In this document: positions 1-64,000 of the stretch, piece by piece
Layout: each line of letters opens with the position of its first letter
How positions within the stretch are numbered: the first letter of the stretch is position 1
From: an uncultured delta proteobacterium
Lineage (GTDB): Bacteria; Myxococcota_A; Polyangia; Polyangiales; B10-G4
Assembly: GCA_963727445.1 (NCBI GenBank)
Contig: CAVSGI010000020.1
Location: forward strand, 416,001-480,000
DNA: 64,000 nt
Reading direction: 5' to 3'
Program-made: the position numbers and the translations under genes
Notes under the pieces: generated by a model
The model's database searches: none
The model's input: the letters and a program-made list of their open reading frames with translations, nothing else
Told to the model about the DNA's origin: nothing

Positions 1-480
1 GGTGTAGAGGATCATCGCCGTGTCGCCCGCCTTCACGTCGAAGGGGCGCTGCATCGGGAGCTCGCCGAGGCCGAGCCCTTCGACTTCGTGCTGCGGGATC
101 TCGCGTCCGAGCTCTTCCACCGCCGCGGCCGCCACTTCGTAGCGCGGATCGTCGTGGAGGATGGCGTCGCAGCGCGCATGAGCCAATCGCCGCGAGAGCT
201 CCGGGGCGGTGAGCACCGTGGGCATCGGCACCACCGTCATGCCCGCGTAGACGATGCCGAACCACGCCCGCACGAAGGCGTCGCCGTTGTCCGCGAAGAG
301 CGCTACGCGCCCGCCCGGCATCACGCCCTCACCGAGGAGCGCCTGCGCGACGCGTAGCGCGCCGTCGTCCAGCTCGCGATAGGTGACCTCGCGGCGTGAG
401 CGCCCGAGCTCCACCAGGGCTACGTCGTCCGGGCGCCGCAGCGCCGTCTGCCTCAGCACATGCCCGACATTCACTCCCAT
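1..480 (-). CDS. AMP-binding acyl-CoA synthetase / long-chain fatty acid-CoA ligase, N-terminal part (runs off window)
   Basis: Not in ORF track. My translation from ATG at 480 gives MGVNVGHVLRQTALRRPDDVALVE...VTYRELD...AWFGIVYAGMTVVP...DTAMILYT, ending at the start of the AMP-binding P-loop motif (YTSGTTG). Confidence 0.85.
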   Translation of the reverse strand, partial: MGVNVGHVLRQTALRRPDDVALVELGRSRREVTYRELDDGALRVAQALLGEGVMPGGRVALFADNGDAFVRAWFGIVYAGMTVVPMPTVLTAPELSRRLAHARCDAILHDDPRYEVAAAAVEELGREIPQHEVEGLGLGELPMQRPFDVKAGDTAMILYT

Positions 481-513
481 GGGCCGTGGGTGTACCGGTC
501 GACCCGCCGCTTG

Positions 514-1881
514 TCACGCCCGGGCGATGGCTTTGCGGCTGATTCGATCGAAACGGGCCACGAGAGCCACCGCCACCGTCGAAAGGCCCGCGCAGAGGCC
601 CCACCAGAGCCCCTCCACGCCCCAACCGGCGGGCCAGGCGAGGATGGCGGCGACGGGCACGCCTATCAGGTAGTGGCCGAGCACGTTGGCGATCATCGCG
701 AAGCGCGTGTCCCCGGCGCCGCGTAGCGCGCCGGCCCCCACCGCTTGAAGCCCGTCCACCAGTTGGAAGGCGGCAGCCACGAGGATCAGCGGCACGGCGG
801 CGGCGATGACCTCCGCGTCGTCCGTGATGAGACGCGCGAGGAGCGACGGAACGGCCAGGAAGAAGAGCGCGTTCATCGCCATGAAGCCGCCAGCGGCGCC
901 GAGCGCGACGAAGCCGGCGCGGCGGGTCTTGTCCGCGTCGCCTTCGCCGATGGCGCGTCCGACGCGAACGGTGGCGGCGGCGTTGAGCGCCAGCGGGACC
1001 TGAAAGGTCGTCGCGGCGAGGGTCAGGGCGACGTTGTGGGCGGCGAGGGGGCGAGTGCCGAGGATGCCGGCGCCGAGACCGGTGAGCGTGAAGAGGCCGA
1101 CCTCGGCGAGGAGGGCGCCAGCGATGGGCGCGCCGAGTCGGAAGGCGCGGCGGATGGTCTCGGGGTCGGGACGGAAGCGCGTGCGTGTTTCGCTCCCGTC
1201 GCCGAGCGCGCGCACCGCATAGAGGATGATCCCCATCTGCAGCACGGTGCAGACGGTGCTCGTCCAGCCGGCGCCCGCGACGCCGAGCGCGGGGACGCCG
1301 AGGGCCGGCAGGCCATAGGGCGTGAGGCCGGCGTCGCCGAAGACGAGCGCCCAGCTCACAGGCAGGTTGATGACGTTGGCGACGACGACGCCGATCACCA
1401 TCGGGCGGGTGACGTCGTGGGCGGAGAGGTAGCTGCGGCCCCCGATGAGCAGGAAGAAGGGCCACAGGCTCGGCAGGCGCGCGTGCACGTAGTCGGCGGT
1501 GGCGGCGGAGGCGTCGGCGTCGATCCCGAGGGTCGGCAAGAGCGCCACCACGCCCACGATCGCCAGCGCGAGGGGAAAGGCGACGACGACCGCGATGCCC
1601 AGCCCCTGCAGATAGAGGCGGCGCGCCTCTTTGCGCTCGTTGGCACCGACGGCCTGGGTGATCAGCGGGTCGAGGCCGAGCATCAGGCCGAGACCGATGA
1701 CGGCGACCGCGAAGTAGAGCCCGCTGCCGAGGCCGACGGCGCCGAGGGGTACCTCACCCAGGCGTCCCACCACCGCCGTGTCGACCGCCCCCATCAGCTG
1801 GTTGCCGAGGTTGCTCAGGGCGAGAGGGACGGCGACCGAGAAGAGGCCGCGCGCTTCCGTGCGGATGGGGGACGCCGTCAC
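514..1881 (-). CDS. MATE family efflux transporter (NorM-like)
   Basis: About 12 hydrophobic segments; MATE motifs VDTAVVGRLG, LAAHNVA, RVGRAIG, FQLVDGLQAVGAGALRGAGDT. Confidence 0.93.
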   Translation of the reverse strand: MTASPIRTEARGLFSVAVPLALSNLGNQLMGAVDTAVVGRLGEVPLGAVGLGSGLYFAVAVIGLGLMLGLDPLITQAVGANERKEARRLYLQGLGIAVVVAFPLALAIVGVVALLPTLGIDADASAATADYVHARLPSLWPFFLLIGGRSYLSAHDVTRPMVIGVVVANVINLPVSWALVFGDAGLTPYGLPALGVPALGVAGAGWTSTVCTVLQMGIILYAVRALGDGSETRTRFRPDPETIRRAFRLGAPIAGALLAEVGLFTLTGLGAGILGTRPLAAHNVALTLAATTFQVPLALNAAATVRVGRAIGEGDADKTRRAGFVALGAAGGFMAMNALFFLAVPSLLARLITDDAEVIAAAVPLILVAAAFQLVDGLQAVGAGALRGAGDTRFAMIANVLGHYLIGVPVAAILAWPAGWGVEGLWWGLCAGLSTVAVALVARFDRISRKAIARA

Positions 1882-1893
1882 GTGAGGCTGGCC

Positions 1894-2877
1894 TCAGAAG
1901 GTCAGGACGAGCTTCCCGAAGGTGCGATTTTCGTCCATGCGGCGATGCGCCTCCGCCACCTCTTCGATGGGCAGCGCATCATCCACGACGGCCTCGAGGG
2001 TGCCGTCCGCGAGAGAGGGCAGCACGGCGGCCGAAAACGCCTGCGCGAGCGCGGCCTTCTCCTCGAGTGGACGGGCGCGCAGCACGCTGCCGACGATGTG
2101 GAGGCGCTTTCGGAGCACGAGGCCGAGGGGCAGCTCGCCGCTCACGCCGCCCATCAGGCCGAGGATCACCATCGTCCCCTGCGCCGCGAGCGCCGCCGCG
2201 TTTTCGGCGAGGTACGCCGCGCCGACGGTGTCGATGATGACGTCGGCGCCGCCCGCCGCTTCTTTCACCGCGTCGGCGAAGGTCCCGTCCGACACGTGGA
2301 TCGCGTGGTCGAGGCCGAGGGGCTCGACGCGTTCGAGCTTGTCGGCGGTGCGCGAGGTGCCGAGGGTGACGCCGCCCGCGCGCTTGACGAGCTGCGTCGC
2401 GGCGGTGCCGACGCCCGACGCCACCGCGTGAAGGAGGACGCGCGTGCCGAGGCCGACGCGCGCCTGCCGGAAGAGGGCGTCGTAGGCGGTGAGCCACACC
2501 TCGGGGATCGCGCCCGCGGTCTCGAAGTCCATCGACTCCGGGATGCGGATCGCCTCGCGCTCGTGGGTCACGAGGTAGCTCGCCATGCCGCCGCCGGCGA
2601 CGATGCCCATCACCCGGTCGCCCACCGCGTGATCGCGCACGCCTTCGCCGACGGCCTCGACGACGCCGGCATATTCGAGGCCGGGGACATCGGCGGGGGC
2701 GCCCGGGGGCGCGGGGTAGAAGCCGCGGCGCTGAAGGGTGTCGGCGCGGTTGAGGCCCGCCGCGCGCACGGCGACGAGGATCTCGGAGGGGCCCGGGTCG
2801 CGAACGTCGATCTCGCCGAGCGCGAGGACGTCGGGACCGCCGGGCTCCCGGATGCGAACGGCTCTGGCGCGGGGCAT
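1894..2877 (-). CDS. NAD(P)H-quinone oxidoreductase (zeta-crystallin/PIG3-type MDR family)
   Basis: AAGLNRADTLQRRGFYP, PGLEYAG, HAVASGVGTAA, C-terminal GKLVL. Start moved to ATG 2877 (MPRARAVRI). Confidence 0.92.
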   Translation of the reverse strand: MPRARAVRIREPGGPDVLALGEIDVRDPGPSEILVAVRAAGLNRADTLQRRGFYPAPPGAPADVPGLEYAGVVEAVGEGVRDHAVGDRVMGIVAGGGMASYLVTHEREAIRIPESMDFETAGAIPEVWLTAYDALFRQARVGLGTRVLLHAVASGVGTAATQLVKRAGGVTLGTSRTADKLERVEPLGLDHAIHVSDGTFADAVKEAAGGADVIIDTVGAAYLAENAAALAAQGTMVILGLMGGVSGELPLGLVLRKRLHIVGSVLRARPLEEKAALAQAFSAAVLPSLADGTLEAVVDDALPIEEVAEAHRRMDENRTFGKLVLTF

Positions 2878-3008
2878 GGGCGCGAAGATAGCGCACCACC
2901 GCGGCGCGGGCGCACCAAAACGAGGCGGCCTTGCGCTACGCGGAGGGCAGATGTCGCGTTGCTTTCGCTCGGCACGGCGCTCGCACTGGGTCACGGCGGA
3001 GGTCGACG

Positions 3009-4223
3009 ATGACGAAGCCGAACGAGCAGGCGCTGGCGCTCGCCCGCGCCCGAGTAGCGGAGGGGTGGCGCGAAGGGCGCCCGATCGAGGATCCCGACAA
3101 GACGAAGCGATGGGGCCTGATCACCGCCAAGCCCAGCGAGTACCTCGTGCACTGTCGTCGCGGGCGCGTGCTCGCGTCGAGCGGGCAGGGCGCCACCTGC
3201 TTCAAGTGGCCCTGGGACTCGGTGGCCGTGGTGCCGACCTCGCTTCAGCGCATCGCCTTCGTCGCGGATCAGGTCACGGCGGAGAAGGTCGGGGTGCAGG
3301 TGACCGGGCTCGCCGTCTACCGCATCGCCGCGCCGCTGATCGCCTTTCGCGTGCTGAACTTCTCCTATGCGGAGCGGGCGCAGGAGAAGCTGGCGGAGAC
3401 GCTCACCTCGATGCTCACGGGTGCGACGCGGCGCCTCCTCGCGAACCTGGGCGTCGAGGAGGTGATGCAGAAGCGCAAAGGCGCCATCGCCGACGAGCTG
3501 ATGCGGGAGATCGCCCCGGTGGTGGCCGGGGAAGGGCGCACCGACGACGAGACCGACCGAGGCTGGGGCGTGGTCCTGGACACCATCGAGATCCAGGACG
3601 TCCGCGTGCTCTCGGAGCAGGTCTTCTCCGCGATGCAGGCGCCTTACCGTGCCCGGCTCGACCGCGAGGCACGCGAGGCGAAGGCCGACGCCGACCGCCG
3701 CGGGGCGCTCGCGGAGGCCGAAAGCCGCCGCCAGGTCGAGCGCGCGGAGCTCGACGCAGAGGCCGATGTCGCCGAGCGTGAAGCGGAGATCGCTCGTGAG
3801 CGGGCCGAGGCGCAGATGCGCGACGCGGTGCGTGCAGCCGCGCGCGAGGTAGAGGAGGCCGAGGCGCGGACCGCGGCGCGCGAAGCGCTGGTGGACGCGA
3901 CTGTCGCCGAGGGGCAGATCGCGCGCGCCAAGCAGGAGGCGGAGCTCGCGCGACGCCGCGCGGAGAGCGAGGCGGTGGTGGAGATGGGCCTGGCGCGGGC
4001 GGAGCTCGCCGCCCGCGAGGCGAAGAACGAGGAGGTGCGCGCCGCGGCGCGTGCGCGGGTGGCGCTCGTGGAGAGGTTGCCAGAGCTCGCGGGCGCGGTA
4101 GGCGAGCGTTTCGGCGAGGTGCGGGTGACGCAGATCGGCGGCGACGGTCAGCCCTTCGGGAACATCGCGCAGGCCGTGGCCTCGGTGCTCGAGCTCGCGC
4201 GAGAGGGGCTCAGTCCAGACTGA
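3009..4223 (+). CDS. SPFH/Band 7 (flotillin-like) protein with coiled-coil C-terminus
   Basis: SPFH-like core (ADQVTAEKVGVQVTGLAVYRI...WGVVLDTIEIQDVRV) followed by an Ala/Glu/Arg-rich coiled coil. ATG 3009 follows GGAGG. Confidence 0.85.
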   Translation: MTKPNEQALALARARVAEGWREGRPIEDPDKTKRWGLITAKPSEYLVHCRRGRVLASSGQGATCFKWPWDSVAVVPTSLQRIAFVADQVTAEKVGVQVTGLAVYRIAAPLIAFRVLNFSYAERAQEKLAETLTSMLTGATRRLLANLGVEEVMQKRKGAIADELMREIAPVVAGEGRTDDETDRGWGVVLDTIEIQDVRVLSEQVFSAMQAPYRARLDREAREAKADADRRGALAEAESRRQVERAELDAEADVAEREAEIARERAEAQMRDAVRAAAREVEEAEARTAAREALVDATVAEGQIARAKQEAELARRRAESEAVVEMGLARAELAAREAKNEEVRAAARARVALVERLPELAGAVGERFGEVRVTQIGGDGQPFGNIAQAVASVLELAREGLSPD

Positions 4224-6822
4224 AAGTCGCCACGAAGTCGCCGCCGCTGGTGGTGGTGAGGCTGTCGACGACGATCAAATAGGCCACCCCCATGGTCGCC
4301 GTGAAGGAGAGGGTGGTCGTGTTGCCGGTAGGTATGGTGCACGTCCCGCTCGCCTCCGCCGCGCTGCACACACCGCCGCCGTAGTAGAGGCTCGGGCCCC
4401 ACCCGTCCGCCGTCTCCACCGAGATGGTCAAGAGCCCCGTCCGGGCGGGCGTGACCAGATAGGCGAAGTCGGGTGCGCCGTCGACGACGCAGCTCGCCCC
4501 AGCGCTCTTCGTGTCGTCGAAAGCGTGAAGCGTGGTGTCCGTCTCGGTGAGCTCCTCCATCAGGTCGATGCTGATCGGCTTGGGCGCGTCGCAGGTCCCC
4601 ACGTCGTCGAAGGGCTGATACCAGGCGTCGAGGGTGTAGTCGCCCTGGGCGAAGGGCGTCTCGCCATCCACGTAGACGAAGAGCATCGACGGGGCGTCGA
4701 GGATCTCGAGGCGAGAGGTCGTGAACCCGGGCGCCACGTTGTCGTTGCAACCGAGCTCGCTCAGCGCGTCCGGCCCGCATCCCGTCATGATCGACCGCGC
4801 GTGCAGAGCGGTGTCGAAGCCTGTGCCCCCCTCGGTGGACAAGCCCACCCGCCCCACACCCGGCGCCGTCACTTGGTAGACGACGTCCAGCGCGTCCTCC
4901 CCTCCGCAGTCCCCTGCGCCATTGTCGAAGGCGGTGGCGGTGGAGCCCGTCACGGTCGCCGTCCTCGCATCGAGGCTGATGTCAATCGGCCCGTCGCAAG
5001 CGCCCTCCACCGGGTACGGCAGGTAGCGGAAGTCGAGCTGGTAGTCACCGCGGCTCGTGGGTCCGTTTCCGTCCACTACGAAGTAGAGCTCGTCCCCTTC
5101 GTTGACGTAGCCCTGGATCCGCGACGTCACGAAGCCGGCCTGCACGTCGTTGTTGCATATGCGCTCCGGAGGGGCCTCGCACACGTCCCGGGCGTAGAGC
5201 ACCGTGTCGAAGGTGGTCGAGCCTTCGGTGCTCGCGACATAGCGCCCCTCGGCGGGCGTCGTGAAGTGATAGACGTGCTCCGGCGCCCCGCCGCTGGTGG
5301 CACAGTCGGTGGCGGCATCGAGGTCGGAAAAGGCCCGCGCCGTCGAGCCCGTGTCCGAATAGGTTCCTCCCTCCGCCGGGACCGTGATCTCCGTCGGGGC
5401 GTCGCAGGTGCCACTGCCGGTGGCGTCGTTGGCCACGTACCAGAAGTCGAGCTCGTAGTCGCCGAGGCTGATCGCGTTGTTTCCGTCGACGAAGAGATAC
5501 ACCGGCTCGCCTTCGGCCACGTCCGTTTGCAGCCGTGAGGAGACGAGCCCCGGCGCGTCGTTGTCGTTGCAGACCACCTCTGCACCCGAATCGTCGCAGG
5601 CGCTCCGCGCGTAGAGCACGGTGTCGAAGACGGTCATGCCCTGAGTGCTCGCACCGATTCGCCCGTCCGCCGGGGGGGTGAACTGGTAGACGACCTCCGG
5701 CGCTCCGTTGGCCATCGCGCAGGTCCCCTGGGCGTCGTCGAAGGCGCCGATGGTGGTGCCGGTGACATGGAAGACGCCGTCGGCGTCGGGTTCGATGGGG
5801 ATGGGCATGGAGCAGTCGGTCCCCGGTCCTCCCGACATGCGGACCGTCACCTGGAAGGTGCCCGCGGACGTACCGTTGCCATCGACGAAGAGATAGACGG
5901 GCTCTCCGTCCATGACATCCAGCTGCATCCGAGACGTGGGAACCCCTGGGTTGACGTTGTCGTTGCACGCGAACTCGGGCATCGGCACGATGCATTCGCT
6001 CCGGGCGTAGATGACGGTATCGAAGACCGTCGCGGCGCCCTCGGTCGAGACTTCGATGCGACCGTCGTCCTCCGGAACGAAGCGCAGCACCACGTCCTTG
6101 CCGTCCTCGGCCGCTGCGCAGCTCCCGACGGCGTGGTCCATCTCGTCCGCGGTGTCCCCGTAGTAGACGTACGCTCCGTCCGAAAGCGTCGCGCCCGCCA
6201 GCGCCAAATCGATGGGAGCGTCGCACGAGCCTTCGGGAGTGCAGGTGGCGCTGCAGCCGTCGTTGTCCCGGAGGTTGCCGTCGTCGCACCTTTCACCAGC
6301 GTCCAAGAAGCCATCGCCGCAGCCCACGACGCCGTAGGGCGGCAGGGTGGACCCGTCGATGTCGCCGTTGACGCAGTGACCGTCCCGGCAGCTGAGCGGG
6401 GCGCTGCAATCGACGTCGATGCACGCATCTTCGAGAACCAGACGCAGCTGACGGATCTCACCAGAGAGGAAGCCGGTTGTCGCGCGCACGACCGCGACCG
6501 GATTGGTGTCGGAATCGGCGGTCAGCGCGGCGGCCTCGACGCGGAAGCGCCGGTTTGCGTCGTTGTCGATGGGCTTGATGCCGAAGCTGAATGGGAAGCT
6601 CAGGGCTTCGTCGTCGCCGATCACCACCATGTGCGCCGGGACGTCGGGCTCGTCGGTCGGGATCTCGTCGCCGGACCAGACGAAGAGCCGGAGCCGCGCG
6701 GCCTGCATCTGCACGCCCTCCTGGGCGTCGACGATCACCAGCACCTCGCTGAAAGGCTCGCCTGCACACGACGTGACCAAGAACGACGCAGCGAGCGCGA
6801 GGAGGGCGCGCTTCAGCGCCAC
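4210..6822 (-). CDS. Large lipoprotein with myxobacterial Cys-rich repeat (DUF4215-like) and 5-6 tandem PPC-like beta-sandwich domains
   Basis: Lipobox LVTSC; CGDGFLDAGERCDDGN..DNDGCSATC motif; repeated FDTVLYAR..C..CNDN..SR....VDGN units. Confidence 0.75.
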   Translation of the reverse strand: MALKRALLALAASFLVTSCAGEPFSEVLVIVDAQEGVQMQAARLRLFVWSGDEIPTDEPDVPAHMVVIGDDEALSFPFSFGIKPIDNDANRRFRVEAAALTADSDTNPVAVVRATTGFLSGEIRQLRLVLEDACIDVDCSAPLSCRDGHCVNGDIDGSTLPPYGVVGCGDGFLDAGERCDDGNLRDNDGCSATCTPEGSCDAPIDLALAGATLSDGAYVYYGDTADEMDHAVGSCAAAEDGKDVVLRFVPEDDGRIEVSTEGAATVFDTVIYARSECIVPMPEFACNDNVNPGVPTSRMQLDVMDGEPVYLFVDGNGTSAGTFQVTVRMSGGPGTDCSMPIPIEPDADGVFHVTGTTIGAFDDAQGTCAMANGAPEVVYQFTPPADGRIGASTQGMTVFDTVLYARSACDDSGAEVVCNDNDAPGLVSSRLQTDVAEGEPVYLFVDGNNAISLGDYELDFWYVANDATGSGTCDAPTEITVPAEGGTYSDTGSTARAFSDLDAATDCATSGGAPEHVYHFTTPAEGRYVASTEGSTTFDTVLYARDVCEAPPERICNNDVQAGFVTSRIQGYVNEGDELYFVVDGNGPTSRGDYQLDFRYLPYPVEGACDGPIDISLDARTATVTGSTATAFDNGAGDCGGEDALDVVYQVTAPGVGRVGLSTEGGTGFDTALHARSIMTGCGPDALSELGCNDNVAPGFTTSRLEILDAPSMLFVYVDGETPFAQGDYTLDAWYQPFDDVGTCDAPKPISIDLMEELTETDTTLHAFDDTKSAGASCVVDGAPDFAYLVTPARTGLLTISVETADGWGPSLYYGGGVCSAAEASGTCTIPTGNTTTLSFTATMGVAYLIVVDSLTTTSGGDFVATFSLD

Positions 6823-7400
6823 GTCAGCACCTCGAGCACCTGTCCGAGATCACCCTGAACCGGATCCGGTCCGCCGCCCCCACTCGCGGCCACGGCCACC
6901 CCGATGGCGACGCCCGCGCCAACCGCGATGACGCCGCCGACGATCGCCCAAAACCACCACTTGGAGAAGATGCTCCCGGATTCTTCCTGGGGGGACTCCG
7001 TCTGCCCCTCCGGCTCGGTGAGGGTCTGCGCCGCGGTGATGCGCGCGCGCAGCTCCCGGATCCGGATCTCCACGTCTTCGCGGTTCACCGCGTCCGGCAT
7101 CTGATCCAGGTAGCTCTGGAAAGCTTCGAGCGCCCGCTCGTCCATCGCGAGTCGCGCGGCACACTGGCCGATGTTGAAGAGGAGCTCGGCGTGCTGGCTC
7201 AGCTCATAGGCGCGCTCGAAGTTGTCGAGCGCTTCTTGGTACTGACCCGCCTCGAAGTCGACCCGGGCGCGCTCGAAGCGCCACCGCGCTTCGTCCTCGG
7301 TGTCGTCCTCGGTTGCCGCGTCGTCCTGCGCGGCGACGGGCGCGCTCAGCGCCAGCCACGACGAGGAAGCCAGGAGGAAGACGAGCAAGAAGCGAGGCAC
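6813..7400 (-). CDS. Exported TPR protein with C-terminal TM helix
   Basis: Signal peptide ending VAAQ; TPRs (YQEALDNFERAYELS, LLFNIGQC); KWWFWAIVGGVIAVGAG anchor. Overlaps the start of the next gene. Confidence 0.85.
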   Translation of the reverse strand: MPRFLLVFLLASSSWLALSAPVAAQDDAATEDDTEDEARWRFERARVDFEAGQYQEALDNFERAYELSQHAELLFNIGQCAARLAMDERALEAFQSYLDQMPDAVNREDVEIRIRELRARITAAQTLTEPEGQTESPQEESGSIFSKWWFWAIVGGVIAVGAGVAIGVAVAASGGGGPDPVQGDLGQVLEVLTWR

Positions 7401-7462
7401 GCGGAGAGGATACGCGCGCCGCGACCAGATTTGGAGTAACCCGCCGTTCGGCGCGGTCTGCT

Positions 7463-9457
7463 ATGGTCGCTTCGATGCTGCCGCTGGGCGTGCGGGCTGG
7501 GGATGGCGCGAGCGCCGTCGGGCTTCCGACAGAGGCGCTCCTCCGCCACGTCCTGGCGCTCGGCTCCCGCGGCTCCGGCAAGAGCGTCTTCTGCAAGGTG
7601 GTGGTCGAGGAAGCGGTCCGCGCCGGGATTCCCGTGATCGCCGTCGATCCCCAGGGCGACCTGGTCAGCCTCGCCCTCTTCGGGGACGAGGCGGAGCTCG
7701 CGCGGCGCGGCGCCGACCCCCGGGCCGCGCGCGAGTTCCACGAGCGGGCGGAGGTGGTGGTGTTCACGCCGGCGTCGCGCCGCGGGATCCCGCTCTGTGC
7801 CGATCCGGTGCACTCCGCGCCGTCGACCGTGGGCGCACGGCGGATGCTCTTCACCGGTGGGGTGCCCATCGACGCCGAGACGCTCCTCGGCCTCGGTCCG
7901 CACCGCACGCCGGGCCGGGTCCGCGTGTCGATCATCTATCTGGGCACCCTTCACTCGCAGGACGACAAGGACCTCATCGTCGCGGCGCTCGCCGATCGCC
8001 TCTACCGCTGGATGCTGCAGCACCCGTGCAAGGAGCCCCAGGCGCTCTTGTACGTGGACGAGGTGGCTCCCTTCGTTCCGCCGGCGCGCAAACCAGCGTG
8101 CAAGGAAGGCCTCACCGTCCTGCTGGAGCAGGCCCGCAAGTATGGCGTCGGCTGCATGATGGCGACCCAGAACCCGTGCGACGTGGACCATCGGGCGATG
8201 GGGCAATTCGGCACCTGGGCGCTCGGCCGCCTGAGCGCGCGTCAGGACATCGCGAAGATCGAGCCGTCCCTCAGGGCGCTCGCGCCCGACGACGCCGACG
8301 CCATCGCCGCGCGTCTGCCGCAGCTCCGGCCGGGGGAGCTCGTCCTCGTGAGCCCGGACCATCACCCGGAGCCCGTGCCGCTGATCACGCGCTGGCTCTA
8401 CAGCGACCACCGCACCATCGACGAGACGGGGCTCGCCGAGATCGTGACCGCGGACCAGCGCGCGCGCTTCGCCCCGCTCGTGAAGAAGGAGATGGGCAAC
8501 GAGGACCCCACGCGGTCGGTGGTGAGCGCTCCCGCACGCCCCGAAGCCCCGACGCCGGTCCCCCCGCCCCCCGAAGAGCCCATCCCCTTCGCAGGCGACG
8601 CGGCCGAAGCGTTTTCCCCCAGCGCCCCGACCCTCCTGGTCTCCGCCGATGGCGTGGTGGACCGGCGCGACGAGCCGGGGGTCCGCTGGGCCCGGAAGTT
8701 GGCGCAGAGCACGTCGATGACAGCCAAGGAGTTCGCCGAGCGGGCGGAGATGTCGGTGGCCAAGGCGCGCCGTGTCCTCGGCGCGTTGATCGAGAGCGGC
8801 GACGCGGGGCGATACAAGGAGGGCCGGAGCTATCGCTATTGGGCGACGTCGAATGGGGCGCGCCCGGATCTGTCCCTGCCCGACAAGGTCAGCACCGTCG
8901 CTGCCGCGCTCGGACAAGACGACGCGGAGAAGCTCGGGGAGCAGGCGGCGCGCGGCAAGCTCCTGGGCTTCATCGGTGACGCCGAGCGCTTCGAATCGGC
9001 GGAGCTCGTTCACCGCCTGCTCTACCGTGTGGACTTCGACGAGAAGGTGCCGGCGCCGATCCTGTCCCGTTTCCTCGGCGGCCCGAAGGCCGTGCTCGCA
9101 GGCAGCGTGTACCTGCATCCCAGTCGCCTGGACGTGCTGGTCCTGAGCGAAAAGGACGGGATGAGCTTCGTCGCGAATCCGAAGAAACACGTCAGCGCGG
9201 TCGAGGATCTCGACGGGGTGGCGGCCTTCGTCGACGTGCCGCCCGGCACGCTCACGCTCGAGGAGAGCGACTGGGAGAGCCCGGCGTCACAGGAGCGGGT
9301 GCGCGCGCGCTTCGCGGAGCTCTTCGAGGCGCGGGCCCGCGCGGTCAGCCCGGTTCTGATCCCGCTCTGGCGGCTGTCGCTGACAGCCGGTGGCGGCAAG
9401 AAGAAGCGGCTGGTGCTTGTCGATGCGGTGGTGGGTCGTCCCGTCACCTGGGACTGA
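7463..9457 (+). CDS. HerA/FtsK-like (DUF87/DUF853) ATPase with central winged-helix and unknown C-terminal domain
   Basis: Walker A GSRGSGKS, DPQGD, Walker B LLYVDE, QARKYGVGCMMATQNP; HTH-like MTAKEFAERAEMSVAKARRVLGAL. Confidence 0.8.
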   Translation: MVASMLPLGVRAGDGASAVGLPTEALLRHVLALGSRGSGKSVFCKVVVEEAVRAGIPVIAVDPQGDLVSLALFGDEAELARRGADPRAAREFHERAEVVVFTPASRRGIPLCADPVHSAPSTVGARRMLFTGGVPIDAETLLGLGPHRTPGRVRVSIIYLGTLHSQDDKDLIVAALADRLYRWMLQHPCKEPQALLYVDEVAPFVPPARKPACKEGLTVLLEQARKYGVGCMMATQNPCDVDHRAMGQFGTWALGRLSARQDIAKIEPSLRALAPDDADAIAARLPQLRPGELVLVSPDHHPEPVPLITRWLYSDHRTIDETGLAEIVTADQRARFAPLVKKEMGNEDPTRSVVSAPARPEAPTPVPPPPEEPIPFAGDAAEAFSPSAPTLLVSADGVVDRRDEPGVRWARKLAQSTSMTAKEFAERAEMSVAKARRVLGALIESGDAGRYKEGRSYRYWATSNGARPDLSLPDKVSTVAAALGQDDAEKLGEQAARGKLLGFIGDAERFESAELVHRLLYRVDFDEKVPAPILSRFLGGPKAVLAGSVYLHPSRLDVLVLSEKDGMSFVANPKKHVSAVEDLDGVAAFVDVPPGTLTLEESDWESPASQERVRARFAELFEARARAVSPVLIPLWRLSLTAGGGKKKRLVLVDAVVGRPVTWD

Positions 9458-9466
9458 CCTCTGCGC

Positions 9467-10306
9467 TCAGCTTCCGACGCGGAGGCGCTTCGACACGTAC
9501 TGCGGCTTCACGAAGGCGGCGCGATGGAGGTCGCGGTTGTACGTCTTGGAGCGCTCTTCGATCCGCGACGCACGCGCGACGTCGACCGCCATCGGATCGG
9601 CACCGTCGGTCGCGTAGGTCCACGACCAAATGCCCGCCGAGTAGAGCGGAGCCGGCCCGAAGTACGGATGCACCGCCCGGAAGACGCCCTCGAGCGTGTC
9701 CTGGATCTCGTGGAAGACGTGGTCGAGGAGCGGCGATTCGCTCTGCAGCGCGAAGACGCCGCCGACGGCGAGGTTCTTCTTCACGCTCCGGTAGAACGCT
9801 TCGTCGAAGAGTCCTTCGCCCGGGCCCACGGGATCGGTGCCGTCGAGCAGGATCACGTCCCAGGGGGGATCGTTCGACTCGCGGAGGTAGGTGATGCCAT
9901 CGGCGATGCGCAGGTCGAGGCGAGGGTCCTCCCACGCGCCGAGGGTCGGGAGGTGCGCCTTCGACGCCTCGACCACCATCGCGTCGATCTCGACCATCGC
10001 GACCTCTTCGACCTCGGGATGCCGGAGCACTTCCCGCGCCGTCCCCCCGTCCCCGCCGCCGATGATCAGCACTCGCCGGATCCGCGGGGCAGAACAGAGC
10101 GCGGGGTGCACCAGCATCTCGTGGTAGAGGAATTCCTCCGCTTCACTGGTCATGAAGACCCCGTCGATCACCAGCACCCGCCCGAAGCGGACGGTGTCGA
10201 GGACCTCCACCTTCTGATGCTCGCTCTGCCCTTCGAAGACGCGCTCTTTCACGGCCAGCCCGTAGCGCATGCGCTCCCGATACGTCTCTTCGTACCAATC
10301 CGTCAC
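9467..10306 (-). CDS. speE: Polyamine aminopropyltransferase (spermidine synthase)
   Basis: FGRVLVIDG, YHEMLVHP, IIGGGDGGTAREVLRH, DVILLDGTDP. GTG 10306 is preceded by AAGAGGGA. Confidence 0.92.
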   Translation of the reverse strand: MTDWYEETYRERMRYGLAVKERVFEGQSEHQKVEVLDTVRFGRVLVIDGVFMTSEAEEFLYHEMLVHPALCSAPRIRRVLIIGGGDGGTAREVLRHPEVEEVAMVEIDAMVVEASKAHLPTLGAWEDPRLDLRIADGITYLRESNDPPWDVILLDGTDPVGPGEGLFDEAFYRSVKKNLAVGGVFALQSESPLLDHVFHEIQDTLEGVFRAVHPYFGPAPLYSAGIWSWTYATDGADPMAVDVARASRIEERSKTYNRDLHRAAFVKPQYVSKRLRVGS

Positions 10307-10352
10307 TCGATCCCTCTTGAACTCTGGCGGAAGGCACTGCATAGCACGGCTC

Positions 10353-11165
10353 GTGCGCAGATCCGGAATCGTCACGGGGCTCGTCGCCGCGAGCCTGGTG
10401 CTCGCGGTCGCGGCTTGCGACGACTGCGGAGGCGAGGCGCCTGCCGCGGACAGTCGACCAGGGCCGGCGGTGGAGACGCGAGAGCCCGCGCCTCCGGGAG
10501 ATCCGATCGTCCCGGTCGTGCGCCCCATCGAGGACGCTGACGGCGCGCGCTACTCCCTCTACCGTTTCCGGTTCGACCTCTCGGAGGCCGAGATCCACGT
10601 GGCCGATCTCGATTTCGATCGGACGCTCGGCGATGCCCTCGAGGCCGAAGGAGCCCTGCTCGCGATCAACGGCGGCTACTGGGACACGGAGAAGCAGCCC
10701 GAGGGATTGACGCGCGTCGGCGGTCGCGAGATCGCGCCTCTCTCCGCCGCACTCGGTGGCGGCGTGCTGGTGATCGACGACGGGGTGGGCCGGCTCTACG
10801 ACGCCGAGGCCCCGAGCCTTTCGATCCCCGACGACGCCGACTTCGCGCAGCAGTGCATGCCGCGCATCGTGGTCGATGGCGAGCTCAACATCCGCCGCAA
10901 CGATGGCCGGCGCGCCGACCGCACGGCGCTCTGCCTTCGCGACGGTGGGCACACCCTCGACGTCTACGTCGCGCGCGCCGCGCAGGTGGACGGACACGGA
11001 GGACCGACGCTGTGGAGCTTCGGCGAGGTGCTGGTCCACGAGGGATGCGAAAACGCCCTGAACCTCGATGGCGGGAGCTCCACCGGTGCGGTGTGGCAGA
11101 GCCCCGAGGGCCAGGAGCGCCTGCCCCCGCGCGTGGCGCTCCGGCTGGCGCTCCTCTTCGAGTAG
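10353..11165 (+). CDS. Phosphodiester glycosidase family (NAGPA/DUF2233-like) lipoprotein
   Basis: Lipobox AVAAC; AINGGYW, RTALC and ALNLDGGSST motifs. Start approximate. Confidence 0.8.
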   Translation: MRRSGIVTGLVAASLVLAVAACDDCGGEAPAADSRPGPAVETREPAPPGDPIVPVVRPIEDADGARYSLYRFRFDLSEAEIHVADLDFDRTLGDALEAEGALLAINGGYWDTEKQPEGLTRVGGREIAPLSAALGGGVLVIDDGVGRLYDAEAPSLSIPDDADFAQQCMPRIVVDGELNIRRNDGRRADRTALCLRDGGHTLDVYVARAAQVDGHGGPTLWSFGEVLVHEGCENALNLDGGSSTGAVWQSPEGQERLPPRVALRLALLFE

Positions 11166-11237
11166 AGAGCTGGTCCGCCCCACTTGCGTGCCCGTGCCCG
11201 TGCGCGACGATCGTCCGCGCAACGCTCGCGGAGTACG

Positions 11238-12506
11238 TCAGCCGAGCCAGTCGACGATCGCTCGGATCGCGGTCACCACGTTCTGGCAGTGAGCCTCGAG
11301 CCAGGCGACCTCCATCGCATCGTCGCTGGCGGCGTCGAGGGCGGCTTCCCCATCGAAGTCCACGTAGGCCATGCGCGTCGTGAGCTCCTGGGTCGGGCGG
11401 CCGAAGTCGCTGCCGGGCAGGATGGCTACGCCCGTCTCTTCCAGCAGGCGTTCGCAGAGAGCGGCGCTCGTCTCGATGCCGCGGGTGGCGAGCGCCTCGC
11501 GGTGCGCGCCGAAGTCGGGGAAGAGGTAGAAGCCGCCTTCGGGCGCGGGCGCGTCGACCTTCGCCGAGGCGAGCTGGCCATGAGCCCAGCGCGCGAGGGC
11601 TCCGAGGACGCGGCGGGAGCGCACGAGGTAGTCCTCGAGGTCGGCCGATCCGTCGAAGGCGGTGACCGCTGCGTGCTGGATGGGTGCGCTCACCGACGTG
11701 TAGGTCTCGCTCGCGGCGACGGCCATCGCGTCGTGAAGCCAGGAGAGGCCCTTCGGGAAGACGAAGGTGCCGAGACGCCAGCCGCCTGCGCCGCACCACT
11801 TCGAGAGCCCTCCCGAGACGATGGTGCCTTCGGGGTAGTCCACCGCGATGGAGCCGTGGGCGCCGCGGTGGTCGACCTCGCCGTAGATCTCGTCGCTGAC
11901 CACCACCAGAGCGTGCTTCCGAGCGACCTCCGCGAGCGCGGCGCGGCGCTCGGGCGAAAGGGTGACGCCGGTCGGATTCGAGGGGTAGTTGAGGATCAGG
12001 ACCTGGGGCACGTCCCCGCCCGCGGCGCACGCGCGCTCGAGGGCGTCGGGGGTCAGCATCCAATCGCTCTCGCGGCTCGTCTCGATCCAGCGCACGGGGC
12101 GGCCGATGATGCGCGCCTGCGGTTGGTAGCTCACCCAGGATGGACTCGGGATGATCAGCTCGCCCTGGTGACAGAGCTGGAGCAGGAACATCAGCTCCTT
12201 GCTCCCGGGTCCCACCAGCACGTCGTCCGCGTCCCGCGCGATGCCGAGGGTGCGCTTCGCGTGGCCGGCCACCGCAGCGCGGAGTGCGCGAAGCCCACGC
12301 ACCGGCAGATAGTCCTTCTGGTGCGCGTTCTTGCGCAGGCTCGCGACGACGTCCTTCGGGACGGGGAAGGGCGACTGGCCCAGGCCCAGCTTGTAGATCG
12401 TTCGTCCCTCGGCGCGGAGCGCGTCGCTGCGCTCGTTGATCGCGACGGTCGCCGACGGCGTCATGCCGCGGACGTTGGGGTTCAGACTCGGTATGGGGGC
12501 GACCAT
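11238..12506 (-). CDS. Class I PLP-dependent aminotransferase (aspartate aminotransferase family)
   Basis: LGLGQSPF, NYPSNPTG, SDEIY, GLSKWCGAGGWRLG. True start ATG 12506; the upstream part of the track ORF is shadow. Confidence 0.92.
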   Translation of the reverse strand: MVAPIPSLNPNVRGMTPSATVAINERSDALRAEGRTIYKLGLGQSPFPVPKDVVASLRKNAHQKDYLPVRGLRALRAAVAGHAKRTLGIARDADDVLVGPGSKELMFLLQLCHQGELIIPSPSWVSYQPQARIIGRPVRWIETSRESDWMLTPDALERACAAGGDVPQVLILNYPSNPTGVTLSPERRAALAEVARKHALVVVSDEIYGEVDHRGAHGSIAVDYPEGTIVSGGLSKWCGAGGWRLGTFVFPKGLSWLHDAMAVAASETYTSVSAPIQHAAVTAFDGSADLEDYLVRSRRVLGALARWAHGQLASAKVDAPAPEGGFYLFPDFGAHREALATRGIETSAALCERLLEETGVAILPGSDFGRPTQELTTRMAYVDFDGEAALDAASDDAMEVAWLEAHCQNVVTAIRAIVDWLG

Positions 12507-12517
12507 GCCTCGTCGTA

Positions 12518-13312
12518 TCACATGGGGATGCCGAGGGAGAGCTGCCCTCGCGGCAGGCCCACCTCGACCGCCAGCGTCTCGTCCTGATGGGCCACCGAGA
12601 TCTCGACGTGGCGATGGCGAGACAGCGCGCGCTCGGCGGCGCGGCGCGCCAGATGCGGCTCGTTGTTCGCTTGCGAGAGGTGCATGAGCACCACCCGCTC
12701 GAGCCCCGGAGCCAGCGCCTCGAGGGCGCCCGCCATCTGCGCGTTCGACAGGTGGCCAGCGCCGCTCGCGATGCGCTTCTGGATCTCGGGCGGATAAGGG
12801 CCGGCTCTGAGGAGCGTCGGCTCGTGGTTGGCCTCGATGAAGAGCGTGCCGACGCCGCGGAGATGGTCGAGGAGGTCGCGATGGACCCAGCCGAGGTCGG
12901 TGACCAGCGCCGCGCGCTTTGCTTCGGCGGCGAAGACCAGCGCGACCTGCGGTGCGTCGTGAGGCACCGGATGAGGACGGATCTCGAGCCCGCCGACGCG
13001 GAAGGGGGCGCGGGGGCCGATGACCCGGCTCTGGGGCAGAGAGCCGAGCTCGGCGCTCCGGCGGGTGGCCTCGGTCAGATAGACGGGCGCGTCGAAGTGC
13101 ATGGCACAGGCGCGTGCGTGGCCAACGTGATCGCCGTGGGCGTGGGTCAGGACGAGCGCGTCGATACGGCCCAGTGGTGCGTCGTGTGCACCTTCGGCGC
13201 GCCGCTCGATCTCCTTCGGGGACAGTCCCGCGTCGACGAGGACGCGCACTCCGCCCGCCTCCACGAGTGTGCAGTTGCCACGACTTCCGCTTCCGAGGAC
13301 AGTGACGCGCAT
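12518..13312 (-). CDS. MBL-fold metallo-hydrolase (YycJ/WalJ-like)
   Basis: [38 protein letters not shown]. Confidence 0.9.
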
Positions 13313-13353
13313 CTTGCGATTGGCTAGAGTGGCCCACCTCGCGGGGAGACGCC

Positions 13354-14016
13354 ATGGCCGACACCGACAACGATCCGCGGAGCACGATCGTCGCGCTCTG
13401 CCGCCAGTTCTACGGCCTCGGATGGGTCTCCGGCACCGGCGGGGGGATCAGCATCCGCGAGGATGGCAAGATCTACATGGCGCCGAGCGGCGTTCAGAAG
13501 GAGCGCCTCCGACGAGAGGACCTCTTCGTCCTGGACGAAGCGGGCGAGGTGATCACCACACCCACCGCCGGCGGCGAGAAGGTCAGCGCTTGCGCGCCGC
13601 TGTTCATGAATGCTTTTCGGATCCGCGACGCGGGCGCCGTGCTCCACAGCCATAGCGTCCACGCGATGCTCGCCACCCTGGTCTACGAGGACGCCTTCCG
13701 GGTGACGCACCTCGAGATGATGAAGGGCATCACCGGCACCGGCTATCACGACGAGCTGGTGGTGCCGATCATCGAGAACAAGGCGCACGAGGCCGAGCTC
13801 GCCGAGTCGATGGCGGCCGCCATGGAGGCTCATCCCGACAGCCACGCGGTCTTGGTGCGCCGGCACGGCGTCTACGTCTGGGGTGCGGACTGGGTCGAGG
13901 CGAAGACCCACGCCGAGTGTTACGACTACCTCTTCGAGGCGGCGGTGCGGATGAAGCAGCTGGGCTTCGACCCGAGCTCGGCCCCCGCTCCCTCGATTCG
14001 ACGAGTGGGGTTCTGA
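13354..14016 (+). CDS. mtnB: Methylthioribulose-1-phosphate dehydratase
   Basis: [42 protein letters not shown] (APIP/MtnB type). Confidence 0.93.
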
Positions 14017-14017
14017 G

Positions 14018-14470
14018 ATGCACGCGCACTGGCTGCAAGACGAGGACGAAGGCGAGATCACCATCGACGAGCTCCGCACCCAGGGGGTGCACTTCGAGCA
14101 GCTCTCGACGGATCCCGCCCACTATCAGGGGCCCATCGACGTCCTGAAGAAGGACAAGGGCTACGTCGAGCAGGACGAGGTCGCGCTCAGCCCGGCGCTG
14201 CCGAACCTCGACGAGATCTGCGCCAAGTTCATCGACGAGCACCTGCACGACGAAGACGAGGTGCGCTTCGTTCTCGAGGGCGAAGGCATCTTCGACATCC
14301 GCTCCGAGGACGATCGGTGGATGCGGGTGAAGGTGGAGAAAGGCGACCTGATCGTGGTCCCGGCCGAGCGGCACCACCGCTTCATGCTCACCGACGAAAA
14401 GACCATCCGCTGCGTCCGCCTCTTCAAGGACCAGAGCGGCTGGGTCCCCCACTACCGGGATCGCGTCTGA
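14018..14470 (+). CDS. mtnD: Acireductone dioxygenase
   Basis: EHLHDEDEVRFVLEGEGIFDIR, PAERHHRF, VRLF..GWVP; 1 nt after mtnB. Confidence 0.92.
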   Translation: MHAHWLQDEDEGEITIDELRTQGVHFEQLSTDPAHYQGPIDVLKKDKGYVEQDEVALSPALPNLDEICAKFIDEHLHDEDEVRFVLEGEGIFDIRSEDDRWMRVKVEKGDLIVVPAERHHRFMLTDEKTIRCVRLFKDQSGWVPHYRDRV

Positions 14471-14547
14471 GCGCCGAAGACACGCGCGCCCTCGACTGCC
14501 GCGACGTTGACGCGCTCCTCGCGGCGCTCTCGCGGTAGAGTCCGCGC

Positions 14548-15675
14548 GTGGTGGATCGTCCGCTCTTCGCTGCGTGGCCCCGGATCGAAGCGCGCATGCC
14601 GCTCGCGGCCCTGGGTGATTTCCCCACGCCCATCGAGAGCCTGGACGCCGTGATGCGCGAGGCCGGGGCGGCCGGCTTTCCCGCTTTCGTCAAGCGCGAC
14701 GACCGAAGCGCCGAGGTGTATGGCGGCAACAAGGTCCGGACTCTCGAGGTGCTCTTCGGCGCGGCCAAGGCGCGGGGCGCGACCCACGTCTTTTCCACTG
14801 GCGCCTTCGGCTCGAATCACGCGGCCGCCACCGTTCTGCACGCGCGGCGCGCGGGGCTCGCCCCGGGCGTCGTCCTCTTCCCTCAACCTCCGTCCGAGGC
14901 GGCGGCGGAGAATCTCCAGGTGACGATCTCCGAAGCGGAGACGCTGGTCGCCCTCCCCCATTGGTCGGCGCTTCCCTTCGGGATGAAGCGAGCGGAGCGC
15001 CGGATCCGGCGCGAGGGCGGCGTCGCCGAGGTGATGGTTCCCGGCGGCGCCACGCCGCGCGGCGCGATGGGTTACGTCTCGGCGGCGCTGGAGGTGGCGC
15101 ACCAGATCGAACGCGGGGAGATGCCGAAGCCCCGCGCGGTGGTGGTGGGGGTCGGCTCGACATGTACCACCGCAGGGCTCCTGGTCGGCTTTCACCACGC
15201 CGCGCGGATGGGCATCGGCTTCGTCGACGAGCGAGGGCGCCCCAATCCTCCCACCGTGATCGCGGTGCGCGTCACGCCCTGGCCGGTGACCGCGGCCTTC
15301 CGAATCGTGCGGATGGCGATGGGCGCATCCGAGGAGCTGGCGCGCCTTTCGGGCGAGCCGTCCCTCGCGCTCTCCTACCGAGACCTGCGCCCGCTCCTCG
15401 ATCTCGACGCCCGCGAGCTCGGCGCGGGCTACGGTCAGGTCACTCCCGCGGGTCTCGCTGCGATCGATGCGTTTCGGGCGCATCCTCTCGCCCTCGACAC
15501 CACCTATTCGGGCAAGGCCGCGGCCTCGCTCCTCGCACGAGCGCGCCGCGGTGGGAAGGGGCCGCTCCTCTTCTGGTCGACGAAGAGCACCATGCCTCTG
15601 CCCGAGGTGGATGCCGGCGCCCTGGAGCGAGCGCCGCGCATCATGCGTCGCTGGCTGTCGAAGCCTCGCTCATGA
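14548..15675 (+). CDS. PLP-dependent D-cysteine desulfhydrase / ACC deaminase family protein
   Basis: PTPIE, VKRDD..YGGNKVR.LE, GSNHA, LDTTYSGKA. Confidence 0.85.
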   Translation: MVDRPLFAAWPRIEARMPLAALGDFPTPIESLDAVMREAGAAGFPAFVKRDDRSAEVYGGNKVRTLEVLFGAAKARGATHVFSTGAFGSNHAAATVLHARRAGLAPGVVLFPQPPSEAAAENLQVTISEAETLVALPHWSALPFGMKRAERRIRREGGVAEVMVPGGATPRGAMGYVSAALEVAHQIERGEMPKPRAVVVGVGSTCTTAGLLVGFHHAARMGIGFVDERGRPNPPTVIAVRVTPWPVTAAFRIVRMAMGASEELARLSGEPSLALSYRDLRPLLDLDARELGAGYGQVTPAGLAAIDAFRAHPLALDTTYSGKAAASLLARARRGGKGPLLFWSTKSTMPLPEVDAGALERAPRIMRRWLSKPRS

Positions 15676-16822
15676 CCATCCGGTGCCAGGCGCCCAGCGC
15701 GCGCAGCGCGTAGGCGAGCACGAAGCGCCGCGCCGCCTCGTCCCGCTTCGACTCGAGCAGGGCGGCGAGCCCCACGTGAGCGGCGGCGGTCGCGACCTCG
15801 AGGCGCGCGCTCCGGCTCTCGTCCTTGCGCCGCACGGCGGCGAGGCGCTCGCGGAGGATCGACTCGAAGGACGCCCGTCGCCGCTCGGCGCTCGCGCTGG
15901 CGGGCGAGAGCAGCGGCTCGAGGCGGTAGCCCTTCGCGCTGGTGCGCAGCGACGCCCGGCAGTGCGCGGGATCGATCGCCGCCCAGCCGACGGGCTCCGC
16001 GAAGTGCAGGAGCTTGCCGGCGTCGTAGAGCGGGTCGGTGATGCCGATCTCCGGGTTGGGATTGATCACGCGCACCGAGAAGCCGCGCCCGCGCCGGCGC
16101 GCCATGACGTTGCCCAGGTGGAGGTCGCCGTGGCAGAGCGTCCGCGGCGCCTGCGGTAGCGCGGAGCCCAGCCAGGCGTCGAGGCAGGCGAGGAGCGGCG
16201 TGAGCGGCGGAACCTTCTCGTCGAGCACGCGACCCTCTTCGTTCCAGAGTCGGCGCAGGTCGGGGTCGAGCTCGGTGATGCGCTCGAGCTTCGCGCGCAG
16301 GCGCGCGCCGTAGGGATCGTCGATGCGCGGAAGCCTGGCGAGGGCGCGCGCGTGCTCGCGGCCAGTCCGGCGGATGGCGCGCACACCGACGAAGGTGTGG
16401 TCGAGGATCCGGTCGAGGTCGGTGATCGCCGTGCGCCGGCGGTAGACGAGGTCGAGGAGCGTGGTGTGGGCGAGGAGCTGCTCCATGAAGAGGAGGCGCC
16501 GCTCTCCCTCGAGACGGAAGACCGCCTGCACCGAAGGGAAGGTCCGGGCGCGCGTCTTGTTCACGCGCTCCATCAGGAGCACGTGCCGGTCGAGCTCCTC
16601 GCCACCTAGCTTCATCGCCGCGTTGACGTCGATGCGAAGCCCCCCGACGAGCTCGCTCTTGTAACCGCCTCCGAATGCCTCGAAGGCGCCCACGCGCACG
16701 CATGCCTCGACGAAGTCCTCGGGGAGCCCACGCCGCAGAAGCGCGCGCACCGCAGGCACGACCTCGGACGCGAGATCGACCGTCCCGGGCGGCAATACGA
16801 CGGATGGCTTCGATTCGGTCAT
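15641..16822 (-). CDS. APH/choline-kinase-fold phosphotransferase
   Basis: Brenner motif CHGDLHLGNV and DPLYDAGKL; the usual metal-binding Asp reads Asn (VINP). Confidence 0.7.
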   Translation of the reverse strand: MTESKPSVVLPPGTVDLASEVVPAVRALLRRGLPEDFVEACVRVGAFEAFGGGYKSELVGGLRIDVNAAMKLGGEELDRHVLLMERVNKTRARTFPSVQAVFRLEGERRLLFMEQLLAHTTLLDLVYRRRTAITDLDRILDHTFVGVRAIRRTGREHARALARLPRIDDPYGARLRAKLERITELDPDLRRLWNEEGRVLDEKVPPLTPLLACLDAWLGSALPQAPRTLCHGDLHLGNVMARRRGRGFSVRVINPNPEIGITDPLYDAGKLLHFAEPVGWAAIDPAHCRASLRTSAKGYRLEPLLSPASASAERRRASFESILRERLAAVRRKDESRSARLEVATAAAHVGLAALLESKRDEAARRFVLAYALRALGAWHRMVMSEASTASDA

Positions 16823-16906
16823 CCCCAGAGTGTTCCCCGCTCACCAGTCGGACGGCGTGCGCGCACCAGAACTGACGGGCGGCACGGACCGTGCCGGCGC
16901 ATCGGC

Positions 16907-17629
16907 TCAGTCGCGGCGCAGGCCGCAGGCTTCGGCGATCCCGTCCCGATAGTGAAGCCACTTTTCGAGGCAGGTCTCCATTGCGGCGACCACGCCGCGG
17001 CGTTCGCTCTCGGGGACGTGATCGAGCATGACCCGCCAGGCGGCCGCGCGGTGGTCGCCTTCGACGGCGCGATGGGCCTTGGTGAGCGCCAGATCGTCGA
17101 GGGGGAGCCCGTAGTGCTTCACGAGAGGGTGCTCCGAGAGCGCCGGCTCGGGGCGCTTGTTCGCCCCTTCTTCGATCTCGCCCCGCTCGAACTTCGTTCC
17201 CTCGATGAAGAGCGTCGTCACCGCGGTTCCGATCTCCCAGCCGCGCTCCAGCGTCGCTTCGTCCAGGTAGTCGCGATACACGCGCGAGGCGGGCAGCAGC
17301 GTCACGCGCTCGAAGCGCGACAGGTCCATGCCGAGGCCTTTGGGATAGCGGAGGAAGAGCTCCGGATGGGGCTTTCCTGCGGACAGGCCTCCGGTCTCCT
17401 CTTCGTAGATGTTCTCGGCGAGCTCGCGGCGCACGGCGGCGATCGGGCAGCTCACGTAAGCGCGCGCGATCAAGACCGGGAAGTCCCGAACGTAGACCTC
17501 GTACTCCTGCTCGAAATGGACGTGGAGGAGCTCCTTCGGTACCGCGCCCGTGGTGAAGGCCGCCCAGGCCCAGTGGTCCTTTCGCTCCATGACCTCGAGG
17601 AGGGCTTGCTTGAAGGCGTCGCGGTTCAT
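16907..17629 (-). CDS. Heme-oxygenase-like diiron protein (PqqC/TenA/CADD-like)
   Basis: ENIYEEETG..HPELF, FIEG, HRAVEGDH ligand pattern. Start ATG 17629. Confidence 0.8.
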   Translation of the reverse strand: MNRDAFKQALLEVMERKDHWAWAAFTTGAVPKELLHVHFEQEYEVYVRDFPVLIARAYVSCPIAAVRRELAENIYEEETGGLSAGKPHPELFLRYPKGLGMDLSRFERVTLLPASRVYRDYLDEATLERGWEIGTAVTTLFIEGTKFERGEIEEGANKRPEPALSEHPLVKHYGLPLDDLALTKAHRAVEGDHRAAAWRVMLDHVPESERRGVVAAMETCLEKWLHYRDGIAEACGLRRD

Positions 17630-17753
17630 AGGAGCGCAGCGTAGCAACCCCCTGCTACGGGGGCGAAAACTTGGAGAGGACGCCGGGTCGAAACGAAGGG
17701 GTTGCGATCGCAGCCCGTTGGCCTTCTGATCTGCCGTCCACACGGGAGGCGCG

Positions 17754-18779
17754 ATGGAATACCGGAAGATGGGAGCCAGCGGGGTCAAGGTCTCGCCGCT
17801 CTGCCTGGGGACGATGACCTTCGGCGAAGCCGACGAGAGCTCCTTCATGCACGAGATCGGTGCGGACGAAGAGACGTCGTTCCAGATCATGGATCGCGCG
17901 CTCGAGGCGGGCGTGAACTTCTTCGACACGGCAGACGTCTACGGACAAGACGGGCTCAGCGAGCGTGTCGTGGGCCGCTGGTTCGACAAGAGCGGCAAGC
18001 GCGACGACGTGGTCCTCGCGACCAAGTTCCGTTTCCGGATGGGCCAGGGTCCCAACGGCACGGGCGCCTCCCGGCGCCGCATCGTGCGGACCTGCGAGGA
18101 GAGCCTGAGGCGCCTCAAGACCGATCGCATCGACCTGTACCAGATTCACATGCAGGACTTCGACACGCCGGAGGAGGAGACGCTGCGCGCCCTCGACGAT
18201 CTGGTGCGCGCGGGCAAGGTCCTCTACATCGGTTGCAGCAACTACGCGGCGTATCGTCTGGTCCACTCACAGTGGCTCAGCCGCACCCATCACCTCGAGC
18301 GTTTCGTCACCCTTCAGGCGCAGTACAGCCTGGTCGTTCGAGACCTCGAGAAGGAGCTGGTGCCCGCCTGCCGCGATTTCGGTCTGGGGATCCTCCCGTG
18401 GTCGCCGCTTGGCGGCGGCTTCCTCTCGGGCAAGTACGAAAAGGGCAAGGGCGCGCCCGAGGGAACGCGCCTCGACAAATGGCAGGACCGCTACGCCCGC
18501 TTCGACAACGACCGCAACTGGAAGATCATCGCTGCGGTGCGGGCGGTCGCCGAAGAGGTCGGGGCCACGGTGGCGCAGGTGTCGCTGGCCTGGCTCATCC
18601 ACAAGCCACAGGTCACCAGCGTCATCTTCGGAGCGCGCAATCTGGCGCAGCTCGAGGACAATCTGAAGGCCGCCGAGGTGAAGCTCGGCGAAAATCACAT
18701 GAAGGTGCTGGACGAGGCCTCGGAGTTCGACCTCGGCTATCCCTACACCTTCCTCAATCAGGTTCAGGGACGCTGGTAG
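17754..18779 (+). CDS. Aldo/keto reductase
   Basis: [51 protein letters not shown]. Confidence 0.95.
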
Positions 18780-18784
18780 GGGCG

Positions 18785-20446
18785 TCAGTGATGTGCGTTC
18801 TTGCTGCGGGTCGTCGGCCGTAGCTTCATGAGTGCGAAGAAGGCGGCGGCCAGGGCGTAGCCCACGCTCCAGCGCCATCCGCTGGCGAAGCCGATCTCGA
18901 ACTCGCCCCCCGCAGGGCCCAGGCGCCCGGCGTGGATGAAGCCGAAGAACGAGAGCATGGCGCCGGCGAGCGCCCAGTACGCCGCGCGCTCGAAGCGCTG
19001 ATCGATCAGCTCGGCGCTCGCGGCCGCCCAGATCATGCAGGTCAGCATGAAGCCCTGGCACAGCGCCACCAGGCCTTCGAGGTGGACGCCGGCCATGGCG
19101 AAGGCTTCGGGGTGGGTGAGCACCTCCGCGGCGAGGCCGGGATCTCCGAGCGCGAAGCTCGCCGCGCCGAGGGTCTGGCCGAGGATCGAGCACGCCCCAG
19201 GCGGCGATGGCCGGGAACAGGCCGACGGCGACCGCGGGGGCGTGCGCGGCGTCGCGTCGCCTGGAACGCCTGGGCCGTGATGATGATGCCGATCCACAGC
19301 ACGATGGCCATGCCCGCCTGCATCGGCACGACGCGCGGCGATCAGCGAGGTGAGCCCGAACAGCGCGACCACGGTGAAGAACACGCCGTTGAGGATCGAG
19401 TAGCCCGAGCGCGCCCCGAGCGCCTTCCATCCCGGGATGGCCGATGTAGATCGTCGTCGGAAAGCACGAGCCGAACAGCGCGGCGACGATCGAGCCGCCG
19501 CCGTTCATCGCCATCGACGGCAGGGTGGGATAGGCGTCACCCGCCGCCTCGGCGGACTCGATGTTCTGCAGCGAGCCGAGCACGTTGAACAGGCCCATCG
19601 GGCATCATCACCGGCACGAGGAACTGCGCAGAAGAGCGGGTGGTGAAGCCGGCGATGACGTCGCCGATGACCGGCACCGGGAGGTGGAAGCCGACGGTGG
19701 TCGGCGGCCTCGCCGAGCGCCTGGCGGCATCGACCGGGGCGTCGTGGGCGCCGATCGGCGCAGAGCAGCCAGGCCACGGCGGTGCCGAGCGCCGACGCGC
19801 CCAGGCGCCGCCGGGGATGCGCAGCGGGCAGCTTCGTTCGGCCGAAGTAGGTAGTGAGGATCATGGCGAGCGGGCAGCATGGCCGACCAGCGGGCGACTC
19901 GAAGGTCTGCATGGCGAAGTCGATGGCGATGAAGCTGATGGCGATGCCGGCGAGCGTGGACAGGAGCGCGGCGCGCGGCGTGTGCCGGCGGATGCAGTCG
20001 GCGACGAAGGAGCCGCGCGAGCTCGATCGAGGCCCGAGACGAGGCAGGACGGCGAGCCCCACCTGCCAGGCGAGCGTGCGCCGCTGCGCTCGGGTCGACG
20101 CCGCCCTTATGGGCCGCGAGCTTCACCGGCAGCATCACCAAGAAGACGTAGGCGAAGAGGGACACGGTGTTGATGCCGTAGGGCAGGGCGGAGACGTCGG
20201 TGCGGCCGGTGCGGGCCGAGAGCTTCTGTGCTTGCCAGGCGTAGAAGACGTTGCCGACCAGGATCGAGACGCGCCGCGCCGGGCAGCACGGTGCCGAGCA
20301 CCAGGGTCATCGGGAAGCCGAGCACGCGCGACCGAGAGCGCGAGGATCAGCAGGAACTGGATCAGGTTGTCGATGGCGAGACCGAAGAAGCCATCGACGT
20401 CGCCAGGCACGAACCAGGGCTGAGGGCGCGCGCTCTCGTCGTTCAT
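18785..20446 (-). pseudogene. NCS2-family (xanthine/uracil/purine) permease with many frameshifts; pseudogene or consensus error
   Basis: Conserved segments occur in shifting frames: [91 protein letters not shown]. Confidence 0.8.
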
Positions 20447-20559
20447 GGGCGCGGAGGATACTGTCGAAGGCGGCGTGTCTTCCTGGAAACTTTCAGCTGG
20501 AGCGTTGCGGAAACACGCGCTCTCCCCATTCGCAAGAAATGCGACTAGGTGTCCTTTGT

Positions 20560-22851
20560 ATGGTCGACGCAAACGCGTGCGAGCCGCGGGTCACCGACAT
20601 GGACTTGGAGAACGTTCCCATTCCGATCCATCTCTTGGAGGGTGATGGGACGATCCTCTGGGCGAACCGAGCGGAGCTGCAGTGGCTCGGTTACGCGCGC
20701 GAGGAGTTCGTCGGGCAGAACATCGCGGCTTTCCACCTCGACACGGAGGTGATCCAGGGCGTCCTCCGCCGCCTCGCCGGGCAAGAAGAGGTTCGCGACG
20801 TGGAGTCTCAGATGCGCGCTCAGGATGGGACGAGCCGATGGGTGCTTCTCAATGCCCACATTCGGCAAGACCGAGGCCGGGTCATCCACGCCTGCTACAG
20901 CACCGACATCACCGACTACGTCCTGCACGGGCGGGCCGTGGAACGGCACCGCGAGTGGTTCAGGACCGTGCTCGCCAGCATTGGGGACGCCGTCATCGCG
21001 ACGGACGCGCGCGGCAGAGTCACGCTCATGAACTCCGTGAGCGAGGCCTTGACCGGGTGGACGGCGGCGGAGGCGGTGTCGCGACCGTTGTCCGAAGTCT
21101 TCCCAATCCTCAACGAGAACACCCGGCAGCCCGCACCGAATCCCGTCCAACACGTTCTCGAGACCGGCCGCATCGTCGGGCTCGCGAATCACACGATCCT
21201 CATGGCGCGCGACGGGACGGAGTTTGCCATCGACGACAGCGCTGCGCCGATCCGTGACGCATCAGGGCAGCTCCAGGGCGTGGTGCTCGTGTTCCGCGAC
21301 ATCGGAGAGCGGCGCCGGCTGGCGGCCGCAGCCCGGCACCTCGCAGCGATCGTCGAGTCTTCCGACGATGCGATCGTCAGCAAGAACCTCGATGGCATCG
21401 TGAGCAGCTGGAATCAAGGCGCCGAGAGGCTCTTCGGATACTCGGCAGAAGAGATGATCGGCCGCCCCATCTCGATACTCATCCCGCCGGATCGTCCCGA
21501 CGAGGAGCCGGAGATCCTTCGGCGCATCCGGCGAGGCGAGCGCCTGGATCATTTCGAGACCGTTCGCATGCACAAGGATGGAAGCCGCCTCGACGTGTCG
21601 GTGACGATCTCTCCCGTGAAGGACGAGTCGGGGGAGATCGTCGGGGCTTCGAAGGTGGCTCGCGACATCGGCACGGAGAAGCGGCTTCGCGACGAGCTCG
21701 AGCGGCGTCTGGAGGAGTTGGCGGAGGCAGATCGGCGCAAGGACGCGTTCCTGGCCATGCTCGCCCACGAGTTGCGCAATCCCCTCGGCGCCATCAGCAA
21801 CGCCGTGAGCATTCTCGAGAGTGCGCGACAAGAGCGTCCGAGGAGCCGCGCCATGAAGGTCCTCCGTCGGCAGGTCGATCACCAGGCACGCCTCGTCAAC
21901 CAGCTCCTCGATGTTTCCCGTATCACCCGGAACCTGATCGAGCTCCATCTCGAAGAGCTGGATCTCGTGCAGCTCGTTCGCGACACGGTCGAGGACTTCC
22001 GGGCGTCGAGTGAAGCCCAACACCTCGAGCTCGCGCTCGACCTCTCGAGCAGCCCGATCTGGGTCGAGGCGGACCGCACGCGCATCGCTCAAGTAGTCAC
22101 CAACCTCCTGAGCAACTCGCTGAAGTTCACGCCTTCGGGTGGACGCGTGACCGTGGACGTCCACACGACTGCTGCTGGCTCGAGGGCCGAGATCATCGTC
22201 AGCGACACGGGCATCGGGATCGCCGAGGAGCTCCTGCCGCACGTCTTCGAAAGCTTCAGCCATGGGGAGCATTCCCTCGCGCGCACTCGTGGCGGCCTCG
22301 GTTTGGGGCTGGCCATCGTGAAGGGGCTCTGTGAGCTTCACGGAGGCGAGGTCCACGTGGAGAGCGGTGGCACCGGGAAGGGGACTCGAGTCAGGGTGCT
22401 GCTTCCCGCGCTGGATTCACCCGAAAGAGGAATCGCGCCGGAGGAAGCAGCGTCCCACGAGCATGAAGGCCCGCTCCGGATCCTGGTCGTGGAGGACAAC
22501 GTCGACGCGGCCGAGACGTTGGCTGATCTTCTCGAACTGGACGGCCACGAGGTGCAGATCGCGTTGACGGGGCCCGAAGGCGTGCGACTGGCCCAGGAGA
22601 ACCATCCGGACGTCGTGCTCTGCGATCTCGGCCTGCCGGGGATGGATGGGTACGAGGTGGCCGCAGCTCTGCGCCTCGCTCCGGGTGGCAGGCGCCCGCG
22701 ACTCGTCGCGGTGACCGGCTACGGGGGAGACGCGAATCGTAGAAGGAGTCGCGAGGCCGGCTTCGACGATCACATCGTCAAGCCGATCGATGCCGTCGCG
22801 CTGGCCAGGATCCTCGCGGGCGTGGCCTCGACTACTGATAGCGCTGGATGA
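20560..22851 (+). CDS. Hybrid sensor histidine kinase (3 PAS + HisKA + HATPase + receiver)
   Basis: PAS/PAC repeats; LAHELRNPL, NLLSNSLKFT, DTGIGI, GLGLGL; receiver VVEDN..LCDLGLPGMDG..KP. Start at 20560 or 20599. Confidence 0.95.
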   Translation: MVDANACEPRVTDMDLENVPIPIHLLEGDGTILWANRAELQWLGYAREEFVGQNIAAFHLDTEVIQGVLRRLAGQEEVRDVESQMRAQDGTSRWVLLNAHIRQDRGRVIHACYSTDITDYVLHGRAVERHREWFRTVLASIGDAVIATDARGRVTLMNSVSEALTGWTAAEAVSRPLSEVFPILNENTRQPAPNPVQHVLETGRIVGLANHTILMARDGTEFAIDDSAAPIRDASGQLQGVVLVFRDIGERRRLAAAARHLAAIVESSDDAIVSKNLDGIVSSWNQGAERLFGYSAEEMIGRPISILIPPDRPDEEPEILRRIRRGERLDHFETVRMHKDGSRLDVSVTISPVKDESGEIVGASKVARDIGTEKRLRDELERRLEELAEADRRKDAFLAMLAHELRNPLGAISNAVSILESARQERPRSRAMKVLRRQVDHQARLVNQLLDVSRITRNLIELHLEELDLVQLVRDTVEDFRASSEAQHLELALDLSSSPIWVEADRTRIAQVVTNLLSNSLKFTPSGGRVTVDVHTTAAGSRAEIIVSDTGIGIAEELLPHVFESFSHGEHSLARTRGGLGLGLAIVKGLCELHGGEVHVESGGTGKGTRVRVLLPALDSPERGIAPEEAASHEHEGPLRILVVEDNVDAAETLADLLELDGHEVQIALTGPEGVRLAQENHPDVVLCDLGLPGMDGYEVAAALRLAPGGRRPRLVAVTGYGGDANRRRSREAGFDDHIVKPIDAVALARILAGVASTTDSAG

Positions 22852-23341
22852 CGTGGAAGCCGAAGGGCGTCTCCACCACGTCCGAGATGCCGCCTGGCTG
22901 CATGGCGAAGACGGCGTTGTCGAAGGCCGGAACCATGCGTCCGCGGGGGAAGGTGCCGAGGTCGCCGCCGCGCGGGCCGGTGGGGCCGTCGCTGTACTCG
23001 CGGGCGAGCGCAGCGAAGTCCTCGCCGGCGCGCGCCTTCTGGAGCACTTCGTTGATGCGGGCGGTCGCCTCTTCGCGGCTGCGGGTGATGTCGGGGCCGG
23101 CGCGCATCGAACCCTGGAACTGCACCAGGATGTGCCGGGCGGCCGCGACCTGACCCGGCTGGGGCGGTGCGGGGGTGGGCGTCGGCTGCGGCCTGGGGCT
23201 GGGCGGCGGCGCTTCCGCCTGGGCGGCCTGGGCGGGCGCGGCATTCGGCGATGGGGACATCGCGACGAAGGTCAGCACCAGCACCCCGACCCCGACGAGG
23301 GGGCCATACACGAACCACGGGCTTTCATCCGAACCGGACAT
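22832..23341 (-). CDS. Parvulin/PpiC-type peptidyl-prolyl isomerase, membrane anchored
   Basis: ARHILV, FAALAREYSD, GGDLGTF..GRMVPAFD, VETPFGFHVI; N-terminal TM plus Pro-rich linker. Confidence 0.92.
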   Translation of the reverse strand: MSGSDESPWFVYGPLVGVGVLVLTFVAMSPSPNAAPAQAAQAEAPPPSPRPQPTPTPAPPQPGQVAAARHILVQFQGSMRAGPDITRSREEATARINEVLQKARAGEDFAALAREYSDGPTGPRGGDLGTFPRGRMVPAFDNAVFAMQPGGISDVVETPFGFHVIQRYQ

Positions 23342-23447
23342 GGGCGCGCACCTTACATGAAGCGGCCGCTGGCGCAATCGAGGGCTAGGCTGGGCCCTGT
23401 CGCCCTCGGCCGATGGCCGTTGACACCCGAGCGTGGCCGGTCCGAGG

Positions 23448-23858
23448 ATGGCTGGCATGAGCAGCGAAAAGCCCCGCGGATCGACCGCCGACACCAGCGC
23501 CGTCTGGGAAAACCACGTCCCCGTAGCGGGCACCCCCGAGGGCTTCACCTGCCGCACGACCTATCCTCAGAACCCCGACGGGGCCGAGGTGATGCTCGAG
23601 CGCTGGGAGGCCGGCACCGCCGAGCCACCCCATTCACATCCCGGCGACGACATGACGGTGGTGGTCGAGGGCTCGATGCGGGTCCAGTTCTACACCCGTG
23701 GTGACGCGGGCCTCGTGCCGGATGGCGAGCCGCTGGTGCTGAAGAAGGGCGACGCGGGATACATCCCCGGCGGCCGCATCCACGACGCCAAGTACGTCGA
23801 AGCCTGCAAGCTGGTCTACGTCCACGACAAGGCGTTCGCGTTTCAGGCCGAGAGCTGA
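23448..23858 (+). CDS. Cupin domain protein
   Basis: PPHSHPGDDMTVVVEGSM and YIPGGRIHDA cupin motifs. Start at 23448 or 23457. Confidence 0.8.
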   Translation: MAGMSSEKPRGSTADTSAVWENHVPVAGTPEGFTCRTTYPQNPDGAEVMLERWEAGTAEPPHSHPGDDMTVVVEGSMRVQFYTRGDAGLVPDGEPLVLKKGDAGYIPGGRIHDAKYVEACKLVYVHDKAFAFQAES

Positions 23859-24550
23859 GCCCGCGGACGCGAAGGGCGGCGAGCCTCGCCGGCGCTGCCT
23901 GCTTCGTCCTCTGCTACGGGATCGCGATCGCGCTCTATCCAGGAGGCACCTGGTGGGACGCGCACGCCGTCGGGCACTCCTTCTGGCGCAACTTCCTCTG
24001 CGACCTGATGCAGAGCACGTCGCTGAACGGCGAGCCCGCGCCGATCGGCTCGCTCCTCGCCCGGGTGGGCATCACAGCGATGCTCCTCGGTCTCGTTCCC
24101 TTCTACGCCGAGGTGGCGTCGCTCGAAGAGCCGGAGACACGCGCCGGTCGCGTGGCGCGCCGCGCCGGGATGCTCGCCTGCCTCATCGGCCTCGCGATCC
24201 CCATCGTCACCTCCGATCTCTGGCGCCTCGGCCACCTGATCGTGGTCGTCGCCGCCTTCTTGCCGAGCTTCGTCGCGACGGTAGCGGCTTCGGTGATCTC
24301 GCTCCGCGCGCCGGGTGTGTGGTGGCTCGTCCGCGCCGCGGCGCTCACCACCCTCGTCTTCGGGGGCCTCGACGGCTTCCTCTATCTCTTCGTCTACATC
24401 TCGCCCGCCCTGGGCCTGGTCCCGGAGTCGGAACAGACGCGCACCCTGATCGGCCTCGCGCTCCCCGCGCTCATGCGCATCGCCACGATCTCGGTGCTGG
24501 TGTGGGTCGTTGCGATGGCGAGGCAGAGCTACCCTCGTGCACCGACATGA
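23855..24550 (+). CDS. Multi-TM membrane protein (YPGG...NFLCDL motif)
   Basis: The frame of track ORF 24008 stays open upstream with a TM helix and LYPGGTWWD..GHSFWRNFLCDL. The only plausible start is CTG 23855, overlapping the cupin stop. Confidence 0.6.
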   Translation: MSPRTRRAASLAGAACFVLCYGIAIALYPGGTWWDAHAVGHSFWRNFLCDLMQSTSLNGEPAPIGSLLARVGITAMLLGLVPFYAEVASLEEPETRAGRVARRAGMLACLIGLAIPIVTSDLWRLGHLIVVVAAFLPSFVATVAASVISLRAPGVWWLVRAAALTTLVFGGLDGFLYLFVYISPALGLVPESEQTRTLIGLALPALMRIATISVLVWVVAMARQSYPRAPT

Positions 24551-24613
24551 CTGACCCCATCTCCCTCGAAGGGGCCGGAGCCCGAGGGGCGACCTCGGCG
24601 ACACATGCGATCG

Positions 24614-25036
24614 TCAGTCGGGAAGCGGCTCCGCCCCGACGATCATCGGGTCGTCGCCGAAGTTCGGGCTGGCGCCCCGCTCCACCGTGAAGCGGTAGCG
24701 CTTGCCGGTGTCGAGCGAGTCGAAGAGCGGAGCGTCGGAGTTTCCGCAGCGCTCGAAGTGGATCCAGACCCGCTCGCCTCCGGACTGCTCGATCTCGTAG
24801 GACTGCTGAATGCAGTCGCCGTGGCCGAGCGGCCCACGGTCGACGATGCGTCCTTCGAGAACCTCGTTCTCCGCGTTCGTCGCCCCCGCCGGCTCATCCC
24901 TTTCGGCAGGCGTAGCCGGGGTCTCCTGCACGTTCGCCGTCTCCGGCTCGTTCGTCGTCGCGGTGGCCGCGGTCTCGGACCCGCCGCACCCGCTGAGCAG
25001 GAACACGGCGATGCCAGCGCGCCAAACGTTTCCCAT
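24614..25036 (-). CDS. Hypothetical lipoprotein
   Basis: MGNVWRAGIAVFLLSGC lipobox, low-complexity linker, small beta domain. Confidence 0.65.
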   Translation of the reverse strand: MGNVWRAGIAVFLLSGCGGSETAATATTNEPETANVQETPATPAERDEPAGATNAENEVLEGRIVDRGPLGHGDCIQQSYEIEQSGGERVWIHFERCGNSDAPLFDSLDTGKRYRFTVERGASPNFGDDPMIVGAEPLPD

Positions 25037-25080
25037 CTCCCGAGGATACCGCGTGATCTCCCTTGCTATCATGGAAAGCC

Positions 25081-27135
25081 ATGCGTCGGGTTTCACCGTT
25101 CGCTGCCCTCCTCTGGCTGGTCGCTTGTGGCGACGACGGCGAAATGCCGATCGACGGGGCCGTGGCCGCGGACGCCGATGCCGGAGCGGGGGCGGTCGCG
25201 GCACCGGAGATCGATTGGGCTGCGGACGGCGTACCGCCCATCGCGATCGCGCCCTGCCCCGATGGGTGGCGCGAGACGATGGAAAGTGGGGTCGCCGTAT
25301 GCGATCCGTACCCCGCGAGCGGAATGGAGACCTGCGGCGCTGGCGAGGCACACTTCCCCGGCGAGGAAGGCTGCCGGCCGATCGGTGACCCCTGCCCGAC
25401 CGGTGACTACGCGGCCGATCTCCCGGCGGATGGCTCAGTCGTCTACGTAAACGCTTCGGTTGCTCCAGGCGGCGACGGAACCATCGCGACGCCCTTCGCG
25501 ACGCTCGGGGACGTGGCCGGGAGCGGGCTCACCGCCGGAACGACCGTGGCTCTCGCCAAAGGGACGTACGAAGGGACTCTCTCGCTGCGCGCGGGCGTTC
25601 GCGTCGTCGGAGCCTGCGTGGCCGAGACGATCGTGACGGGCGTTGCGGCACCGGTTCCCTCCGTCGTCTCCATCACGAACGCGGGTCCGGGAGCGACCTT
25701 GCGAAACGTGACTATCGCCGACGCGTCGCAATGGGGCGTTCACGTGACGTCGGGCCGGTCTTTGACGCTCGAGGGCGTGCTCGTGGACGGGGTGAGCGGC
25801 TTCGGTGTGTTCACGCAGAACCCCGACAGCAGCGTCACCGCGACCGACGTCGTGATCCGAGCGCCTCATCCCTCCGGGATGGAGCCGGGGCGCGCGCTTC
25901 AGATCCAATCCGGATCGCGCTTCGACGGCACGAAGGTCGTGATCGAGCAGAGCACGGACTCGGGTGCCTTTGCCGGCGGCATGGGTGCCACGATCGTGCT
26001 CGTCGACAGCGTCGTGCAGGGCACTCTGACGGTGACGGGCGGTTTGGCGGGGGAGGGATTGAGGGTCCAGGAGGGTGCGCACGTCGAGGCGACCCGCGTC
26101 CTGATCGCCGACAACCACAAAGCTGGCGTGAAGCTCGATGATCCCGGCACGACGGCTCGCTTCGAGCAGGTGATCGTTCGCGACACCGCGACCGGGAGCG
26201 GGGTGGGGCGAGGCATCAACGTCCAGTCCGGCGCGCGACTCGACGCGTCGGGTCTGGTGATCGCCCAAAACCACGACACCGCGCTCTTCGTCGCGGGAGA
26301 GGGCACCGAAGCGGTCGTAGACGATCTCGTCATCGCCGACTCCACCGGGATCATCGGGGTGGACGGCCCTCACGTCCAAGCGGCGCGTGTGCTGGTGGCA
26401 CGGGCGGAGGGTGTCGGCGTGCTCTCGTACAGTCCCGGTACGGTGCTCGATCTCTCCGATGCGCTCATCCTCGACACGCGTGCGTTTTCCTCCGATGGGG
26501 CGAACGGGCGCGGCCTGGGTGCGGACAGCGGCGGACAGGTTGTCGCGTCACGCGTTCGCGTCGATGGAGCGCGTGAGCTCGGTGTTTACGCCAGCCGAGA
26601 GGGATCGTCGTTGGAGCTGACCGACTTCGAGGTGGCCCACATCACCGGGCTCGAGGTGGACCTCAGCTACGGATATGGGCTCGGGGTCGAGGGAGGCGCC
26701 CGCGTGACGGGCCAGCGCGTGAGCGTGGACGACGTCCACGAGCTGGGCGTCAGCTCCTTCAGCCAGGGCACGATCGAGCTTCGCGACGTGTCCATCACGA
26801 ACGTGCACACCACCGCCTGCAGCTGCCCGCGGCCGACGGGCTACGCGGCCGCAGCGACGAACGCTGCGCTGCGCCTCACGGGCTTTCGGATCAGCGACGC
26901 GGAGACATGCGGTCTCTTCGTAGGCACCGAGCTCATGGCTTCGGGCGTCGCGGCGCTCGACGCCGAGTCCGGTGTCGTCGAAGGCACGGCCATCGGGGCA
27001 TGCATCCAGGTCGAGGGCTACGACCTCACGCGCGTTCAGACCGGCGTCGTCTTCCGGGACAACGGAACGAACCTCGACGCCACCTCCCTACCTGTCCCGT
27101 CGGCGAGCGACGTCACCATCGACCCGACGCCCTGA
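25081..27135 (+). CDS. Lipoprotein with right-handed parallel beta-helix (pectin-lyase-like/DUF1565-like)
   Basis: Lipobox LVAC; YVNASVAPGGDGTIATPFATL, LAKGTY, then repeated Gly/Val-rich beta-helix turns. Confidence 0.75.
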   Translation: MRRVSPFAALLWLVACGDDGEMPIDGAVAADADAGAGAVAAPEIDWAADGVPPIAIAPCPDGWRETMESGVAVCDPYPASGMETCGAGEAHFPGEEGCRPIGDPCPTGDYAADLPADGSVVYVNASVAPGGDGTIATPFATLGDVAGSGLTAGTTVALAKGTYEGTLSLRAGVRVVGACVAETIVTGVAAPVPSVVSITNAGPGATLRNVTIADASQWGVHVTSGRSLTLEGVLVDGVSGFGVFTQNPDSSVTATDVVIRAPHPSGMEPGRALQIQSGSRFDGTKVVIEQSTDSGAFAGGMGATIVLVDSVVQGTLTVTGGLAGEGLRVQEGAHVEATRVLIADNHKAGVKLDDPGTTARFEQVIVRDTATGSGVGRGINVQSGARLDASGLVIAQNHDTALFVAGEGTEAVVDDLVIADSTGIIGVDGPHVQAARVLVARAEGVGVLSYSPGTVLDLSDALILDTRAFSSDGANGRGLGADSGGQVVASRVRVDGARELGVYASREGSSLELTDFEVAHITGLEVDLSYGYGLGVEGGARVTGQRVSVDDVHELGVSSFSQGTIELRDVSITNVHTTACSCPRPTGYAAAATNAALRLTGFRISDAETCGLFVGTELMASGVAALDAESGVVEGTAIGACIQVEGYDLTRVQTGVVFRDNGTNLDATSLPVPSASDVTIDPTP

Positions 27136-27186
27136 GGGCCGCAGCAGATGCTCGCGAAGGGCCGTTGGATCGGTTCTAATGAGATC

Positions 27187-28992
27187 ATGGCGCTTCGATT
27201 GGGGCTTTTCACGCTGCTCGTCGTGATGGGCTCGGGCGCATGTGGAAGCTCCTCGACCGACGATACGACCGGTGTTCGGGTCTGGTTCGAGGCGGAACCG
27301 ACGCTCACGACGCGCGCGGCGTCGCTCCGCGTCCGCATCACCGACACGGAGGGCGCCGTACGCGACGACGCCGTGGGCCTGGCGGCGCGGCGGCTGCCCC
27401 TCGCCATCGACCTGCGCCCGCGCGGCGGTGATCCGGCGCGCCGCTTTTCGGTCGAGGCATCTCTTCTCGACGGATCTGACGCCGAGATCGCGCGGCAGCG
27501 CGTCGTGGGCGGCTACATCGCGGGCGAGGTCCGCGAGATACGAGTCTTCTTCCGCGACGATTGTGAAAGCGTTCTCTGCGCGGATCCGCTGACCTGCGTC
27601 GCGGGTGCGTGCGCCGACGCCGCTTGTTACGGAACCGGCACGACGCCCGCGCCGTGCACCAGCGCTCCAGACGCGGGGGCGGACGCCGGGGGTTGCGACC
27701 CGGCCGAGCCCCCGGTGTGCGACGCCACCACCCTGACCCTCTGCGAGGACGGCGCACTGCGAGAGGTGGCGTGCCCGCTGGGCTGCGCGACCGACGAAGC
27801 ATGCACGTTGCCGATCCCGAGCAACACACCCGACGCGTCCCTCGACGAGAGCGTCGCCGAGCTCCGCGTACCGCGCGGCGAGAGCTGGGTCATCGACACC
27901 GGTGACGGATCGATCGACGCGTGGGTTGGCGTCGTCGAAGGCGAGCCCTCGCGGTCCATCCGGACTCCGGTCATGGGTGATGATGGCGCCGGTCTCGTTT
28001 TCCGGCTGGCGCCGACCCCCTTGGCCCCGGGGACGACCGGATCCTACGGCGTGCTCAGCGTCGGCCGCCTGGTCGTCGAGGAGGGGGCGACGCTGCAGGG
28101 CGTCGGGCCTCATCCGTTGATCGTGCTGGTCGCGACCGAGGCCGTGATCGACGGCACGCTCAGCGTCGCCGCGAGTCGGCTGGCGGAGCTGGCCCCGGGG
28201 GCTGGAGGGTTCCCGGGAGGGGTGGGCGCGGGCGGCGACGGGCCGGGCGGAGGCGGTCATGGAGAGGTGGGCGATCCGTACAACCGCAGCGGCGGCGGCG
28301 GGGGTGGCTTCGGCTCTTCGGGCGCCGACGGTGGCGATGGAAGGAATCCCGATCCGATGACCCCGAGCACGGGAGGCGCGGGAGGCACGACCTACGGCGA
28401 AGAGACGCTTTCGCCGCTCGTCGGAGGCTCCGGGGGCGGGAGCGCAGGAGGGTCGGGAAGCTCTGCAGGCGAGGGCGGCCACGGCGGTGGAGCGCTCCAG
28501 GTCACGGCCGGATGGCTCATCGCCGTTCGGGGCCCGAGCTCGGGCGCCTCTGGCATCGTCGACGCATCCGGCGGCGGCGGCTACGGTCGACGTCTCGGTG
28601 GAGGTGGCGGTGGATCGGGCGGCGCCATTCTCCTCGAGGCACCGATCGTGCGCATCGATGGGATCGTCGGGAGCAACGGGGGCGCGGGAGCACCCGGCGA
28701 CGTCAACGTCTCAGACGGCGTTTGCGACGGGGACTACGGTCTCGCGGCGAATGGACGCGCCGAACGCGTTCCGGCGCCCGGCGTGGAGCTCATGGCTGGC
28801 TGTACCGGCGACGGCGGCGACGGAAGTGATCTGGATGGTGTGGCGGGGGAAGGGGGTCGCGGCCGCGATGGTGGCGGAGGTGGCGGCGGTGCAGGCCGCA
28901 TCCGGGTCAACACGGCGGCCGGGACCGAGACCTACGACATGGGCGTCGTGCCGGGCGTGCTCACCACGGTCGGAACCATCAGCTCCCCTTGA
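27187..28992 (+). CDS. Lipoprotein with Cys-rich linker and Gly-rich (PE_PGRS-like) C-terminal region
   Basis: Lipobox GSGAC; GGGGGSGGAILLEA and GGGGGAGRIRVNT Gly-rich motifs. N-terminal domain resembles that of 4210..6822. Confidence 0.7.
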   Translation: MALRLGLFTLLVVMGSGACGSSSTDDTTGVRVWFEAEPTLTTRAASLRVRITDTEGAVRDDAVGLAARRLPLAIDLRPRGGDPARRFSVEASLLDGSDAEIARQRVVGGYIAGEVREIRVFFRDDCESVLCADPLTCVAGACADAACYGTGTTPAPCTSAPDAGADAGGCDPAEPPVCDATTLTLCEDGALREVACPLGCATDEACTLPIPSNTPDASLDESVAELRVPRGESWVIDTGDGSIDAWVGVVEGEPSRSIRTPVMGDDGAGLVFRLAPTPLAPGTTGSYGVLSVGRLVVEEGATLQGVGPHPLIVLVATEAVIDGTLSVAASRLAELAPGAGGFPGGVGAGGDGPGGGGHGEVGDPYNRSGGGGGGFGSSGADGGDGRNPDPMTPSTGGAGGTTYGEETLSPLVGGSGGGSAGGSGSSAGEGGHGGGALQVTAGWLIAVRGPSSGASGIVDASGGGGYGRRLGGGGGGSGGAILLEAPIVRIDGIVGSNGGAGAPGDVNVSDGVCDGDYGLAANGRAERVPAPGVELMAGCTGDGGDGSDLDGVAGEGGRGRDGGGGGGGAGRIRVNTAAGTETYDMGVVPGVLTTVGTISSP

Positions 28993-28995
28993 GCT

Positions 28996-30636
28996 TCAGA
29001 AGTGCGTGGTCGGCTCCGAGAACGTCGTGTCTTCGATGCGATACTCGAGGCCTCGCCCGCGTCGTCGTGCGAGGACGGCACCCTCTTCAGTGAGCTGTTG
29101 GAGCGCCGTCTGCACCGTTCGGAGCGGGATGGAGAGCGCACGGGCCGCGTTCTTCGCGTCGCCGGCGCCGCGCCTGGCGAGCAACCGTAGGACGAGGTCC
29201 TCGAGCGGCTGCTCGCAGCGCGGATCGGGGACGAGAAGCGGCTCGTGCAGCGCCAGCCGCAGCTGATCGTCCTCGCGATCGATCACGGCGAGGCCCTCGA
29301 GTCTCGCGCGCGTCCGATGCAGAAGCACGTTGAAGACGTTCTTGTGCGTCGACGCGACGTATTCGAATCCGTACACGGTTCGGAAGAGCTCTCGAAGCGG
29401 CAGGCCCTGGGGGCCGGCGAGGGCGAGCGCCGCGACGAGGGTCTCGGATCGGCCCGGAAGCCCGCTCTGTGGCGTGACGCGGACGACCTCCGGGCCGACG
29501 AGCTCCTCGCCGCGCGGCGCGAGGCGTCGCGCTGCGCCGCTCAGCGGTGCGTACACCCATGCAGCTCTCGCCTGGCCCGGAGAGTCGGCGTCGAGATGGG
29601 TGCACAGGCCACAGAGGGCGGGGGGCGGACGCAGGGACTCGCCCATGCACCACTGTCGGGTCGGCGTATTCCCCACCGAGCGGAGGTCCGAGCGGGGATC
29701 GATGGCGGCGAGCGCCGATTCGAGATCGGTTGCGAAGGGAGCGAATCGTCCGACGGCCGCGCGCGCCGTCTCGATGTGGGGATCGAGCGCAGCGCAATCC
29801 GTGGCGGCGCCCTCGATGATCTGACCGAGCGAAGACGCCGCCACGCGCGCCCAGTCGACCAGGCCGTCACCCGGGTCCACGTCGAGCGCGAGCTCCGGCG
29901 GCTTTCCGCCTCCCGCCATCCGCAGCTCCCACGCGATGAAGCCGTGCCAGGGGGAGGGAACGACGCGCGCGAGGGCGCCGAGGATACGAGTCGACAAGTG
30001 CGGACGGTGGGTGAGTCGGCGAAGCCGCGCGAGGACTGCGTTGGCGAGGTACTCCCACTGGGGAAACGCCTCGGTTCGCGCCATGCGGCTCGCGCGCCGG
30101 GCGGCGGAGATGGCCCGGCCCGGATCGCGCGACGAGATGGCGAGGGCCCTCAGGCTCGCCGCCTCGAGGACGCCCGTCGGGAGTCGATACCGCGCCGCGT
30201 CTTCTTGAAGAGACTCTGTTCGGGCCGAGGCGGCTTCCTCGTCTCCCGCCGCGATCGCGAGCCACGACTCCATCACATCGCACCAGAAAGTCGCCTCGCC
30301 CGGTTCGAGCCCCGCACGAAAACGACGGGCTAGTAGGGCGTGTCGCTCGAGGGCGTCCACATCGAGCCGGAGAAGCGCCGCCTTCGACGATTGTCCGAGG
30401 GCCAGGAGCGCGACCGACCGAACGGCCGGGTCCTTCGTGTCGAGTGCGCGTGTGAGGGAGGCCTCTGACGGCAGGGTGCTCGGGAGGCCTGCGTGCCACC
30501 TCTGGGCTTCGAGCACCAGGCGCCATGCGTCGCCCATCGCATCGTCGGCCAACACCAACGCTCCGCCCGCGCGAAAGTCTCCGCGCCAGCCATCCACGTA
30601 CGCGCTGCGCGCGCTCTGGGCCGCGGAGGAGCTCAC
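28996..30636 (-). CDS. Putative transcriptional regulator: helical/TPR-like N-terminus plus two C-terminal winged-helix domains
   Basis: OmpR-type wHTH-like ELFRTVYGFEY..VFNVLLHRTRARL, and a second HTH AKNAARALSIPLRTVQTALQQL. Start uncertain (GTG 30636). Confidence 0.6.
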   Translation of the reverse strand: MSSSAAQSARSAYVDGWRGDFRAGGALVLADDAMGDAWRLVLEAQRWHAGLPSTLPSEASLTRALDTKDPAVRSVALLALGQSSKAALLRLDVDALERHALLARRFRAGLEPGEATFWCDVMESWLAIAAGDEEAASARTESLQEDAARYRLPTGVLEAASLRALAISSRDPGRAISAARRASRMARTEAFPQWEYLANAVLARLRRLTHRPHLSTRILGALARVVPSPWHGFIAWELRMAGGGKPPELALDVDPGDGLVDWARVAASSLGQIIEGAATDCAALDPHIETARAAVGRFAPFATDLESALAAIDPRSDLRSVGNTPTRQWCMGESLRPPPALCGLCTHLDADSPGQARAAWVYAPLSGAARRLAPRGEELVGPEVVRVTPQSGLPGRSETLVAALALAGPQGLPLRELFRTVYGFEYVASTHKNVFNVLLHRTRARLEGLAVIDREDDQLRLALHEPLLVPDPRCEQPLEDLVLRLLARRGAGDAKNAARALSIPLRTVQTALQQLTEEGAVLARRRGRGLEYRIEDTTFSEPTTHF

Positions 30637-30664
30637 GGTCGGCGAGTTGACAGAGGGCTGCGGA

Positions 30665-31411
30665 TCATGGGAAGCGCAACGTTTCGTAAGCGCCGACGAC
30701 CCGTGGATCCTGGGCGTCGTTCTGGGTGACCACCACGACGACGGCGATGATCGCAGCCACCGCCAGAACGGCCGCCACGCCACCCAGCACCCAGCCCGTC
30801 GGAAAGGAGCTCTCCTCGTCCTCCGAGTCCGCGGGCGCGAGCTCGGGCGCGCGCGTCAGCGCGATCGCGAGATCCCGGAGCTCCCCGCTCGCGACGGTGA
30901 CGCGTTCCCTCCGTGCCGACCAGCCGTCGGCGGCTACGCGCACCATGTGCTCACCGGCGGCGATGGGCACGTCGAGGGGCGCGGATCCGCGGCTCGTTCC
31001 CACCACCTCGCCGTCCACTTCCACGCTCGTTCGATTTGGACCACTGACCCGGAGCCTCAGCGTCGCGAGCTCTGCGACCGCGAGCTCGAGCTGCGCCTCG
31101 ACGTCGCGCCGGCGCGCCGGGTCGAGCTCGCCATGACGACCCGAGAGCAGCTCCCGCAAGAGCTCGATCGCACGAGGAACCTCGCCGGTTCGACGCAGCG
31201 CGATGGCCAGGTTCATATAGGTCGCGAAGCGGGGGCAGACGCGCGAAGACTCGTCGAGCAGATCGCGCCCGAGGGCGGCGCGCCCCTCGCCGAGCGCCTC
31301 GATGGCGCGATCGAAGAGCTCACGGCCTCGCTCGCAATCCTGCGCCGCCGCGACGTGGGATGTCGTCACCATGGCGAGAGTCATCGCGGCGACCAGCAGC
31401 CTCGTGGTCAC
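30665..31411 (-). CDS. TPR + PEGA domain exported protein with C-terminal TM helix
   Basis: Signal peptide; TPR (TYMNLAIALRR); PEGA-like SVEVDGEVVG..PLDVPIAAGEHMVRV; TM WVLGGVAAVLAVAAIIAVVVVV. GTGA overlap with the kinase stop. Confidence 0.8.
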   Translation of the reverse strand: MTTRLLVAAMTLAMVTTSHVAAAQDCERGRELFDRAIEALGEGRAALGRDLLDESSRVCPRFATYMNLAIALRRTGEVPRAIELLRELLSGRHGELDPARRRDVEAQLELAVAELATLRLRVSGPNRTSVEVDGEVVGTSRGSAPLDVPIAAGEHMVRVAADGWSARRERVTVASGELRDLAIALTRAPELAPADSEDEESSFPTGWVLGGVAAVLAVAAIIAVVVVVTQNDAQDPRVVGAYETLRFP

Positions 31412-32826
31412 TGCCCCCATCCGTAGAGCTCTCCCTCCGCCGCCGATTGCGTGGGCGCGGCGGGATTCGAACGCATGCGCTGGGCGCGCCCGTGACGTCG
31501 ACGCCGACGCCTGACCTCCGACGCGCTTTCGGTGGGCTGCGCCGCGGACACGGGCTCGTCTGCGGAGGGCTCGGGGGTCGCCGCCGCCTGACGCGTCTCG
31601 GGCTCGGTCGTCTCGCGCGGTGCCGTGGTGGTGGGGGGGGCCGTGGAGACCGGCTCTACCGGCGGAGGCTCGAGCTCCTGCTCCGGCGCGTCGTCGGGGC
31701 TGGGCTGCATGAGCCACATGGTCAGCGCCACCGCGACGGCGGCGGTGGCCGCCGAGACCAGCGCCAGCCCCATCGTGCGTCGGCCGCCGAGGCGCGTGAT
31801 CTTCGTCGGCTCGGACGCCGCATCCAACGCGGCGAGCGAGACCGCGCCTGTCAGCGGCTTGTTGAACCGCGTGCGGATCTGCTCGAGCTCGGCTTCCTGG
31901 GCACGCTTCTGCTCGCCGAAATGCTGGTCGAGGAAATCCCCCAGCGACAGATGCGATTCGTCGATCGCCTGGAGGGCCAGGACCTCGTCGAGGATCCGAA
32001 CCACTTCCCGCCCCGACTCGGGCCGATCGGCAGGGCCCTTCGCGAGCATCCGAAACAGAAGCTCGACGATCGACGGATGCACGTCTTTGCGCACCTCGTC
32101 GATGTCGGGCGGCGGCTCGTTCAGGATCGCCCGAGCCGCGGCCGCGCCATCGTCGCGCTGGTAGAGCCGATGGCTCGACAGCAGCTCGTAGAAGACGACC
32201 CCCAACGCGAAGAGGTCTGCGCGCCGATCGGGCTCCTCGAAGCGGAGCTGCTCCGGCGCCATGTATCCGTATTTGCCTTTGAGCACGCCGGTGTGTGTTC
32301 GGCTGATGCGCCCCCGCGCGCGCGCGACACCGAAGTCGGCCAGGCGCGCCGCACCGTCGTAGCCCAGGAGAATGTTCTGCGGCGACACGTCGCGGTGAAC
32401 GACCTGCAATGGGTTTCCTTTTCCGTCGCGAAGCTCATGCACGCTGTGGAGCCCATCGGCGATCTGCCGGACGATGCGCGCGCAGAGCTGGACGGGCAGG
32501 AGCTCGCCCTGCTGATGCGCCCACTTCAGCAGCGTGGAAACAGAGAGACCGCGAACGAAGTCCATCACGAGATAGGGCCCGCTCTCGTCCACCCCGACGT
32601 CGAGCACGCTCACGACGTGCGGATGGTGGACCAGGCCGGCGATCCGGGCCTCGTCGAGAAACATCTGGCGTACCGCCTCGTCGTCGACGAAAGCCTCGCG
32701 CAGGCGCTTTATCGCGTAAATGCGCCGGAAGTGCCCCTCTTCGCGGATCGCGAGCTCGACCCGCCCCATGCCTCCGCGCGCGAGCTCGCGGACGAAGTGA
32801 TACTTGGTCCCGCTGCCGGTGCCCAC
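31408..32826 (-). CDS. Membrane-anchored Ser/Thr protein kinase (Pkn-type)
   Basis: ARGGMGRV, AIKRL, HRDVSPQNILL, LADFG, GKYGYMAPE; TM helix then Pro/Thr-rich tail. Confidence 0.95.
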   Translation of the reverse strand: MGTGSGTKYHFVRELARGGMGRVELAIREEGHFRRIYAIKRLREAFVDDEAVRQMFLDEARIAGLVHHPHVVSVLDVGVDESGPYLVMDFVRGLSVSTLLKWAHQQGELLPVQLCARIVRQIADGLHSVHELRDGKGNPLQVVHRDVSPQNILLGYDGAARLADFGVARARGRISRTHTGVLKGKYGYMAPEQLRFEEPDRRADLFALGVVFYELLSSHRLYQRDDGAAAARAILNEPPPDIDEVRKDVHPSIVELLFRMLAKGPADRPESGREVVRILDEVLALQAIDESHLSLGDFLDQHFGEQKRAQEAELEQIRTRFNKPLTGAVSLAALDAASEPTKITRLGGRRTMGLALVSAATAAVAVALTMWLMQPSPDDAPEQELEPPPVEPVSTAPPTTTAPRETTEPETRQAAATPEPSADEPVSAAQPTESASEVRRRRRRHGRAQRMRSNPAAPTQSAAEGELYGWGQ

Positions 32827-32839
32827 GGCGCATAGGGTA

Positions 32840-34270
32840 TCACCCTGCGAGGATCTCGCTGATCTGTCCCTCCGGCAACGTGGCGAGCTCGGCTGACTCG
32901 TACTCGCCCTCTCCGGTCCCAGGAACGCCGAAGTTCGTGACGGGACCCCCGTCGGCCTCGCGAACGCCCACCGCGTTGAGGATCGTGGTCAGGAGGCGAT
33001 TGTGCGTGTCGGTCACGCGGATGTACTCGCCCTGTCGGAAGTAGCCACCGCAGCTGCCAGCGAGGACGTAGGGCATGTCCCAGACCTCGTGGCCGTTCGC
33101 CATTTCGTTGGTGTAGACGGCGACCGTGTTGTCGAGGAGCGTGTCGCCTGCCGGGCCGGGCTCGGGGTAGCTCGAGAGCTTCTCGAGCAGATAGGCGAAC
33201 TGCTCCGTGTGCCACACGTCGATGTCCCAGATCTGCTCCTGCCAGTCGGGGATGTCGTTGGCGTAGCCATGGGAGATGCCGTGATGCCCCTCGGTCTGCC
33301 CCAGCCATCGATAGGTGGAGGAGTCGCTGCCGCGTCCGAAGAGGAGCATGCCCACCCGCGACACGTCGGCGGCGAGGGCCATGGCGAGGATGTCCATGTG
33401 CATCCGGTGAATGATGGGGCGGTCGCCGCTGCCCGTGCTGGTGCCGATCTCCTCCATATGGGCTTCCACTTCGGGCGGGAGCGGCTCGATCAGGTTCATC
33501 TCCATCGCGCTCGTCTCGAGCTGGCGGATGCTCGTCAGATGCTGATCGACCACGACGCGGTCACCTGCGCTCAGGGGACCGCGCGGGCTCTGGAGCGCGG
33601 TGAGCTCTTCGCGGACGAGGTCGATGACGCTCTGGCGGCGGTTGATGATGCGGGCGCGCGTCTCGGCGTCGGCGGTGCTGAGCCCGACGAGCTCCTGATA
33701 GGCGTCCCATGGGTTCGACTCCATCGTCGCGGGCCGACCCTCGCCGAGCCAGGAGATGGTCTGGTAGGTGACCGTCGACGTCGGGAACCTCGTCCGGAGC
33801 AGGAGCGGCTCGCGCTCGGGATGCAGCGCAGCCGCCATCACCTGGTCGACGCTCGGCCCCACCGGCAACTGCCGGTTGTATTCGTTGGTGCCGAAGTCGT
33901 CGCCGTACATCAGCTGGGACGCGGTCCATCGCTTCACGTTGCCGTGAACGTGACCGGCGACGTTTCTGAACGACGGCCGGGTGTCCAGCCCTTCGAGGAA
34001 GAGCAGCTTGTCGCGAAACGCCCCCAGCGTGTGGGTCGTGCGGTTGGGATCGGCGAAGTGCGCGTCGCTCAGCCTGCCAGGCTCCGCGTTGGGCCAGAAC
34101 CGTCCCATCCGCACGCCGTTCGAATACTGGTACCCGATGAAACGCCGCGGCGGCACCGGCGTCTGAGACCTCGCGCTCGTAGGGACGAGGCCCTCGAGGA
34201 AGGGAAGCGAGAGCACGACGCCTCCCATGCCTTTGAGGAATCGTCGTCGACTCGAACTGCTCTTGCTCAT
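32840..34270 (-). CDS. DUF1552 domain protein (Tat signal)
   Basis: SRRRFLKGMGGVVLSLPFLE, SVDQVMA, HLTSIRQLE, HHGISH, DTLLDNT, NEMANGH. ATGA overlap with the upstream gene. Confidence 0.88.
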   Translation of the reverse strand: MSKSSSSRRRFLKGMGGVVLSLPFLEGLVPTSARSQTPVPPRRFIGYQYSNGVRMGRFWPNAEPGRLSDAHFADPNRTTHTLGAFRDKLLFLEGLDTRPSFRNVAGHVHGNVKRWTASQLMYGDDFGTNEYNRQLPVGPSVDQVMAAALHPEREPLLLRTRFPTSTVTYQTISWLGEGRPATMESNPWDAYQELVGLSTADAETRARIINRRQSVIDLVREELTALQSPRGPLSAGDRVVVDQHLTSIRQLETSAMEMNLIEPLPPEVEAHMEEIGTSTGSGDRPIIHRMHMDILAMALAADVSRVGMLLFGRGSDSSTYRWLGQTEGHHGISHGYANDIPDWQEQIWDIDVWHTEQFAYLLEKLSSYPEPGPAGDTLLDNTVAVYTNEMANGHEVWDMPYVLAGSCGGYFRQGEYIRVTDTHNRLLTTILNAVGVREADGGPVTNFGVPGTGEGEYESAELATLPEGQISEILAG

Positions 34271-35928
34271 GGTCCCTCCCATCCGGTGGTGCTGCGGTAC
34301 CGCATGACGTCGCTGAGGGCGGCGGCTCTGAGGACGGCCGGTGCCGGTCGATCCCCTCCTTCGAGCGCGCGCTCGAGCGGATCCACCAGACACGGATCGG
34401 GATCCGAGTCTGCGTAGACGAAGCGCGCCCAATGATCCGCGTAGCAAGCGACGAGCGCATCGCTGTCCGCGATGTCCCCTGCGAGCTCGTTCGCATCCGC
34501 GAAGGACACGGTCCGTCCGTCGATCTGCATCTCGCCGCTCGCATCCACCGGCACGCCGTTGTCCATCGCGCGGAATCGACCGAGGCTGTCGAAATGCTCG
34601 AGGGCGTAGCCCGGTGGATTGATGATCGAGTGACAGGTGTGGCACGGCTCCATCTGAAATCCGGCCTCGATACGCTGGCGCCGCGTCGTTCCCGGCTCGT
34701 CCATCCCGTCTTCGATGATCGCCTCGTTGTCGGCGGTCAGAGGCGGTGGCGTCCCGAGGCTCGTACAGAGGAGCGTCCGGTGGACGAAGAGGCCGCGATG
34801 GACCGGGTTGGTGTTGACCGCGACCGCGAAGGGCTGCGTCAGGATCCCCGAACGCTCACCCGGCATGTCGAAGGGGGCGGTCTCCCCCATCACCCCGTCG
34901 CCCATCCCATAGAGGTCGGTGAGCGTCGGGTCCAGGAAGATCCGTGGTGAGGTGAGGAGGGTGTCGAGGCTGCCGTCTTCCTCGAAGAGAGCGTAGGAGA
35001 GGAACGCGCGCAGGCTGGCGCGCAGGGGCTCGGTCACGTCCTGCCCGCTCTCCTGATCGATCACCGCGCGCGTCTCGCCGGCGAGCCCCAGCCACCGCTC
35101 GTGGAACCGGAGGATCGTCTCTTTCGCCCGGTCGTCGGCCAGCATCCGGCCGACCTGGGCGTCGATCTGATCGTCGGTGTGGAGCGCCGCCGCCGCGGCC
35201 GCCGCGAAGAGCTCGTCGTCGGGCATCGTGTTCCAGAGCAGGTAGGACAGGCGAGAAGCCATCTCGAAGTCCGTCGGGATGATGCGGTCCGCGTCCGCGA
35301 GCTCCTCGCTCAGCTCCACACGGTGCAGGAAGTGCGGGGATTGGAGGATCGCCGTCACGAGCAGCTCGATGCCGCTCTCGAAGCTGTCGTCCTCGGAGAG
35401 CTCGGCCCTCCTCTGGTAGAGCGCCTCGTAGCGCGCCTGTTCGTCCGCCGTGAGCGGGCGGCGATAGGCGCGCAAGCCGAACTCCTCGATGAAGCGCCGG
35501 GCACAAGCGTCCCCCTCGCTCGGATCACAGTCGACGAGGCGCGACAGCGCCGTCGAATCGCCCGCGATGATCGATGCGTTCTCCTCGGCCGAGCGCCGGT
35601 AGTCGCGGGCGAGGTTGTCGTCGATGAGCCCGTCGACCGTCGGAGTGAGCTCCACCTCGGAGATCTCCGCCGTCCGCAAGAGATCGCGGATCGTGTTGGC
35701 GTACTGCTCATGGGTGAGTCGGGGCACTCGGGTCGTCGGCGGAATCGCGCCGACCTCGCAAGTCGCCGGTTCCGCACAGGTGCCGTCCGAGCAAACTCGT
35801 CTCGGCTCGTCTGCGCCGGCCCCCCCGGCGTCGCTGATGTATCCCTGGCAGGCGTTGAGGGTCAGCGCCAGAGTCACCAGCGCCAGGCCCACGCACCATC
35901 CGCTCTTCGATCTCCAGTGTCCCGCCAT
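34267..35928 (-). CDS. DUF1587/1595/1592/1588/1585 multidomain lipoprotein with CxxCH motif
   Basis: RLTHEQYANTIRDL, FGLRAYRRPL, LQSPHFLHR, ASRLSYLLWNTMPD, PVHRG, CHTCH..INPPG, FDSLGRFR. Confidence 0.9.
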   Translation of the reverse strand: MAGHWRSKSGWCVGLALVTLALTLNACQGYISDAGGAGADEPRRVCSDGTCAEPATCEVGAIPPTTRVPRLTHEQYANTIRDLLRTAEISEVELTPTVDGLIDDNLARDYRRSAEENASIIAGDSTALSRLVDCDPSEGDACARRFIEEFGLRAYRRPLTADEQARYEALYQRRAELSEDDSFESGIELLVTAILQSPHFLHRVELSEELADADRIIPTDFEMASRLSYLLWNTMPDDELFAAAAAAALHTDDQIDAQVGRMLADDRAKETILRFHERWLGLAGETRAVIDQESGQDVTEPLRASLRAFLSYALFEEDGSLDTLLTSPRIFLDPTLTDLYGMGDGVMGETAPFDMPGERSGILTQPFAVAVNTNPVHRGLFVHRTLLCTSLGTPPPLTADNEAIIEDGMDEPGTTRRQRIEAGFQMEPCHTCHSIINPPGYALEHFDSLGRFRAMDNGVPVDASGEMQIDGRTVSFADANELAGDIADSDALVACYADHWARFVYADSDPDPCLVDPLERALEGGDRPAPAVLRAAALSDVMRYRSTTGWEGP

Positions 35929-36143
35929 CCGTGATGCCCTCGTCCACAGAACCTAGGGGAGCGGCACGCAGCCGGCGATTACGGCGCAAGCGCGAAACGG
36001 GAACGAGCCTTGAAACGCAAGGCCAAACGGGCCCTCCCGCCACATCGAGCGCGGTACCGGAGGAAGAGCCGCGAAGAGCTCGTCGACGAGCGCGCTTCCA
36101 ATGATGGCGCAGGTATGATCCTTCGTACCGGTAGGAGGATCTC

Positions 36144-37115
36144 ATGACGAAGCTCTGGCCCCTCGGGGTGTTCGCGGCGGCGACGCTCGCGATGGCGTGT
36201 GGCGACAGCCACGAGACGACGGACGGCGCGGTCGACAGCGGCACGGTCGATGGGGCGAGCGATGGCGGAACGACCGACAGCGGGACGACCGACGGCACCG
36301 TCGACAGCGGCGGCGGGGGCGGCCCGTGTCCGGCCGTGCTGCCCGAGCCGAGCGCGACCTGTTCGCCCGAGGGGCTCGTCTGCGAGTACGGGATGCGCTC
36401 ATGCCTGGCGACGGCCGAATGCAGCGGAGGGACGTGGACCGTGACCACCCCGCGCTGTCCTCCACCCCCCGCGGGCGGCTGCCCGGCCACGCGCGAGGAC
36501 GCCCAGGGCACCGCGTGCGCGGGCGACGAGGGCGCCACCTGCGAGTACGACTCCCTCCTCTGTCATTGCACCACCTGCCCAGACCCCTATCCGCTCTGCA
36601 TGACGGTCGATCCGCCCGTCTGGGCCTGCGAGGCGCCGAACCCCGACACCTCCTGTCCCGCGGCGCAGCCGCTCCTCGGCACGACGTGCGCGATGGAAGG
36701 GCAGACCTGCGATTACGGTTGCGAGGCGGGGCAGCAGCGAGTGTGCATGGGCGGGATCTGGACGGCGGCCTCCTCACCCGGCGGCTGCCCCATCTCGACC
36801 CGGCGGGTCAAGCGCGACATCGACTACCTCGAAGCGACCGAGGTCGACGCGATCGCCCGCGAGGTCCTCGGCACGCGCCTCGCGACCTACGAGTACAAGG
36901 ACCCCGCGCTCGCACCCGGCCGGCATCTCGGCTTCATCATCGAGGACCAGCCCCATTCGTACTCCGTCGATCCCGAGAGGAGCCAGGTCGACCTCTATGG
37001 CTACACCAGCATGCTGGTCGCCGCGACCCAGGCGCAGAACCGCCGCATCGAGGAGCTCGAGCGCACCGTCACAGCTCTTCAACGTCAGGTCCAAGCACGC
37101 CAGTGCGCCCCATGA
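36144..37115 (+). CDS. Cys-rich lipoprotein with C-terminal intramolecular chaperone autoprocessing (peptidase S74-like) domain
   Basis: Lipobox LAMAC; three CP..(G)..C..EG..C.Y modules; then ISTRRVKRDI..YEYK..HLGFIIED..VDLYG..LVAATQ plus coiled coil. Confidence 0.8.
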   Translation: MTKLWPLGVFAAATLAMACGDSHETTDGAVDSGTVDGASDGGTTDSGTTDGTVDSGGGGGPCPAVLPEPSATCSPEGLVCEYGMRSCLATAECSGGTWTVTTPRCPPPPAGGCPATREDAQGTACAGDEGATCEYDSLLCHCTTCPDPYPLCMTVDPPVWACEAPNPDTSCPAAQPLLGTTCAMEGQTCDYGCEAGQQRVCMGGIWTAASSPGGCPISTRRVKRDIDYLEATEVDAIAREVLGTRLATYEYKDPALAPGRHLGFIIEDQPHSYSVDPERSQVDLYGYTSMLVAATQAQNRRIEELERTVTALQRQVQARQCAP

Positions 37116-37229
37116 CCCGGAGGCGCGACGTCGGGCGGCAAGTCGACGCTAATTATGCGTTAGATTACAAAGCCTTTTATCCGTTGTGCATTTGTGGGAC
37201 TCACCCGCCTTCGATAGCATCGAGGGTGG

Positions 37230-40200
37230 GTGAAAGCGTCGTCTCGAGGGGCTCGGCTGGGCACGCTGCTCTTGGCACTCCCCGCGTTGGTGAGCTGTGC
37301 AACGAAGGAGTGTCCGCCGGGCGGGGCCGGCATCTTCTGTCTCGACCCGGGTCCGGTCTCCGATAGCGGCGGCACCGACACCCCGTCCTGCGTCGCGGGC
37401 GAGACATGCGACACCGGCAACTCTTGCGAAGTGGGCGCGGTCGAGTGCGTCGGCGCCGTTGCGCAGTGCGTGAGCACTGGCCTGCTACCACCGGGCACCG
37501 AATGCGGGGTTGGGCTGTCTTGCGACGATGCCGGCGACTGCTCGATCTGCACTCCGGATGTCACCTGCGACACGGGCAACCCGTGTGAGGAGGGTCGGAT
37601 CGACTGCGGTTCCGGTGGGCCTGTCTGCATTCCACGCCAGGGCCTGCCATCGGGTACGCCTTGCGGCACCTCGGGCGTTTGCTCGGGCATGGGCGTCTGC
37701 AGCGAGTGTGTCGAGGGAACGACGTGCGACACGGGTGACCCATGCACGCGTGGCGTCTTCGACTGCTCCGGTGGCGATCCCGGCGTTTGCGTCGAGTCGA
37801 CAGACCTGCCGTCCGGCACCACGTGCGGTCCGGGGCTCGCCTGCGCCACAGGCGGCACCTGCAGCTCGTGCGTCGACGGGACGACGTGCGACACGGGCAA
37901 CCCGTGTGAGAACGGGGAGACGGACTGCGACGGGGATGCGCCCGTCTGCATCACGGCGGCGGACGTCCCACCGGGGACGCCTTGTGGGACGGCGGGGAGC
38001 TGCTCGGGCGCAGGCACCTGCAGCGAGTGCATACCCGGAACGACGTGCGACACGGGCAATGCGTGCACACGCGGAATGACCGATTGCAGCGCCGGCGGTG
38101 CGGGCGTGTGCATGGAGGTCGAGGACTTCCCCGCGGGGACGCGATGCGGCGCTGGGCTCGCTTGCGATGGGACCGGCGGGTGCACCCTCTGCGTCGATGG
38201 CGACGCGTGCACGACCGGCGCCTGCGAGACGGGCACGACCCGTTGCGTGAGCGGCTCGCCGGTCTGCGAGGTGACGGGCTCTGCGGGGGTCGGTGCGATC
38301 TGCCGGCCGTCCGCCGGCGCTTGTGATCTCGCGGAGGTTTGCGACGGGTCGATGACTTGCCCCGCGGACGGATTCGCGCCCGCCGGGACCCCCTGCCCCT
38401 CTGGCGAGTGCGATGGCGCCGGGACGTGCACCTCGACCTGTACGGACGGCGCGCCGTGCTCGACGGGCAGCCCCTGTGAAGTGGGCCGTGTCGACTGTAC
38501 GAGCGGCTCGGCCGTCTGCGTCGCCGCCGGACCGGCGACGGCGGGCACCGTGTGCCGCGCGGCGGTGGACGCATGTGACGTCGAGGAGACTTGCGACGAA
38601 GTGGCGACGGCGTGTCCGCTGGACGGGTTCTCGCCGGCCGGGGCGACGTGTCCGGGCGGGTATTGCGACGGGCTCGGCGGCTGCGGTGCGTGCAGCGCCG
38701 GAGCGCCGTGCTCGACGGGAAACCCCTGCGAGCTCGGCACGACGGATTGCGGCACCGGGGCTCCGGTGTGCGTGAGCGCGGGCGCCGCACCTGCGGGAAC
38801 CAGCTGCCGTCCCAGCGCCGGAGCCTGCGACGCCGAGGAGACCTGCGATGGCGCCGGCACCGTCTGCCCGCCCGACGCGCTGCTGGCTGCTGGTACGGCC
38901 TGCCGTCCGAGCGCAGGCGTCTGTGACGCCACCGAGGTCTGCGACGGGTCGAGCCCCGCGTGCCCGGCCGATGCCCCGGCCGGCGCGGGCACCATCTGCC
39001 GCGCCGTGGTGAGCCCATGTGACGTCGCGGAGGCATGCGACGGCGTGAGCACGACGTGTCCAGGTGATGCTGTCGCGCCGATGGGTACGAGCTGCCGGGC
39101 ATCGAGCGGACCGTGCGACGCCGCCGAGACCTGCGATGGCTCGGCGCCGACGTGTCCAGCAGACGCGTTCGATCCTGCGGGCACCGTGTGCCGCCCGTCC
39201 AGCGGGAGCTGCGACCCGGCCGAGAGCTGCGATGGCGGGTCGCCGACCTGTCCGGCCGACGCGCTCGACCCCGCCGGGTTCGTCTGCCGCCCGGCGGCGG
39301 GGGAATGCGACGCGGATGAGACGTGCGACGGTGCGAGCGTGCTCTGCCCGGCCGATGCGTTTCTCGCCGCGGGCACGATGTGCTCCCTCGGGAGCTGCGA
39401 CGGGGCGGGGATGTGCACGACGTGCACGCCGGGTGCGCCGTGCTCCACAGGCAACCCCTGCGAGCTCGGCGTCACGGATTGCACGGGCGGCGTGACTACC
39501 TGCGTAGCATCGGGTCCGGCGCCCGCGGGGACATCCTGCCGGGCTGCCGCGGACCTCTGCGACGCAGAAGAGCTCTGTGACGGGGTGAGCACCGTCTGCC
39601 CGCCGAACGGTGTCGCGGCCGCCGGCACCTCGTGTCGCGCGAGCGTGAGCGCGTGTGATGCGGAGGAGGTCTGCGACGGTGTCGGCTCCGCGTGTCCGGG
39701 CGACGCCGTGAGCCCGGCTGGCACCGTCTGCCGCGCCAGCGCCGGCGCCTGCGACAGCGCGGAGGTCTGCGACGGCGTCGGCGCCGCGTGCCCGGGCGAC
39801 GCCGTGAGCCCCGCCGGGAGCGTGTGTCGCGTGAGCGCCGGGGCGTGCGACGCCGCGGAGAGCTGTGACGGGACGAGTGGCCTCTGCCCCGCGGACGTCG
39901 TGAGCCCGGCCGGCACTTCGTGTCGCGCGAGCACGGGAGCGTGCAATCCCGCGGAGACCTGTGACGGCACGAGCGGCGCTTGTCCTGCGGACTCACTGGC
40001 CGCAGCGGGGACGACCTGTCGGGCGGCTTCGGGTGAATGCGACGTGGCCGAGACCTGCGATGGCGCGAGCACGTCGTGTCCGGTGGATGGCTATCAACCG
40101 GTGGGGACGGCGTGCTCGATCGGTGTCTGCGACGGTCTCAACATGTGCATCACCTGCACCGCGGGCGCGCCGTGCTCGACGGGCAACGCCTGCGAGCTGG

Positions 40201-43200
40201 GACAGATCGACTGCTCTGGCGGCATGCCCGTGTGCGTGGCGGCGGGCTTCGTGGCGGCGGGGACGGAATGCCGGGCGTCGACAGGCCCCTGCGACGCGGC
40301 GGAGGCCTGCACGGGATCGAGCGCGACATGTCCTGCGGATGCGCTGGCGCCGGCGGGGACGACGTGCCGCGCCGCAGCGGGCAGTTGCGACGTAGCCGAG
40401 GTGTGCGACGGAGCGAGCGCGATGTGCCCGGGGGATTCGATGGCGGCGGCGGGGACGACCTGTCGGGCGAGCGCGGGCGTGTGCGATTCGGCGGAGGTCT
40501 GCGACGGGCTGAGCTCCACGTGTCCGGCGGACGTCGTCGCGTCGGCGGGGACACTGTGCCGAGCGAGCGCGGGAACCTGTGATACGGCGGAGGTCTGCAA
40601 CGGGTCGAGCGGCACCTGTCCGGCGGATGGCTTCGTGGCGGCGGGCACGTCCTGCAGGGCCAGCACCGGTATCTGCGACGTCGCCGAGACCTGCACTGGA
40701 AGTAGCGCCACGTGCCCTCCGGATGCCCTCACCGCCGCCGGGACCATCTGTCGCGCCCAGAGTGGAGAGTGCGATGCGGCGGAGACGTGTGACGGAGCGA
40801 GCGCCGCGTGCCCTGCCGACGGCTACCAGGCCGTCGGCACGGTGTGCTCGGGTGGCGTGTGCGACGGAATGAACATGTGCATCGCCTGCAGCTCGGGAGC
40901 GCCCTGCTCGACGGGCAACGCCTGCGAGATCGGCCAGATCGACTGCTCCGGCGGAGCGCCGGTTTGCGTCTCGGCCGGCCTGCGCCCGGCAGGCACCGTC
41001 TGCCGTGCGTCGACGGGCGCCTGCGATGCCGCGGAGACCTGCACGGGATCGAGCCCGGTCTGTCCCGCGGACTCCCTCTCTCCCGCGGGCACCGTCTGTC
41101 GTGCGAGCGCCGGGGCATGTGACGTAGCGGAGACGTGCAGCGGCTCGAGCGCGACCTGTCCCGCGGATTCGCTCGCCGCGGGGGGAACGGTATGCCGCGC
41201 GAGCGCCGGGGCCTGCGACGTGGCGGAGACGTGCAGCGGTTCGAGCGCGACCTGCCCCGCCGATGTCGTCTCGTCCGCTGGTACGGTGTGCCGCGCGAGC
41301 GCAGGCGTCTGCGACGTCGCCGAGACGTGCAATGGGGTGAGCGGCGCGTGTCCGGCGAACGGCTTGGTCTCGTCGGGCACGGTGTGCCGACCATTGGCGG
41401 CCGGTGGCTGCGACGTGGCGGAGACGTGCACGGGCTCGAGCGCCTCGTGCCCCGCCGACGGTTTTGCTTCGTCGGGCACGGTGTGCCGGGCGAGCGCGGG
41501 GGCGTGCGACGTGGCGGAGACGTGCGAGCGGCTCGAGCGCGACGTGTCCGGCGAACGGCTTCGTCGCGGTCGGGACGGAGTGCGGGCGAGCGCGGGGGCG
41601 TGCGACGTGGCGGAGACGTGCAACGGGTTGAGCGCGGCGTGCCCGGCCGACGCTTTTGCTTCGTCGAGGACGGAGTGCCGAGCGAGCGCGGGGGCTGTGC
41701 GACGTGGCGGAGACGTGCACCGGGTCGAGCGCGGCATGTCCCGCGAACGGCTTCGTCTCCGGTGGGACGGAGTGCCGAGCGAGCGGCGGGGTCTGCGACA
41801 TCGCGGAGACGTGCACGGGCTCGAGCGCGGCGTGTCCGGCGAACAGCTTCGTCTCGTCGGGCACGGAGTGCCGCGCTCTCGCGGCCGGCGGGTGCGACGT
41901 GGCGGAGACGTGCAACGGTTCGAGCGCGGCGTGCCCAGCGGATGCATTTGCCTCGTCTGGGACAGTGTGCCGAGCGAGCGCGGGGGCGTGCGACGTTGCG
42001 GAGACGTGCAGCGGCTCGAGCGCGACCTGTCCCGCAAACGCCTACGCATCGTCGGGCACGGTCTGCCGCGCGGCTGCGGGCAGTTGCGACGTAGCGGAGA
42101 CCTGTACGGGCTCGGCGGCCACCTGCCCCGCCAACGCCCTCGTGTCCGGCGGGACTCAGTGTCGAGCGAGCGCCGGCGTCTGCGACGTAGCGGAGTCGTG
42201 CACGGGGTCGAGCGCGCTCTGCCCCGCCAACGGCTTCGTGTCCGGCGGGACTCAGTGTCGAGCGAGCGCTGGCGTCTGCGACGTGGCGGAGTCGTGCACG
42301 GGTTCGAGCGCGGCCTGTCCCTCGAACGGATTCGTGTCTGCGGGTACCGAGTGTCGAGCGAGCGCGGGCGTCTGCGACACGGCGGAGCAGTGCACGGGCT
42401 CGAGCGCATCGTGTCCGGCGAACGCCCTGACGCCGGCGGGCACGGAGTGTCGGGCGAGCACGGGCCCTTGCGACGTCGCAGAGACTTGCACGGGCTCGAG
42501 CACGTCGTGTCCGGCGAACGGGTACGTGGCAGCGGGGACCGAGTGCCGGGCGAGCGCGGGTGTCTGTGACGTGGCGGAGACGTGCAGTGGTTCGAGCGCG
42601 ACCTGTCCCGCGAACGGGTATGTGTCAGCGGGGACCGAGTGCCGGGCGAGCGCCGGCGTCTGCGACGTGGCGGAGCAATGCACGGGCTCGAGCGCATCCT
42701 GCCCCTTCAACCGATACCTGTCCTCGGCGACGGTCTGTCGCCCCACTGGCGCGGGTACCTGCGACGTCGCCGAAACGTGCACGGGCTCGAGCGCGTCCTG
42801 CCCACCCGATGGTTGCCTGACCTCGCAGTCCTGCTCGGAGTGCGGATACTCCGGCACGCAGACCTGTGACGGCACGTGCAACTGGGCCAATTGCGGCAAC
42901 TTCAGCTTCAGCCGCTACTACGACAACGTCGAGGTTCCCTTCACCCACTCCTGCGGCTACAACTGCGGCGACGGGCTCGGCGACTGGTGCATCCTCGGGG
43001 CGCCCGGCGGCGGCTGCGATCTCATCAGCGGCGGCCCCAGCCCGAGCATCACCGCGCCCCCCGGTCGCTACCGGGCCGACTTCTACTGGGGCGACGTCGG
43101 AACCCACGACTTCTACGCCTACGTCAACGGGGTCCTCGCGGGCTCGGCGACCTACACGAACAGCTCGTCGTCCAGCTTCCCCCACGTCTACGTGAACTTC

Positions 43201-43305
43201 ACGATCGCGGCCGGGACCTGCGGCACGATCACCCTGCGCATCCGCTCTAGAGCGGGTGCGCGCATCCGTCTCTACTCCATCCGCATCGACCGCACCGGCA
43301 ATTAG
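37230..43305 (+). CDS. Giant Cys-rich repeat lipoprotein (~2,020 aa) with ~39 disintegrin-like repeats; three apparent 1-nt indels near 41526, 41583, 41696
   Basis: Lipobox LVSC. The repeat GTxCRxxxGxCDxAExCxGxSxxCPxD continues across track ORFs 37230..42569 and 41656..43305. C-terminal non-repeat beta-rich domain. Confidence 0.85.
38285..42810 (+). repeat. Coding tandem repeat, ~96-bp unit (32 aa), interrupted by a second Cys-rich unit
   Basis: Recurrent tgcgacgtggcggagacgtgc..ggctcgagcgcg..tgtccggcg with ~96-nt period. Confidence 0.9.
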
Positions 43306-43324
43306 TCGCCGGTGTAGCGCGAGC

Positions 43325-44581
43325 TCAACCGAAGGACTGACGCCGAGGCTTGCGTGAGATGCGGACCAGCGCCTCGGGCGCGGCGCGCTCGGGCTCGGGC
43401 GCGTCGTCGGCTTCCACCACGATCTCGAAGAGCCCGCAGTCGAAGGGCGTGCCGTCAGCCGGGTCGGCAGGCACCAGGCGCTCGCGCAGTCCGCGGCGCG
43501 CGTGCTCGAGGGCGCGGAAGTGACAGTAGGGGTTGTTCCCCGGTCGCCCGAAGAACGCGTGGGAGGTGAAGGAGCAGCCGCCGAGGCAGGTGTCACCGTA
43601 GACGCACTCGGCGCAGAAGCCGTGCAGGTCGTCGCGTGTTCGCGCGCGGGCGAAGCCGAGCTCGGGGGTCTCGTCCCAGATGCTGGCGATCGAACGGTCG
43701 CGCGCGTGGCCGCCCACGTAGGTCGTGGTCTGAAGCGAAGGGCAGCCCTTGATCGCGCCGTCCGACTCGATCCCCATCACGTACTTGCCCGCCTGGCATC
43801 CGGCCCAGTGGTCACCGTGCTCGGGGCGAAGTGAGCGCAGGAGCCCCTCTTCGGGGCCGAAGTAACCGAGGTTGTTGCCGGGCATCAGGAGCAGCCCTTC
43901 CTCGAGGCCGCGCTTCTTCACCGCCGCGATGCGCGGCATCAAGTCGAGCAGGTCGTAGGGTTGAAGGAGCATCTCCGGCCGATCCGCCGCGCGGCCCAGG
44001 GGCGCCGTGAGCTGTACCTGCCACGCGCGCACCCCCGCGTCGCGCAGCACCGCGTAGAGCCCTTCGAGGTCGCCCATGTTCAGGCGATTGAAGTTCGTGT
44101 TCGCACCGGCGGCCATCCCGGCCTCGCGCGCGTTCGCGAGCGCCGCGACCCCATCCCGAAACGAGCCGCGCCGGGCGCGCATCCGGTCGTGGTTGTCTTC
44201 GAGGCCGTCGAGGCTCACCGACACGCGCGTGACCCCCGCTTCCTTCATCGCGCGCGCCATCTCCTTCGTGATGCCGCGACCGCCGGTGGTGACGAGCACC
44301 CGCACGTCCGCTTCGTGAAAGGCGCGCGCCACCTCGAGGAAGCCTTCGTGCAGGTACGCCTCGCCGCCGATCAGCACCACCTCCCGCGTGCCCATCGCCA
44401 CCAGCTGGCGCACGACGTCCAGCGCCTCCGCCGCGCCGAGCTCGCTCTCACGCGCGACCCCGGCCCGAGACCCGCAGTGGGTGCAGGCGTGGTCGCAGGC
44501 GAGGGTCAGCTCCCAGACGACGTAGCGCGGGTGGTGATCGGTACCGACGACGTCGAGGCGACGGCGTGAAGGCTCGTTCAC
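43325..44581 (-). CDS. Radical SAM/SPASM peptide maturase, PlpX/splicease-like
   Basis: VWELTLACDHACTHCGSRAG (CxxxCxxC), LIGGEAYL, TTGG, AWQVQLTAPLGRAAD..LLQPY, GNNLGYFGP; SPASM CQAG..GIESDGAIKGCPSL..FCAEC..CLGGC..GNNPYCHFRAL..G.PFD.G.FE. GTG start 1 nt after the upstream stop. Confidence 0.9.
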   Translation of the reverse strand: MNEPSRRRLDVVGTDHHPRYVVWELTLACDHACTHCGSRAGVARESELGAAEALDVVRQLVAMGTREVVLIGGEAYLHEGFLEVARAFHEADVRVLVTTGGRGITKEMARAMKEAGVTRVSVSLDGLEDNHDRMRARRGSFRDGVAALANAREAGMAAGANTNFNRLNMGDLEGLYAVLRDAGVRAWQVQLTAPLGRAADRPEMLLQPYDLLDLMPRIAAVKKRGLEEGLLLMPGNNLGYFGPEEGLLRSLRPEHGDHWAGCQAGKYVMGIESDGAIKGCPSLQTTTYVGGHARDRSIASIWDETPELGFARARTRDDLHGFCAECVYGDTCLGGCSFTSHAFFGRPGNNPYCHFRALEHARRGLRERLVPADPADGTPFDCGLFEIVVEADDAPEPERAAPEALVRISRKPRRQSFG

Positions 44582-44582
44582 C

Positions 44583-44969
44583 TCAGGCGTCGGGGGCCGC
44601 GTCCGCGGCGGCGTCCCCGCTCGCTGCGTCGCCCGACGCGTCTCCGCTCGCATCGGAGGCCGCATCGGAGGCCGCATCGGCCGCGCCCGTATCCGCGGTG
44701 CCGGTGTCCGTGGTGCCCGTGTCCGCGGTGCCCGTGTCGGTTCCCATGTCCGCTCCCGAGTCGACGGGGCCAGTGTCCGGCGGCACGTAGTCGTCGGCGG
44801 CGCCGTAACAAGCGGAGAGGGTCATCGCCAGGATCCCTCCGCCCAGGGTGGCGAGGGGTCCGACCAGGCGCTTTGTAACCACCGAGGCTGACGCGCCGCA
44901 ATGCGGACAGGTCGACAGCTTGGAGGGAAGGAAGGAATCACACTGCGAACAAGAGCTGAGCTTGGCCAT
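44583..44969 (-). CDS. Small putative lipoprotein / RiPP-like substrate: Zn ribbon + lipobox-CYG + Asp-rich tail (128 aa)
   Basis: MAKLSSCSQC-x10-CPHC...ILAMTLSACYGAADDY...(DTG/DAAS)n. Confidence 0.8.
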   Translation of the reverse strand: MAKLSSCSQCDSFLPSKLSTCPHCGASASVVTKRLVGPLATLGGGILAMTLSACYGAADDYVPPDTGPVDSGADMGTDTGTADTGTTDTGTADTGAADAASDAASDASGDASGDAASGDAAADAAPDA

Positions 44970-45012
44970 CGACGGCGACCTTATCACCAACCCCGCCGCG
45001 GGCCGAAGAACC

Positions 45013-46029
45013 TCATCGCGCGGCAGCGCCACCGATTCGGAGCCCGAGGTCTCGCAGGTGCTCCCCCTCGCCGGTGAAGGGATCGATGCGGATCAGGGCC
45101 CCGTGGCAGGTGAACCCGTAGAGGAGGTCCCCAAAAGCGGCTACACCCCAGATGCACGGAAAGCCGGTATAGCCGAGGAGCCGCGCGCCGCCCCCCTCGA
45201 GGTCGACCTCGGCCAGCTGGTTGTCGCGGGTCTCGGAAGAGGCCTCGTCGGTGACGGTGACGAGCATCCGCCCATCGACGAAGGCGATGTCCCCAGAGGC
45301 GACCCAGCCCGCCGGGAGTCGCGCCACCTGCTCCCAGGCCCCGCTCATGGGGTCCATCGCGACGATGCGATCGTCCTGACCCGCCCCGAAGAGGCGTCCG
45401 CCGGGCCCTTCTTCGAGCGCCACCAGCTCGCCCGGGGAGGGGAACAGGGGGCGAACGCCCCCCAGGATGTCGTCCACCTCGAAGACCGAGTCGAAGTTCA
45501 CCCCATAGAGACGGCGGTCCGAGGCCAGCGCGATGTCGGTGAAGCGGGCGGCGAGGCGGGTGAGGCGGGTGAAATCGCCGGCGGGGAGGTCCACCTGGTA
45601 GAGGGCGTCGTTGTCGTGGATGAGAGCCTGGGCCACACATCCCCGAACGGGGTCACAGCGGTGGCTGATCGGGCAGGCCAGGTCGTCGGGCTCGAAGGCG
45701 CAACCCGTGGGCTCGACGCATGAATTGGTGGTGCAGTCGACGCCGTCGTCGCAGGCGAGGGGGCTCGTGACGCAGCCCGACATCGAGTCGCAGCGGCCGA
45801 TCTCGCAGGTGAGCCCGGTTTCACAGGCGTCGGCGAGGATCTGCTGGTGGCATCGGCCGGCCTCGCAGCGGTCCTCGGTGCAGCCCACGCCGTCTTCGCA
45901 GTCCACGTCGGCGGTGCACTCCGGCACCTCCCCGTCGGGCAGGCCGAGGGGGGCGGGGTCGACGCCGAGCCCCGACTTGCTGCCACATGCCACCCCCAAA
46001 AGGGCCAGCGCCAGGACCGTGCGTCTCAT
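45013..46029 (-). CDS. Cys-rich lipoprotein with C-terminal beta-propeller
   Basis: Lipobox LGVAC; CEDGVGCTEDRC and CDDGVDCTTNSC repeats; propeller blades FTDIAL..LYG, SGDIAF, IWGVAAFGDLLYGFT. Confidence 0.75.
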   Translation of the reverse strand: MRRTVLALALLGVACGSKSGLGVDPAPLGLPDGEVPECTADVDCEDGVGCTEDRCEAGRCHQQILADACETGLTCEIGRCDSMSGCVTSPLACDDGVDCTTNSCVEPTGCAFEPDDLACPISHRCDPVRGCVAQALIHDNDALYQVDLPAGDFTRLTRLAARFTDIALASDRRLYGVNFDSVFEVDDILGGVRPLFPSPGELVALEEGPGGRLFGAGQDDRIVAMDPMSGAWEQVARLPAGWVASGDIAFVDGRMLVTVTDEASSETRDNQLAEVDLEGGGARLLGYTGFPCIWGVAAFGDLLYGFTCHGALIRIDPFTGEGEHLRDLGLRIGGAAAR

Positions 46030-46131
46030 CGGGCACCGAGCCTACCTCCCGAGGGGCAGCCGCGCCGCTCGCATCCGAAGCAAGAAGCAGTGGAATTTGA
46101 CGTGCCTGCTTCAGCTGCCCAATTTGTAGGC

Positions 46132-47499
46132 GTGCCCCGACGTTCCACGGCCCGCTCGCTGCTCACCTTCGCGGGGGTGGCCGGGGCGGCCGTCTTCCTC
46201 TGGACCTGTGCGGGCGCCCCTCCTCGTGGGACGGATCGCCCCGCGCCCGGCCCCAGCGCCGCCTCGGACGATCCGTCCCCCTCGCCGATCGCCGCCGCCG
46301 AGGAGCCGGCCGAGCTGGCCGCCGGCCCCGCCTTCGCGCCCATCGACGACGGAGTGCCAGGCCTGAGGATCCCGATTCACGATCCCTCGGGGGTCGCCCT
46401 CGCGCACTTCTACGAAGCGCTCCGCCGCGCCGAAGCAGGCGAAGGACAAGCGAAGCTCGCGTTCTATGGCGCGAGTCACGTCGCCTCCGATCTCTTCACC
46501 GGCTACTTGCGCGATGCGCTTCAGCGACGCTTCGGCGACGCCGGTCCCGGCTTCGTGATCCCGGCGCATCCCTGGCGCTTCTATCGCAATCAGCGCTTCG
46601 ACATCGAGTCGAGCCGTCGCCTCTGGGACGGACACAAGGTGCGAGCGACGGATCCGGAGGTCCACTACTACGGCCTCGCCGGAGCCTTCGTCGAGACCTC
46701 CAGGCGCGGCGCTTTCGGTGCCATCACCACGCGCGAGCACGACGGTCTCGGCGGCAAGGTCTCCCGCTACGACCTCTATTACATGCAGCAGCCCGGCGGC
46801 GGCTCCTTCGAGGTGAAGATCGACGGCGAAGTCGTGGGCCGCGTCGACACCGACAGTGAGGACAAGGGCGCCGGCTACGCGACCTACGAAGTGGAAGACG
46901 GGGCGCATCGCTTCGAGGTGCGCACCCTCTCCGATCGTCCGGTGCGCATCTTCGGTGTCGCCGCCGACCGCGAGACGCCCGGGGTGATCCTCGACACCCT
47001 CGGCATCAACGGCGCCCGCGCTCGGTACCACCTGCAGTGGGAAGACGGGATGTACCGCGAGCATCTCGCGCGTCGGCATCCGGACCTGGTGGTGCTCGCC
47101 TACGGCACGAACGAGTCCGGCGACGACGAGGTTCCGATCACGACCTACGAGGAACGTTTGCGCCGCGTGCTGACGCGGGTCAAGGAGGTCGTGCCCGAAG
47201 CGTCCTGCCTGCTCATCGGTCCGTCGGACCGTCCTTTTCGCGAGGACGGCGACGCACTCGACCGGCCGCGCACCAGTGAGCTCGTCGATGCACAACGTCG
47301 CGTGAGCGAAGAGATGGGGTGCGGCTTCTTCGACCTCGTCGCGTTCATGGGCGGACCGCTCTCGATGGTCGATTGGGTGGAGCACGATCCGCGTTACGGC
47401 GCGCCCGATCACATCCACTACACGCGCAGAGGCTACGAAAGACTGGGCGAAGCGCTGCGCTATGCCCTCCTCTACGACTTCGAGGCGCCCAGCGAATAG
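46132..47499 (+). CDS. SGNH/GDSL-family O-acetyltransferase/esterase (PatB-like)
   Basis: FYGASHVASD, LGINGAR, AYGTNE, PDHIHYT..GY. Start approximate. Confidence 0.85.
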   Translation: MPRRSTARSLLTFAGVAGAAVFLWTCAGAPPRGTDRPAPGPSAASDDPSPSPIAAAEEPAELAAGPAFAPIDDGVPGLRIPIHDPSGVALAHFYEALRRAEAGEGQAKLAFYGASHVASDLFTGYLRDALQRRFGDAGPGFVIPAHPWRFYRNQRFDIESSRRLWDGHKVRATDPEVHYYGLAGAFVETSRRGAFGAITTREHDGLGGKVSRYDLYYMQQPGGGSFEVKIDGEVVGRVDTDSEDKGAGYATYEVEDGAHRFEVRTLSDRPVRIFGVAADRETPGVILDTLGINGARARYHLQWEDGMYREHLARRHPDLVVLAYGTNESGDDEVPITTYEERLRRVLTRVKEVVPEASCLLIGPSDRPFREDGDALDRPRTSELVDAQRRVSEEMGCGFFDLVAFMGGPLSMVDWVEHDPRYGAPDHIHYTRRGYERLGEALRYALLYDFEAPSE

Positions 47500-47570
47500 C
47501 GCCTGATTTCGGCCCTTTGGGGGCCGGGTGGCGTCGGGCTTTCGAGACGAGTAGAACCGGCCGCCGGCCG

Positions 47571-48992
47571 ATGCTGTTCAACAGCCCCGACTACGTTCTT
47601 CTGCTCATCCTCGCGGTCGCGGGCTACTGGCTTCTCGCGCATCACCGCGCGTCGCGCCTGCTCTTCATCTTCCTCGCGTCGTGTGCGTTCTACATGGCGT
47701 GGCATCCGTACTACATCGTCTTGATCCTCGGATCGACGCTGCTCGACTTCACCGCGGGTCATCAGATCCATGCAGCGACGTCTGCGCGCAAGAAGCGCGC
47801 GTGGCTCCTGGTGAGCGTCGTCGGCAACCTCGGTCTGCTCGGCACCTTCAAGTACTTCAACTTCTTCGGACGCGCGACGGCCGACGTCGTGTCGCTCTTC
47901 GGCTACGAGCTCCATCCGCCGTTCTTGGACGTGCTGCTCCCGGTGGGGATCAGCTTCTACACGTTCCAGACGATGAGCTACACCATCGACATCTACCGCG
48001 GGCGGCTCGCGCCCACGAAGAGCCTCCTCGAGTTCGCGTTCTTCGTGACCTACTTCCCGCAGCTCGTCGCCGGGCCGATCGTGCGCGCGTCCGAGTTCCT
48101 CCCTCAGCTGAAGCACACGCCCGAGCTCAGACGCGACGAGGTGGGGCGCGGCCTCTTCCTGATCGCGACCGGCATGATCAAGAAGGTCGCCATCGCAGAC
48201 TTCCTCTCGGTGAACCTCGTCGACCGCGTCTTCGAGAATCCCGAGCTCTACACCGCACCCGAAGTCGTCTTCGCCCTGTACGGCTTTACCGTCCAGATCT
48301 ATTGCGATTTCTCCGGATACACCGACGTCGCGAGGGGCTCGGCGATGCTCATGGGCCTGCGCCTCCCGCGCAACTTCGATCGCCCTTATCAGTCCGCGAG
48401 CCCCGCCGAGTTCTGGCGCACCTGGCACATGACGTTGTCGACGTGGTTGCGCGACTACCTCTACTTCCCACTCGGCGGCTCACGCGTCTCTCCACCGCGC
48501 GCGTACTTCAACTTGTTCGTCACGATGTTCTTGATCGGCATCTGGCATGGCGCGTCGTGGACGTTCGTTCTCTACGCGCTCTTGCAAGCCGGCGCGATGA
48601 TCGTGCACCGCTTCTTCCATCGTCGATCGGGTCGCGCGCGGGACGCCGTCGACCCCTGGCCGATGCGCGCTGTCAAGGTGTTCGCCTGTCTTCAGTTCGT
48701 CGTCTTCAGCCGCATACTTTTCAGGGCAACCAACATCGATAACGCTTGGGACGTGACAAGTCGCCTCTTCAGCGGTACGACATCCATGGCGCAGGTTTCG
48801 ACGACGGTGTTCATCGTCCTCGTCCTGTCGCTCGGGGCTCACTACACACCGAGGCGTTGGTTCGAAGAGATGGAACGACGCTTCATCAAGTTGCCGGCGC
48901 TCGCTCAGGGGGCTCTCCTCGGGGTGGTCGCGGGTTTCCTGGGCCTCGTCGCCACCACCGAAGTCGTCCCGTACATCTACTTTCAGTTCTGA
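47571..48992 (+). CDS. MBOAT family O-acyltransferase (AlgI/PatA-like)
   Basis: LPVGISFYTFQTMSY, FPQLVAGPIVR, QIYCDFSGYTD, FWRTWHMTLSTWLRDYLY, GIWHGA, C-terminal YIYFQF. Confidence 0.95.
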   Translation: MLFNSPDYVLLLILAVAGYWLLAHHRASRLLFIFLASCAFYMAWHPYYIVLILGSTLLDFTAGHQIHAATSARKKRAWLLVSVVGNLGLLGTFKYFNFFGRATADVVSLFGYELHPPFLDVLLPVGISFYTFQTMSYTIDIYRGRLAPTKSLLEFAFFVTYFPQLVAGPIVRASEFLPQLKHTPELRRDEVGRGLFLIATGMIKKVAIADFLSVNLVDRVFENPELYTAPEVVFALYGFTVQIYCDFSGYTDVARGSAMLMGLRLPRNFDRPYQSASPAEFWRTWHMTLSTWLRDYLYFPLGGSRVSPPRAYFNLFVTMFLIGIWHGASWTFVLYALLQAGAMIVHRFFHRRSGRARDAVDPWPMRAVKVFACLQFVVFSRILFRATNIDNAWDVTSRLFSGTTSMAQVSTTVFIVLVLSLGAHYTPRRWFEEMERRFIKLPALAQGALLGVVAGFLGLVATTEVVPYIYFQF

Positions 48993-48997
48993 GCGCA

Positions 48998-50509
48998 ATG
49001 AGCCCCGAGACCCGCGCGTCACTCATCAACCTCGCCACGGCCACGACCATCTTCCTCGCGTTCGGGGTGGCCTCGTATTTCATCCCCGAGGGCACGGTCC
49101 TCGCGGGCGTGAAGCTCGACCGCCTCAAGCCCTATACAGCCGACGACCCGCCCCCGCTCGCGGAGCTGTGGGACTATGGAAACAAGGAATTACCAGCCTT
49201 TGCGGGCGCTGGCGGCTCCTACGTCTCCCCCGAGCAGCGCTCGGCGCGGATGACCGAGAGCGTCGGCAGCGCCGTCGCCCACAACCTCGGAGAGGTGGAG
49301 GCGCCGCCCCTCGCCGAGGACGCCGAGCAGTCGCCCGCGGTGCGCATCGACCCAGCCGAGTATGCGGACCTCGCGGTCGAGATCGAGAACCCCGAAGCGC
49401 TCTCCACCTTCTTCGAAGCCCTCGAGGCGACGGCGCGTCGCGAGCCCGACGCCATCACCCGCGTCGGCCACTACGGTGACTCTTCCATCGCGACGGATCT
49501 GATCACCAGCACCGCGCGGCGGAACTTCCAGCGTCGTTTCGGGGATGCAGGCCATGGCTTCCATCTGATCTCGCGCGGGACGATGCCTTACCGTCACCGC
49601 AACGTCTTCCATCGCGCCTCGGGCGAGTGGGGGCTGCGCATGATCACCATGGGCACCGACCGTGAAGGTCAGTACGGCTACGGGGGTGTCGCGTACACGC
49701 CCCGGAGCGGCGCGCGGGCGCTCTTCGGCACCGCCGACGAGGGGAACATCGGTCTTCGGGTTTCGCACTTCGACATCTACTACCGTCAGGAGCCTCGCGG
49801 CGGCCGGCTCCGCTACCGCGTCGACGATGGGGAGTACGAGACCCTCGACACCGACGGGCAGAGCGGTGATCAGGTGCAGCGCATCGACGTGCCCGACGGG
49901 CCGCACCGCCTCGAGCTGCGCGCCGCGGGCGGCGGCCGGGTGAAGGTGTACGGGGTCGCCATGGAGCGGGAGGGGCCGGGGGTGGTCTACGACTCCCTCG
50001 GCCTGGTGGGCGCCCGCGCCCGCCGGCTCCTCAACTACGACGAGGAGCACATCGGGGCCCAGATGGCCGAGCGCGACCTCGACCTGGTGGTCCTGGGCTT
50101 CGGCGGCAACGAGGCGGACGACCCCCTCGGCCCCATCGAGAACCACTACGAGCCCGAATTCGCTGCGGTTATTCGCCGGATGCGCGGCGGACGGCGCGAC
50201 CTGGCCTGCCTGGTCTTCGGGCCGCTCGACCAGGCCTCCCGGGACGAGCACGGGCGGATCACCACCATGGAGACCATCCCCGTGATCGTCGCTGCCCAGC
50301 GCGCGGCGGCCCGGCGGGAAGGCTGTGCGTTCTTCGATACCTACCAGGCCATGGGCGGCGAGGGCGCGATGGCCGCATGGGTGCGCGCCAATCCCCGATT
50401 GGCGATGAGCGACTACCGCCACGCGACCCCCGACGGCTACCAGGTGATCGGCAACCTCTACTACAAGGCCCTGCTCAAGGCCTTCGCCGACCACCTTCGC
50501 AATCAGTAG
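48998..50509 (+). CDS. SGNH/GDSL-family O-acetyltransferase (PatB-like), N-terminal TM
   Basis: HYGDSSIATD, FGDAGHGF, GFGGNE, SDYRHATPDGY. Confidence 0.85.
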   Translation: MSPETRASLINLATATTIFLAFGVASYFIPEGTVLAGVKLDRLKPYTADDPPPLAELWDYGNKELPAFAGAGGSYVSPEQRSARMTESVGSAVAHNLGEVEAPPLAEDAEQSPAVRIDPAEYADLAVEIENPEALSTFFEALEATARREPDAITRVGHYGDSSIATDLITSTARRNFQRRFGDAGHGFHLISRGTMPYRHRNVFHRASGEWGLRMITMGTDREGQYGYGGVAYTPRSGARALFGTADEGNIGLRVSHFDIYYRQEPRGGRLRYRVDDGEYETLDTDGQSGDQVQRIDVPDGPHRLELRAAGGGRVKVYGVAMEREGPGVVYDSLGLVGARARRLLNYDEEHIGAQMAERDLDLVVLGFGGNEADDPLGPIENHYEPEFAAVIRRMRGGRRDLACLVFGPLDQASRDEHGRITTMETIPVIVAAQRAAARREGCAFFDTYQAMGGEGAMAAWVRANPRLAMSDYRHATPDGYQVIGNLYYKALLKAFADHLRNQ

Positions 50510-50519
50510 CGCGTGACCT

Positions 50520-50735
50520 GTTGGAGGGCGGCTTCGACCGAGCCGACGTAGCCCCTGCCGAAGAGGTTCACGTGCACCCGCCACCAGCGACGGGGTGCTC
50601 GGTGCGGACCGCTCAGGCCCCGTTGGCCCTGGCTGGTCGGAGGGCGGCTGAACGTACGCGCTGAGTCAGACGACTCGTTGGAGGGCGGCTTCGACCGAGC
50701 CGACGTAGCCCCTGCCGAAGAGGTTCACGTGCACC
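50520..50735. repeat. Perfect 59-bp direct repeat (50520-50578 and 50677-50735) duplicating the 3' end of the fructosamine kinase gene
   Basis: gttggagggcggcttcgaccgagccgacgtagcccctgccgaagaggttcacgtgcacc occurs twice, separated by 98 bp. Confidence 0.95.
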
Positions 50736-51553
50736 ATGAGGGGGTAGAGCTGGTAGAGGGGGATGCGATCTTTCCAGTCGGGGGCGAGGGGGTAGGCCTC
50801 TTGGTACGCGTCGAAGACCCTGGGGGAGAAGCCGCCGAAGAGGCGCATCATGGCGAGGTCCATCTCGCGGTGGCCGCCGTAGACGGCGGGGTCGATGAGG
50901 CAGGGCTCACCCGCTTCGTCGACGTGCAGGTTTCCGCCCCAGAGGTCGCCGTGGAGGCGCGCCGGGGGCTCGGCGGGGCCGACGCGCTCCGGTAGGCAGC
51001 CGAAGAGCGCGTCGAATCCGTGGCGCATCGCGTTCGAGGCGAGGCCGGAGGCGCTGGCGCGCTCGAGCTGGGGCCAGAGGCGCTCGCCTTCGTAGAATTC
51101 CGCCCAGGTCGCGGCGGGCGTGTTGCTCTGGGGGAGCCGGCCGATGAAGTTGTCGTGGTCGAGGCCGAAGCGGGGGGCGCCCGCGCGGTGCAGAGCGGCG
51201 AGGCCGCGGCCGAGGCGCTCGTCGAAGTCCCGGACGCGGGGCCCGGGCGTCAGCAGCTCGAGCGCCAAGAAGTGAGGGCTCGCGGCGAGGACCTCGGGGA
51301 TCCGCAGCGCGCCGGCCTCGGCCAGCCAGGCGAGGCCTCGGGCCTCGGCGGGAAACATCTCGGGATCGGCGGCCCAATTGTGGGGGCCTCGGGCCGGCCC
51401 CCTCTCGCCCCCTGGCCCACTGGTCTTCACGAAGACCCGCCGCCCGTCTTCGAGGGTCACGGCGTGGGCGACGTTGATGTCACCGCCGCCGAGGCCGCTC
51501 CTGTCCGCGACCGCGCTCCCCAGCGCCTCACCGACCTCGCGCCAGACCTTCAC
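50666..51553 (-). CDS. Fructosamine kinase family protein
   Basis: GGGDIN, FVK, AEARGL, LHGDLWGGN, IDPAVYGGHREMDLAM, VHVNLFG. GTGA-coupled to the upstream gene. Confidence 0.92.
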   Translation of the reverse strand: MKVWREVGEALGSAVADRSGLGGGDINVAHAVTLEDGRRVFVKTSGPGGERGPARGPHNWAADPEMFPAEARGLAWLAEAGALRIPEVLAASPHFLALELLTPGPRVRDFDERLGRGLAALHRAGAPRFGLDHDNFIGRLPQSNTPAATWAEFYEGERLWPQLERASASGLASNAMRHGFDALFGCLPERVGPAEPPARLHGDLWGGNLHVDEAGEPCLIDPAVYGGHREMDLAMMRLFGGFSPRVFDAYQEAYPLAPDWKDRIPLYQLYPLMVHVNLFGRGYVGSVEAALQRVV

Positions 51554-52035
51554 AGGCCGCGGGTTTCGCGCAGGTGTGCGAGGAGCCCTTCCGAAGCGGC
51601 CTGGCAGATGTCGAAGACCCGCTCGAAGCCGCCGTCGCCGCCGTAGTAGGGGTCCGGCACCTCGGAGCCCTTGGGCGACGCCGGGTCGAAATCGCGGAAC
51701 ATCGCGACCTTCTTCCGAGCGGCGGGGCTCGGGCAGATCTTCATCAGGTTCTCGTAGTTCGAGGCGTCCATCGCCAGGATGTAGTCGAAGCGGTCGAAGT
51801 CGCGCTTGTCGACCTTGCGGGCCGAGCCTTCGAGCACGATGCCGCGGCGCTTGGCCGTGGCGGTGGCGCGCCAATCGGGAGGCTCGCCCACGTGCCACGC
51901 TCCGGTTCCGGCGCTGTCGACCGTCACCTTCTTCGCGAGGCCCTGCTCTTCGAGGAGGTGCCGGAACACGCCCTCCGCCGTCGGTGAACGGCAGATGTTG
52001 CCCAAACAGACGAAGAGAACTCGAATATCGCTCAT
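51550..52035 (-). CDS. Low molecular weight protein-tyrosine phosphatase
   Basis: VLFVCLGNICRSPTAE, DSAGT, VPDPYYG. Confidence 0.95.
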   Translation of the reverse strand: MSDIRVLFVCLGNICRSPTAEGVFRHLLEEQGLAKKVTVDSAGTGAWHVGEPPDWRATATAKRRGIVLEGSARKVDKRDFDRFDYILAMDASNYENLMKICPSPAARKKVAMFRDFDPASPKGSEVPDPYYGGDGGFERVFDICQAASEGLLAHLRETRGL

Positions 52036-52129
52036 CTTTGTCGCTCACAGACTGCCCCGCCCCGGCGAAGGCGGGCGAAGCCTAGCGGAAGCCGGCGAGG
52101 GCGCCACGTGGTGCTATACCGCTCCCACT

Positions 52130-53455
52130 GTGAGCGGAAACCACCGGCGGGGGTGGATGGGTGGACTGGTCGTCCTCGTCGCCCTGGGCGCGAACCTCTC
52201 CGCCCGCGCCCAGGACGGAGAGGCGCTTCCTTCTGGGACGGCGAGCACGAACGAGGCGCCTCCGCCCGCCCACACCTCTTCCGAGAGCGAATGGCCGACC
52301 AAGCTCGGACCCCTCGAGATCCGGGGCGATGTCGGCCACCTCCGCTTCGGCCTCGCCACCCAGTTTCGCGTCGGACTCGAGTCGCGGGAGGGCGCCATGG
52401 GCCGCGCGGACGAGGTGAGCGTCTCGGTCCGCCGCCTCAGAACCACGCTCCGCGGCGGCTTCTTCGACGATCGCCTCACCTACGCCTTTCAGCTCAACGT
52501 GGTGCCCGGGGCCTTCGAGCTGATCGATGCCTGGCTGGACGGCGAGATCGTCGAGGGCCTGCACCTGCGCGTCGGTCAGATGAAGGTGCCCTTCACGCGC
52601 TACCGGCTCCAATCCTTCACCCGGCTCCTTCTCGCGGACTGGGCCGAGTCCACCCGCTACTTGGGCGGGGAGCGCCAGCTCGGCCTCCTCGTCAGCGGCG
52701 ACCCCGCGCATGCTTCGCTCTATTACTCCGTCGGCGTCTTCACCGGGCAGAACCGTCGTGCGGGCCACGGGGTCGGCCAGCCGATCCTCTATGGCGAGCC
52801 GGTGCTGAACCCGAGCGACGCCGGCGATGGCTTCGGCGGCGTGAACAGCGTCCATCCCGAAGTGGTGGGGCTCCTCAGTCACGGCTCCGAGGGGATGGAC
52901 ACGAACCACCTGACGGACGAAACCCGCGGGCCCTTGCGTTACCTCCTCACCTTCAGCGCGGCCGTCGACCTCGATCCCATCGTGGCTCTCGACCATCTCG
53001 CCCGCTTCGCCCCGGAGGCGTGGTTGAAGATCGGGGGGCTGACGCTGGTCGGGGTCGGCTATCTCGGTCTCTCCCTCGCGAGCGTGGACCAGCGGGTCCT
53101 CGTCTCGACCTACGGATTCGATCTGGAGGCGGCCTACCGTTTCGACCGGACCTTCGAGATCGCCGCGCGGGACGCCTGGACCCGCGTCGGCGGCGATCTT
53201 TCGGCCGATGCACGGAGCCGCGCCGACGGCCTCATCGCGATGGCGGCCGACCCGATGGAGATGGCCACCCTCACCGCGCAGTACCAGAACGTGGGACTGC
53301 TCGTGGCGTCGAACGAGCTCACCTTCGGCCTGAACGTCTACCTGATCGGCGACAGCCTGAAGTGGCAGACCGATGGGACCTGGTACCACCGGACCCGTCG
53401 GGACGGCGACCGGGAGGACTTTCGCGCGCGGACGCAGATCCAGCTGGCCTTCTGA
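52130..53455 (+). CDS. Outer-membrane porin (phosphate-selective OprO/P-like)
   Basis: Signal peptide; VRRLR..LRG, LIDAW, LRVGQMKVPF; alternating beta strands ending QIQLAF. Confidence 0.75.
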   Translation: MSGNHRRGWMGGLVVLVALGANLSARAQDGEALPSGTASTNEAPPPAHTSSESEWPTKLGPLEIRGDVGHLRFGLATQFRVGLESREGAMGRADEVSVSVRRLRTTLRGGFFDDRLTYAFQLNVVPGAFELIDAWLDGEIVEGLHLRVGQMKVPFTRYRLQSFTRLLLADWAESTRYLGGERQLGLLVSGDPAHASLYYSVGVFTGQNRRAGHGVGQPILYGEPVLNPSDAGDGFGGVNSVHPEVVGLLSHGSEGMDTNHLTDETRGPLRYLLTFSAAVDLDPIVALDHLARFAPEAWLKIGGLTLVGVGYLGLSLASVDQRVLVSTYGFDLEAAYRFDRTFEIAARDAWTRVGGDLSADARSRADGLIAMAADPMEMATLTAQYQNVGLLVASNELTFGLNVYLIGDSLKWQTDGTWYHRTRRDGDREDFRARTQIQLAF

Positions 53456-53462
53456 TCGGGGC

Positions 53463-54480
53463 TCAGCTCTCGGGCGCGAGATCGGTGAAGGCGTGCCGGC
53501 CGAGCCAGTGGCGGAAGTCGCGCGGCACGCGCCCGCGGGCGCGGGTGATCCGGAGGCCGTCGTCGATCATCTCGACGTCGAGCGCGAAATTGGTGGTCAC
53601 TCGGGAGCGGCTCCGGGTCCAGTCGGGGTCGAGGTAGCGGGTGGTCACGTCGCGGCGGCGCGTCGGGATCGCCTGGGTGCAGAAGGAGGGCTCGCAGACC
53701 ACGAGCTGCTCCTCTTTCACGTCGTAGCCCTCGGGCTCGGTGCAGGAGTGGCCGCCGGCGGTGATCGCCACCTCCACCAAGTGGCGCCCGCCCTCCATTG
53801 CCTCGAAGCGGGTCACCTCGATCTCCTCGTCCCAGTTCACCCCATCCGAGATCTGCGTCGTCACCAACACCTCGACGGGCTCCGCCGCCGGGCGGCGGAC
53901 GAGGAGGAGCTGGCCGAGGAAGAACTCCTGCGTGAAGACAAGGGAGGCGTCCTCGTCTTGCGCGAGGACCTCGCAGACGAAGGGCCCGGGCCCGTTCTGC
54001 GCCAGCCACGTGGCGCAGATCGCCCGAATCGTCGGTGCCGGCGGGGAAGGTGGCGTGACCCGCGTCGAAGGTGATGCCCGGGATGGGGGAGGGGGCGGAG
54101 TCGGCGTCGGGGGCCGGGGCGGTGTCGGCCGCGGCGACGGTGTCGGTGCCGGGGGCGGTATCGGCGACGGCGACCGAGTCGGCGACGGCCACGGAGTCGG
54201 CGACGGCGACGGAGTCGGTCGCGGCGACGGAGTCAGCGACGGCGACGGAGTCGGTCGCGGCGACGGAGTCGGAGTCGGACGCGACCTTGGCGACGGTCGC
54301 CGCTGCCGTGCCGGCTTCGGTCGCGGTCATCGCTGCCTCGCCATCCTCGCGACCGTCCCGGCCGCCGTCCTCGACCCGCGCGTCCTCGGCCCCGCCATCA
54401 TCGAAGGTCGCGTCGAGGGTGAGCCCCGCGGGGACGGTGCAGGCGCCGAGGGTCAGAAGGAGGATCACGAGTCGCTTCAT
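53463..54480 (-). CDS. Hypothetical lipoprotein with DSVAVA repeats; one apparent frameshift near 54032
   Basis: Lipobox LGAC. After FPAGT the plausible coding frame continues as TIRAICATWLAQNG...VLVTTQISDG into track ORF 53463..53870. Confidence 0.6.
54164..54277 (-). repeat. ~18-bp coding tandem repeat (DSVAVA/DSVAAT)
   Basis: gactccgtcgccg(t/c)..cc repeated about six times on the minus strand. Confidence 0.8.
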
Positions 54481-54577
54481 GCCCCGGACAAGAGCAGCGG
54501 TCGTGCCAGGACCGAATCCCTTGGGATTCTGGTGATTCGCGCCTCTGCGACCGTGGCCCCCGAGCCGCGAAAGCGCG

Positions 54578-56071
54578 TCAATCCGTGACCAGGACGTGGC
54601 TCGCGCGGAAGGTGTCGTGCTCGGTGGTCACCCCCAGCCAGCCCTCGGGCACCCGCGGCCACAGGGCGTCGAAGACCCGGTGGGCGTCGCGCGGGGACAG
54701 GTTCACGCAGCCGTGGCTCCGCGTCAGTCCGAAGCGGTCGTGCCAGAAGGCGCCGTGCAGGGCCAGGGAGCCGGAGAAGTACTGAGTCCACGGCACATCC
54801 TCGATGCTGTACTGCGCATCGTTGCCGTCGCCGATGTTCGCCATGGTGTCGGCGATGTACTTGCGGCGGATCTGGAAGAGCCCGGTCTCGGTCTCGAAGC
54901 CCGGTTGCCCCGAGGAGACGAGGGTCGCGAAGACCGGCCGATCGCCCTCGTAGAGCACCAGCGTCTGCTGGCCGAGATCCACGTGGACCCAGGGCTCCTC
55001 TTCGCCGACGCCGGCGGGGCGCTCGGTCGACTCCGCCACCGCGAGAAACCAATCGCGGACGTAGCGATCCCGGCCGAGGCGATGCATCACCTCGCCGCCC
55101 TCGTTGATCCGTTCTTCCCAGTCCTCGACGACCTCGTGGCGCTCGAGCGGGGGCGACTCGAGGTCGCGCACGAAGACCACCTCGCCGTCGTAGCGCTCCC
55201 GCCGCTCGCGCAGCTCGGTCTCGCGCACCACCCAGGCGATGGGCAGGCTGTGCTCTTCGTCGAGCTCGATCCCCGCGAACTCCGAACCGGTGCGAGGCAG
55301 AAGCTGCGCCTCCCGCAGATAGCGTCCGCGCACGGTGCGGACGAAGCGGCGCGAGGCGCGCGTCTCGACGCCGAGGCCCGCCACGAAGAAGCCGCGCTCG
55401 AGGAAACGGTAGACGGCCGCCGGCTTCTGCGGCTCGTTCGGGAGCTCGCCGGCGAGGACGCGCGCAGCGAGACGATCCTGCTCGTGGCGCCGCAGCTCGA
55501 GGACGCGCTCGCTGAGCTCGGCGGCGGCGCGCTGCGCTTCGCGCGAAGGTGCCTGGTGAAACTCCGGAACCAGTTCGTCCTTGACGAAGTAGTAGTCGTA
55601 GGGGAGGGCGACGTCGCGGGCGGGTGGCGCGGCGGCGAGATCGCCCTCGGGGGGCGTTTCGCCGATCTCGATCCCCTGCCCCGCGCAGGCGAAGCCCTGG
55701 GGGTAGAGCTCGTACCAGCCGCTGTTGCAGGTCGAGGTGCGCGTCGACTCGCGCCTCACCCGGATGCGATTGCCGATGCGTAGCCAGCCGACGGGATCCG
55801 CTTCCGGGTCGGCGGCGTGGCGAACCGGGAGCTGCAGCCCCGTCACCAGTCCGTGCAGGGGGTAGTCGCGATCGAGCATCGCTTCGTGTGCATCACGCTC
55901 GGCGCCCTCTTCGGGGACGAGCGCGTCCGTTCCATCCGCGGCGCCTTCTTCACTCGCCCCGCCACCAAGGTTGGTGACGCCCTCCGGCTCCTGGCGATCG
56001 CTCTCGGACGCAGCGTCGTCGCCACACGCGCCAAAAAGAACGAGGAGGAGGATCGTTGAGATTTTCCTCAC
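54578..56071 (-). CDS. L,D-transpeptidase lipoprotein (YkuD domain at C-terminus)
   Basis: Lipobox FGAC; VHVDLGQQTL, VSSG, ALHGAFWH..FG..RSHGCVNL. Confidence 0.9.
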   Translation of the reverse strand: MRKISTILLLVLFGACGDDAASESDRQEPEGVTNLGGGASEEGAADGTDALVPEEGAERDAHEAMLDRDYPLHGLVTGLQLPVRHAADPEADPVGWLRIGNRIRVRRESTRTSTCNSGWYELYPQGFACAGQGIEIGETPPEGDLAAAPPARDVALPYDYYFVKDELVPEFHQAPSREAQRAAAELSERVLELRRHEQDRLAARVLAGELPNEPQKPAAVYRFLERGFFVAGLGVETRASRRFVRTVRGRYLREAQLLPRTGSEFAGIELDEEHSLPIAWVVRETELRERRERYDGEVVFVRDLESPPLERHEVVEDWEERINEGGEVMHRLGRDRYVRDWFLAVAESTERPAGVGEEEPWVHVDLGQQTLVLYEGDRPVFATLVSSGQPGFETETGLFQIRRKYIADTMANIGDGNDAQYSIEDVPWTQYFSGSLALHGAFWHDRFGLTRSHGCVNLSPRDAHRVFDALWPRVPEGWLGVTTEHDTFRASHVLVTD

Positions 56072-56190
56072 GATGGCCGTCTATTAGCCCGCATCCACCG
56101 AGACGGCCACCTCCGGAGGGGTGGCACAACTTCGTAACAAACCGGCCATGCTGCTTTCTCTCCAATTGGTGGGGTGATAAGTGACGGGCC

Positions 56191-57696
56191 GTGGAGCCGG
56201 CTCCCGAGGTCCAGACCGGAGACACCGTCGCGTCGGTGGACCTCGGCTCGAACAGCTTTCACATGCTGGTCGCCCGGGTGGTCGGCGACGAGATCCACGT
56301 GGTCGATCGCCTTCGCTCTCGCGTCGGACTCGCCGAGGGGCTCGGCCCCGACAAGCGGCTGAGCCCGGCGGTGCAGGCGCGCGCGCTCGAGGCGCTCTCC
56401 ATCTTTGGCCAGCGCTTGCTCCACATGCCGCCGGGGAGCGTGCGTGCGGTGGGCACCAACACCCTGCGCCAGGCGAAGGACGGGCGCGCGTTCCTCGACG
56501 AGGCCGAAGCCGTGCTGGGCCATCCGATCGAGGTGGTCAGCGGACGCGAGGAAGCGCGACTCGTGTACCTGGGCGTCGCCCACAGCGTCGAAGACGATGG
56601 GCGACGGCGCTTGGTCGTCGACATCGGCGGCGGGAGCACCGAGGTGATCATCGGCGAAGCCTTCGAGCCCCTCGAAGCCGACTCTCTCTACATGGGATGC
56701 GTGACCTTCGCCCGCTTCTTTCCGAAGGGCCGCATCACGGCTCGCAACATGGACGAAGCGATCGTGTCGGCGATGCTCGAGCTCACGCCGATCGAGCGGC
56801 GCTACGACGCGCTCGGCTGGTCGCAGGTGGTGGGCTCGAGCGGCACCATCACCAGCGTCGAGGCCATCCTGCGCGCGAACGGGTGGGCCCAGAACGGCAT
56901 CACGGAGAAGGGCCTCAAGCGACTGCGCAAGGCGTTGATCGCCGCTGGCTCGGTGGACGCGATCGACCTGGCGGGCATGCCCGCGGACCGTGCGCCGGTA
57001 CTGCCCTCGGGGGTCGCGATCCTGAGTGCCCTCTTCTCGCGTCTGCACATCGAACGGATGGAAGCGTCCGAGGGCGCGCTGAAGGAAGGCCTGGTCTACG
57101 ATCTGCTCGGCCGCATCCGCAAAGAGGACGTGCGCGATCAGACGATCCGCTCGTACAGCGAGCGCTATCACGTCGATCAGGAGCAGGCGCGTCGCGTCGC
57201 CGTCACCGCCCGGCAGCTCCTCGAGCAGGTGGCGCACAACTGGGACCTGCCCATGCCCGATGCCGAGCGCCTCCTCGACTGGTCGGCGCGGTTGCACGAG
57301 GTCGGCAAGGCCATCAGCTACAGCGGCTATCACAAGCACGGCGGCTACATCGTGGCGAACTCCGAGATGCCCGGCTTTTCACGGAGCGACCAAGCGGTGC
57401 TCGCGGCTCTCGTCGCCGGCCACCGCGGGCGCATCCGGCCTGCGCGCTTCGAGGACCTGCCGGTCGAGCGCGGAGAGCGGGCGCTGCGCCTCGGGTTCAT
57501 CCTGCGGATGGCGGTGCTGCTGAACCGGAGCCGCACCCGGCGGGCGGTGCCCAAGCTGCGCTTCCGCGCCCGCAAGCGGGCCATCCATCTCGGCTTCCCC
57601 GAGAAGTGGCTGGAGGACAACCCGCTGACGCGCGCCGATCTCGAGAACGAGGCCCTTCGCCTCAAGAAGGTCGGCTACTCGCTCACCATCGAGTGA
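56191..57696 (+). CDS. ppx: Exopolyphosphatase / Ppx-GppA phosphatase
   Basis: VDLGSNSFHM, SGREEARL, DIGGGSTE, ALKEG, LHEVG..YHKHG (HD-like C-terminus). Confidence 0.95.
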   Translation: MEPAPEVQTGDTVASVDLGSNSFHMLVARVVGDEIHVVDRLRSRVGLAEGLGPDKRLSPAVQARALEALSIFGQRLLHMPPGSVRAVGTNTLRQAKDGRAFLDEAEAVLGHPIEVVSGREEARLVYLGVAHSVEDDGRRRLVVDIGGGSTEVIIGEAFEPLEADSLYMGCVTFARFFPKGRITARNMDEAIVSAMLELTPIERRYDALGWSQVVGSSGTITSVEAILRANGWAQNGITEKGLKRLRKALIAAGSVDAIDLAGMPADRAPVLPSGVAILSALFSRLHIERMEASEGALKEGLVYDLLGRIRKEDVRDQTIRSYSERYHVDQEQARRVAVTARQLLEQVAHNWDLPMPDAERLLDWSARLHEVGKAISYSGYHKHGGYIVANSEMPGFSRSDQAVLAALVAGHRGRIRPARFEDLPVERGERALRLGFILRMAVLLNRSRTRRAVPKLRFRARKRAIHLGFPEKWLEDNPLTRADLENEALRLKKVGYSLTIE

Positions 57697-57699
57697 TCG

Positions 57700-58584
57700 T
57701 CACTCGGGCCGCGCTTCAGCGATGTTCGCGCGCCCGGCGAAGGTGAGCTTCGCCTCGTTCTGGCCGCGGGCCTCGGGAGCGAAGCTGATCGATCGGATCG
57801 CTCGCTGAATGCAAGTGAAAGCGCGATCGTCCTCGACGGTGGAGTTGATCAGGCGCGTGCGCGCGGCGCCCCGCCGCGGCACGGCCAGGACGAAGCGGAT
57901 GTCGCCGGCGGGATCCATGTCGCGGCGGCCAGCGCGGCGGCGGCAGTCGAGCAGACCCGCGATCCCGCTCCGAAGCCCGCGATAGACGGCGGCGACGCGC
58001 CCCTCGCTGTCGCTGCTGACGCGATAGCGCACCTCGTCGGTCCCACCGACGGCGAAGTAGCGGCCGTCGCTTCCGCGCTGCACGTCGACCTCCGCCTCCT
58101 GCGCGCTCCGCTGGCGGGTCTGATCGATCCCCTCGGCGGCGGTATTGGTGAAGGTGAGGTTCACCTTCACGTTGGCGGGCCGCGCGACGTCTCCGTAGTT
58201 CGCTCGGCTCAAGAGGCGTTGCACGCAGCGCGTGAGCTGCCGGTCTTCGGCGGTGTTCCGCTCGAAGCGGAGCTCGGGCCGGCCGTTGCCGCGCGCCAGA
58301 AGCACCCGGACACTCATCTCTCCCTGGACCGTCGGGCGCTCCTCGGTCACCGATCCGTAGCACTGGCGGATGTTGCCGAGCGTCGAGGTGATCGCCGCCA
58401 CCATGTCCTGGAGCTTGTTGCCGCTCGTCCCAGGGCCACTCTCGACCCCCATGCGGACGTCGGAGCGCGCCGTGACGTGCGCTTCGCCCTGACCCATGGG
58501 CTCCTGCGCGCTCGCGCTGGTGGAAGCGGAGAGGATGACCAGCACCCCCGTGAGAAAACCTGGTCGAAACATGGCTCGAAGCAT
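57700..58584 (-). CDS. Exported protein with two AgmX/PglI C-terminal (TonB-C-like) domains
   Basis: Signal peptide; IRQCY....PTVQGEMSVR..LTRCV and LLDCR..PAGDIRF..STVED..TCI..ISF. Confidence 0.65.
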   Translation of the reverse strand: MLRAMFRPGFLTGVLVILSASTSASAQEPMGQGEAHVTARSDVRMGVESGPGTSGNKLQDMVAAITSTLGNIRQCYGSVTEERPTVQGEMSVRVLLARGNGRPELRFERNTAEDRQLTRCVQRLLSRANYGDVARPANVKVNLTFTNTAAEGIDQTRQRSAQEAEVDVQRGSDGRYFAVGGTDEVRYRVSSDSEGRVAAVYRGLRSGIAGLLDCRRRAGRRDMDPAGDIRFVLAVPRRGAARTRLINSTVEDDRAFTCIQRAIRSISFAPEARGQNEAKLTFAGRANIAEARPE

Positions 58585-58675
58585 GACTGAAAGCGCCTCT
58601 CTGAGATACCCCGTGAGCTGTCGCTCGCTTCGAGGGTTGTACGAAAGCCGGCGTCGTCCTATTCACCCACTGGCG

Positions 58676-59221
58676 ATGGTCGGGACTCGCAGCGTTTTCT
58701 TCGGCGTGGTGGCGACTTGCCTCGTTTCGACGCTCGCCGGCTGTGGGGGCGGGGTCGCGGGCGCGCTCGAGACCGCCCACACCGAAGGCAGCCCCCCCGC
58801 CGGGCTCCGGGTGATCTACGACGACTACCGCGAGGACCAGGGGGGCGATCGCATCGAGCTCCGAGGCGACGGTCACCTCCGTGGGGATCGCTGGCGGCCG
58901 GGCGAGGGCCAGCGCGAGGGACGCTACTGGGAAGGCCAGGTGCCCGAGCGAACCGTGAAGGCGCTGGTCGATCTGCTGGTCGACATTCACGGCTGGGAAC
59001 AGAAGGCCGAGGAAGAGCCCAGCCGTCTGGAGGATCGTCGCGCGACCCTCACCATCGAGATCGGCGGCGAACGTTCCACCATCTGGGAGTACGTGAGCGA
59101 CCTGGAGTCGCGAAACCGCATCCACCGCGTGAAGAGTCACCTCGAAGCGCTCTCCTTCGAGGTGCGGCATCCGATGGCGGACGGCGCGAGCGGCGCGTTC
59201 GGCGGCGACAGTGAGGACTGA
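58676..59221 (+). CDS. Hypothetical lipoprotein
   Basis: Lipobox LAGC; overlaps the start of the MATE gene. Confidence 0.65.
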   Translation: MVGTRSVFFGVVATCLVSTLAGCGGGVAGALETAHTEGSPPAGLRVIYDDYREDQGGDRIELRGDGHLRGDRWRPGEGQREGRYWEGQVPERTVKALVDLLVDIHGWEQKAEEEPSRLEDRRATLTIEIGGERSTIWEYVSDLESRNRIHRVKSHLEALSFEVRHPMADGASGAFGGDSED

Positions 59222-60680
59222 TTCCGTCGCACCAGCCACAAGCGCGACCGACCCGGTGATCGAGGCGGTGGCGATCGCCTCGCCTGGCGAGCGACGCAAA
59301 CGCATCCTGAAGCTCGCGCTCCCGATCATCGGCGGCATGGCGTCGCAGAACATCCTCAACCTCGTCGACACCGCCATGGTCGGCGTGATCGGCGACTCGG
59401 CGCTGGCGGCGGTGGGCCTCGCGTCGATGGTGAACTTCCTGGTCACGGCGTTCATCCTCGGCCTGGGCGCCGGCGTGCAGGCGATGGCCGCCCGCAGAGT
59501 GGGACAGGGTCTCGTCGACCAGACCGCCGTGCCCCTCAACGGCGGCCTGACGGTCGCCGTGAGCGCGGCGATCCCGTGGTCCATCGCCATCTGGTTCCTC
59601 GCGCCGCTCTTCTTCCCCTACCTCATCGACGACTCGGCCGTGGTGGCCCAGGGCAGCGATTATCTGCGGATGCGGCTCATCGCGATGACCGCGATGGGCA
59701 TGAACTTCTGCTTCCGCGGGTTCTGGAACGCGACCGATCGATCGCATCTGTACATGAGCACGCTGATCGTGATGCACGTCACGAACATCCTGCTCAACAG
59801 CCTCTTCATCTACGGAACGGGCCCCTACCCGGTGCCGACCTTCTTCGGGATGGAGATCGACCTCTTCTCGCCGTGGTGCCTGCCCATCGCCGAAGCCTTC
59901 GACATTCCGCGCATGGGCGCCTCGGGCGCCGGGCTCGCGTCGGCCTGCGCGACCTGGGTCGGCACGGCGACCTATTTCATGCTCGGGCTCAAGCACGCGC
60001 GCCCCGGCGGGTTCCTCCGCGGTCTTCCGGACGCGGAGACCTTGCGCGGCATGCTCCGCCTCTCGGTGCCGAACGGCGTGCAGACGATCTTCTACTCCTC
60101 GGGGATGGTCGCCTTTCACGTGCTCACCGGCATGGTCGGCACGCGCGAGCTCGCCGCCTCGAACGTGATCGTGAACCTGCTGCTCGTGGGCATGCTGCCG
60201 GGGCTCGGGTTCGGACTCGCGGGGATGAGCCTGGTGGGGCAGGCGCTCGGGCGAAAGGACCCCGAGGACGCGCGCCGTTGGGGCTACGAGGTGGCGCGGA
60301 TCGCGATGGCGGTCGTGTTCGTGATCGGCTTGCCGGGCGTGTTGGTGCCCGACGCAATTCTGCGCGTCTTCCTGCATGACGCCGCGACCCTCGAGGTCGC
60401 CGCGACCCCCTTGCGCCTCGTGTCCGGCTTCTTGTGCATCGACGCCGCCGGCATGGTCTTCATGAACTGTCTCCTCGGCGCCGGAGCCAACCGCCGGGTG
60501 ATGCTGGTCGCGGTGACCCTGCAGTGGCTCCTCTTCCTGCCGATGGTCGCGGTCGTGGGACCGATCCTGATGTGGGGTCTCATCGCCATCTACGCGGCCA
60601 ACGCCGTGTACCGAATCATCCAGGCGGGTGTGTTCTGGAGCTTCTGGCGCGGCGATTCCTGGACGGGAATCGAAGTCTGA
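59211..60680 (+). CDS. MATE family efflux transporter
   Basis: LALPIIGGMASQNILNLVDTAMVG, LAAVG, LVGQALG; about 12 TMs. Confidence 0.92.
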   Translation: MRTDSVAPATSATDPVIEAVAIASPGERRKRILKLALPIIGGMASQNILNLVDTAMVGVIGDSALAAVGLASMVNFLVTAFILGLGAGVQAMAARRVGQGLVDQTAVPLNGGLTVAVSAAIPWSIAIWFLAPLFFPYLIDDSAVVAQGSDYLRMRLIAMTAMGMNFCFRGFWNATDRSHLYMSTLIVMHVTNILLNSLFIYGTGPYPVPTFFGMEIDLFSPWCLPIAEAFDIPRMGASGAGLASACATWVGTATYFMLGLKHARPGGFLRGLPDAETLRGMLRLSVPNGVQTIFYSSGMVAFHVLTGMVGTRELAASNVIVNLLLVGMLPGLGFGLAGMSLVGQALGRKDPEDARRWGYEVARIAMAVVFVIGLPGVLVPDAILRVFLHDAATLEVAATPLRLVSGFLCIDAAGMVFMNCLLGAGANRRVMLVAVTLQWLLFLPMVAVVGPILMWGLIAIYAANAVYRIIQAGVFWSFWRGDSWTGIEV

Positions 60681-60686
60681 AGCGTC

Positions 60687-61455
60687 TCAGAGCGCGACGT
60701 CGACCGCGACCTCCTCGTCGCCCACGTGGAGCGTGCCCCCGATCCGCGTGGCGTCCGCGTGCACGCGTCCCAACCAGTAGCCGGGCAGCATCTCGACCGT
60801 CTCGACGCCCTCACTCGCGAGGTGAACCGGCGCGGAGGCTTCGGTGTAGACCGCGAGCCGGCGCTCACCCTCGTCCTCGAAGAGGACGAGCTCGGCCGCG
60901 GGCGCGTCGAAGGTGTGAAGGAGCCGCCCTTCGTCCGGGCGTTCCATGGCCACCGCGCTCGCCGCGGCGACACGCAGCGGCGAGGCCGCGGCCTGCTCCG
61001 CCATGCGCAGCACCGAAAGACGCCGCGTGCATTCACGACAGCGTGTGAGGTGAAGCGCGGCGCTCGCCAGGGAGAAGCCGTCGAGCTCGCCCCGCGTCGC
61101 AGCGCCGAGGCGTCCATCGGGAGGATGAAGTGGATTCGGAGGGTCCGGTCAGCGCCTCCACGTCGGCGCCGTCGAGGGCCGCGAGCCCCGCCTTGGCGAG
61201 CGCCGCCGCCCAGGCGAGGTCCTCGGCTTCCTCTTCGTCGCCCGAGCCAGGCCCGGCGCTCAGGATCGTCCGGCGGCCCTTTCGGATCAGGCCCTTCCGT
61301 TCACTCACGGGGACCTCCGACAGCCCGGTGAAGACGGCGAGGCCGGCGGCGTGGGCGAGGGCCTCGAGGACCAGCTCGGGGGTGGCGTCGCCGCGGGTGG
61401 CCCGGGCGTGAAGCCGGTGGAATTGCTCCGCCAATCGGGGGAAGGGTGTGCTCAT
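60687..61455 (-). CDS. Putative zinc-binding anti-sigma (ZAS) protein; one apparent frameshift near 61140
   Basis: Joining 61033..61455 to the frame of 60687..61013 gives HPPDGRLGAATRGELD..AALHLTRCRECTRRL (H..HxxxCxxC). The span is 3n+1 long. ATGA-coupled to the sigma gene. Confidence 0.65.
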
Positions 61456-62225
61456 TTCTTCGTTCTCCCTTCCTTGGACGGTCCCCGGCTGCCCCGACTG
61501 ACAGCGCGCCGGCTGGGGCGGGGCTTGCCCGCATCCGCCCGTCGCGCGCCCTTCAGGAGCTGCGTGAGCACGCTCGCCACCGGGTGATCCCAGCCCTCCA
61601 TCGCCGGCAGGATCACCCGCTCACGGCCGCGCTCGATCCACTTGTAGATGGCGGCCTTGGTCGGCGGTGGCTGGACGCCCAGCGCCAGGACTATCTCGTC
61701 GTAGCCCTGGCCGCGCACGTTCGCGAGGAGCGCCACCTGTGCGCGGCGAAGATCGCCTTGTCGTTTGACCGGGCTCTTCACGTTGTCGGCGATCCACGAC
61801 GCGCAGCGCTCGAGCACCGCGGCGAGGGCTGCCTCGAGAGCCGCCTCCTCGTCCACCTCCGGCGCTTCTTCGGCGGGCGCCGCGGGACCGACGCGATCCA
61901 CCCATTCGGCATCGGCATCCTTCGGCGTGGTGTCGAGGGCGCGATCCATCATGCGGCCGCTCTTCGTTCGGTGGTGATCGATCCTCGCCGTCTTGTGAAC
62001 CTTGCGCAGCCAGGCCTCGGCGCGCCCGGCCGTGTTCGCATCCATTCGCGAAACGGCCCCGAGCACCTTGAGCAGCGTTCGCTGCCGCACGTCGTCGTGC
62101 TCGCGCGGCGGGAGGCGATAGCGCCGGTCGATGTGCTCCGACAGGGCACGCCACGCCCACGAGAGCGCGGGCGCCGCCGGGTCCTCGGCGTCCTTGAGCG
62201 CCGTGAGTGTGTCGAGGAGCGCCAT
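61452..62225 (-). CDS. Divergent ECF-type sigma-70 factor
   Basis: Region 2-like HDDVRQRTLLKV..AWLRKV..ARIDHHR; region 4-like GYDEIVLALG..AAIYKWIERGR. True start ATG 62225 overlaps the PrsW stop (TGATG). Confidence 0.7.
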   Translation of the reverse strand: MALLDTLTALKDAEDPAAPALSWAWRALSEHIDRRYRLPPREHDDVRQRTLLKVLGAVSRMDANTAGRAEAWLRKVHKTARIDHHRTKSGRMMDRALDTTPKDADAEWVDRVGPAAPAEEAPEVDEEAALEAALAAVLERCASWIADNVKSPVKRQGDLRRAQVALLANVRGQGYDEIVLALGVQPPPTKAAIYKWIERGRERVILPAMEGWDHPVASVLTQLLKGARRADAGKPRPSRRAVSRGSRGPSKEGRTKK

Positions 62226-63337
62226 CAGCCGAGCTGGTTTCGGAGCTCGACGATGTGCTTTCGCAGCGGAACGATGAACTCCATGCTGATGGTGCTGTTC
62301 TTGGTGTCCATGGCGCGGGCCGTGTGCCACTTGGAGAGCGCGAGGCGCGCCGTCGCCCGCACGAACTCCGCGCCGATCTTCCCGTGCTTCATCCGGGCCT
62401 TCAGCGTGCCGAAGGCCGAGCAGACCAGCTCGAGCTCGCCCCGGTCGATGGTGCCGAGGGCGACCTCGTCGAGGAGGTTTTCGCGGATGATCTTGCCGCG
62501 GCGCCGCACCAGGAAGCCAATCATGATCAGGAAGCCGACGACGAAGATGAGCCAGAGCGGGAAGAGGAGCAGGAAGGGGATCCCCTGACCGAAGGTCGCC
62601 GAGGCGTTCCAGATCATGTGGAGCATCACCGCGCCCATGTAGCCGAAGAAGGGCGCCATGTACTTCACGGCCGGCGAGCGCGTCTCGCGGGAGATGCCCA
62701 TCGCGATGCCGAACATGCTGGTGTAGACGGGGTGGGCCCAGGGGCCGAGGACGCCGCGCAAGAAGACGGTCATCGCGAGGATGTCCGCGCCCTGCTGCAT
62801 CGCCTCGGAGTAGTAGATGACGTTCTCCACCGCCGCGAAGCCGATGGCGGTGAAGACCGCGTAGATGATGCCGTCCACGACCCCATCGAACTCGCGCTTC
62901 AAGAAGAAGGCGACGCCCCAGATGCCGAGGCACTTGAAGCCCTCTTCGACGAAGGGCGCGCTGATCACGGCGCCGAGCACCTCGCCGAGCTGCGGGTCGA
63001 TGAGCTGCGCGAAGCCCATGACCGCCGAATTGATCACCGCGGAGAAGCCGCAGGCCACGATACCCCCCCACGCCAGGCTGCCGAGGAGCGCGTACCAGGG
63101 CTCGGGGTCGTAGCGATCGAGGAGCCGCGGCACGGTCAGGTACATGAGCATCGCGGGGAAGGCGAGGATGGCGCCGAGGAACATCGCACCGTAGTTGCCG
63201 ATGGGGTCGCCCATGAAGAGCGGCGGCACCAAGAAGACCGCGAAGAGGAGCACCAGGCCCGCGAGGAGCGCTGCGACGAAGAGGCCGAGGCCGATCTGTC
63301 GCCGCTTCTTGTCCGGGTCGGGCAGGCTCTCGCGCAT
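62225..63337 (-). CDS. PrsW family intramembrane metalloprotease
   Basis: LDRYDPEPW, APFVEEGFK, GFAAVENVIY, AHPVYTS, MLHMIWN. Confidence 0.93.
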   Translation of the reverse strand: MRESLPDPDKKRRQIGLGLFVAALLAGLVLLFAVFLVPPLFMGDPIGNYGAMFLGAILAFPAMLMYLTVPRLLDRYDPEPWYALLGSLAWGGIVACGFSAVINSAVMGFAQLIDPQLGEVLGAVISAPFVEEGFKCLGIWGVAFFLKREFDGVVDGIIYAVFTAIGFAAVENVIYYSEAMQQGADILAMTVFLRGVLGPWAHPVYTSMFGIAMGISRETRSPAVKYMAPFFGYMGAVMLHMIWNASATFGQGIPFLLLFPLWLIFVVGFLIMIGFLVRRRGKIIRENLLDEVALGTIDRGELELVCSAFGTLKARMKHGKIGAEFVRATARLALSKWHTARAMDTKNSTISMEFIVPLRKHIVELRNQLG

Positions 63338-63359
63338 GGCCGGTCGCGAGGATACCCGA

Positions 63360-64000
63360 TCAGGTCAGGCGGAGCGCCCGATTCAGGAGCGCGCCCAGGG
63401 CGCGGTGCACCTGGGGTGCATCGCCGAAGGAAAGCGCGCGCTCCGCCCGGCGCTCGGCAGCGGCGAGGAAGGTCGGGACCTCGCCGTAGCGCGGCAGGTG
63501 CGACAGCGCGGTGAACGCGCGGGCGATGGCGTCGGCGCCGAGGGCGTCGCGCTTCGCGCGGAGCTGCGCTTCGACGAGGACGTTGAGCTGCGAGAGAAAG
63601 CGCACGTGCGGCAGAAGCCCCCGGCCGTGAGCGACGGGCGAGGCGGCGAGGAGCTCCCAGCCGGCTTCGGGATGCTTCTTCTGCGAGCCGAGGGCGGTGC
63701 CGAGGAGCCGGCGCGCGACCAGGCCCGGAAGCGGCATCTCCTCGATCGCGGACAGGACCGTCTCGTGCCGGAGCACGCGAAGCGCCTCGCGCAGCGCATC
63801 CGTCTCGACGAGCGCGCCCGCCCAGGCGACGCGCAGCCACGTTTCCCGCGACGCGCGCCGTCCATCCGGAAGCGCGTCGAGCATCGCGTTCGCTTCTCCG
63901 TAGACCGAGCGCGCTTCGTCGAGACGTCCCGCGCGACCGAGCGCGTCGATCAGGTAGCCCGCGGTCCGCGTGGTGCCGCTCGGTCGATGCGCGCGCACGA
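63360..64000 (-). CDS. TPR-like helical protein, C-terminal part (starts beyond window)
   Basis: LIDALGRAGRLDEARSVY and other helical repeats; open to the window edge. Confidence 0.55.
   Translation of the reverse strand, partial: VRAHRPSGTTRTAGYLIDALGRAGRLDEARSVYGEANAMLDALPDGRRASRETWLRVAWAGALVETDALREALRVLRHETVLSAIEEMPLPGLVARRLLGTALGSQKKHPEAGWELLAASPVAHGRGLLPHVRFLSQLNVLVEAQLRAKRDALGADAIARAFTALSHLPRYGEVPTFLAAAERRAERALSFGDAPQVHRALGALLNRALRLT

What the first reader, a model, noticed from the sequence alone, without database searches (positions are those of the whole stretch)
43325..46029. Splicease-like radical SAM enzyme coupled to a lipoprotein whose lipidated Cys is followed by Tyr-Gly: candidate lipoprotein backbone-splicing system
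Seen: three co-oriented genes - a Cys-rich propeller lipoprotein, a 43-nt gap, a 128-aa small protein, then 1 nt and a radical SAM/SPASM gene. The small protein's only YG is in LSAC-YG (C54-Y55-G56, 44810-44802). Known: PlpX-type spliceases excise tyramine from X-Y-G to leave an alpha-keto-beta-amino acid. From memory of that family, the motifs here match along the whole length (WELTL.C...C..CGSRAG, AWQ.QLT.P.G.AAD, GNN.GY.GP, IKGCPSL, GNNPYCH.RAL, G.PFD.G.F). Inference: X is the lipobox Cys, so the product could be a membrane-anchored protein starting with a lipidated alpha-keto-beta-Cys. That electrophile could act as a protease-inhibitor warhead or cross-linker on the envelope, or splicing could compete with Lgt/Lsp processing. 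Radical SAM/lipoprotein pairs are known in other phyla, so novelty rests on this Cys-YG, Zn-ribbon architecture.
Basis: partly seen in the sequence, partly recalled or inferred. Interest (0 to 1): 0.9.

Follow-up and report, generated by a model that had tools for sequence, protein, structure and literature searches.

The report
Splicease targeting a lipoprotein's anchor cysteine
A myxobacterial radical SAM enzyme related to the backbone-cutting "spliceases" sits beside a small exported protein whose Tyr-Gly target directly follows the cysteine that should carry the lipid anchor, so the cell may make lipoproteins that begin with a reactive keto-amide residue.

Summary

- **Enzyme.** The radical SAM/SPASM enzyme scores 460 bits on TIGR04103 and 410 on TIGR03913. 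The next family scores 140. It is below both curated cut-offs, so it is a sister clade.
- **Substrate.** The small protein has a zinc ribbon, a lipoprotein-type signal and then A-C-Y-G.
- **Conservation.** The pair is conserved. 25 of the 30 closest enzyme loci have an adjacent ACYG protein, and A53, C54, Y55 and G56 are invariant. All 32 database relatives carry ACYG. Seven genomes from other classes of the phylum carry it too.
- **Cysteine and YG are separable.** Sister forms read C-A-Y-G or C-x7-9-H-Y-G. Paralogous enzymes pair with zinc-ribbon/lipobox proteins that have distal YG sites.
- **Complex model.** It scored 0.85 (best control 0.00). The ribbon sits on the enzyme surface and residues 46-61 sit in the barrel.
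- **The 338-aa lipoprotein** is not a conserved member. The unit is two genes.

Splicing, lipidation and signal cleavage are inferred, not shown.

This scan had already found the general zinc-ribbon-lipoprotein/splicease system in other genomes. The fused ACYG form appeared in none of those notes. I rate it a new variant of a known kind.

The parts
43325..44581 (-). Radical SAM/SPASM enzyme of the splicease clade. 418 aa from the GTG at 44581; an alternative ATG at 44677 would overlap the substrate gene by 95 nt.
   Evidence: TIGR04103 460.5 bits (cut-off 725), TIGR03913 409.9 bits (cut-off 591.75), next family 140 bits. Radical_SAM and SPASM domains. C29/C33/C36 and seven SPASM Cys (C262, C280, C323, C326, C332, C336, C353) are invariant in 30 orthologues.
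44583..44969 (-). Precursor/substrate gene, 128 aa: zinc ribbon, lipoprotein-type signal, ACYG, acidic low-complexity tail.
   Evidence: It has orthologues beside the enzyme in 25 of 30 loci. No Pfam or NCBIfam family matched.
44898..44951 (-). Zinc ribbon, C7-x2-C10-x10-C21-x2-C24; predicted docking handle for the enzyme.
   Evidence: The four Cys are invariant in A1. Weak Pfam DZR hit. Residues 1-4, 10-13, 15-18 and 22-23 touch the enzyme in the complex model.
44811..44873 (-). Signal-peptide-like segment, residues 33-53: K33 R34, an uncharged run, then the lipobox L-S-A before C54.
   Evidence: across 77 distinct family stretches, 77 fit the lipobox pattern, the uncharged run has a median of 16 aa, and the preceding 12 aa are net positive in 74.
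44802..44810 (-). C54-Y55-G56: the lipobox cysteine fused to the XYG splice motif.
   Evidence: TGT TAC GGC. A53, C54, Y55 and G56 are invariant. All 32 database relatives carry ACYG. Residues 46-61 lie in the enzyme barrel in the model.
44586..44801 (-). Variable extracytoplasmic cargo, here an Asp/Thr/Gly/Ala-rich tail (residues 57-128).
   Evidence: In relatives this part is replaced by MopE-type metal-binding motifs (PF11617), DUF4215 (PF13948) or other domains.
45013..46029 (-). 338-aa Cys-rich putative lipoprotein. It is a co-oriented upstream neighbour and not a conserved member of the system.
   Evidence: tblastn hit only its own locus among the loci held at that point; one close orthologue (63%, G093) in 151 genomes, and G093 has no splicease match.

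Best explanation
This is a two-gene unit: a cytoplasmic radical SAM/SPASM splicease and its precursor protein.

**Proposed steps**
1. The precursor's N-terminal zinc ribbon docks on the enzyme. The end of its signal peptide, with A53-C54-Y55-G56, threads into the active-site barrel.
2. By analogy with characterised spliceases, the enzyme excises a tyramine equivalent (C8H9NO, about 135 Da) from Y55. [quoted passage not shown]
3. The same Cys is the +1 residue of a lipobox. After export, Lgt would lipidate its thiol. LspA would cut between A53 and C54, and Lnt would acylate the new amine.
4. The zinc ribbon plus signal peptide thus acts as a leader that signal peptidase II removes. The mature protein is a lipid-anchored protein whose first residue carries an electrophilic keto-amide at the membrane surface.

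**Shown here:** the gene pair, its conservation and co-occurrence, and the motif invariance.

**Inferred:** binding (from a model), splicing chemistry (from homology), and export, lipidation and cleavage (from sequence pattern).
For: **Enzyme**
- Its best NCBIfam hits are the two splicease-type families, far above every other SPASM family. The same holds for 5 relatives.
- The radical SAM and SPASM cysteines are invariant.

**Pairing**
- 25 of 30 closest loci have an adjacent ACYG protein, and 2 more have C-x5-9-YG.
- Two of the 3 apparent misses have an ACYG protein elsewhere in the same genome. The third lies at a contig end.
- In 301 genomes, 37 have both the clade enzyme (best E<=1e-150) and the module (E<=1.6e-13). 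4 have the enzyme only, 1 the module only and 259 neither. I set these thresholds after seeing the score gap.

**Motif**
- A53, C54, Y55 and G56 are invariant.
- 32 of 32 database relatives carry ACYG, as do 7 of 7 genomes from other classes.

**The Cys is a lipobox Cys**
- 77 of 77 stretches fit the pattern. The n-region is net positive in 74 and the tail net acidic in 73.
- Sister forms keep the Cys but move the YG: CAYG, and C-x7-9-HYG.
- Of 40 paralogue loci, 36 have Zn-ribbon/lipobox partners and 32 of these have distal YG sites.
- C-Y-G occurs in 0 of 1,398 other lipoprotein-like candidates in this genome.
- Lgt (4 genes), LspA (2) and Lnt (2) are present.

**Complex model**
- Score 0.85, best of 3 controls 0.00. 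That mark was reached by 116 of 157 solved complexes and 2 of 215 mismatched pairs.
- The runs agree in at least 66% of contacts, and the partner's pLDDT is at least 57.
- The interface covers the ribbon and residues 46-61.
- No splicease structure is in the PDB, so the pass is unlikely to come from memory of a solved complex.

**Literature**
- XYG splicing, binary systems without a Y protein, and leader elements that dock on the enzyme are described in PMC11414181 (parts 1-2 of 4 read).
- A 135.06 Da loss at MYG and LYG is reported in PMC11626197 (passages read).
Against: - There is no experimental datum on this family.
- The enzyme is below the curated cut-offs of both splicease families (460 against 725, 410 against 592). 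It could have a changed chemistry, especially with a thiol next to the target Tyr.
- I saw no evidence that Cys is accepted as X by any characterised splicease.
- The Cys sits at residue 54, further from the N-terminus than in ordinary lipoprotein signals. The TLMACYG motif is conserved far more tightly than a lipobox needs.
- It is unknown whether Lgt, LspA and Lnt accept a Cys whose carbonyl has become a ketone.
- The complex job used my own alignments and carried ligands, unlike the tool's calibration.
- The related genomes are kin, so the co-occurrence counts overstate independence.
Confidence: 0.55

Rival explanations
1. The enzyme-substrate pair and the splicing at C-Y-G are real. However, the hydrophobic segment stays as an uncleaved transmembrane anchor, with the zinc ribbon inside and the cargo outside, and the Cys is never lipidated. 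ACYG is then purely a splicease recognition motif at the outer face of the membrane.
For: - The Cys is at residue 54, beyond the usual range for lipoprotein signals.
- TLMACYG is much more conserved than a lipobox needs.
- Residues 46-61 are all in the predicted enzyme interface.
- A folded zinc ribbon in front of a signal peptide is unusual.
Against: - 77 of 77 stretches fit the lipobox pattern.
- The [GAS]-C at the end of the hydrophobic run is retained in relatives whose YG is 1, 7-9 or 24-130 residues away. That retention is hard to explain by splice-site recognition.
- One database member that was annotated from an internal start is named 'Lipoprotein' by UniRef.
Confidence: 0.2
2. This clade has diverged to a different radical chemistry at Cys-Tyr-Gly, for example a Cys-Tyr or thioether cross-link, or a side-chain modification. 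It does not excise tyramine.
For: - The enzyme is below both equivalog cut-offs.
- The 25 CYG-paired enzymes within the 30-enzyme clade have their own fixed residues (H78, G80, L108, N163) where the 43 paralogues are 39-43 of 43 R, D, R, Q.
- Many SPASM enzymes make thioethers, by general knowledge of sactipeptide and ranthipeptide maturases.
Against: - The invariant Y-G is the hallmark of splicease sites.
- Members of the same clade act on A-Y-G and H-Y-G sites that have no adjacent Cys.
- Paralogues at about 50% identity pair with classical L/A/E-Y-G-x-P sites.
- None of the four clade-specific residues lies in the predicted interface.
Confidence: 0.12
3. Splicing and lipoprotein processing are alternative fates and not successive steps. 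The spliced precursor is a poor Lgt/LspA substrate. It acts as a regulator, a decoy or an inhibitor of the lipoprotein pathway, or it stays in the cytoplasmic membrane.
For: - The keto-amide would lie one residue from the LspA scissile bond.
- The genome has 4 Lgt and 2 LspA genes.
Against: - The C-terminal cargo is diverse and typical of extracytoplasmic proteins: MopE motifs, DUF4215 and acidic tails. That fits a general anchor module better than a dedicated inhibitor.
- No lgt or lspA gene lies beside the locus.
Confidence: 0.08
4. The adjacency is fortuitous. The small ORF is not a substrate, or it is not translated from the zinc ribbon onward.
For: - No RNA or protein data exist for it.
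- An internal GTG (V30) could give an ordinary lipoprotein precursor.
Against: - The pair is conserved across families and classes.
- The four ribbon Cys are invariant in frame.
- The complex score is 0.85 against 0.00 for the best control.
Confidence: 0.03

Closest known systems
Binary (Y-less) spliceotide systems, e.g. RhaX/RhaA, RcsX/RcsA, RasX/RasA of Rheinheimera (PMC11414181 parts 1-2 of 4 read; PMC11626197 passages read)
   Same: One radical SAM/SPASM splicease and one adjacent precursor with an X-Y-G site. There is no separate Y/RRE protein. An N-terminal element of the precursor docks on the enzyme, and structure models place XYG in the barrel.
   Different: - The docking element here is a zinc ribbon, not a leader helix.
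- The 'leader' ends in a lipoprotein signal peptide.
- X is the lipobox Cys.
- The product would be an anchored protein with diverse folded or disordered cargo, not a small secreted peptide.
- Leader removal would be by signal peptidase II.
Type I spliceotides PlpX/PlpY/PlpA and PcpXYA of Pleurocapsa. PMC11002830 (passages) places PlpX in IPR026482; that this corresponds to NCBIfam TIGR04103 is recalled.
   Same: This is the best-scoring family for the enzyme: 460 bits, aligned over profile positions 4-388 of 412. The expected chemistry is the same.
   Different: The score is below the 725-bit cut-off. There is no Y protein and no Nif11/NHLP leader. The phylum and the substrate class differ.
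TIGR03913 'GDL motif peptide-associated radical SAM/SPASM maturase' (three-gene system)
   Same: Second-best family, 410 bits.
   Different: The score is below the 591.75-bit cut-off. The NCBIfam scan of the small protein and the 338-aa neighbour gave 0 families, so no catalogued companion protein was seen beside the enzyme.
TIGR04133/TIGR04134 radical SAM/lipoprotein system of Bacteroidota. It is catalogued but uncharacterised. An earlier scan note, e1-4523645, reports a post-lipobox YG motif there.
   Same: A SPASM enzyme is paired with small lipoproteins that carry a Tyr-Gly motif near the mature N-terminus.
   Different: The enzyme scores only 140 bits against a 425-bit cut-off, and the small protein matches no NCBIfam model. 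By that note's description, that system has no zinc ribbon and its YG is not fused to the Cys. I did not check this.
Classical bacterial lipoprotein pathway (signal peptide II, Lgt, LspA, Lnt)
   Same: A positive n-region, an uncharged h-region and an L-[SMA]-A-C lipobox. The pathway genes are present.
   Different: A 30-residue zinc ribbon precedes the signal. The Cys lies at residue 49-62, and +2/+3 are an invariant Tyr-Gly, which is found in no other lipoprotein-like candidate of this genome.

Membership tests
Spliceases (tyramine-excising radical SAM/SPASM enzymes) | CxxxCxxC radical SAM motif plus a SPASM domain with seven auxiliary-cluster Cys | tested here: met
   (PF04055, PF13186). 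C29/C33/C36 and C262, C280, C323, C326, C332, C336, C353 are invariant in 30 orthologues.
Spliceases (tyramine-excising radical SAM/SPASM enzymes) | Scores above the curated cut-off of TIGR04103 or TIGR03913 | tested here: not met
   460.5 against 725 and 409.9 against 591.75. These are the best two hits, about 270 bits above the next family, so the enzyme is a sister clade and not an equivalog member. Five relatives behave the same way.
Spliceases (tyramine-excising radical SAM/SPASM enzymes) | An adjacent precursor with a conserved X-Y-G site | tested here: met
   25 of 30 loci, with Y55-G56 invariant. Paralogue loci have Zn-ribbon/lipobox partners with at least one YG in 32 of 40.
Spliceases (tyramine-excising radical SAM/SPASM enzymes) | [quoted passage not shown] | not testable with these tools
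   Needs co-expression and LC-MS/MS.
Spliceases (tyramine-excising radical SAM/SPASM enzymes) | The precursor docks on the enzyme with XYG in the active site | tested here: met
   score 0.85, best control 0.00. Substrate residues 46-61 touch barrel residues (19-22, 69, 71, 96, 98, 121, 157-161, 185-190, 231-237). This is a model and not a measurement.
Bacterial lipoproteins (signal peptide II) | Positive n-region, uncharged h-region, lipobox [LVI..][ASTM..][GAS]-C | tested here: met
   77 of 77 distinct stretches fit the pattern, which I wrote from recall of the PROSITE lipobox pattern. The uncharged run has a median of 16 aa.
Bacterial lipoproteins (signal peptide II) | Cys within about 15-35 residues of the N-terminus | tested here: not met
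   C54 in the window. The zinc ribbon adds about 30 residues. It would be met only from an internal start.
Bacterial lipoproteins (signal peptide II) | Lgt, LspA and Lnt are encoded by the organism | tested here: met
   4, 2 and 2 genes over the cut-offs.
Bacterial lipoproteins (signal peptide II) | Diacylglyceryl modification and cleavage before the Cys | not testable with these tools
   Needs lipid labelling, globomycin treatment and N-terminal MS.
TIGR04133/TIGR04134 rSAM/lipoprotein system | Enzyme above the TIGR04133 cut-off and a partner matching TIGR04134 | tested here: not met
   140.2 against 425. The small protein had 0 NCBIfam families at E<=0.01.

The most novel reading that the evidence does not exclude
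[quoted passage not shown] A zinc ribbon plus a type II signal peptide then serves as a RiPP-style leader that LspA removes. This portable N-terminal module (ribbon, signal, ACYG) would place an electrophilic keto-amide exactly at the lipid anchor of many unrelated envelope proteins across Myxococcota.

Such a residue could:
- capture nucleophiles covalently at the membrane surface;
- change lipoprotein sorting, because the +2 residue is deleted;
- make the anchor chemically labile, since the ketone acidifies the neighbouring C-H and could favour loss of the thioether-linked lipid. This last point is my speculation.
Probability: 0.4. Interest if true: 0.85.

Novelty: new variant of a known kind. 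Interest (0 to 1): 0.72.

Why it matters
**Spliceotides.** So far they are known as small peptides made in heterologous hosts. The reviews I read say the native products and their roles remain elusive (PMC9811515, passages). Here the predicted products are envelope lipoproteins of an entire phylum. That gives the chemistry a cellular context and a clear assay: a 135 Da loss at a defined residue of a membrane protein.

**Lipoproteins.** If the anchor Cys is spliced, this would be a lipoprotein N-terminus that is not an alpha-amino acid. It would raise direct questions for the specificity of Lgt, LspA, Lnt and Lol.

**RiPP leaders.** It would be a case of a general secretion signal doubling as a RiPP leader.

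**Protein engineering.** The zinc ribbon plus roughly 16 residues is a compact, genetically encodable splice tag candidate.

Tried and rejected
- **Three-gene operon.** I rejected the idea that the 338-aa lipoprotein belongs to the system. It is not found beside the orthologues. Only one close orthologue turned up in 151 genomes.
- **Scan of genome contigs with alignment A1.** I used the genome search instead.
- **Literature.**
  - The Scott et al. 2022 (Chem) survey of splicease types is not held. A review (PMC10849128, passages) says it found YG-rich partners in 189 genera. It may already list myxobacterial types, and I could not check this.
  - 'splicease' + 'lipoprotein' gave 0 papers.
  - 'spliceotide' + 'myxobacteria' gave 5 papers. 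I checked passages of two and found nothing relevant.
  - 'spliceotide' + 'zinc' gave 6 papers. I saw the listing only.
  - 'CYG motif', 'ACYG', 'TIGR04103', 'TIGR03913' and 'IPR026482' gave 78 papers. The 20 listed were irrelevant.
- **PDB.** There is no splicease structure. The best match is SkfB at E 4e-18.
- **Expression.** No RNA holder was listed for the locus.
- **Promoter and terminator scan of 43100-46300.** It found no sites. The scan uses sigma-70 type consensus patterns, which may not describe promoters in this 70% G+C DNA.
- **Specificity residues.** Four positions are fixed only in the 25 CYG-paired enzymes (H78, G80, L108, N163). None lies in the predicted interface, and the independent LAACYG clade keeps the paralogue residues. 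This gives no clear determinant.
- **Tree.** The careful search did not finish, so I report the quick tree.
Full report
**1. What is in the window**

On the minus strand lie three co-oriented ORFs:
- A 338-aa protein at 45013-46029, with a lipoprotein-type start (MRRTVLALALLGVAC) and a Cys-rich first third.
- A 128-aa protein at 44583-44969.
- A radical SAM/SPASM protein at 43325-44581. It has 418 aa from a GTG. An upstream in-frame ATG at 44677 would overlap the small gene by 95 nt.

The sequence confirms the 43-nt gap and the arrangement TGA-G-GTG between the last two genes. It also confirms TGT TAC GGC at 44810-44802, which encodes C54-Y55-G56.

The small protein reads as follows:
- CSQC-x10-CPHC at residues 7-24.
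- K33-R34, then an uncharged stretch that ends in L-S-A-C54.
- Y55-G56, the only YG. The protein has just two Tyr.
- An Asp/Thr/Gly/Ala-rich tail.

The window is 66-74% G+C. It lies in a 9.47-Mb, 27-contig genome that is 85.6% complete.

**2. The enzyme**

NCBIfam gives TIGR04103 (nif11-class peptide radical SAM maturase 3) at 460.5 bits over profile positions 4-388 of 412. TIGR03913 (GDL-motif peptide-associated maturase) scores 409.9 bits. The next family, TIGR04133, scores 140 bits. Heme, PqqE, mycofactocin and sactipeptide maturases score lower still.

Both top scores are below the curated cut-offs of 725 and 591.75. The enzyme is therefore a sister of the catalogued splicease families, not an equivalog member. 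Five relatives behave alike, at 425-506 bits.

Pfam sees Radical_SAM and SPASM domains. In 30 orthologues the C29-x3-C33-x2-C36 motif and seven SPASM cysteines are invariant. No splicease structure exists in the PDB copy; the best match is SkfB at E 4e-18.

PMC11002830 (passages read) places PlpX in IPR026482. That this entry corresponds to TIGR04103 is my recollection and that of an earlier scan note. It does not come from a call.

**3. The partner is conserved, and so is ACYG**

Homologues of the enzyme at E<=1e-60 occur in 160 of 301 sampled genomes of the class, often in 2-6 copies. I examined the 30 best loci with 1.5 kb on either side:
- 25 have an adjacent ORF, co-oriented or divergent, with a zinc ribbon, a basic stretch, an uncharged run and A-C-Y-G, mostly TLMACYG.
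- 2 (L039, L041) have a lipobox Cys followed 5-9 residues later by YG.
- 3 show none. Of these, L019 starts 98 nt from a contig end. The genomes of L018 and L031 hold an ACYG protein on another contig or about 4 kb away.

An alignment of 25 N-terminal modules has eight invariant residues: the four ribbon Cys, A53, C54, Y55 and G56. G12, P22, T50 and L51 are conserved in at least 90%.

A profile search of 5.8 billion proteins returned 32 hits among the 8,000 candidates it scored, and all 32 contain ACYG. Their source names are 'hypothetical', 'putative metal-binding motif-containing protein' (Polyangiaceae, Sorangium), 'DUF4215 domain-containing protein', and 'Lipoprotein' for a Plesiocystis entry annotated from an internal start.

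The part after ACYG varies: MopE-type metal-binding motifs (PF11617), DUF4215 (PF13948), other Cys-rich domains, or acidic low-complexity tails as here. Neither Pfam nor NCBIfam has a model for the N-terminal module.

**4. Co-occurrence**

With the A1 profile, 56 of 301 genomes of the class have a hit at E<=1e-6. The scores fall into two groups. 38 genomes have hits at E<=1.6e-13, and 18 have hits only at E>=2.2e-9, which are the paralogous partner types. Enzymes of the window's clade score E<=1e-150 in 41 genomes. I chose both thresholds after seeing these gaps.

The cross-tabulation is:

| Enzyme | Module | Genomes |
|---|---|---|
| yes | yes | 37 |
| yes | no | 4 |
| no | yes | 1 |
| no | no | 259 |

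- The four enzyme-only genomes are one contig-end case (G283) and three whose partners are of the C-x-YG type (G173, G241, G191).
- The module-only genome (G237) has an adjacent enzyme that scores 2.5e-140 (L099).
- Some genomes have up to three strong ACYG proteins, and some of these lie far from the enzyme.
- The genomes are kin, so these counts are not independent trials.

Across the phylum, 21 of 401 sampled genomes have the module at E<=1e-10. Seven of them lie outside the class. All seven read ACYG. One is a 42% G+C stretch (TLTACYG). A splicease homologue lies in 5 of the 7 fetched stretches. One of the other two runs to a contig end, and one has none within 2.5 kb.

**5. The cysteine is a lipobox cysteine, separable from the YG**

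I collected 77 distinct ribbon-to-CYG stretches.
- All 77 fit the lipobox pattern {no DERK}x6-[LIVMFWSTAG]x2-[LIVMFYSTAGCQ]-[AGS]-C. I wrote this from recall of the PROSITE pattern.
- The uncharged run before the Cys has a median of 16 residues (range 12-23).
- The 12 residues before that run are net positive in 74.
- The 25 residues after the Cys are net negative in 73.

This fits an N-in, C-out signal.

The Cys persists when the YG moves:
- In the same enzyme clade, some partners read V-P-G-C-A-Y-G or G-I-G-C-A-Y-G. Others read L-A-G-C-x7-9-H-Y-G.
- I fetched 40 loci of paralogous enzymes at about 48-54% identity. 36 have a zinc-ribbon protein (typically CPxCxRHVR...CPFCG) with a lipobox such as L-[AST]-[AG]-C-G. 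32 of these carry 1-6 distal sites of the form x-Y-G-[AVG]-P. 4 loci show no partner.
- A separate clade (L060, L066, L070) has L-A-A-C-Y-G plus distal KKYGAPPRP sites.

A quick maximum-likelihood tree had 76 rows with SH-aLRT support; the careful search did not finish. It puts the 30 closest enzymes in one clade (support 99). It puts the LAACYG enzymes in another clade (support 100), nested among distal-YG enzymes. The fusion of Cys and YG therefore arose at least twice.

C-Y-G is not a general lipoprotein feature. Among 1,398 crude lipoprotein-like candidates in this genome none has C-Y-G, and Tyr at +2 occurs in 10.

The genome encodes 4 Lgt, 2 LspA and 2 Lnt genes over the cut-offs. It has two splicease genes: this one, and one at 52% identity on contig 18 with its own distal-YG partner downstream. 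It has eight zinc-ribbon/lipobox/YG ORFs in all, of which only the window's is of the CYG type.

**6. Predicted complex**

I folded the enzyme (30-row alignment) with residues 1-65 of the precursor (25-row alignment), SAM and three 4Fe-4S clusters.
- The median score was 0.85, and the best of 3 controls was 0.00.
- That mark was reached by 116 of 157 solved complexes and 2 of 215 mismatched pairs.
- The runs agree in at least 66% of contacts, and the partner's pLDDT is at least 57.
- The tool warns that its counts hold only roughly here, because my own alignments and riding ligands differ from the calibration.

The confident interface comprises precursor residues 1-4, 10-13, 15-18 and 22-23 (the ribbon) and 46-61 (ILAMTLSACYGAADDY). 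On the enzyme it comprises:
- residues next to the cluster motif (19-22);
- the GGE region (69, 71);
- residues 96, 98, 121, 157-161 and 185-190;
- the GNN loop (231-237);
- a surface patch at 241-270, 327-331 and 355-359.

This matches what is reported for known spliceases. There, structure models place XYG in the barrel and a leader or Y-protein element on the enzyme surface (PMC11414181, parts 1-2 of 4 read). The difference here is that a zinc ribbon takes the place of the helix. This is a model and not a measurement.

**7. Surroundings**

The 338-aa upstream lipoprotein is not part of the system.
- tblastn found it only in its own locus among the loci held at that point.
- In 151 genomes only one has a close orthologue (63% identity, G093). 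G093 has no splicease match.
- The other hits are weak partial matches to unrelated places.

Downstream, a giant disintegrin-like Cys-repeat gene on the plus strand ends 20 nt from the enzyme's stop, in convergent orientation. Upstream lies a divergent set of an MBOAT acyltransferase between two GDSL-type proteins. Nothing links either to the pair.

Consensus scans found no sigma-70-type promoter or intrinsic terminator in 43100-46300. No RNA run was listed for the locus.

**8. Mechanism, and what is inferred**

The proposed order of events is:
1. Zinc-ribbon docking and threading of the signal-peptide end into the enzyme. This comes from the model.
2. SAM-dependent excision of a tyramine equivalent from Y55, giving a Cys-derived alpha-keto-beta-amino acid. 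This is by homology. The chemistry and the 135.06 Da loss are described in PMC11626197, PMC9811515 and PMC10533398 (passages read).
3. Export, Lgt lipidation of the same Cys, LspA cleavage before it and Lnt acylation. This comes from the sequence pattern only.

The enzyme must act before export, since it is a cytoplasmic iron-sulfur enzyme and the site ends up outside.

The amide that LspA cuts and the thiol that Lgt uses both survive splicing, so the steps are chemically compatible. Whether the enzymes accept the altered residue is unknown.

The function of the keto-amide is open.
- In the distal-YG paralogues, several sites on an acidic tether suggest tethered protease inhibitors, in line with the protease inhibition shown for spliceotides (PMC11626197, passages).
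- In the ACYG type the cargo is diverse. The module therefore looks like a general anchoring or sorting device carrying an electrophile at the anchor.

**9. Comparison with what is known, and novelty**

- It works like a binary spliceotide system. It is not a member of TIGR04103 or TIGR03913 by their cut-offs, nor of the Bacteroidota TIGR04133/TIGR04134 system.
- In the held literature I found no paper that links spliceases with lipoproteins, zinc ribbons or myxobacteria.
- The key survey (Scott et al. 2022, Chem) is not held. A review says it covered 189 genera (PMC10849128, passages). It may already list such precursors.
- Earlier notes of this scan describe the general zinc-ribbon-lipoprotein/splicease system in other genomes. 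None contains 'ACYG', and none resembles this protein by sequence.

I therefore rate the finding a new variant of a known kind. The new point is that the splice site is the anchor cysteine itself, invariant in a phylum-wide module.

Noticed in passing
window 37230-43305 (+): A giant Cys-repeat protein with disintegrin-like Pfam hits (6e-111 and 7.7e-66). Its reading frame breaks around 41.3-41.7 kb. The 1,779-aa ORF turns Arg-rich, and the repeats continue in another frame from 41656. This is either an assembly error in the repeats or a pseudogene.
   Followed up: partly
L010 (G000:C18:62687-66016), 183-1493 and 1501-2002: A second splicease in the same genome (52% identity), with a downstream zinc-ribbon/lipobox partner (VTGC-GDD...ALYGGAP). 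The partner's frame shifts inside a GDGSA repeat. Two more sites (ALYGGPP, PLYGAPP) follow in the next frame.
   Followed up: partly
G000 contigs C1, C2, C6, C10 (two), C21: Six further zinc-ribbon/lipobox ORFs with 1-3 distal YG sites. None lies beside either of the genome's two splicease genes; I inspected the neighbourhood only for the C2 copy. They are probably modified in trans.
   Followed up: partly
L093-L095, L098; L096, L097, L100: Within the window's enzyme clade, some partners read C-A-Y-G, with one residue between the lipobox Cys and the YG. Others read C-x7-9-H-Y-G. This is a natural spacing series for testing what the enzyme needs.
   Followed up: partly
L075, L059, L064: Partners of paralogous enzymes whose sites depart from YG: repeated ATYAGPD (Y-A-G), SFYAVRP, and ACYVG. 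An earlier scan note reports a Y-R variant elsewhere.
   Followed up: no
L047, L049, L054, L061, L065, L069: One enzyme subclade pairs with roughly 350-aa zinc-ribbon/lipobox proteins. They have a Ser/Thr-rich stalk and a single C/A-F-Y-G-G-C-P site at the start of a Cys-rich domain.
   Followed up: no
window 46150-50506 (+): An MBOAT acyltransferase flanked by two GDSL/SGNH-type proteins, in divergent orientation to the locus. It looks like a polysaccharide or envelope O-acylation set.
   Followed up: no
G000 (whole genome): Four Lgt genes, two LspA genes and two Lnt genes over the family cut-offs. One Lgt lies next to an LspA on contig 27.
   Followed up: no
window 43325-44581, enzyme residues 78, 80, 108, 163: H78, G80, L108 (M in the window) and N163 are fixed in the 25 CYG-paired enzymes. 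The 43 paralogues have R, D, R and Q. Position 163 is V or T in the two C-x-YG-paired members. None of these residues is in the predicted interface.
   Followed up: partly

Follow-up and report, generated by a model that had tools for sequence, protein, structure and literature searches.

Spliceotides are defined by the excision of tyramine (-C8H9NO), which leaves an α-keto-β-amide; for the system described here this reaction is predicted. In the type I systems of Pleurocapsa, PlpX/PlpY/PlpA and PcpXYA, a SPASM radical SAM enzyme acts at an XYG site that follows small or hydrophobic residues, with the help of an enzyme-activating accessory module (PMC11414181, PMC11002830 and PMC9811515, in the sections covered). 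The accessory protein PlpY and the leader helix of RhaA are both activators, and both work when fused to the enzyme C-terminus (PMC11414181). Spliceotide systems outside the cyanobacteria all lack a Y/RRE protein (PMC11414181). The binary type II systems RhaX/RhaA and RcsX/RasX of Rheinheimera consist of two genes, have no RRE and carry the activator in the substrate N-terminus (PMC11414181; PMC11626197, in part); some leaderless cores are modified by native RhaX to ~50% (PMC11414181). A survey by Scott et al. (2022) counted 3418 candidates in 189 genera, as cited in the portion of PMC10849128 covered here. Ketoamide spliceotides are in vitro inhibitors of Ser/Cys proteases (PMC11626197, in part), and by 2022, according to a review, no native product had been isolated from its host (PMC9811515, in the sections covered). 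In a different group, the DAG-RiPPs (DybA/DybH, NedA/NedBC), the N-terminus of the RiPP is removed by the lipoprotein pathway: modification takes place in the cytoplasm, fast enough to compete with export unaided, and Lgt/LspA/Lnt then take the role that a dedicated protease and exporter would have (PMC13056109, in the sections covered).

The window, by which we mean the whole stretch of 64,000 nucleotides analysed here, contains a two-gene locus that resembles both kinds of system. Its features are as follows.

43325..44581, minus strand: PlpX-like radical SAM/SPASM enzyme of 418 aa, with neither an RRE nor a ribbon of its own (TIGR04103 and TIGR03913 matches, identity to a Nostoc enzyme)
44583..44969, minus strand: substrate gene of 128 aa, with a putative zinc-ribbon head, a lipoprotein-type signal, a CYG site and an acidic low-complexity tail (ORF translation, homologues)
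44898..44951, minus strand: four-Cys ribbon C7-x2-C10-x10-C21-P-H-C24, the predicted docking and activating module, with F13 central in the model (complex model, profiles, codons)
44880..44882, minus strand: in-frame GTG at V30, a possible but unsupported alternative start (translation)
44868..44873, minus strand: K33-R34, a basic pair ahead of the hydrophobic helix (translation; 1-6 K/R in the linker of 73/73 homologues)
44820..44867, minus strand: h-region L35-T50, uncharged and hydrophobic (translation; a low-confidence model, with a mean pLDDT of 63, shows a helix at 39-54)
44808..44819, minus strand: lipobox L51-S-A-C54, the predicted lipidation and SPase II site (sequence pattern)
44802..44810, minus strand: C54-Y55-G56, the predicted XYG splice site, with the lipobox Cys as X (YG at +2/+3 in 90/160 substrates)
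44586..44801, minus strand: tail rich in Ala, Asp, Gly and Thr, not conserved (translation, homologue comparison)

Translation of the ORF from 44969 to 44583 (minus strand) confirmed the order of four-Cys ribbon, KR pair, hydrophobic stretch and lipobox that an earlier note on this DNA had described. The enzyme GTG at 44581 lies one base past the substrate stop codon. Upstream starts at 45032 for the substrate and 44677 for the enzyme were considered and rejected, and no promoter- or terminator-like site was found between 43000 and 46300 of the window. The four Cys of the substrate head suggest a zinc ribbon by their pattern; the head scores under every Pfam cut-off (15.6-17.4 bits for DZR, UPF0547 and Zn_ribbon_3 against gathering thresholds of 27-29, with E 0.005 for DZR). 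Six substrates scanned against NCBIfam matched no family at a meaningful score, the single lead being a weak match to the tail of TIGR03913 (E 0.019), and ESM Atlas matches came from Myxococcota clusters only (0.88-0.90). In 32 of 90 CYG homologues the tail contains a DCxD..HP-type motif (PF11617-like).

The enzyme matches Pfam Radical_SAM (PF04055) and SPASM (PF13186), both above cut-off, and is 49.9% identical to Nostoc nif11-class maturase 3; its named relatives are mostly from Myxococcota. It falls under the cut-off of all 25 NCBIfam families shown. The best of these are TIGR04103 (460.5 bits, cut-off 725, E 4e-138) and TIGR03913 (409.9 bits, cut-off 591.75), where the match stops at profile position 393 of 477. 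The CxxxCxxC motif is located at residues 29-36, so the short N-terminus remarked on in the earlier note is real; it is not special, as the type I enzyme of Nostoc is equally short. The C-terminal tail contains no ribbon. No RRE partner lies nearby, again as noted earlier: the sole PqqD match (PF05402) in the genome, which is 86% complete, is on another contig (C6), and the presumed Nostoc Y gene, a small unannotated gene after the Nostoc splicease, gave a best E of 0.24 when used as a query against the same genome. Absence of an RRE from a splicease locus is an already published feature and not new (PMC11414181). No solved splicease structure was found in the PDB.

In its sequence features the locus fits the wider splicease family, with a PlpX-homologous radical SAM/SPASM enzyme adjacent to a substrate that has a conserved XYG motif. 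It shares with type I the SPASM radical SAM enzyme, for which TIGR04103 is the best family, the site after small or hydrophobic residues and, as predicted, an accessory module that activates the enzyme. In contrast to type I, no Nif11/NHLP leader family matched the substrate and a Y gene is lacking; the predicted module is a ribbon of four Cys carried by the substrate itself, the substrate has a lipoprotein-type signal, and the enzyme stays under the TIGR04103 cut-off. Type II resembles the window system in its two genes, the absence of an RRE and the placement of the activator in the substrate N-terminus, but the activator there is an α-helix, whereas here it is a predicted zinc ribbon, followed by a membrane helix and a lipobox. 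The GDL-motif/DUF1843 systems (TIGR03913), which we take to be the type III spliceotides, share a homologous enzyme (44-48% identity), the CxxC-x10-CPHC ribbon and a conserved binding patch. Their ribbon, unlike that of the window, is on the enzyme C-terminus, and their short DUF1843 substrates have neither ribbon nor signal. The TIGR04133 system likewise pairs a radical SAM/SPASM gene with a putative lipoprotein, but the window enzyme reaches 140.2 bits against a cut-off of 425, and TIGR04134, presumably a family of Bacteroidota, is unmatched by the six substrates. DAG-RiPPs would share the route from cytoplasmic modification to Lgt/LspA/Lnt; they use MNIO enzymes at sites away from the lipidated Cys, whereas the predicted residue here is the lipobox Cys itself (PMC13056109, in part). 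The system would work like a binary spliceotide and like a DAG-RiPP; by its scores and its substrate it falls outside type I, TIGR03913 and TIGR04133.

A genome-wide search for paralogues, suggested by the earlier note, found seven more ribbon lipoproteins and a second enzyme (contig C18, 50% identical). In these seven the ribbon is of RH type, and a lipobox Cys is followed farther downstream by YG sites. YG occurs within 110 aa of the Cys in 8/8 ribbon lipoproteins, which as paralogues are not independent, compared with 30 of 304 ordinary lipoprotein candidates in the genome; the latter were chosen by our own rules. Six of the ribbon lipoproteins are scattered (L082-L087, on C1, C2, C6, C10 twice and C21), each having 1-3 YG sites but no neighbouring gene that closely matches the enzyme, and are candidate trans substrates of the C18 enzyme. 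The substrate by the second enzyme (C18, L081:7188-7689) is frameshifted in a 15-nt repeat, through either an assembly slip or a real break, and the other frame has two more LYG sites.

The enzyme is matched at E <= 1e-60 in 88 of 251 genomes sampled from the phylum. Strong substrate heads (E <= 3e-7) are present in 56/63 genomes with a close enzyme and in 0/163 without an enzyme match; the first figure is circular, the profile having been built from those genomes, and the threshold was set after the data were seen. A strong head is absent in seven of the 63, and weak head matches at 1e-4 occur in 50 of the 163 enzyme-negative genomes. At 163 loci with an enzyme, 160 substrates were identified by script in 133 loci; 26/164 enzymes had no substrate by this script, several of them being script misses. 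Loci L081-L088 and L091, which are duplicates or have no enzyme, were excluded from these counts and from the enzyme tree, and one identical enzyme was left off the tree. The substrate gene is upstream, divergent, downstream or convergent relative to the enzyme, depending on the genome. The link between substrate and enzyme is therefore not a matter of inherited gene order alone.

We propose that in the cytoplasm the ribbon of the substrate docks on, and likely activates, the PlpX-like radical SAM enzyme of the adjacent gene. Tyramine would then likely be excised by this enzyme at C54-Y55-G56, after which the housekeeping Lgt/LspA/Lnt would lipidate C54 and remove the ribbon together with the signal. 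The predicted product is a membrane-anchored protein whose first residue is an acylated α-keto-β-cysteine, that is, a lipid-anchored ketoamide. Since enzymes of this family are oxygen-sensitive and that of the window lacks a signal peptide, its place of action would be the cytoplasm. Splicing at CYG is probable by analogy to PlpX chemistry, and lipidation and cleavage after splicing seem somewhat favoured. The whole chain, from docking through splicing to lipidation and cleavage, is offered as tentative, with a little less than an even chance of holding throughout. By analogy to the protease-inhibiting ketoamides, the product would likely serve as a surface electrophile against Ser/Cys hydrolases, in surface defence.

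Basic residues, an uncharged h-region and a lipobox Cys (LSAC) give the substrate the rule-based hallmarks of a lipoprotein. Its signal is 53 residues long, within a family range of 32-71 (CYG median 53), compared with 16-28 in ordinary candidates. A Cys closes the helix in 156/160 substrates, whether YG is adjacent or distant, and in 90 of them YG follows that Cys directly; in the clade of the window, the splice residue X is thus predicted to be the lipobox Cys. The residues T-L-[MSA]-A before the site (T in 81/90 CYG substrates, L in 88/90, M in 68/90) are conserved far beyond the needs of a lipobox, suggesting that the enzyme likely reads this motif and so acts before cleavage. Because the motif lies in the part that LspA would remove, splicing should precede cleavage. 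The genome holds LspA (2 matches) and Lgt (4 loci). The idea that SPase II serves as the leader peptidase is not new and has a precedent in DAG-RiPPs (PMC13056109, in the sections covered). The earlier note had also assigned to the ribbon a role in delaying export. We do not retain this, as DAG-RiPPs need no delay device and the ribbon on GDL-type enzymes has no export to delay.

The weakest step of the chain is whether the lipoprotein enzymes accept a spliced Cys; in the literature, we found no report of Lgt/LspA accepting keto-β-Cys, nor of Cys accepted as X. It could be that the ribbon docks and CYG is spliced, but that Lgt/LspA then fail to process the changed lipobox, so that an uncleaved anchor remains or the keto-β-Cys eliminates or self-cleaves; splicing would then be an anchoring switch. 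The splice would alter the backbone directly after the +1 Cys, and a thiol or thioether β to a ketone can eliminate. The lipobox is atypical as well, with Met at -2 in 68/90 CYG substrates versus 8/304 ordinary candidates, and with CYG in 0/304. On the other hand, the -1/+1 amide and the thiol are not altered in the PlpX reaction scheme (PMC11414181), and substrates in which YG has shifted still have a Cys behind the helix, whichever way the shift runs on the tree. We consider such a switch unlikely and prefer lipidation and cleavage of the spliced Cys.

In the enzyme tree (FastTree, midpoint-rooted), for which 80 loci were picked by likeness to the window enzyme, all 82 enzymes beside a CYG substrate form one clade with a support of 1.00. 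That these enzymes stand together, under curated cut-offs, and that a free thiol adjoins the target Tyr would also suit an enzyme that docks via the ribbon and then performs a chemistry other than tyramine excision, such as a Cys thioether cross-link; thioether-forming SPASM enzymes are among the nearest solved folds. Several observations make this improbable. The window enzyme is ~50% identical to the type I family enzyme and to the second enzyme of its own genome, and Y-G is followed by x-P in most substrates of both the CYG and the distant-YG class. In five members of the CYG clade, YG is shifted 6-8 residues off while the Cys is retained, and X is Ile, Ala, Leu or Val. All of the 27 splicease-substrate pairs tested were confirmed (27/27; PMC10849128, in part). 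Tyramine excision remains the preferred reaction.

The interaction between ribbon and enzyme was examined by structure prediction, as the earlier note had proposed. A complex of the enzyme (397 aa), Zn and substrate residues 1-33 obtained a score of 0.75, and the best of three controls 0.01. The mark applied is attained by 116/157 solved pairs and 2/215 mismatched ones, and is only rough here, with our own alignments and a ligand included. The runs share at least 94% of contacts, and the partner pLDDT is at least 75; in the model of the free head, the ribbon has a pLDDT of 66-68. F13 packs against F233, E237 and H250, and P15 and P22 against residues 319-320 and 347-351, in the numbering of enzyme alignment A1 (add 8 for the position in the 418-aa protein). 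The contacts belong to the following feature.

43505..43861, minus strand: predicted ribbon-binding patch, A1 residues 233-238, 248-252, 319-323 and 347-351 (complex model, column conservation)

Alignments A1 (enzymes) and A2 (substrates) comprise 74 CYG pairs picked for an exact x10 ribbon, and their invariant columns are partly a product of this selection. Four of the 17 patch columns rank 1, 2, 5 and 16 of 378 in tracking the ribbon type, a ranking confounded with a single clade split. On this model, the ribbon very probably docks on the adjacent enzyme.

The same module occurs on the GDL-type enzymes. A search with a ribbon-free query revealed a C-terminal CxxC-x10-CP[HF]C in 116 of the best 120 of these enzymes, with a spacer of always 10 residues (alignment A3 holds 72 of the 120); those of Azospirillum and Aureibacter end in CxxC-x10-CPHC. 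In an AlphaFold2 model of a GDL-type enzyme the ribbon has a pLDDT of 93-95 (pTM 0.87). A profile built from GDL-type ribbons alone ranked the eight ribbon lipoproteins of the genome 1st to 8th of 1683 scored segments, 169 of which have a similar Cys pattern. In the reverse test, GDL-type ribbons scored as single sequences reached 12.6-12.7 bits on the substrate profile, not above generic ribbons; the two could be told apart by the reciprocal profile alone. The reading of the ribbon as a generic one of myxobacterial membrane proteins was rejected, since the family scores 27-36 bits versus at most 17.7 for others; one borderline match that was inspected is a generic double ribbon. The patch is kept in the GDL-type enzymes (E237 in 120/120, H250 in 118/120, Y319 and Y320 in 120/120), and the substrates at the two DUF1843 loci examined have no ribbon. 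The complex result may partly echo fused GDL-type sequences known to the model, and the docking and fusion evidence are not fully independent.

The opposite arrangement is found in nine distant enzymes that are C-terminally fused to a helix, a Cys and 2-12 YG repeats. No ribbon was found at their loci in a search that recovered its positive controls, and these enzymes are degenerate at positions 250, 319 and 320. The fused enzymes (L139, L140, L141, L143, L146, L147, L148, L149 and L152) form a monophyletic clade with a support of 1.00. Their lipoprotein-type signal and lipobox-like Cys are internal, after a domain of ~370 aa, so that enzyme and substrate are one chain. A candidate fusion at L008 was rejected as a second partial copy of the enzyme, and a search with longer forms of the substrate head revealed no enzyme fusion in 64 matches. 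A Tropicibacter (alphaproteobacterial) plasmid enzyme (L181:2228-3850) has an RH-type ribbon and a helix remnant fused before the radical SAM domain; its operon also encodes a second radical SAM enzyme, a phosphotransferase and two peptidases.

The three arrangements of the ribbon, on the enzyme, on the substrate or absent, amount to a natural experiment. Since GDL-type enzymes carry the same module, the ribbon is best read as an accessory, activating subunit brought by the substrate. The folded docking leader envisaged in the earlier note therefore stands in part: the ribbon belongs to the protein and, by model and homology, likely docks on the enzyme, but it is not a leader confined to substrates. 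It is likely an activator of spliceases that can be moved between proteins, in the manner of PlpY or the leader helix of RhaA. A fuller version is possible, though we would sooner expect it to fail than to hold: a portable on-switch that is enzyme-fused in GDL-type systems, substrate-borne in Myxococcota and lost on fusion of enzyme and substrate, with the ribbon class addressing scattered lipoproteins to one of two orthogonal enzymes. Given that some cores are modified by RhaX without a leader, the effect of the ribbon may be no more than a higher yield.

The activator could instead be the hydrophobic helix, as in RhaA, with the ribbon mainly delaying export or sensing metal or redox state. 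A leader helix does activate RhaX (PMC11414181), the helix is retained in the fusions and in substrates with a two-Cys head, a folded head must remain in the cytoplasm, and the complex job covered residues 1-33, which end before the helix. Yet the ribbon alone passes the complex test against the enzyme, it is part of GDL-type enzymes with no export involved, and DAG-RiPPs are modified before export with no such device (PMC13056109, in the sections covered). We regard the helix as a rather implausible activator and continue to assign docking and likely activation to the ribbon.

These roles require that the ribbon is translated. A protein with a ribbon head and [AC]YG is present in 67/80 loci with enzyme relatives, giving 73 proteins including that of the window. 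The earlier note had pointed out that a true start downstream of the Cys motifs would undo its reading; in 73/73 of these proteins a start codon lies 1-8 codons ahead of the first Cys, and in 65 it is ATG. Variation among ribbon codons is highest at position 3 (0.49 versus 0.29 and 0.20), and 30 close pairs differ in their ribbon codons by 111 synonymous and 61 non-synonymous changes. Codon patterns and start positions alike thus mark the ribbon as a translated part of the substrate protein. An ordinary short-signal lipoprotein, translated from the GTG at V30 so that the ribbon is never made, would have a canonical 24-residue signal in the window copy, but it is hardly credible given the starts ahead of the ribbon, the 29/73 homologues with no start codon between ribbon and helix, the synonymous excess, the homology to enzyme-borne ribbons and a GTG that has no Shine-Dalgarno-like sequence and is not conserved in position.

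This analysis adds four points: that the ribbons of substrates and enzymes are reciprocally homologous, the complex with the ribbon alone, the fusions that lack a ribbon, and the CYG clade. The core chemistry itself is probably already known. We found no paper that describes a splicease substrate with a zinc ribbon or of lipoprotein type, and Scott et al. 2022 (Chem 8:2659), which was not covered, may list the family. The supplement text of PMC11414181 contains no 'zinc', 'lipoprotein', 'myxo' or 'type IV'; its leaders of types II, III and V are aligned as pictures and were not covered. No mention of zinc was found in the sections of the DAG-RiPP paper covered (PMC13056109), and the parts of PMC10533398, PMC10880069 and PMC10885120 covered held nothing further on the topic. 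A helical leader is so far the one case in which the switching-on of a Y-less splicease is understood (PMC11414181), and the ribbon family would provide a second, folded activator. It comes with a residue-level prediction (F13 against E237/H250 of the enzyme) and with natural controls in which the ribbon is fused, substrate-borne or absent. Some hosts are in culture, among them Sorangium cellulosum So ce56 (L025), and would allow a direct search for a product bound to the membrane. If the lipobox Cys is indeed spliced yet lipidated, DAG-RiPPs would be extended to radical SAM chemistry, and lipoproteins would gain a new kind of N-terminus. For labelling, an enzyme fused to the ribbon suggests itself as a single-component tool.

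Some relatives depart from the common plan. A two-Cys degenerate head replaces the ribbon in L157:4109 (-) and in L178:3995 and 3790 (-), while helix, Cys and YG are kept; the ribbon is not universal among splicease substrates. L157 also holds an ORF that we take to resemble DUF692. Short YG-repeat peptides with neither ribbon nor signal lie beside enzymes of a short clade that has no ribbon (L144:1504-1930, L153:1912). The helix of one ribbon substrate (L169:1244) ends in A-H-A, which is signal-peptidase-I-like, and has no Cys. At L014 and L017-L020, two CYG substrates with different tails flank one enzyme, one upstream and the other convergent downstream.

The neighbours of the window locus are unrelated: a gene for a disintegrin-repeat protein is convergent with it, and a lipoprotein-like gene lies upstream. 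The former (37230-43305, plus strand) is a very long Cys-rich lipoprotein-like gene with disintegrin-type repeats, matching PF00200 in 12 stretches (with an E of 7.7e-66 over the final 549 aa); near 41600-41700 its reading frame splits into overlapping ones, probably because the assembly slipped in the repeats. Another Cys-rich lipoprotein-like gene (36144-37115, plus strand) has a weak C-terminal match to Peptidase_S74, an endosialidase chaperone (E 0.009, under cut-off). On the other side, 45847-50509 (plus strand) includes a GDSL/SGNH protein (PF13472). The same stretch presumably encodes a membrane protein of MBOAT acyltransferase type and a second SGNH-like protein, and to our eye it resembles a polysaccharide or peptidoglycan O-acetylation cluster.
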